Of a stretch of DNA of 64,000 nt, positions 1 through 64,000 are shown piece after piece (position 1 is the first letter of the stretch; each line of letters opens with the position of its first letter). Origin of the DNA: Eledone cirrhosa (taxonomy: Eukaryota); the NCBI GenBank assembly GCA_964016885.1, contig OZ024756.1:28086001-28150000 (forward strand). Reading direction: 5' to 3'. The notes under the pieces are model-generated. The model searched no databases, was not told the origin of the DNA, and was given only the letters and a program-made list of their open reading frames with translations. The translations under genes and the position numbers were made by a program.

Positions 1-21386: not shown

Positions 21387-21723
21387 GGAGGCACATGGCT
21401 TAGTGGTTAGAGCATTGGCCTTGCAATCGAAAGGTTGTGAGTTCAATTCTCAGACCGGGTGATGTGTTGTTTCCTTGAGCAAGACACTTTATTTCACATT
21501 GCTCCAGTTTACTCAGCTGTAGAAATGAGATGTTAGGGACTGGGGTCCCTATCATTCCACTGCAAAGTGGTCGTGGAGGTGCCACGGCAAAAAAGCACCC
21601 AGCACTCACTGTAAATGAGGTTGGTGTTAGGAAGGGCATCCAGCTGTAGAAATCAAGCCAGAATCAGTTCCCGTCCCACCCTTGCAAGCAGGGAAAAAGC
21701 AGACCTAAAATGAAATGAAATGA
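21387..21723 (+). mobile_element. Full-length tRNA-head / CORE-like / RTE-tail SINE
   Basis: A box tggcttagtggt, B box agttcaattc, CORE-like ccttgagcaagacactt, and a 3' part shared with RTE 3' ends. Four copies in the window. Confidence 0.85.
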
Positions 21724-21764
21724 TATATATATGTATATATATATATGTATATATATATATATAG

Positions 21765-21826
<62 letters not shown>

Positions 21827-21861
21827 ATGTATATATATATGTATATATATATATATATGTA

Positions 21862-22424
21862 TATCATCATCATCATCATCAACGTTTAACGTCCGTGTTC
21901 CACGCTTGCATGGGTTTGGACGGGGGTAGTCCCACTTGAGGCAAGAGTGATTGTCTTGCTCGCATAGGACTGTCTGGCAGGTTTTCTACAGTTGGATGCC
22001 CTTCCTAACACCAACCACATTTACAGTGTGGGTCTGGGAGGTTTTTACCGTGTTGCCTACACGGCTACATTACAGCGTGGACTGTGTATTTTTTTGTCGT
22101 GACACCTACACGATCTCATTTGTTTCGGCCTGGATGGCGCGGCACCAACATAACTTTACATAGAACGGGGTGGTGTGGATGGGGTGGGGGTGGGGGTGGT
22201 GGGACAGGGTATATTTTGTTAGAGATGCCTACTGGCTGGAGTAGGTTTTACTATATATATTTAGGTAAGGCGGGTCTTCTCTGTTACTGAGTACCGCCAA
22301 AGGTCTCGGTCCAGTGACATTGTCTTGGAGAGGTGTAAGTGTGTGATGTCGGAGTTTATCAGCTCGTCCCAGGTTTTTCTAGGTCTGCCTATTCCGTGAC
22401 TACCGTCTATCTTTATTGCCCTGC

Positions 22425-22425
<1 letters not shown>
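21862..22425 (-). mobile_element. RTE family B 3' fragment
   Basis: [26 protein letters not shown]...KTRLT*, then 3'UTR and (ATG)n. Confidence 0.8.
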
Positions 22426-22456
<31 letters not shown>

Positions 22457-22485
22457 GTATATATATATGTATATATATAGATATG

Positions 22486-22518
<33 letters not shown>

Positions 22519-22605
22519 GTATGTATATATATATGTATATATATATGTATGTATATATATATGTATGTATATATATATATATGTATATATGTATGTATAT
22601 ATATG

Positions 22606-22708
<103 letters not shown>

Positions 22709-22769
22709 GTATATATATATGTATATATATATATATGTGTATATATATATATATATGTATATATATATG

Positions 22770-22814
<45 letters not shown>

Positions 22815-22815
22815 G

Positions 22816-22864
<49 letters not shown>

Positions 22865-22865
22865 G

Positions 22866-22896
<31 letters not shown>

Positions 22897-22941
22897 GTAT
22901 ATATATATGTATATATATATATATATGTATATATATATGTT

Positions 22942-22975
<34 letters not shown>

Positions 22976-22979
22976 TAAG

Positions 22980-23118
22980 AAAGAAAGTGTGGTAAGGAAC
23001 CAGGTGGACCATAATGCACCAGAGTACTCGATACTTAGGGTAGTAGAGTGGGTAAAAGGAAAAGAGTCAGGACCCCAATGGCTGAGCTCCGGCTGTTTCG
23101 ACAGCTAGATCCGAATGC
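22980..23118 (-). mobile_element. Penelope-like 3' terminal (pLTR) fragment
   Basis: Close reverse-complement match to 49623-49752. Confidence 0.7.
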
Positions 23119-23761
23119 ATGTATATATATGTATGTATATATATATATATATATATTCATATATATATATATATATATACATACATACAAATACATTTAT
23201 ACATACAAATACATTAATACATTTATACATATATACATACATACATACAAATACATTTATACATATAAACATACATACATACATACAAATACATTTATAC
23301 ATATATACATACATACATACAAATACATTTATACATATATACATACATACATACATACAAATACATTTATACATATATACATACATACATACATACAAAT
23401 ACATTTATACATATATACATACATAGATACATATATATATATATATATATATACATACATCTACGTATATACACATACATATATATATATACATATGTTC
23501 ATATACACACAGACATATATCATATACATACATACATTCATATAGATGCATACACAGATATACACACATACATACATTATTTATATATATATATACTATA
23601 TAAAACTGTCCCTATGCATAATTTTTCACTTTTAAAACAATGTACAATACACTACTATATCATTAGTATGACCAACTCTTATTTCTGGTTGAGCTCTTTT
23701 TCTAAACTTTCCCTGAATGTATACATACATATATATACCAACACACTCACAAACACACACT

Positions 23762-23821
<60 letters not shown>

Positions 23822-23984
23822 CGTGCAGAGTTATACACACATACATATATAGATATATTCATACATGCATTTATTTACATATACAAATAGATACACCACA
23901 CGTGTGTGTGTGTAAGTGTGTGTAAGTGTGTGTAAGTGTATGTAAGTGTGTGTGTGTGTGTGTGTGTACATGCATTTAACATAT

Positions 23985-26273
23985 TCAAACTATAGGAACA
24001 TGGGGATGAGTTTTTTTATGGGCATTGAGTGGTCCAGATTGGGAAAATGCTTTCGGACACTGATCACATTTATATGGCCGTTCCCCTGAATGTGTTCGTT
24101 TATGAACTCTTAAATTGCTAGAGGTAGTGAAAGCTTTGAAACATATGTCACATGCAAAAGGTTGTTCTCCAGAATGAGTCCGCATATGGACAGTTCTGTT
24201 GCTAGATGTCGAGAATGCTTTTTCGCAGATATCACATTCATAAGGTCTTTCGCCTGAATGAATAGTCATGTGTTCTGTCAGATTTCCTGATGTTGAGAAT
24301 GCTTTAAAACATATTTCACACTTGTATGGCTGCTCCCCAGAATGAACTCTTTTGTGGACTGAAAGATTACTAGAAGTGGAAAAGGTTTTAGAACATGTGT
24401 CACAGCTGTACGGACGTTCGTCTGTGTGTGAACGCATGTGAACAGTCAAATGACTGGAACGGGAAAATGGTTTCTGGCAAACATCACATTGGAAAGGTTT
24501 GTCACCAGTATGTTTCTTCAGGTGACGAGTCAACTCAAAGTATTTAGGGAAAATCTCGTTGCAATAGTCACATTCGAAACTGCGTTCGACGGAATGAATT
24601 TTAAGATGTTCTGAAAGGTAGCGTGCTTGGGAGAAGGCTTTAGGGCAGATATCACACTGGAAATCTCTAAGCTGACCTGAATGAGTTCGCATGTGAACTG
24701 TCCGATTACTTGATGTGGTGAAAGCTTTCGGGCACATTGAACATTTGAATGGATGTTCTCCTGAATGGATTCTCATATGTACTTTACGATTACTAGAGCG
24801 AGAGAAACGCTTATGGCAAATCTCACACTCAAATGGTCTTTCACCAGAATGAGTGGTCAAGTGTTCAGTCAAATTACTTGATGTTGAAAATGCTTTCAAA
24901 CATATCCCACATTTATAGGGTTGCTCCCCTGAATGAACTCTTTTGTGAACCGACAAATTGCTTGAAGTGGAAAACCATTTGTGACATGACTTGCACTCAT
25001 ATGGACCTTTCAGAGAGAATGTAGTTTTCTTAACCATATTCATATGCTGGTTATTTATACAGTCTTTCCCTTGGTTAACATTTTGTTGGATGTTATGACT
25101 GGGAGAAGATTTGATAGTGTTAATGTTTGTTGTACAAGAATCAGAATTGGTTGTCTGAACATGTTCAGAGCAGTTACTCACAGGAGTATGCATGATAGTA
25201 TGCGTGGAAGAAGAATTATGTGAGTTAGTTGATGAAGAAACAGGGTGTGATGTAGGGTTAACAGAACTGTCTAATGAAGATAAACTGCTGCGCTGTTCAC
25301 TTCCATTTGAGCTGAATGTTGCTGTGGTTGTACTGATTGTTGTATTTGTTGTTGTCGTTGGCACTCTCTCTAAACACTTTGAATTAAGAGAGGTATTATT
25401 ATCCTGGTTGCTGACTGGCGGATATAAAAACTGTGCTTTCATCACATCATTGCTACTGATTTTCGGGGAGAGATAATCATGGTGTGGACTTTTTGAAGTT
25501 GCAGTCATTGCTGGAGGTGGCCTAAGCATATGATCAACATTATCGGGGTTAGGAACTACCAAATCTTTTGAGCTCAATAAATCATTAGTTTCACATCCTA
25601 ACAGCATACTGTCTTGGGGTATTATGTTCTTTGAAGATCTGCTCAATTCATGTTCATGGTGGAAAATACCCTTTGACCGGACATAATCACTTTCTTGAGG
25701 ATGCACAGAATTCTTTGTTCTCAACAAGTCAGAACTAAGCATGGATAAATTCTTCAATTTCATGGTTTCATTTGAGTCATGTGGCATGATCCCTTTTAGG
25801 TCCATGAGTTCAGGAGTATTATGGGACACAAATCCTTTCATTCTCATCGATTCATTTAAGTCTTTGTTCAGCTGGTTGCAAGGTCGCTGTATATTGCAGT
25901 TGTCAGGCGAGAATATCATTCCTTTTGGTCTAAAAAAGTCATTCTCATAAGCAGGTATATTCTTATGCCTCGTGTGCTCATTTGTTAAAGTTATCATGCT
26001 CCTTGACTTAAACAATTCATTCTCCTGAGCAGCCATCATGCCTCGAGCACGCTGATAATCATTGTCAGGATTTACTACATTCCTGGGCCTAAACAGGCTG
26101 TCAGGAGGTATCATACCTCGAGATCGAAACCAGTCGCTGTCTAGCGCCATTAAGCTTCTTGATCGGAAGAGGTCGCTTTCAGATGCCATAATTGTTTTGG
26201 GCCTCAGGAAGTCCTCGTCTGTAGACAAAGTACCACAATAAGATTTTAAAAAGCCTTCTTGAGGAGACAACAT
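23985..26273 (-). CDS. C2H2 zinc-finger protein, 762 aa, 12 tandem fingers, single coding exon
   Basis: Twelve C-x2-C-x12-H-x3-H units with SGEQP/SGERP/TGDKP-type linkers. N-terminal repeat region and Ser/Thr-rich linker. In-frame TAA two codons upstream of the ATG. Confidence 0.93.
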   Translation of the reverse strand: MLSPQEGFLKSYCGTLSTDEDFLRPKTIMASESDLFRSRSLMALDSDWFRSRGMIPPDSLFRPRNVVNPDNDYQRARGMMAAQENELFKSRSMITLTNEHTRHKNIPAYENDFFRPKGMIFSPDNCNIQRPCNQLNKDLNESMRMKGFVSHNTPELMDLKGIMPHDSNETMKLKNLSMLSSDLLRTKNSVHPQESDYVRSKGIFHHEHELSRSSKNIIPQDSMLLGCETNDLLSSKDLVVPNPDNVDHMLRPPPAMTATSKSPHHDYLSPKISSNDVMKAQFLYPPVSNQDNNTSLNSKCLERVPTTTTNTTISTTTATFSSNGSEQRSSLSSLDSSVNPTSHPVSSSTNSHNSSSTHTIMHTPVSNCSEHVQTTNSDSCTTNINTIKSSPSHNIQQNVNQGKDCINNQHMNMVKKTTFSLKGPYECKSCHKWFSTSSNLSVHKRVHSGEQPYKCGICLKAFSTSSNLTEHLTTHSGERPFECEICHKRFSRSSNRKVHMRIHSGEHPFKCSMCPKAFTTSSNRTVHMRTHSGQLRDFQCDICPKAFSQARYLSEHLKIHSVERSFECDYCNEIFPKYFELTRHLKKHTGDKPFQCDVCQKPFSRSSHLTVHMRSHTDERPYSCDTCSKTFSTSSNLSVHKRVHSGEQPYKCEICFKAFSTSGNLTEHMTIHSGERPYECDICEKAFSTSSNRTVHMRTHSGEQPFACDICFKAFTTSSNLRVHKRTHSGERPYKCDQCPKAFSQSGPLNAHKKTHPHVPIV

Positions 26274-26585
26274 GAATTAAATTTCCACCAAGACACATTT
26301 ATAACAGTAAGTAAAATTAAACTTTCTTTCTCTCAACTTCTCTCTATTATGTGTGATGTGTGAATGTGTGTATGTATGTACATTAGAGAGTGTGTGTATG
26401 TAGAGAAAGAAATCTATACTGATATTCTGTATAGCCAACAACTTGACCAACAACTGCTTAGAAAAGGAAGAAAATATATCTAAAGACTGAAGTTTTAGAA
26501 CAGTATACGCAACAGTTGAACTATCTATATATATATATATAAATAGGGGAGTGATAAAAGAAATAAAGAAATTGTGTAAGAGAGA

Positions 26586-26650
<65 letters not shown>

Positions 26651-26945
26651 TGAGAGAGAGAGAGAGAGAAAGAAAGAGATGGATAAGTGAGTGGGAGTGG
26701 TAATTATTTTCTTTCAACACAACCAATTACATGTATACAGAGTAGTAAAGAGTGGATAGAAAATTTTGAACAAGCAAGACAAACTTGCTTTCACTCTTAA
26801 AGCCCATCTTATATTAGAAAAACGTATCACTCAAGTTCCTCTGACTGAAGCACAATTAATGTTGGTAAGTTAACACTAAGACATACTGTGACAATCAAAA
26901 AACGCATTTACAAATTTATAATTTCGCTGGTTACATTTCTGTTAC

Positions 26946-27071
26946 CATCTTCCGATCAGAAAGCAAAGGACAAAAAATTCTGGTCGTCTGTTTGAATTGA
27001 TGAGGCGATAACATTGATCATCGGCAAAATAATGACTGTGCCATTGTGTTTCGTGATAACCATGAGGTATT
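26946..27071 (-). other. Candidate upstream (probably 5'UTR) exon of the zinc-finger gene
   Basis: Unique sequence bounded on the minus strand by ctacaacAG and G|GTAACA. A pyrimidine-rich acceptor (ttccttttctaagcAG) lies at ~26454. Confidence 0.3.
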
Positions 27072-27341
27072 CTGTTGTAGGCAGAACAAGTATTCATTTT
27101 TCGCAGTTCAACCTAGAAATAAAGCATATGTCTTTTTTAAAATAAAACTTTTTAAAGACGTAATTTTTAAACAGTTTAAAAAAACAAAAAAGAAAAGACA
27201 ATGTTTTAATATAAAAATGCTTCTTCAAGCATTTAAAGAGAGGATTTTGGTTATGGATATTCTATTTGTTTGTAACAATTTACCTGCAGTAGATAAGTTT
27301 TAGCTTCTGATACCTCATGGAAAACTGTATATACTTACTAG

Positions 27342-27695
27342 TCATCATCATCGTTTAACGTCCATTTTTCACGCTAGCATGGGTTAGACGGGTTTACAGT
27401 GTGCGCGGAGTGCTTTGTGCCGTGTCTCCTACATGATGACTTTACAGTGTAGGCTGAGTGCTTTTTGTTGTGACACCTACACGACCACTTTACAGTGTGG
27501 GCTGGATGTTTTGTGGTACCAACATAACTTTACAGAGTAAGAGTGGTGGGAGGGGTAGTGGAATGGAGATGTTGGGGGTGTGGGGTGCATATTGGATTAA
27601 GAGGTGCCTACTGAGAGTAGGTTTCAGTCCATACTGAAGGCGGATCTTCTGTATTACTGCATAGCGCCAAAGATCTCAATCCTGTGTCATTGTCT
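27342..27695 (-). mobile_element. Diverged RTE 3' fragment
   Basis: (CAT)n tail plus 3'UTR, and a C-terminal MTQD*DLWRYAVIQKIRL-like remnant. Confidence 0.65.
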
Positions 27696-27862
27696 TATAC
27701 ATACATCATCATCATCAAAATTTTACGTCTGCTTTTCCCTGCTTGCAAATACATACATATAAATATACATATATATATATATGGAAAGTTATATTTAAAT
27801 TGTTGTGTTACAACTAGTAAATATTTATAACTGATATAAAAGCACTCGACAAATATTTGGAG

Positions 27863-28490
27863 TATCATCATCATCATCATCATCATCAGGTTTAGCGTCC
27901 GTGTTCCACGCTTGCATGGGTTTGGACGGGGGTTTTCCCACTTGAGGCAAGAGTGGTTGCCTTGCTCGCATAGGACTGTCTGGCAGGTTTTCTACAGTTG
28001 GATGCCCTTCCTAACACCAACCACATTTACAGTGTGGGGCTGGGAGGTTTTTACCGTGTTGCCTACACGGCCACATTTACAGCGTGGACTGCGTGTTTTT
28101 TGTCGTGACACCTACACGATCTCATTTGTTTCGGCCTGGATGTTGTGGGACCAACATAACTTTACATTGAAAGGGGCGGTGTGGAGGTGGTGGGACGGGG
28201 GTGTGTTTTGATAGAGGTGCCTACTGACTGTAGTAGGTTTTTACTTTGTATTTAGGTAAGGCGGGTCTTCTCTATTACTGAGTACCGCCAAAGGTCTCGG
28301 TCCAGTGACATTGTCTTGGAGAGGTGTAAGCGTGTGAGGTCGGAATTTATCAGCTCGTCCCATGTTTTTCTGGGTCTGCCTACTCCGTGGCTACCGTCTA
28401 TCTTTATTGCCCTGCACTTTGTTATACAGCTGTCGTCTTTCATGCGCATCACGTGACCGTACCAACGTAGCCTTCTCTCGAGTAAACAAC
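27863..28490 (-). mobile_element. RTE family B 3' fragment
   Basis: [24 protein letters not shown]...KTRLT*, then UTR and tail. Confidence 0.8.
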
Positions 28491-28551
28491 ATATATTTAC
28501 AGTATATTTACAATATTAAATAAATGGAAACTATATCTATAAAACCATATT

Positions 28552-28617
28552 TATTTCATTATATATATTTCAGGGATAACATATTAACAATATGCTATGC
28601 CTTCCTCAGACAAAATA
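28552..28617 (-). ncRNA. Type I hammerhead ribozyme (mirror copy)
   Basis: Reverse complement of 28654-28719. Confidence 0.7.
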
Positions 28618-28653
28618 CAATATAAACAGTTATCTATAAAACTGTTTATATTG

Positions 28654-28719
28654 TATTTTGTCTGAGGAAGGCATAGCATATTGTTAATATGTTATCCCTG
28701 AAATATATATAATGAAATA
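28654..28719 (+). ncRNA. Type I hammerhead ribozyme
   Basis: Stem I UAUUUUGU/AUGAAAUA; core CUGAGGA; long stem II (agg-atagcatatt/aatatgttat-cct); GAAA; palindromic stem III AUAUAUAU; cleavage triplet AUA. Confidence 0.7.
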
Positions 28720-29139
28720 AATATGGTTTTATAGATATAGTTTCCATTTATTTAATATTGCATATATATATATATATATAAATATACATATACATCATCA
28801 TCATCATCGTCGTTTAACGTCCATCTTCCACGCTTGCATGGGTTTGGACGGGAGGTTTCCCACTTGAGGCAAGATTTGTTGTCCTGCTCGTATAAGACTG
28901 TCTGGCAGGTTTTCTACGGCTGGATGCCCTTCCTAACACCAACCACTTACATACATATAAATATACATATACATACAAATATACATATACATATATATAC
29001 ATATACATACATATAAATATACATATATATATAAATATACATATACATACAAATATACATATATATATATATATAAATATACATATACATACAAATATAC
29101 ATATATATATATATATAAATATACATATACATACATATA

Positions 29140-29501
29140 AATAGCAAGTAAGTATGTTTTGAAACAGTGAGCAGCTTTGAAATTAGAAAATATATAGCTT
29201 TCACCGTATTTTTGACTAAAGGAATTTTAGCCTGATAATGGGGTTTAGAACCCTCAGATAAAATGGAAAAAAATGAGTATTGACGTACATGGGAGTCAAA
29301 CCCACATCTTTGGTTATCGCGACCACTGTGCTACCATTACACCAGTGATGTGTTGGTGTAATGGTAGCACAGTGGTCGCGATAACCAAAGATGTGGGTTT
29401 GACTCCCATGTACGTCAATACTCATTTTTTTCCATTTTATCTGAGGGTTCTAAACCCCATTATCAGGCTAAAATTCCTTTAGTCAAATATACGGTGAAAG
29501 C

Positions 29502-29505
<4 letters not shown>
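29140..29505. repeat. Fold-back element (~150-bp arms) centred on a tRNA-like gene, with a ~55-bp left extension
   Basis: Arms ~29194-29344 and ~29354-29504. Confidence 0.8.
29347..29417 (+). pseudogene. tRNA-like sequence with Pol III boxes and a T7 terminator
   Basis: Acceptor GATGTGT/GTACGTC, A box TGGTGTAATGG, T arm GTGGG-TTTGACT-CCCAT, non-canonical anticodon loop CGCGATA, and T7 at 29425-29431. Confidence 0.6.
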
Positions 29506-29533
<28 letters not shown>

Positions 29534-29717
29534 CATATATATATATATAAATATACATATATATATATAAATATACATATATATAAATATACATATATAT
29601 ATATATAAATATACATATATATAAATATACATATATATATATATAAATATACATATATATAAATATACATATATATAAATATACATATATATAAATATAC
29701 ATATATATAAATATACA

Positions 29718-31240
29718 TATCATCATCATCATCAACGTTTAACGTCCGTGTTCCACGCTTGCATGGGTTTGGACGGGGGTAGTCCCACTTGAGGCAAGAG
29801 TGATTGTCTTGCTCGCATAGGACTGTCTGGCAGGTTTTCTACAGTTGGATGCCCTTCCTAACACCAACCACATTTACAGTGTGGGTCTGGGAGGTTTTTA
29901 CCGTGTTGCCTACACGGCCACATTACAGCGTGGACTGTCTGGCGGGTTTTCTACAGCTGGATGCCCTTCCTAACACCAACCACATTTACAGTGTGGGTCT
30001 GGGAGGTTTTTACCGTGTTGCCTACACGGCCACATTACAGCGTGGACTGTGTGTTTTTTTGTCGTGACACCTACACGATCTCATTTGTTTCGGCCTGGAT
30101 GGTGTGGCACCAACACAACTTTACATAGAACGGGGTGGCGTGGATGGGTTGGGGGTGGTGGGACGGGGGGGGGGGGGGTATTTTGTTAGAGATACCTACT
30201 GGCTGTAGTAGGTTTTACTATGTATTTAGGTAAGGCGGGTCTTCTCTGTTACTGAGTACCGCCAAAGGTCTCGGTCCAGTGACATTGTTTTGGAGAGGTG
30301 TAAGTGTGTGAGGTTGGAGTTTATCAGCTCGTCCCAGGTTTTTCTAGGTCTGCCTATTCCGTGGCTACCGTCTATCTTTATTGCCCTGCACTTTGTTATA
30401 CAGCTATCGACTTTCATGCGCATCACGTGTCCATACCAACGTAGCCTTCTCTCGAGTAAACAACATCTGATCCCTCTTATTTCTAATTTTTTCCTTAGTT
30501 CGTTTATGCTTTGCCGTTCACGTATATTACTGTTACACATCCAGCGGAGCATGCAAGCTTCGTTCCTCTCTAGTCTGCGTATATCCTCTGCACACAATGC
30601 CCAGGTCTCACTGCCATGCAACATTGCTGTTCGTATGCAGGCATTGTACAACCTGCCTTTCATTTTTAGGGAGAACCCTTTAGCAGCTAATAGTGGTATA
30701 AGCTCTCTGAACTTTTTCCAACCAGTTCTGACTCTAGCTACTGTACTTTCAGAGCACCCTCCCCCACTGCTGATTTTATCACCCAGGTAACGGAAACTGT
30801 CCACTATTTCTATAGAACCCTCTGCGCAATTGAAAGAGCTAGTATTTTGTGGGCACTTGCTACTACTTATTGCACCAGAGCACCGGCCACATGTAAAATC
30901 TGTGTTCTTAGTTAGCTTACCTGTGATCCCACTACATCTTTTATGCACCCATACTTTGCATTTAGGACATAAAATGGAGTTTCTACCTACGCCTTTCCTA
31001 CACACCGAGCACGACCATTTCCCAGAAGGGACCGCCGCCTTATTTTCTTTACTACAAACTAGAACTTTAGTCTTAGCCAGGTTAATTTTAAGGCCTTTTG
31101 ATTCTAGGCCGTGCTTCCATGTTTGGAATTTCTTCTCTAGCTCGGCCATTGATTCCGCTATGAGTGTCAGGTCGTCTGCGTATAGGAGTTCCCATGGGCA
31201 GCCGGTCTTGAACTCCTCTGTTATAGCCTGAAGGGCAATA
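29718..31240 (-). mobile_element. 5'-truncated RTE LINE family B (RT motifs through YADD, PHD, C-terminus, UTR with internal duplication)
   Basis: [22 protein letters not shown]...CSVC..CPKC..H..C..CGRC...KTRLT*. Stop codon at 30226. Confidence 0.88.
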
Positions 31241-31538
31241 ATAAATATACATATATATAATATACATATATATAAATATACATATATATAAATATACATA
31301 TATATAAATATACATATATATATTTCGTTTCTGAATTTGTTTAGCAAGATTCTTTATCTGAAATCGTGTGTTGAAACCGATATTGTTATACTTTGGGAGG
31401 GTCATGTTGCCAATAAGAAACACACGCACCAGTTGCTTTCACTTCAATTTAATTTATTATATATTTATAAATTTACAAATTTATAAATTTCTGGTTGGTT
31501 GGTTGGTTCCACAACCAGATAGTTGTTTATATATATAT

Positions 31539-31583
31539 AGTCATAGTTCTTTCGTCACACACTCTGTGACCTCTTCAGTGACT
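31539..31583 (-). ncRNA. Minimal type I hammerhead (mirror copy)
   Basis: Reverse complement of 32039-32083. Confidence 0.6.
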
Positions 31584-32038
31584 GGGGATTTCTTTCTTCG
31601 TTTCTGTGCCTTTCCTTTCTTCTATCCTACGCCATTTTGTTTGTGTGTGGGTTGCGTGCTCAGTTTGTGCATGCGCCACATCCGGGTGTCTGTGTGTGTT
31701 TGTGTTCATTTTTCTATTTTTCTATTTCTATTTTTCTATTTGTTTGTTTATTTATTTATTTATTGCTGGTTGGTTGTTTGTTCTATGTGTGTGTGTGTTT
31801 TCACACACATAGAACAAACAACCAACCAGCAATAAATAAATAAATAAACCAACCAGCAATAAATAAATAAATAAACAAACAAATAGAAAAATATAAATAG
31901 AAAAATAGAAAAATGAACACAAACACACACAGACACCCGGATGTGGCGCATGCACAAACTGAGCACGCAACCCACACACAAACAAAATGGCGTAGGATAG
32001 AAGAAAGGAAAGGCACAGAAACGAAGAAAGAAATCCCC

Positions 32039-32083
32039 AGTCACTGAAGAGGTCACAGAGTGTGTGACGAAAGAACTATGACT
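32039..32083 (+). ncRNA. Minimal type I hammerhead ribozyme
   Basis: Stem I AGUCA/UGACU; core CUGAAGA; stem II gucaca/ugugac with one extra G at its base; GAAA; short stem III AGAACU; triplet CUA. Confidence 0.6.
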
Positions 32084-32331
32084 ATATATATATAAACAAC
32101 TATCTGGTTGTGGAACCAACCAACCAACCAGAAATTTATAAATTTGTAAATTTATAAATATATAATAAATTAAATTGAAGTGAAAGCAACTGGTGCGTGT
32201 GTTTCTTATTGGCAACATGACCCTCCCAAAGTATAACAATACATATATATAAATATACATATATATAAATATACATATATATATATATATAAATATACAT
32301 ATATATAAATATACATTTATATATATATGTA

Positions 32332-32370
<39 letters not shown>

Positions 32371-32490
32371 TTATATATATATATATATGTATATTTATAT
32401 ATATGTATATTTATATATATATATATGTATATTTATATATATATATGTATATTTATATATATATATATGTATATTTATATATATATATAT

Positions 32491-32733
32491 GTATTGTTAT
32501 ACTTGGGGAGGGTCATATTTGCGTAATATTGCCAGAATTAATAACAGAACACACTCACTGTTTGGTTGGTTTTCGCTTCTGGCTGTCTTTTATATCTGCG
32601 ATCTAACTTACTCGGTCCTCAATGTTGCCATTGACTGACAATATTACGCAAATATGACCCTCCCCAAGTATAACAATATCTGTTTCGACACACGATTTCA
32701 TATAAAAAACCTCGCTAAACTAATTCATCGCCA
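32491..32733 (+). repeat. Relative of the 31.3-kb fold-back: ~40-bp inverted end plus ~55-bp tail
   Basis: Shares atgaccctcc.caagtataacaata|tc.gtttc.acacacgattt with 31322-31405. Confidence 0.7.
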
Positions 32734-32852
32734 CTATATATATGTATATTTATATATATATATATATATATATGTATATTTATATATATATATATATGTA
32801 TATTTATATATATATATATATATGTATATTTATATATATATATATGTATATT

Positions 32853-32888
<36 letters not shown>

Positions 32889-32934
32889 TGTATATTTATA
32901 TATATGTATATTTATATATATATATATGTATATT

Positions 32935-32985
<51 letters not shown>

Positions 32986-33838
32986 TTATATAAATATATG
33001 TATATTTATATAAATATACATATAAATATACATATATATAAATATACATATATATATATATAAATATACATATATATATATATAAATATACATATATATA
33101 TATAAATATACATATATATATATAAATATACATATATAAATATAAATATATATATATATACATATATATATATAAATATACATATATATATATAAATATA
33201 CATATATATATATAAATATACATATATATATATAAATATACATATATATATATATATATATAAATATACATATATATAAATATACATATATATATATATA
33301 TAAATATACATATATATATATATATATAAATATACATATATATATATATAAATATACATATATATATAAATATACATATATATAAATATACATATATATA
33401 TATATATATAAATATACATATATATATAAATATACGTATATATATATATATAAATATACATATATATATAAATATACATATACATACATATAAATATACA
33501 TATACATACATATAAATATACATATATATATATATAAATATAATATATATATATATAAATATACATATATATATATATAAATATACATATATATAAATAT
33601 ACATATATATATAAATATACATATATATATACATATAAATATACATATATATATATATACCCTTGCAAGCAGGGAAAAGCGGACGTATGATGATGATGAT
33701 GATGCATATAAATATACATATATATATATATAAATATACATATATATATATATAAATATACATATATATATATATAAATATACATATAAATATACATATA
33801 AATATACATATATATATATATATACATATAAATATACA

Positions 33839-33876
<38 letters not shown>

Positions 33877-33929
33877 AATATACATATATATATATAAATA
33901 TACATATATATATATAAATATACATATGT

Positions 33930-34273
33930 GGAGGCACGTGGCTTAGTGGTTAGAACATTGGCTTTGCAATTGAAAGGTTGTGAGTTCAATTCTCAGACCG
34001 GGTGATGTGTTGTTTCCTTGAGCAAGACACTTTATTTCACATTGCTCCAGTTTACTCAGCTGTAGAAATGAGATGATAGGGACTGGGGTCCATATCATTC
34101 CACTGCAAAGTGGTCGTGGAGGTGTCACGGCAAAAAAGCACCCAGCACTCACTGTAAATGAGGTTGGTGTTAGGAAGGGCATCCAGCTGTAGAAATCAAG
34201 CCAGCATCAGTTCCCGTCCACCCTTGCAAGCAGGGAAAAAGCAGACGTAAAATGAAATGATGAATGATGATGA
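33930..34273 (+). mobile_element. tRNA/CORE/RTE-tail SINE
   Basis: Near-identical to 21387-21723. Confidence 0.85.
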
Positions 34274-34335
34274 TATATAAATATACATATACATATAAAT
34301 ATACATATATATATACATATAAATATACATATATA

Positions 34336-34366
<31 letters not shown>

Positions 34367-34425
34367 ATATACATATATATACATATAAATATACATATAT
34401 ATATACATATAAATATACATATATA

Positions 34426-34456
<31 letters not shown>

Positions 34457-34881
34457 ATATACATATATATACATATAAATATACATATATATATACATAT
34501 AAATATACATATATATATAAATATACATATATATATATAAATATACATATAAATATACATAAATATACATATAAATATACATATATATATATATATATAC
34601 ATATAAATATACATATATATATAAATATACATACATATAAATATACATATACATACATATAAATATACATATACATAGATATAAATATACAAATACATAC
34701 ATATAAATATATATATACATATACATATATATATATAAATATACATATATATATATAAATATACATATAAATATACATATATATATATATATAAATATAC
34801 ATATATATATAAATATACATATATATATAAATATACATATACATAAATATAAATATACATATATATATATAAATATACATA

Positions 34882-34912
<31 letters not shown>

Positions 34913-35116
34913 ATATACATATATACATATATATATACATATATATACATATAAATATACATATATACATATATATATACATATATACATATATATATAC
35001 ATATATATACATATAAATATACATATATACATATATATATACATATATATACATATAAATATACATATATAAATATACAAATACATACATATAAATATAT
35101 ATATATCTACATATAA

Positions 35117-35155
<39 letters not shown>

Positions 35156-35299
35156 TACATACATATAAATATACATATATATACATATAAATATACATAT
35201 GTTCTAGTCGATCGACTTTCGTCAAATCGGACCGAGGAAACTATGTTTCCGTTGGTCTTTCCAATTGCTAATACTATCTATCGGTCGCAACTCCAGGTA

Positions 35300-35423
35300 G
35301 AAGGAGCAACGTGAAATAAAGTGTCTTGCTCAAGGACATAACGCATCGCCTGGTTCAGGAATCGAACTCACAACCTCACGATTGTGAATCCAATACTCTA
35401 ACCACTCAGCCACACGCCTTCAC
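35300..35423 (-). mobile_element. tRNA-head CORE-like SINE 5' part (different subfamily)
   Basis: Minus strand: tggctgagtggttagag...gagttcgattcc...gtccttgagcaagacactt. Confidence 0.7.
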
Positions 35424-36032
35424 TAAATGAAATATACATATATATACATATAAATATACATATATATACATATAAATATACATATATAAATATACAAATA
35501 CATACATATAAATATATATATATATACATATAAATATACATATATATATATATAAATATACATATACATACATATATATACATATAAATATACATATATA
35601 TATATATATACATATACATACATATAAATATACATATACATACATATAAATATACATATATATATATATATAAATATACATATATATATATAAATATACA
35701 TACATATAAATATACATATATATATATATATAAATATACATATATATATATAAATATACATATATAAATATACATATATATATATAAATATACATATATA
35801 TATATATAAATATACATATATATATATATAAATATACATATATATATAAATATACATATATATATATATAAATATACATATATATAAATATACATATATA
35901 TATATACATATATATATAAATATACATATATATATATATAAATATACATATATATAAATATACATATATATATATACATATATATATAAATATACATATA
36001 TATATATACATATATATATAAATATACATATA

Positions 36033-36063
<31 letters not shown>

Positions 36064-36100
36064 ATATACATATATATACATATAAATATACATATATATA

Positions 36101-38523
36101 AATATAGACATAGAATATTCGAAAATATTCTGTATGTTTATAATAAACATTTTGAAGACCTAATCGCTATAGAATAGAATACGTCACGTATTACAATTAG
36201 ATTCTCGATAAAAGCAAGGGAAGTAATCTACGCGTTTCATTCTTGTTAGAAATCATCAGGACTACATATCCAGTGCTTTTATCGAGAATGACACAGCTAG
36301 AGACTTATAGAATACTTAGATGTGTACAGGAACTGATTTGAAAGAGCGGTTGCCGGTCCGGCAGAAATTAGAAATTGGAATAAATGCTCTGAAATAGCGA
36401 CATATATGTGAATATAGACATAGAATATTCGAAAATATTCTGTATGTTTATAATAAACATTTTGAAGACCTAATCGCTATAGAATAGAATACGTCACGTA
36501 TTACAATTAGATTCTCGATAAAAGCAAGGGAAGTAATCTACGCGTTTCATTCTTGTTAGAAATCATCAGGACTACATATCCAGTGCTTTTATCGAGAATG
36601 ACACAGCTAGAGACTTATAGAATACTTAGATGTGTACAGGAACTGATTTGAAAGAGCGGTTGCCGGTCCGGCAGAAATTAGAAATTGGAATAAATGCTCT
36701 GAAATAGCGATATATATGTGAATATAGACATAGAATATTCGAAAATATTCTGTATGTTTATAATAAACATTTTGAAGACCTAATCGCTATAGAATAGAAT
36801 ACGTCACGTATTACAATTAGATTCTCGATAAAAGCAAGGGAAGTAATCTACGCGTTTCATTCTTGTTAGAAATCATCAGGACTACATATCCAGTGCTTTT
36901 ATCGAGAATGACACAGCTAGAGACTTATAGAATACTTAGATGTGTACAGGAACTGATTTGAAAGAGCGGTTGCCGGTCCGGCAGAAATTAGAAATTGGAA
37001 TAAATGCTCTGAAATAGCGATATATATGTGAATATAGACATAGAATATTCGAAAATATTCTGTATGTTTATAATAAACATTTTGAAGACCTAATCGCTAT
37101 AGAATAGAATACGTCACGTATTACAATTAGATTCTCGATAAAAGCAAGGGAAGTAATCTACGCGTTTCATTCTTGTTAGAAATCATCAGGGCTACATATC
37201 CAGTGCTTTTATCGAGAATGACACAGCTAGAGACTTATAGAATACTTAGATGTGTACAGGAACTGATTTGAAAGAGCGGTTGCCGGTCCGGCAGAAATTA
37301 GAAATTGGAATAAATGCTCTGAAATAGCGATATATATGTGAATATAGACATAGAATATTCGAAAATATTCTGTATGTTTATAATAAACATTTTGAAGACC
37401 TAATCGCTATAGAATAGAATACGTCACGTATTACAATTAGATTCTCGATAAAAGCAAGGGAAGTAATCTACGCGTTTCATTCTTGTTAGAAATCATCAGG
37501 ACTACATATCCAGTGCTTTTATCGAGAATGACACAGCTAGAGACTTATAGAATACTTAGATGTGTACAGGAACTGATTTGAAAGAGCGGTTGCCGGTCCG
37601 GCAGAAATTAGAAATTGGAATAAATGCTCTGAAATAGCGATATATATGTGAATATAGACATAGAATATTCGAAAATATTCTGTATGTTTATAATAAACAT
37701 TTTGAAGACCTAATCGCTATAGAATAGAATACGTCACGTATTACAATTAGATTCTCGATAAAAGCAAGGGAAGTAATCTACGCGTTTCATTCTTGTTAGA
37801 AATCATCAGGACTACATATCCAGTGCTTTTATCGAGAATGACACAGCTAGAGACTTATAGAATACTTAGATGTGTACAGGAACTGATTTGAAAGAGCGGT
37901 TGCCGGTCCGGCAGAAATTAGAAATTGGAATAAATGCTCTGAAATAGCGATATATATGTGAATATAGACATAGAATATTCGAAAATATTCTGTATGTTTA
38001 TAATAAACATTTTGAAGACCTAATCGCTATAGAATAGAATACGTCACGTATTACAATTAGATTCTCGATAAAAGCAAGGGAAGTAATCTACGCGTTTCAT
38101 TCTTGTTAGAAATCATCAGGACTACATATCCAGTGCTTTTATCGAGAATGACACAGCTAGAGACTTATAGAATACTTAGATGTGTACAGGAACTGATTTG
38201 AAAGAGCGGTTGCCGGTCCGGCAGAAATTAGAAATTGGAATAAATGCTCTGAAATAGCGATATATATGTGAATATAGACATAGAATATTCGAAAATATTC
38301 TGTATGTTTATAATAAACATTTTGAAGACCTAATCGCTATAGAATAGAATACGTCACGTATTACAATTAGATTCTCGATAAAAGCAAGGGAAGTAATCTA
38401 CGCGTTTCATTCTTGTTAGAAATCATCAGGACTACATATCCAGTGCTTTTATCGAGAATGACACAGCTAGAGACTTATAGAATACTTAGATGTGTACAGG
38501 AACTGATTTGAAAGAGCGGTTGC
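36101..38523 (-). mobile_element. 310-bp tandem array, ~7.8 units, one hammerhead per unit (retrozyme-like)
   Basis: Marker gaaaatattc recurs at 36121, 36431, 36741, 37051, 37361, 37671, 37981 and 38291. HHR cores start at 36223+310n. Confidence 0.9.
36223..36265 (-). ncRNA. Minimal type I hammerhead ribozyme (first of 13 copies)
   Basis: GUAGUC-CUGAUGA-uUUCUaacaAGAAu-GAAA-CGCG-UA-GAUUAC, with 6-bp stem I and palindromic stem III ACGCGU. A 16-bp distal helix attctcgataaaagca/tgcttttatcgagaat spans 36201-36289. Confidence 0.85.
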
Positions 38524-38981
38524 ATCGAGAATCTAATTGTAATACGTGACGTATTCTATTCTATAGCGATTAGGTCTTCAAAATGTTTATTATAAACATA
38601 CAGAATATTTTCGAATATTCTATGTCTATATTCACATATATATCGCTATTTCAGAGCATTTATTCCAATTTCTAATTTCTGCCGGACCGGCAACCGCTCT
38701 TTCAAATCAGTTCCTGTACACATCTAAGTATTCTATAAGTCTCTAGCTGTGTCATTCTCGATAAAAGCACTGGATATGTAGTCCTGATGATTTCTAACAA
38801 GAATGAAACGCGTAGATTACTTCCCTTGCTTTTATCGAGAATCTAATTGTAATACGTGACGTATTCTATTCTATAGCGATTAGGTCTTCAAAATGTTTAT
38901 TATAAACATACAGAATATTTTCGAATATTCTATGTCTATATTCACATATATATCGCTATTTCAGAGCATTTATTCCAATTT
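38524..38981 (+). mobile_element. Inverted 1.5-unit continuation of the 310-bp array (HHR at 38778-38820)
   Basis: Exact reverse complement of the unit, joined at ...gagcggttgc|atcgagaat. Confidence 0.9.
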
Positions 38982-39087
38982 ATACATATATATATACATA
39001 TAAATATACATATATATATATAAATATACATATATATATATAAATAAATATACATATAAATATACATAAATATACATATAAATATAC

Positions 39088-39120
<33 letters not shown>

Positions 39121-39304
39121 AATATACATATACATATATATATATATAAATATACATATACATACATATAAATATACATATACATACATATAAATATACA
39201 TATACATAGATATAAATATACAAATACATACATATAAATATACATATACATACATATAAATATACATATACATAGATATAAATAGACAAAATACATACAT
39301 ATAA

Positions 39305-39335
<31 letters not shown>

Positions 39336-39382
39336 AATATACATATATATATATAAATATACATATATATATATAAATATAC

Positions 39383-39413
<31 letters not shown>

Positions 39414-39692
39414 AATATACTTATATATATATATAAATATACATATATATATATATATACATATATATATAAATATACATATACATACATATAAATATAC
39501 ATATATATATATAAATATACATATATATATATACATATATACATATATATATATACATATATATACATATAAATATACATATATACATATATATATACAT
39601 ATGTATACATATAAATATACATATATACATATAAATATACATATATAAATATACAAATACATACATATAAATATATATATATCTACATATAA

Positions 39693-39730
<38 letters not shown>

Positions 39731-40628
39731 ATATACATATATATACATATAAATATACATATATATACATATAAATATACATATATATACATATAAATAT
39801 ACATATATAAATATACAAATACATACATATAAATATATATATATAAATATACAAATACATACATATAAATATATATATATATACAGATAAATATACATAT
39901 ATATATATATATAAATATACAAATACATACATATAAATATATATATATATACAGATAAATATACATATATATATATATATAAATATACATATACATACAT
40001 ATAAATATACATATATATATATAAATATACATATATATATAAATATACATATATATATAAATATACAAATATATATATATATAAATATACATATATAAAT
40101 ATACATATATATATATAAATATACATATATATATATATAAATATACATATATATATATATAAATATACATATATATAAATATACATATATATATATAAAT
40201 ATACATATATATAAATATACATATATATATATACATATATATATAAATATACATATATATATAAATATACATATATATATATACATATATATATAAATAT
40301 ACATATATATATATAAATACATATATATATAAATATACATATATATATATAAATATATATATATAAATATATATATATAAATATATATATATAAATAAAT
40401 ATACATATATATATATAAATATATATATATAAATATATATATATAAATATATATATATAAATAAATATACATATATATATATAAATATATATATATAAAT
40501 ATATATATATAAATAAATATATATATATAAATATATATATATAAATAAATATATATATATAAATAAATATATATAAATAAATATACATAAATAAATATAC
40601 ATATATATATATAAATATATATATAAAT

Positions 40629-41930
40629 AATATAGACATAGAATATTCGAAAATATTCTGTATGTTTATAATAAACATTTTGAAGACCTAATCGCTTTTC
40701 TGCCGGACCGGCAACCGCTCTTTCAAACCAGTTCCTGTACACAGCTAAGTATTCTATAAGTCTCTAGCTGTGTCATTCTCGATAAAAGCACTGGATATGT
40801 AGTCCTGATGATTTCTAACGAGAATGAAACGCGTAGATTACTTCCCTTGCTTTTGTCGAGAATCTAATTGTAATACGTGACGTATTCTATTCTATAGCGA
40901 TTAGGTCTTCAAAATGTTTATTATAAACATACAGAATATTTTCGAATATTCTATGTCTATATTCACATATATATCGCTATTTCAGAGCATTTATTCCAAT
41001 TTCTAATTTCTGCCGGACCGGCAACCGCTCTTTCAAACCAGTTCCTGTACACAGCTAAGTATTCTATAAGTCTCTAGCTGTGTCATTCTCGATAAAAGCA
41101 CTGGATATGTAGTCCTGATGATTTCTAACGAGAATGAAACGCGTAGATTACTTCCCTTGCTTTTGTCGAGAATCTAATTGTAATACGTGACGTATTCTAT
41201 TCTATAGCGATTAGGTCTTCAAAATGTTTATTATAAACATACAGAATATTTTCGAATATTCTATGTCTATATTCACATATATATCGCTATTTCAGAGCAT
41301 TTATTCCAATTTCTAATTTCTGCCGGACCGGCAACCGCTCTTTCAAACCAGTTCCTGTACACAGCTAAGTATTCTATAAGTCTCTAGCTGTGTCATTCTC
41401 GATAAAAGCACTGGATATGTAGTCCTGATGATTTCTAACGAGAATGAAACGCGTAGATTACTTCCCTTGCTTTTGTCGAGAATCTAATTGTAATACGTGA
41501 CGTATTCTATTCTATAGCGATTAGGTCTTCAAAATGTTTATTATAAACATACAGAATATTTTCGAATATTCTATGTCTATATTCACATATATATCGCTAT
41601 TTCAGAGCATTTATTCCAATTTCTAATTTCTGCCGGACCGGCAACCGCTCTTTCAAACCAGTTCCTGTACACAGCTAAGTATTCTATAAGTCTCTAGCTG
41701 TGTCATTCTCGATAAAAGCACTGGATATGTAGTCCTGATGATTTCTAACGAGAATGAAACGCGTAGATTACTTCCCTTGCTTTTGTCGAGAATCTAATTG
41801 TAATACGTGACGTATTCTATTCTATAGCGATTAGGTCTTCAAAATGTTTATTATAAACATACAGAATATTTTCGAATATTCTATGTCTATATTCACATAT
41901 ATATCGCTATTTCAGAGCATTTATTCCAAT
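40629..41930 (+). mobile_element. Second 310-bp array: 68-bp inverted stub plus ~4 units (HHRs at 40799, 41109, 41419, 41729)
   Basis: Same unit with four diagnostic substitutions shared by all four copies. Confidence 0.9.
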
Positions 41931-42056
41931 ATATAAATAAATATATATAAATAAATATACATATATATATATAAATATATATATATAAATATACATATAT
42001 ATAAATATACATATATATAAATATACATATATATAAATATACATATATATATATAC

Positions 42057-42157
<101 letters not shown>

Positions 42158-42168
42158 CATATATATAC

Positions 42169-42199
<31 letters not shown>

Positions 42200-42729
42200 C
42201 ATATATATACATATATATATATACATATATATATATACATATATATATACATATATATATATATACATATATATATACATGGTGGCTGCCAACTCGTTTT
42301 CGAGTACGGCCACTACTTTATATCCATGTAGGAGAACCCCTACTGATGTGCTGAACGAGTGTGACTTTTCAATCCAGCCAGCGACTTGAAAACTCTGGTA
42401 CAAACACTACACCTGTGACAATGATTGACACACAGTGCTGGGCCCATGGTACCATGTGACGACAAGTGCAGAGAGATCTCCAGATATAAAGCAATGCCTG
42501 TGCCGTGAAGCTTTTATAGTGAGCAAAGGCACTGCACAAAGCCAGTCCCACTCTCTTAACCAAGATGATATTTACCAAAAAGAAGAACAAGTCAACATCA
42601 TTGGATACCATCAGGGTTGCAGGTGTTATATCAGAGTTTTCCTTCTCCTAGAATTCTGCCTTGACAAAGGCTAAGGGGTCATCTCTCCCGGTGATACATA
42701 TACATACATATACATACATACATATATAT

Positions 42730-42808
<79 letters not shown>

Positions 42809-42809
42809 A

Positions 42810-42849
<40 letters not shown>

Positions 42850-42883
42850 CACAATATATATATACATATATATATATATACAC

Positions 42884-42934
<51 letters not shown>

Positions 42935-42937
42935 CAC

Positions 42938-42990
<53 letters not shown>

Positions 42991-42991
42991 C

Positions 42992-43074
<83 letters not shown>

Positions 43075-43079
43075 TATAC

Positions 43080-43218
<139 letters not shown>

Positions 43219-43271
43219 AATATACATATACATATATACATATATACATATATATATATATAAATATACAA

Positions 43272-46200
43272 ATCATCATCATCATCATCATCACCGTTTT
43301 ACGTCCGTTCTTCCACGCTAGCATGGGTTAGACGGGTTGTCCTGTTGTGGGCAGTGTCTGGTCGGCTGACCATGCCTTGCTCATACAGGAACTGATCTGG
43401 CTTGATTTCTACAGCTGGATGCCCTTCCTAACACCAACCTCATTTACAGTGAGTGCTGGGTGCTTTTTCGTGGCGCCTACACGTCCACTTTACAGTGTGG
43501 GCTGGGTGCTTTTTTGCCGTGGCACCTCCACGACCACCTTGCGGTGGGGGGGGGGGGGGCATATTGTTTATATGCTTCAGCATGTACCCATGGGAGGTCG
43601 GGTACCCTGTATTACTGCGTGACGCCAGAAGTCACGGTCGTGTGTCATTGACTTTGAGAGGTGTAGTTGGGTAAGGTCGGCTTTTATCACCTCATCCCAA
43701 GTCATCTTGGGTCTCCCCACTCCGCGGTTTCCATCAACTTCTAGTGCTCTGCACCTTTTTATGCAGCTGTCATCCTTCATACGCATCACATGTCCATACC
43801 AGCGTAACCGCCTCTCCTGCACGCAGCATTTGATTCCTCTTATGCTCAGTCTCTCTCTCAATTCATTTATGCTTTGTCGTTCACGTATATTACTGTTACA
43901 CATCCATCGGAGCATGCAGGCTTCGTTTCTCTCTAATCTACGTAAGTCTTCCACCTTCAGCGCCCAGGTCTCACTACCATGCAACATCGCTGTTCGGATA
44001 CACGCATCATACAGTCTGCCTTTCATTCTGAGGGAGAAGCCTTTTGCAGCTAGCAGTGGTAGTAGTTCCCTAAACTTCTTCCATCCCGTTCTTACCCTAG
44101 TTATTGTACTTTCTGAGCACCCACCTCCGTTGCTAATTCGGTCACCTAGGTAGCAGAAGCTGTCTACTGTTTCTACAGGGCCCTCCCAGAGATTGGTGGT
44201 ACTTGTTTCCTGTGGCTGTTTGCTTGCTGTTTCAGCACAGCTGCTGCATGTGAATCCTACATTCTTAATTAAGCTTCCTGAGATCCCGCTACATCTCTTG
44301 TGTACCCATTGTTTGCATTTGGGGCAAAGAATGGAGTTCCTACCTACACCTTTCCTACATACTGAGCAAGGCCATTTCCCTGAGGGGATCTGGGTTCTGT
44401 TTTCTCGTCTACTTATAAGGACCTTAGTCTTTGTCATGTTGACTTTGAGGCCCTTTCTCTCTAGTCCCTGCTTCCAGGTTTGGAATTTATTCTCTAGTTC
44501 TACCATAGATTCAGCTATGAGTGCGAGGTCATCAGCATACAGGAGTTCCCATGGGCATCCGGTCTTAAACTCCTCCGTTATTGCCTGCAGGACTATGATG
44601 AACAGGAGAGGGCTAAGAACAGAGCCCTGGTGGACCCCAACCTGTACGCTAAATTCCTCGCTATACTCATTGCCAATCCTAACTTTGCTGACTGCTCCCC
44701 TATACATGGCTTGTACCGCTTTCACAAGCCATTCATCTACTCCTAGTTTTCTAAGAGCCCACCAGATTACTGCACGTGGAACTCTGTCAAAGGCTTTCTC
44801 AAGGTCGACAAATGCCAAGTAGAGTGGCTTACTTTTAGCTAGGTACTTTTCCTGTAATTGCCTCACAAGGAAGAGCGCATCAGTGGTGCCTTTCCCTGGT
44901 ACAAACCCAAATTGCATCTCGTCTATATTCACCCGGTCCCTAATCAGCTGTGCTATAACTCTTTCTGTTACTTTCATGACCTGGTCCATCAACTTTATAC
45001 CTCTATAGTTTCCTCTATCTAGTGCATCGCCTTTACCTTTGTAGCAGTTGACAATGATGCTACTGCACCAATCTTTTGGTATGGCCCCCTCTAGTATTAC
45101 CTGGTTAACGATACGTGTGGTTATAGTGTGACCTACAGACCCAGATGCCTTCAGCATCTCGGCAGCTATACCCGATGGACCGGTTGCCTTCCCTATCTTC
45201 ATATCTCTGATTGCCTTACTTACTACGCTGCCGCTGACTTGTACTGCTGGTCCCTCTATAGGGTCTACGTGGGGTAGGGTCTCTTCTTCCCATGCATTCT
45301 CCTCATTTAGTAATCTATCATAATGACTCTTCCATGCATCTTTCTTCTCAGCACTTGTGAGGGCAAGCTCACCTTTATCATTCCGGATACACTTCTCTCC
45401 AATGACATCACAACTATCTCTGACACACTGCCTCGCAATCTTGAATACCTCCTGTTTCTGGTCCTCACGTTGTAAAACATGCTTGAATTTTCTATCCTCT
45501 GCTTCCCTCCTAGCTAAGTATACTTGTCGCCTAGCTTCCCTCTTGGTCTCTATGTAATGTACCCTGCTCCCCCCGTTCTTCCATTCTTTCCATGCCTGTC
45601 TCTTGGCCTTGACTGCTTCATCTACCTTATTGTTCCACCACCAAGTCACTCTCCTCCTGCTTGAGGTCTTACTCCAGCCACAAACCTCATCCGTCGCCTC
45701 TAGTAAGTTATTTTTTAGGAACTCCCAGTTCTCTTCTACGTTAAATGTCTCTATCTGTTCTTCTTTACTGTCGTAGGCGTTGAGTAAAATATCTTTAAAT
45801 CTGTTACTGGTTGAGGGGACTTTCAGCTTCCAGATCTTTCTTCTCCAGGTTGGCCTCTGTTTCAGGGCTCGTCTAGTTCTGACCGTGAGGTCGCTGACAA
45901 CTAAGCTATGTTGGGATGTACATTCCTCACTAGGGAAGGCTTTTGTGTTTACGACCGTCCATCTGTCACGTCCTCTGATGAGGATAAAATCTAACTGACT
46001 AGAGTGCTCCCCTGATCTATAGGTGATCAGGTGGTTGTCGGGTTTTTTAAAGTTTGTGTTACATATCGACATGTCATTGGCGTCGCAGAATTCTAGAAGT
46101 CTGAATCCTTCCTCATTCCTTGTGCCAACTCCATGGCCTCCATGTACTCTATTGAAGCCGTCGCAGTGTTTACCTACGTGTCCGTTAAAATCTCCTGCAA

Positions 46201-46573
46201 TGATTAGGAAGTCCTTGTCGTCTGTTAGAGCAGTAGTGTGTATTAGGGACTCGTAAAACCTATCCTTAAGTTCGTCTGGCAGCCCCGATTGGGGTGCGTA
46301 AGCTGATATTATTGTGGTAATTGTCTTATTCAGGACTAGTCTGAGTTTAATGATTCTTGCATTTACCCTGTACACTGAGATTACTTTATCTACCCACTTG
46401 TCAGCTAATAGTATACCTACACCACCCATCCCATCGTCATTTCCCACCCAGAAAAATTTGTAGCACTGGCTTTTTCCTACAAGGACTCTAGCAGACCCTC
46501 CTCTCCATCTAGTCTCTTGCACACAGCATACATCAACTTCCTTTCGCTCTAGCATACATCAACTTCCTTTCGC
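43272..46573 (-). mobile_element. Nearly full-length, 5'-truncated RTE LINE (family A) with (ATG)n tail
   Basis: ORF, ~300-bp 3'UTR and tail, flanked by (TA)n-type tracts on both sides. Confidence 0.93.
43577..46555 (-). CDS. LINE ORF: APE endonuclease + reverse transcriptase with an inserted PHD finger (992 aa, N-terminus truncated)
   Basis: [33 protein letters not shown] (APE); [41 protein letters not shown] (RT). No internal stops. Confidence 0.93.
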
Positions 46574-47000
46574 AAATACATATATATAAATATACATACA
46601 TATAAATATACATATATATATATATATATATAAATATACATATATATATATATATATATATACATACAAATATACATATATCTATATATAAATATACATA
46701 TATATATATGGGTGAGAGGAATAGAGCGAGTGATGAATGTTGGGAAGAGGAATGAGATGAGATGGTTGGGTCATGTGTTGAGGAAGGATGAAACTGGGTG
46801 AGAGAAGTGCTGGAAACGAGTGTGGAAGAACATAGTGGAAGGAAAAGATCAAGAAAGAAATGTCTAAAGCTCATGGAGAGTGCAATGAAAGCCAGGTCGT
46901 GGGGGGGGGGGGGCATATGATATGCAAAATCAAAACACTCATTATGGAGCACCTGCAATCAAGAATTTGGAGAGATTTTGTAATAGAATTAAATTTTCCA

Positions 47001-47211
47001 TTAACCCTTTAGCATTTAAACCGGCTGTATCTGGCCAGAATTCTCTCACCCCTTTCTGTTCAAACTGGCCATAACCAGCCACTCATACTTTTGTTAAGGT
47101 ATTGTTCTCAAAATATATAACAACAAAATCTCATAGATTTGATATTATGAGAGATAAAAGTGTTTACTGTGAAAATACAATAATAAATATAGAGTAATTT
47201 AAATGGGTTAA
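47001..47211. mobile_element. piggyBac-type MITE (TTAA TSD, damaged right TIR) nested in an older MITE
   Basis: Homologous to 14641-14868. Its flanks resemble 14103-14327. Confidence 0.7.
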
Positions 47212-47780
47212 GCTGGTGTTTATAACATGAAGAGTCTTGCATACAATTATGAAGGAAGGTTTAAATTTAAATATGAACACTTTAAAAAGAGATCAGTATT
47301 ATAGAATAAGGGGTAGTTTTGTGTAGTTTGGTATCAAGAGCTAAATGATTTTTAATTACAGATTCATAAAGAAAACCAGAAAAAGGTGTTATCAGGTACA
47401 CTTTCTCAATTTAAAAGGTCACATTCTTTGCTCTGAAAAAAATGAGAGCTGAACCTACTACTACTACTACCTGTATTAGTATTAGGTTCTGTGTAACAGC
47501 AGTAGGAAAACCAACCTTGAAAGGAGTGGTTACAACAACCTATTGTCCACCATACTCCACAGCAATGCCTTGGCAATTTTGTCTGCAGCGTGTGGCACAG
47601 CTGTAACATACAGCTCAGATTGTGGTGTAGAGTCTTTCATGCCCTTCCTCTTTCCTTTTCTTTCATTGCTTGATTTCTTTTTCTTCTTTACCTTCTCTTT
47701 CTTTTTCATTTCCTTATTGCTATTTATGTTGTATGGTTTTTAATGACACTTTCTCTTTAGTTTAATAAACTTCATATATA

Positions 47781-47978
47781 TATCATCATCATCGTTTAAT
47801 GTCTATCTTCCACACTAGCATGGGTTAGATGGGTTTATCCCATTTGGAGGCAAGTTGGGTCGGGTGACCGTGTTTCGTTCATATAGGACTGTTTCTGGCA
47901 GGCTTTCTACGGCTGGATGCTCTTCCTAGCGCCATCCACGTTTACAGTGCATGCTGGATGTTTTGTGGTACCAACATA
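47781..47978 (-). mobile_element. RTE 3'UTR/tail fragment
   Basis: (CAT)n followed by cgtttaatgtctatcttccac...ggctggatgc. Confidence 0.65.
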
Positions 47979-48009
47979 GCATACATAAATATATATATAT
48001 ATATTATAT

Positions 48010-48867
48010 AACTTAGTAAAAAATATCTCCCTCCGTATATCTCGCTTGTCCACAAATGAGCAAATCTTCAATGAACACACGCCATATTACAACCAGGCCC
48101 TCAAAAGAAGCGGCTTTCGGGAGGACATTTCATATTATCCTTCTAGTGGACCCAGCTGGCGACGCCCCTGCTCATGCCACGTAACGTGGTTCAACCCTCG
48201 CCACAGTGCCGAGGTTGCAACACCAATTGGGAAGATCTTTTTCAGACTTCTCGATAAACACTTCCAACCCCAACACTGCTACCACAATATCACCAACAGA
48301 AACACTGTTAAACTTTCCTACAGCACTACACCCAACTTTGCACAAAACATTGTTTCATCTAACAACAAAAAACTCCTCTCTAACAGAAAAAACAACAATG
48401 ATATTAGTGGAGAGCAAACTAGGAGGTGTAACTGTCCGGATAGATCATCGTGCCTCCTCAACAATAGATGCCGAGAACGAAACGTGGTCTACCAGTGCAA
48501 CATGAGGACAGAAAACTCCAACAAGGCCTACATTGGATTAACCACCTGTGAATTTAAGACCCTATATTACCAACACCACCATACATTTAGAAACCCGGCC
48601 CAGCAACACACGAGAGCGCTTTCTGGACATATTTGGGACCTCCAAGACAACAATATTACCTACCATCCAAGTCAGAGCATACTTTCCAAGGCAAAATTTT
48701 ACTCGGGAGGACGCCGTCCAAGCAATTTATGCTCGGAAGAAACGATCCAGATGCTGTTTGCAAAGGAACAACTCTTAAACAAAAAGGATGAACTTGTTAC
48801 CTCATGTAAACACAGAATACATAGAACTTACCTTACCTTCAAACCCCCTCACGACGCAGGTGGGTAG
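48010..48867 (+). pseudogene. Penelope-like RT thumb, Cys-rich linker and GIY-YIG endonuclease fragment
   Basis: RISRLSTNEQIF, TWFNP, NRNTVKLSYS, CNCPDRSSCLLNNRC, VVYQ...YIGLT, NLCSEE...LLNKKDELVTSCKH. No start or RT core; the position of the catalytic Arg appears altered (FKTLY). Confidence 0.85.
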
Positions 48868-49752
48868 TCCTCTGCTGTATCTCTTTCCTATTTACAAACT
48901 AAGATAGAGGAAACCCCAAGCATACTTAGGTAGAAATAGAATTTTATATTTTTTATTCATTAGTTACACACTCTAATTACACTAAGGTAGATCTTTGCAT
49001 ATCTAAGCTTATAATCAGTTTCTATTCTTCCTTAGGTTAACCCGGCAAATTTTCACTCTTGTTAAATATACATAGAACCGGCCAAACACCTAGCCATGCT
49101 TTTTTGGGGGGGTGAAGTGGGGGTGTATCGTTATAAAGGAAAATACTAGTAAATTACTGTATTGAGGTGCCGTTCCAGTGCATTAGAGTAACTGATAACT
49201 AAATTCTATTTATTAGGAATTTAATTAGTATCAATATCTATATGCTTTGCTCTAGCTAAGTGTTAAACTTGGCATACTTTCACTACTTAATTCACTTCCT
49301 TAATCTCATATGCTGAATTTACTTTCTTACCCTCATTAGAGATAGTTGTAAAGATTTCTCTCTTAACACCTGACTACCTTGGCACCCACAGGTCAGAATA
49401 CCATCTTACTCCCTCCCCTTTGTTCTACATGCCAGTTCATCCCCCTCCCTCCCACTGCCATGAAGGAATTTAACCATGTACATGACATCCCAGAAACAAC
49501 AAATTTTTAGGATTGTTTGATTTGACACTTCTGCTTTTTTGTTTTGACTGCATGCCCATATATGGGTTGTACCCTTTGATACGTTCAGCTAGGTCCCTGC
49601 CGTCCTAATACTGCTGGGTTGGTTCGGATCTAGCTGTCGAAATGGAACTCAGCCATCGGGGTCCTGACACTTTTCCTTTTACCCACTCTACTACCCTAAG
49701 TATCGAGTACTCTGGTGCATTATGGTCCACCTGGTTCCTTACCACACTTTCC
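48010..49752 (+). mobile_element. 5'-truncated Penelope-like retroelement (ORF C-terminus, 3'UTR/pLTR)
   Basis: GIY-YIG ORF followed by a terminal segment that recurs at 17497, 22980 and 60450. Flanked by (TA)n. Confidence 0.8.
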
Positions 49753-49873
49753 ATATATATATATATATAATATATATATATATATGTGTGTATATATATA
49801 TATATTATATATATAGAATAAGAAAATAGAAAATACGAAGTAATTTCAGATGTTAAAGTCCTTTATTGGTAAT

Positions 49874-49948
49874 GCTGTGATACATATTTCAATGACAACA
49901 GTGGCCACACAATTCCGTGTACCCACTGCCATGACATCATCAGACAGC
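49874..49948 (-). ncRNA. Type I hammerhead ribozyme with long stem II
   Basis: GCUGU-CUGAUGA-[atggcagtgg..tacacg/tgtgtg..ccactgttgt]-GAAA-UAUGUA-UC-ACAGC. Confidence 0.7.
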
Positions 49949-50069
49949 TTCTTACATAATAAGGTTATGTAAGGCAATCCAAATTGAAACGACAAAGGAA
50001 GGGGCAAAGCGCTTGTTTTTTACATTATTAAATCTTATTCTTATTTCTTGTAAATATTTTTTTTCAAAA

Positions 50070-50775
50070 TATCAATTCAAAACTTTTGTGAATAGGCATC
50101 ATATCTTGTCATTTACCTATGGTTTAAATTTCATAGAAATCAAAGGGAAAAAATTTTCAGCGGTGGTTTGTGCCCCTGGGGAATACTAATAGGGGGTTTT
50201 AACCCCTATTAGAGTGTCTTAATATTATTGAAATTTACTGAAATTTTGTGAATAGGCATCATATCTTGTCATTTACCAAAGGTTTAAATTTCAGGGAAAA
50301 TTTTTCAGCGGGAGTTTTCAGAGGGGGTTTGTGCCCCCCAGGGAACCCTTTGATTAAATATACTTATCCAAGTACCCTGGGCAATGTAGTTTCAGAAGAT
50401 ATGTGGTTATGGGGATCTATCTCCAAAACCATAGGAAGAGTTTGTGAAATCTTGTCCGATTTATTGGCCAAAATGTTCACTATAGGGTTTAACCCCCCAT
50501 TAGGGTGTCTTAATATTATTGAAATTTGCTAAAATTTTGTGAATAGGCATCATATTTTGTCATTTACCAAGGGTTTAAATTTCATATAAATCAAAGGGAA
50601 AAAATTAAGCGGGGATTTCCAGCAGTAGTTTGAGCCCCTGGGAAACCCAAATGGGCATGAGCCCCTACACATGTGTCAAGTTTCATCAAGGTCGGTTTGG
50701 TAGTTTTTGAGTTTTAGGTTCACAAACAAATAAACAAACAAACAAACAGACAGACAGAAATTGCCATTTATGTAT
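50070..50775 (-). mobile_element. Helitron/Helentron-like non-autonomous element, 5' part with ~160-bp internal repeats
   Basis: Minus strand starts aaatggcaatttc(tgtc)n(tgtt)n...aaaccgaccttgatgaaacttgacac. gtgaataggcatcat recurs at 50088, 50248 and 50539. Confidence 0.5.
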
Positions 50776-50898
50776 ATATATGTGTGTGTGTGTATTATAT
50801 ATGTATATATATGTATTTATATATATATATGTGTGTATGTATATATATATATCTATATATATATATATAAATATATATATACATATATATATACATAT

Positions 50899-51743
50899 AA
50901 CTCACTCGATATGCAAATTAGGCTGCTCAGCCGTTAATATGCATAAAGAAAGTATATACTTTCAGACGTTCAATCATCTGGCAGAAAGGTATACAATGCT
51001 GACGATAGCTAATAAACTTGAAACTAGTACATCGTTCCTGTGTCAGTGTTGAACAAAAGGGCAACGATGGTTGCCTGAACACTGTACGGCGTAATTCGGG
51101 CTGTTTGTTTGTTTACAAACAAACAAACCGAACATTATAATAAATGTTCGGTAAACCTATACGTACATATATATATGTGTGCATGTATGTATATATATAC
51201 ATGCTACTGTATGTCTGTATACATATATGTATGTACGTATACATACATACTTACATTTAAGTATCAGCCGTACTAAGAGTGAGAAATGAAATTTTGCTTC
51301 ATTCTTTTCGATTTATCGTTTTCGGTGCGCCCAGCCGACTAACTCACTCGATATGCAAATTAGGCTGCTCAGCTGTTAATATGCATAAGGAAAGTATATA
51401 CTTTCAGACGTGCAATCATCTGACAGAAAGGTATACGATGCTGACGATAGCTAATAAGCTTGAAACTAGTACATCATTCCTGTGTCAGTGTTGAACAAAA
51501 AAAGGTGACGTGGTTGCCTAAACACTGTACGGCGTAATTCGGGCTGTTTGTTTGTTTACAAACAAACAAACCGAACATTATAATAAATGTTCGGTAAACC
51601 CATACGTACATATATATATGTGTGCATGTATGTATATATATACATACTACTGTACGTCTGTATACATATATGTATGTACGTATACATACATACTTACATT
51701 TAAGTACTAAGAGTGAGAAATGAAATTTTGTTTCATTCTTTTC
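50899..51743 (+). mobile_element. 442-bp tandem dimer with one minimal hammerhead per unit
   Basis: Units start at 50899 and 51341; HHRs at 50993-51035 and 51435-51477. Confidence 0.8.
51435..51477 (+). ncRNA. Minimal type I hammerhead ribozyme
   Basis: ACGAUG-CUGACGA-uAGCUaauaAGCUu-GAAA-CUAG-UA-CAUCAU, with palindromic stem III ACUAGU. The consensus of the two copies gives a perfect stem I ACGAUG/CAUCGU. Confidence 0.75.
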
Positions 51744-51794
51744 CATATATACATATATATATATACAAATATATATATATACATATATATAAAC

Positions 51795-52127
51795 ACGCGC
51801 TGAAAATTTTTCCCTTCGATTTTTATGAAATTTAAACCATAGGTAAATGACAAGATATGATGCCTATTCACAAAATTTCAGCAATGAAACCCCCTAATGG
51901 GGGTTATATTTTTTTCCTTATATTTTATTCAACTTCTCTAACAAACATTTTTTCGCCTGACCAATGCAATCAACAATATTTGTTTGTATTATTGTTTCGT
52001 AAATGAATTTGTCTTTTAATTATCTGTCCTATATTTTGATTTCATCATTGGTCTGAGAGGCATTGGGCATTTTAATGGGAACTGGGAGTACCTCCGCTCC
52101 GGGGTATTACCGGGTACCTCAGCTAGT
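51795..52127 (+). mobile_element. Helitron-like 3' part ending hairpin...CTAG|T
   Basis: Shares the internal repeat of 50070-50775 in opposite orientation and ends ggggtattaccgggtacctcagCTAGt. Confidence 0.5.
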
Positions 52128-52193
52128 ATATACATATATATATATATATACATCATCATCATCATTTTACGTCCGCATATATATGAACATATT

Positions 52194-52251
<58 letters not shown>

Positions 52252-52254
<3 letters not shown>

Positions 52255-52597
52255 AGAGTACCCGACCTCCCATGGGTACAAGCTGAAGCATATAGACAAT
52301 ATGCCCCCAGACCCCCCACCGCAAGGTGGTCGTTGAGGTGCCACGGCAAAAAAGCACCCAGCCCACACTGTAAAGTGGAGGTGTAGTCGCCACGAAAAAG
52401 CACCCAGCACTCACTGTAAATGAGGTTGGTGTTAGGAAGGGCATCCAGCTGTAGAAATCAAGCCAAATCAGTTCCTGTATGAGCAAGGCATGGTCAGCCG
52501 AGCAGACACTGCCCACAACAGGACAACCCGTCTAACCCATGCTAGTGTGGAAGAACGGACGTAAAACGGTGATGATGATGATGATGATGATGATGAT
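52252..52597 (+). mobile_element. RTE family A 3'UTR and tail
   Basis: Reverse complement of 43272-43610. Confidence 0.8.
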
Positions 52598-52647
52598 AAA
52601 CATATATTTACATATATATATATACATATATAAACATATATTTACAC

Positions 52648-52678
<31 letters not shown>

Positions 52679-52979
52679 AACATATATTTACATATATAAA
52701 CATATATAAACATATATTTACATATATATATATATACATATAAACATATATTTACATATATATATATATAAACATATATTTACATATATATATAACCCAT
52801 GCGAGCGTGGATTATGGACGTTAAACGAAGATGATGATGGTGATGATATATACATATAAACATATATTTACATATATATATATATATATACAAACATATA
52901 TTTACATATATATACATATATACATATAAACATATATTTACATATATATAAACATATATTTACATATATATACATATAT

Positions 52980-53955
52980 ATCATCATCATCATCAACGTT
53001 TAACGTCCGTGTTCCACGCTTGCATGGGTTTGGACGGGGGTATTCCCACTTGAGGCAAGAGTGATTGTCTTGCTCGCATAGGACTGTCTGGCAGGTTTTC
53101 TACAGTTGGATGCCCTTCCTAACACCAACCACATTTACAGTGTGGGTCTGGGAGGTTTTTACCGTGTTGCCTACACGGCCACATTACAGCGTGGACTGTG
53201 TGTTTTTTTGTCGTGACACCTACACGATCTCATTTGTTTCGGCCTGGATGGCGCGGCACCAACATAATGGCACGGCACCAACATAACTTTACATAGAACG
53301 GGGTGGTGTGGATGGGGTGGGGGTGGTGGGACGGGGTGTATTTTGTTAGAGATGCCTACTGGCTGTAGTAGGTTTTACTATGTATTTAGGTAAGGCGGGT
53401 CTTCTCTGTTACTGAGTACCGCCAAAGGTCTCGGTCCAGTGACATTGTCTTGGAGAGGTGTAAGTGTGTGAGGTCGGAGTTTATCAGCTCGTCCCAGGTT
53501 TTTCTAGGTCTGCCTATTCCGTGGCTACCGTCTATCTTTATTGCCCTGCACTTTGTTATACAGCTATCGACTTTCATGCGCATCACGTGTCCATACCAAC
53601 GTAGCCTTCTCTCGAGTAAACAACATCTGATCCCTCTTATTTCTAATTTTTTCCTTAGTTCGTTTATGCTTTGCCGTTCATGTATATTACTGTTACACAT
53701 CCAGCGGAGCATGCAAGCTTCGTTCCTCTCTAGTCTGCGTATATCCTCTGCACACAATGCCCAGGTCTCACTGCCATGCAACATTGCTGTTCGTATGCAG
53801 GCATCGTACAACCTGCCTTTCATTTTTAGGGAAAACCCTTTAGCAGCTAATAGTGGTATAAGCTCTCTGAACTTTTTCCAACCAGTTCTGACTCTAGCTA
53901 CTGTACTTTCAGAGCACCCTCCCCCACTGCTGATTTTATCGCCCCAGAGCACCGG
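52980..53955 (-). mobile_element. RTE family B 3' fragment
   Basis: ORF 53386-53952 is nearly identical to 30226-30790. Confidence 0.85.
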
Positions 53956-53956
53956 C

Positions 53957-54315
53957 TATACATATATACATATATATACATATATACACATATATATATA
54001 TATACATATATATACATATATACACATATATATATATACATATATATACATATATACACATATATATATATACATATATATACATATATACACATATATA
54101 TATACATATATATACATATATACACATACATATATATACATATATATATACATATATACATATATACACATATACATACATATATACACATATATATATA
54201 CATATATACACATATATACATATACATATATATATACATATATACATATATATATACACATATATACATATACATATATATATATACATATATATATACA
54301 CATATATACATATAC

Positions 54316-54366
<51 letters not shown>

Positions 54367-54441
54367 CATATATACATATATACATATATATATACACATA
54401 TATACATATACATATATATATAAATATATATACATATATAC

Positions 54442-54472
<31 letters not shown>

Positions 54473-54593
54473 CATATACATATATATATATATATACATA
54501 TATACATATATATATATATACATATATACATATATACATATACATATATATATATATATATACATATATACATATATATATATACATATATAC

Positions 54594-54666
<73 letters not shown>

Positions 54667-54703
54667 TATATACACATATATACATATACATATATATATA
54701 TAT

Positions 54704-54738
<35 letters not shown>

Positions 54739-54747
54739 CATATATAT

Positions 54748-54794
<47 letters not shown>

Positions 54795-55047
54795 CATATA
54801 TATATACATATACATATATATATATATATATATACATATATATATACATATATATATATATACATATATACATATATATGTATACATATATACATATATA
54901 TATATACATATATACATATACATATATACATATATATACATATATACATATATATATATATACACATATATACATATATACACATATATACATATATATA
55001 TATATACATATATATACATATATACACATATATACATATATATATAT

Positions 55048-55101
<54 letters not shown>

Positions 55102-55505
55102 CCATATATACATATATATATATATACATTTATATATATATATACATATATATATATATACATATACATACATATATATATATACATATACATACATATA
55201 TATACATATACATACATATATATATATACATATACATACATATATATACATATACATACATATATATATATACATATACATACATATATATACATATACA
55301 TACATATATATATATACATATACATACATATATATATATACATATATATACATATATACATATATATACATATATACATATATATACATATATACATATA
55401 TATACATATATACATATACATATATATATACATATATATATACATATATATACATATATACATATACATATATATATACATATATATATACATATACATA
55501 CATAT

Positions 55506-55550
<45 letters not shown>

Positions 55551-55907
55551 CATATATATATATACATATATATATATACATATATATACATATATATATA
55601 TACATATACATATATATATATAGATATACATACATATATACATATACACATATATATATATATATACATATACATACATATATACATATACATATACATA
55701 CATATACATACATATATACATATACATATATATATACATATACATACATATATATATATATATACATATACATACATATATATATATATACATATACATA
55801 CATATACATACATATATATATATACATATACATACATATATACATATACATACATATATATATATATATATACATATACATACATATATACATATACATA
55901 TATATAC

Positions 55908-55938
<31 letters not shown>

Positions 55939-56287
55939 CATATATACATATATACATATTCATATATACATATATACATATACACATATATACATATATA
56001 TACATATATATATATATATACATATATATACATATATACATATACATATATATATATATATATACATATATACATATACATATATATATATACATATATA
56101 CATATACATATATACATATATACATATACATATATATATACATATATATACATATATATATACATATATATACATATACATATATACATATATACATATA
56201 CATATATACACATATACATATATATATACATATATACATAAATATATATACATAAATATATACACATATATATATAAATATATATAC
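53957..56287. repeat. Compound (TA)n/(TACA) microsatellite
   Basis: Seen directly in the sequence. Confidence 0.95.
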
Positions 56288-56350
56288 AAGGGCGGTGCCC
56301 CAGCATGGCCTCAGCCGGATGGCTGAAACAGGTAAAAGAGTAAAAGAATA
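56288..56350 (+). mobile_element. Short retroposon 3' end with (AAAAGAGT) tail
   Basis: Matches 10941-11001. Confidence 0.6.
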
Positions 56351-56426
56351 ATATATATATATACATATACATATATATATATACATATATATATATATAC
56401 ATATATATAAATATATAGATATACAT

Positions 56427-56760
56427 GGAGGCACATGGCTTAGTGGTTAGAGCATTGGCCTTGCAATCGAAAGGTTGTGAGTTCAATTCTCAGACCAGGT
56501 AATGTGTTGTTTCCTTGAGCAAGACACTTTATTTCACATTGCTCCAGTTTACTTAGCTGTAGAAATGAGATGATATGACAGGGGTCCATATCATTCCACT
56601 GCAAAGTGGTCGTGGTGGTGCTGCAGCAAAAACCACCCAGCACTCACTGTAAATGAGGTTGGTGTTAGGAAGGGCATCCAGCTGTAGAAATCAAGCCAGA
56701 ATCAGTTCCCGTCCCACCCTTGCAAGCAGGGAAAAAGCGGACGTAAAATGAAATGATGAT
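56427..56760 (+). mobile_element. tRNA/CORE/RTE-tail SINE
   Basis: Near-identical to 21387-21723. Confidence 0.85.
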
Positions 56761-56844
56761 ATATATATAGATATACATATATATATATACATATACATAT
56801 ATATATAAGTTATATGAATCAAAGTTCTGTTCAAATAATTTATA

Positions 56845-56891
56845 TGCTTACAATTGTTTCTTCCAAACCGAGGTTTGGATTCATCGGAGCA
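56845..56891 (-). ncRNA. Hammerhead-like motif with a U4C core variant
   Basis: UGCU-CCGAUGA-aUCCAAACCucGGUUUGGAa-GAAA-CAAUUG-UA-AGCA, with palindromic stem III ACAAUUGU. Confidence 0.6.
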
Positions 56892-57751
56892 ATTTATTAA
56901 TGATTGATTACATACATGACCTCCTTTTCAACCCAAGAGACATACAGAAACATATGCATATATTGTTACTTGGTGGGTCGACATCCATTATAACATTTAG
57001 CATGGCAGTATACATTTAAAGATTACAGTCATATCAAAAGAGGATAAAATGAAAATTAAAGTTAAAATACAACATGAAATTAATGCGATAGGATAGTCTG
57101 AAGCAGTTAGTGTGTGCAATAGTTACACGTGTGTCTTATTTATATAATATTATAGTGCGGCAGGGTGTTACATGTAATACAAGCACTTCAAGCGGGTAAT
57201 CAAGAGTATTAAGGGGGTTGTACTGGTAATGTATCGTTTATATGAATGTTATAGAAGCTTGTGTGTAGAGAAATATTATAAATATTAAAAATATTAGAAA
57301 TAAGGTAATAAGGTAATAAGGTAGTAATATATTACTGCCTATCACTATTTAGGGTTTGAAAAAATATATATAACTACAAAAGGTTTTTGTATATGCATAA
57401 CCATAAATAGTATTCTTAATACATATATATATATACATACATATACATATATATTTACATATACATATATATATACATATATATTTACATATACATATAC
57501 ATATATATATACGTATACATATATATATACGTATACATATATATACATATACATATATATATACATATATATATACATATATATATACATATACATATAT
57601 ATATACATATACATATATATATACATATACATATATATATATATATACACATATATATACATATACATATATATATATATACACATATATATACATATAC
57701 ATATATATATACATATACGTACATATACATATATATATACATATATATATA

Positions 57752-58409
57752 CATCATCATCATCACCGTTTTACGTCCGTTCTTCCACGCTAGCATGGGT
57801 TAGACGGGTTGTCCTGTTGTGGGCAGTGTCTGGTCGGCTGGCCATGCCTTGCTCATACAGGAACTGATCTGGCTTGATTTCTACAGCTGGATGCCCTTCC
57901 TAACACCAACCTCATTTACAGTGAGTGCTGGGTGCTTTTTCGTGGCGCCTACACGTCCACTTTACAGTGTGGGCTGGGTGATTTTTTTGCCGTGGCACCT
58001 CCACGGCCACCTTGCGGTGGAGGGGGGGGGGGCATATTGTTTATATGCTTCAGCATGTACCCATGGGAGGTCGGGTACCCTGTATTACTGCGTGACGCCA
58101 GAAGTCACGGTCGTGTGTCATTGACTTTGAGAGGTGTAGTTGGGTAAGGTCGGCTTTTATCACCTCATCCCAAGTCATCTTGGGTCTCCCCACTCCGCGG
58201 TTTCCATCAACTTCTAGTGCTCTGCACCTTTTTATGCAGCTGTCATCCTTCATACGCATCACATGTCCATACCAGCGTAACCGCCTCTCCTGCACGCAGC
58301 ATTTGATTCCTCTTATGCTCAGTCTCTCTCTCAATTCCTTTATGCTTTGTCGTTCACGTATATTACTGTTACACATCCATCGGAGCATGCAGGCTTCGTT
58401 TCTCTCTAA
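57752..58409 (-). mobile_element. RTE family A 3' fragment
   Basis: Near-identical to 43275-43937. Confidence 0.88.
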
Positions 58410-60205
58410 TATACCAATATCCCTCTGATATACCAATCGAAACTGACATACCAATCGAAAATGACATTCTAATCGAAACTGATATACCAATAGAAATTGA
58501 TATACCAATAGAAACTGATATACCAATCGAAACTGATATAACAATCGAAACTGATATACCAATCGAAACTGATATACCAATAGAATCTGACATACCAATC
58601 GAAACTGACATACCAATAGAAACTGATATACTAATCGAAAATGACATCCCAATCGAAACTGATATACCAATCGAAACTGATATACCAATAGAAGCTGACA
58701 TACTAATCAAAACTGATATACCAATCGAAATTGACATACCAGTCGAAACTGACATACCAATCCAAACTGACATACCAATCCAAACTGATATACCAATCGA
58801 AACTGTCATACCAATCGAAACTGATATACCAATAAAAACTGACATACTAATTGAAACTGATATACCAATCAAAACTTATATACCAATAGAAAGTGACATA
58901 CCAATAGAAACTGACATACTAATTGAAACTGATATACCAATCAAAACTGATATACCAATAGAAACTGACATACCAATCGAAACTGATATACCAATCAAAA
59001 CTGATATACTAATAGAAACATACATACGAAAAGAAACTGACATACCAATAGAAATTGACATACCAATAGAAACTGATATACCTATCGAAACTGACATACC
59101 AATAGAAACTGGTATACCAATAGAAGCTGACATACCAATCGAAACTGATATACCAATAAAAACTGACATACCTATCGAAACTGACATACCAATAGAAACT
59201 GATATACCAATAGAAAGTGACATACCAATCATAACTGATATACCAATCGAAACTGACATACATATCGAAACTGAGATAACAATAGTAACTGATATAATAA
59301 TCGAAACTGACATAGCTATCGAAACTGATATACCAATAGAAACTGACATACCAATAGAAACTGACATACCAATCGAAATTGAAATACCAATAGCAACTGA
59401 CATAGCAATCGAAACTGATATACCAATAGAAACTGACATACTAATTGAAACTGATATAGCAATCAAAACTGATATACCAATAGAAACTGACATACCAATA
59501 GAAATTGACATACTAGTCGAAACTGATATACCAATCGAAACTGATATACCAATAGAAACTGACATACTAATTGAAACTGATATACCAATCGAAACTGATA
59601 TACCAATGGAAACTGACATACCAATCGAAACTGATATACCAATCAAAACTGATATATTAATAGAAACATACATACCAATAGAAACTGACATACCAATAGA
59701 AATTGACATACTAATCGAAACTGACATACCAATCGAAACTGGTATACCAATAGAAACTGACAAACCAATAGAAACTGACCTACCAATGGAAACTGATATA
59801 CCAATAGCAACTGAAATACCAATCGAAACTGACATACCAATAGAAACTGATATACCAATCAAAACTGATATACGAATAGAAACTGACATACCTACAGAAA
59901 CTGATATACTAATCGAAACTGACATATAAATCGAAACTGACATACCAACAGAAACTGATATAGCAATAGAAACTGATATACCAATCAAAACTGACATACC
60001 AATCGAAACTGATATACCTATCGAAACTGATATACCAATCGAAACTGACATACCAATCGAAACTGACATTCTAATCGAAACTGATATACCTATCAAAACT
60101 GACATACCAATAGAAACTGATATACTAATCGAAAATGACATACAAATCGAAACTGATATACCAATCGAAACTGATATACCAATAGAAGCTGACATACTAA
60201 TCAAA
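58410..60205. repeat. 18-bp minisatellite, ~100 units, consensus AAT(C/A)GAAACTGA(C/T)ATACC
   Basis: Seen directly in the sequence. Confidence 0.95.
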
Positions 60206-60449
60206 CGTACATATACGTACATATACATATATATATACATATATATATACATATACGTACATATACATATATATATACATATATATATACATATACGTAC
60301 ATATACATATATATATACATATACGTACATATACATATATATATACATATATACATGTATATATACATATATATATACATATACGTACATATACATATAT
60401 ATATATACATATACATATACATATATATACATATACATATATATACATA

Positions 60450-60637
60450 CAACGAAGGAAATGTGGTAAGGAACCAGGTGGATCATAACGCACCAAAGTA
60501 CTCAATACTTAGAGTGTAGAGTGGGTAATAGGAACGAGTAGGACCCCGACGGCTGAGCTCAAGCCGTTTTTTTTTTTAGTCCAGAATTAGCCAGCGAAAC
60601 GGCTTGAGCTCAGCCGTCGGGGTCCTACTTGTTCCTA
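60450..60637 (-). mobile_element. Penelope-like pLTR fragment with an inverted stub that preserves hammerhead stem III and GUC
   Basis: Homologous to 49640-49752. The inverted stub reads GAAACGGCTtgagctcAGCCGTC-GGGGTCC at 60596-60625. Confidence 0.65.

Positions 60638-64000: not shown

Follow-up and report, generated by a model that had tools for sequence, protein, structure and literature searches.

Two head-to-head arrays of a hammerhead-bearing 310-nt repeat in Eledone cirrhosa, with nearly fixed outer ends that point to Penelope-type insertion

Introduction

Metazoan non-LTR retrozymes have been described as tandem, non-coding units of 150–450 bp with low GC content and a type I hammerhead ribozyme (Cervera and de la Pena 2020, PMC7229834; reviewed in PMC7761336), and it has been proposed in this literature that multimeric cDNA is made from a circular RNA and that Penelope-like elements act as helpers. 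Vertebrate retrozymes have since been reported to derive from the terminal repeats of Penelope elements and to use Penelope enzymes (Li, Clavereau and Pollet 2026, bioRxiv 10.64898/2026.07.22.740005), the evidence in the accessible parts of that preprint being co-occurrence and phylogeny. As the accessible parts of these sources make clear, publications already exist on retrozymes as such, on the proposal that they are copied from circles and on their connection with Penelope elements (PMC7229834, PMC7761336, bioRxiv 10.64898/2026.07.22.740005).

The Penelope-like elements that bear an endonuclease often carry an inverted, 5'-truncated copy, mostly in head-to-head orientation, together with a tail of 30–40 bp at one end (PMC8557442, PMC3846280). 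Within this class, Hydra elements possess hammerheads and have (TA)n targets, and non-autonomous Chlamys elements in head-to-tail arrangement are also mentioned (PMC8557442). The enzyme of Poseidon_Ac, a Penelope-like element of Anolis, acts on both strands of AT-rich DNA, which it cuts and then extends; its two internal start sites in vitro bound the tail and lie downstream of the hammerhead, and initiation there proceeds without target homology (Frangieh et al. 2024, PMC11167929). In the passages of these papers that were available, both the route by which animal retrozymes integrate and the cause of the Penelope inverted copies with their 30–40 bp tail are open questions.

Here we describe two arrays of a retrozyme-like repeat in a 64,000-nt stretch of the Eledone cirrhosa genome (contig OZ024756.1, positions 28,086,001 to 28,150,000; hereafter 'the window', to which all coordinates refer). 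In the accessible literature, no account was found of retrozyme arrays that combine two arms, fixed ends and a tail. In the accessible text of the vertebrate study, for instance, the words 'tail' and 'junction' occur zero times and 'inverted' is present in one reference only (bioRxiv 10.64898/2026.07.22.740005), while the available parts of the two metazoan retrozyme papers contain no description of inverted arms, fixed ends or a tail (PMC7229834, PMC7761336).

Results and Discussion

The repeat unit and its predicted ribozyme

The two arrays, both of which are located inside an AT microsatellite, are built from a repeat unit of 310 nt. Positions in this unit are numbered from U1, the first base 3' of the predicted hammerhead cleavage site (window position 40836). 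The unit is devoid of coding capacity, its longest Met-started frame spanning 30 aa even when the unit is read as a circle, and it has a GC content of 0.35 and no A(A/T)TAAA signal. Its RNA is predicted to fold with −68.6 kcal/mol (z = −3.0), and none of 100 shuffled sequences was as stable.

Each unit harbours a minimal type I hammerhead, exemplified by the copy at 40799–40841 on the plus strand, for which cleavage is predicted to occur after 40835. This motif comprises a 6-bp stem I, the conserved core, a 4-bp stem II resting on a U-U mismatch and a weak stem III that consists of one pair closed by a palindromic CGCG loop. A one-pair stem III with a palindromic tetraloop is likewise present in the axolotl ribozyme HHR_Amex1, which is dimer-dependent (PMC7229834), and co-folding of two copies in the present case likewise produced a 6-bp duplex. 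A motif scan was passed by 12 of the 13 hammerhead copies, the thirteenth, in array 1, having a stem I mismatch at 37191. Rfam returned no hammerhead at gathering level, yielding only a weak match to HH9 (19.2 bits, E 0.24), for which the gathering score is 52. Rfam matches to microRNAs were dismissed as microsatellite noise. The unit also contains a GC-rich hairpin, U176–188 (40701–40713, plus strand), which lies directly 3' of the tail defined below and which is largely kept in a diverged relative.

The unit falls within the limits of non-LTR retrozymes, i.e., tandem units of approximately 150–450 bp, a GC content below 50% and a type I hammerhead in each unit, and lacks the open frame for a reverse transcriptase and a GIY-YIG endonuclease that characterizes autonomous Penelope-like elements. 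By its sequence features the repeat is a non-LTR retrozyme, with self-cleavage and a circular RNA being predicted, whereas the circles of metazoan retrozymes have been shown by experiment (PMC7229834).

Two head-to-head arms with nearly fixed outer ends

Array 1 is composed of a left arm of 7.82 units (36101–38523, minus strand in ribozyme sense), with its outer end at U128 (range U122–128) and its inner end at U186, and a right arm of 1.48 units (38524–38981, plus strand), which starts internally at U20 and has its outer end at U167 (range U166–167). The left arm of array 2 is a stretch of 68 nt, or 0.22 unit (40629–40696, minus strand), between an outer end at U128 (range U126–128) and an inner end at U61, and is followed by a right arm of 3.98 identical units (40697–41930, plus strand) that begins at U172 and has its outer end at U165 (range U162–165). 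The arms are arranged head-to-head with their 3' ends pointing outward in both arrays, each of which possesses an inverted, 5'-truncated head-to-head copy. The right arm extends beyond the end point of the left arm by a tail of 39 nt in array 1 (38943–38981, plus strand, U129–167) and of 37 nt in array 2 (41894–41930, plus strand, U129–165). The terminal bases of the arrays also match the flanking microsatellite, which blurs the ends by 2–6 nt and gives tail lengths of 38–45 nt and 34–39 nt, respectively, when this ambiguity is included.

All four array flanks represent an AT-rich target. The microsatellite, to which no strand is assigned, covers 35430–36100 to the left of array 1 and 38982–40628 between the two arrays, and continues to the right of array 2 over 41931–42281, where it shows a local repeat variant in common with 40332–40628. 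A target-site duplication is unreadable in such a repeat: blunt, deleted and duplicated readings are all compatible with array 1, and several readings of its rejoined empty site recur elsewhere in the window (the best, a blunt one, in 82 copies). For array 2, none of 12 readings of the rejoined site was found elsewhere in the window.

An earlier note on this stretch had given coordinates for both arrays, all of which proved correct, and had observed that the right arm outruns the left by 37–39 nt and that the inversion points differ (38523/4 and 40696/7); both observations were verified, the latter by inner junctions at U186/U20 in array 1 versus U61/U172 in array 2. Its statement that the arrays share their outer ends also stands, with U128 on the left in both and U167 or U165 on the right, although 'the same base' applies only to within approximately 6 nt. 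In a simulation, the chance of two random insertions sharing both outer ends this closely was 0.003, and fell to 0.0003 when an offset of 30–45 nt was also required, values that assume uniform ends and are to be read with the first site (U128) adjoining the unit's own AT run.

The inner junctions, in turn, are blunt, with a distance of 166 and 111 nt, in unit coordinates, between their two sides, and neither of the two exhibits microhomology in register; at junction 1, 4 matching nt precede a gap of 4 nt, which may be due to chance. The two long arms terminate within or next to the hairpin U176–188 (at U186 and U172), a pattern seen in two arms and noticed post hoc.

This layout resembles that of Penelope-like elements of the Hydra, Neptune and Naiad types in its head-to-head inverted copy, its tail of 30–40 bp and its (TA)n targets, and differs from it in that the present arrays are without an open frame, that both arms are multimers of one unit and that the junctions are non-palindromic (PMC8557442, PMC3846280). 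Poseidon_Ac similarly has two start sites that bound the tail, cleavage of both strands and an AT-rich target, but is autonomous and linear, and its double priming is not linked to inverted copies in the accessible parts of the study (PMC11167929). The proposal of the earlier note that the ends tie the arrays to Penelope machinery is accordingly upheld, as layout, tail and AT target all match the available descriptions of Penelope-like elements (PMC8557442, PMC3846280, PMC11167929). Its suggestion of microhomology priming fits the left end of array 1, where 13 of 15 bases match in register, but not the left end of array 2, with at most two such bases; the Poseidon_Ac enzyme, the one Penelope enzyme examined in vitro, initiates without homology (PMC11167929). 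The outer ends point to Penelope machinery, and they are compatible with a later expansion of the tandem units at the DNA level.

At the sequence level, DNA comparison of the unit with the local Penelope-type remnant described below detected no homology. Similarly, no sequence link to a named Penelope-like family was found in the passages and the searched part of the supplement of PMC8557442, and the 11-nt hairpin motif had 0 matches on either strand in that part of the supplement.

Two independent insertions

Four sites, i.e., U20, U203, U219 and U295, differ in every unit between the two arrays. The letters of array 1 are identical across both of its arms (10/10 at U20 and 9/9 at each of U203, U219 and U295), as are those of array 2 (4/4 at each site). 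These letters were compared with those in X1, a public sequencing run that may derive from another individual or species than the source of the window: at U20 the letter of array 1 accounts for 424,635 of a depth of 428,585 and that of array 2 for approximately 1%, while at U203, U219 and U295 none of the letters of array 1 is listed at 1% or more and no difference from array 2 is listed. Each array is thus fixed for variants that are rare in X1, from which it follows that neither array descends from the other, and such fixation of rare variants per array is as expected if one template served each insertion.

The flanks are in agreement with this conclusion. No bases are shared at the junctions by the flanks of arrays 1 and 2, and the 12-mer cosine at 60 nt is 0.75 and 0.84 within arrays versus 0.29 and 0.49 between like flanks, a contrast that is evident at the 60-nt scale and weakens at 150 nt. 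Furthermore, a local variant of the microsatellite repeat clusters to the left and right of array 2. Segmental duplication, which the earlier note had named as its own refuting case, fails on the four fixed differences per unit and on the differing flanks, and is unlikely as the origin of the two arrays.

Long-read chimeras can produce inverted repeats, and the arrays are situated 1.6 kb apart in one microsatellite field, points that favour a group of explanations made up of segmental duplication, an inversion after insertion, fold-back self-priming and an assembly artefact. Beyond the fixed differences and the absence of shared junction bases, this group of explanations is confronted with the unlike inversion points of the two arrays and with outer ends that random inversions would not repeat, and as a whole it is very improbable. 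Self-priming has been proposed for the palindromic junctions of Penelope elements (PMC3846280); it was rejected here on account of the asymmetry of the junctions (166 and 111 nt).

The internal sequence of the arrays bears on another possibility, in which a short Penelope-type insertion, i.e., an inverted arm plus tail, came first and its units multiplied later by unequal crossover or slippage in DNA. A model of this kind was proposed for vertebrate retrozymes in a study that leans to local expansion at the DNA level (bioRxiv 10.64898/2026.07.22.740005), whereas the present arrays speak rather for multimers that formed during insertion. Later expansion leaves the outer ends and the inner junction fixed, as is seen here, and the long microsatellites in which the arrays lie are unstable. 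However, private changes number 2 in the 2881 nt of array 1 and 0 in the 1302 nt of array 2, and both of those in array 1 are confined to single units rather than spread in blocks, which argues weakly (n = 2) against expansion; in addition, the arrays appear too recent for it to have recurred many times, and each arm would have required more than one unit at the start. We consider this course of events improbable.

Ends at other loci

To place these ends in a wider context, public sequencing runs were searched with 32 sampled unit words, at least half of which were found in 20 of 24 listed runs, these 20 belonging to 17 studies and including no listed RNA run; contigs were compared for seven of the 20. 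Runs X1 and X2, which represent one sample, yielded 583 and 290 matching contigs. Among the 30 partly matching contigs of X1, at least nine end after U139, an apparent end that in simulation collects true ends at U128–139 (from U100–111 on with lax scoring) and that may also come from units with a longer AT run, and at least one ends after U170, which collects true ends at approximately U161–170. Among the 23 partly matching contigs of X2, at least seven end after U139, at least two after U167 and at least one after U170, these counts being lower bounds from the loose ends listed (6 of 23 for X1 and 6 of 17 for X2). In this sample, contigs leave the unit mostly within the two zones in which the arrays have their outer ends (at least 10 of 30 and at least 10 of 23). 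The contig ends after U139 and U170 continue into AT repeat, while the listed 5' ends on AT repeat vary (U30, U101 and U150). As these 5' ends directly abut AT repeat, one-armed copies exist. No strand-changing joints are listed for the seven runs, although short contigs might fail to reveal them. Of the loose ends listed for X1 and X2, three represent indel variants of the unit and a further one (before U123) resembles a sister family.

A diverged, one-armed monomer of this sister family is present in the window at 61030–61335 (plus strand) and has a type I hammerhead of its own. It is identical to the unit at 200 of 282 aligned bases (71%), and its alignment scores 152, whereas 200 shuffles reached at most 47; its 3' end falls in the U128–139 zone, in AT microsatellite, and it has no second arm.

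Two contigs of run X2 leave the unit after U167 (window position 41002) with an A-rich consensus (agreement 0.61), which may reflect either a poly(A) tail or a flank rich in A. They have a bearing on an inversion by a LINE-type enzyme through ordinary twin priming, a process that makes 5' inversions in L1 (PMC9148063) and for which the window does contain a long endonuclease-reverse transcriptase frame at 43577–46558. L1, however, starts at its poly(A) tail and at a variable internal site, whereas neither of the two arrays has a poly(A) end and the internal site is fixed in both; the missing A(A/T)TAAA signal of the unit also tells against such an origin, which is hardly probable at all.

In other runs the unit was encountered without flanks. 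Runs X3, X4, X10 and X14 gave a single 340-nt contig that closes on itself, with neither flanks nor variants, and X16 a single unit piece of 280 nt. These contigs span different coded organism labels and studies, carry no junction information, and may stem from arrays present at low coverage in relatives, from carry-over out of a highly abundant library or from a free circle. In raw-read run X24, from the same study as X3, 0 of 12.8 million reads match, which counts as no test.

Proposed mechanism and nature of the template

We hold with moderate confidence that the two arrays arose by separate insertions of a hammerhead-bearing, non-coding repeat, that each consists of two arms placed head-to-head with outer ends at two almost fixed points 37–39 nt apart, and that each was likely made by a borrowed Penelope-type enzyme priming from both cut ends of the AT microsatellite on one, probably circular, RNA. 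The unit, its ribozyme motif, the arrangement of the arms, their end positions, the array-specific variants common to both arms and the independence of the target sites are observed, and the steps that would connect them are proposed. In such a scheme, tandem transcripts would self-cleave, probably as dimers, and ligation would turn the monomers into circles. Binding near the tail, a Penelope-type protein would make a cut in each strand of the AT repeat, upon which one DNA end would prime at approximately U128 and the other at approximately U165–167. Each reverse transcriptase may then run a variable number of rounds, generating arms of 0.2 to 7.8 units, and a blunt joining of the two cDNA ends would result in a variable inversion point.

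The arms cross 8, 1 and 4 predicted cleavage sites, indicating that the template was either circular or an uncleaved multimer. The latter possibility, in which double priming occurs at the same two fixed sites but the template is an uncleaved, linear multimer transcribed from a young and homogeneous donor array, explains the ends, the tail and the shared variants equally well. Insertion in vitro occurs without need of ribozyme cleavage, and RNA ends at the cleavage site were not observed in the anole study, according to its accessible parts (PMC11167929); the weakness of stem III is also consistent with a linear template, and the left-arm start of array 2 at U128 lies 43 nt upstream of the right-arm stop at U172, as linear twin priming would give. 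Conversely, a linear template requires transcripts of at least eight uncleaved units, even though tandem copies favour dimeric cleavage (PMC7229834), and the gap of approximately 200 nt in register in array 1 is unfit for a single-pass geometry. The rare variants in all units would, moreover, demand a homogeneous donor each time, and their fixation per array is most simply explained by an RNA circle. On balance, and with two full loci as the basis, a linear multimer appears rather unlikely as the template.

Insertion from a circular RNA may be taken one step further, albeit tentatively. The arrays may record germ-line rolling-circle reverse transcription, in which a Penelope-type dimer would cleave both strands and initiate two cDNAs, each from its own fixed site on one 310-nt RNA circle; each cDNA would be extended for up to eight rounds, with a tendency to end at the hairpin next to the start sites. 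If true, the Penelope tail and the inverted copy would be products of one event, and the arrays would reveal how genomes acquire copies of RNA circles. Young arrays whose outer ends are fixed yield exact start sites (U128 and U165–167), a target type and a 310-nt substrate, so that both the integration of animal retrozymes and the origin of the Penelope inverted copies with their tail become testable in vitro and by tabulating loci.

Other features of the window

Several further elements were observed in the window. A decayed, C-terminal remnant of a Penelope-type open frame is present at 47989–48867 (plus strand); its motifs resemble, by eye, those in the available Hydra-clade alignments of PMC8557442, and it has no Pfam match and four unnamed homologues with 37–48% identity. 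The LINE-type element at 43577–46558 (minus strand) has an open frame of 993 aa with endonuclease, reverse transcriptase and PHD-finger domains, and several fragments of its relatives occur elsewhere in the window. At 23985–26276 (minus strand), a frame of 763 aa encodes approximately 12 C2H2 zinc fingers and is likely a host gene exon.

A near-perfect fold-back palindrome is located at 28503–28768, with 129-nt arms, an 8-nt loop and 3 mismatches; its right arm runs into AT repeat, hammerhead-like core words are found on each arm, and it is possibly another head-to-head retroelement family. A short inverted repeat with 42-nt arms (60528–60638) marks the end of a dispersed repeat with flanking AT microsatellite. 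An 18-bp repeat in approximately 99 copies extends over 58425–60206, where both strands have open frames, and adjoins a LINE fragment. Finally, a tRNA-like match at 29347–29417 (plus strand; 38.6 bits) is possibly the head of a SINE.
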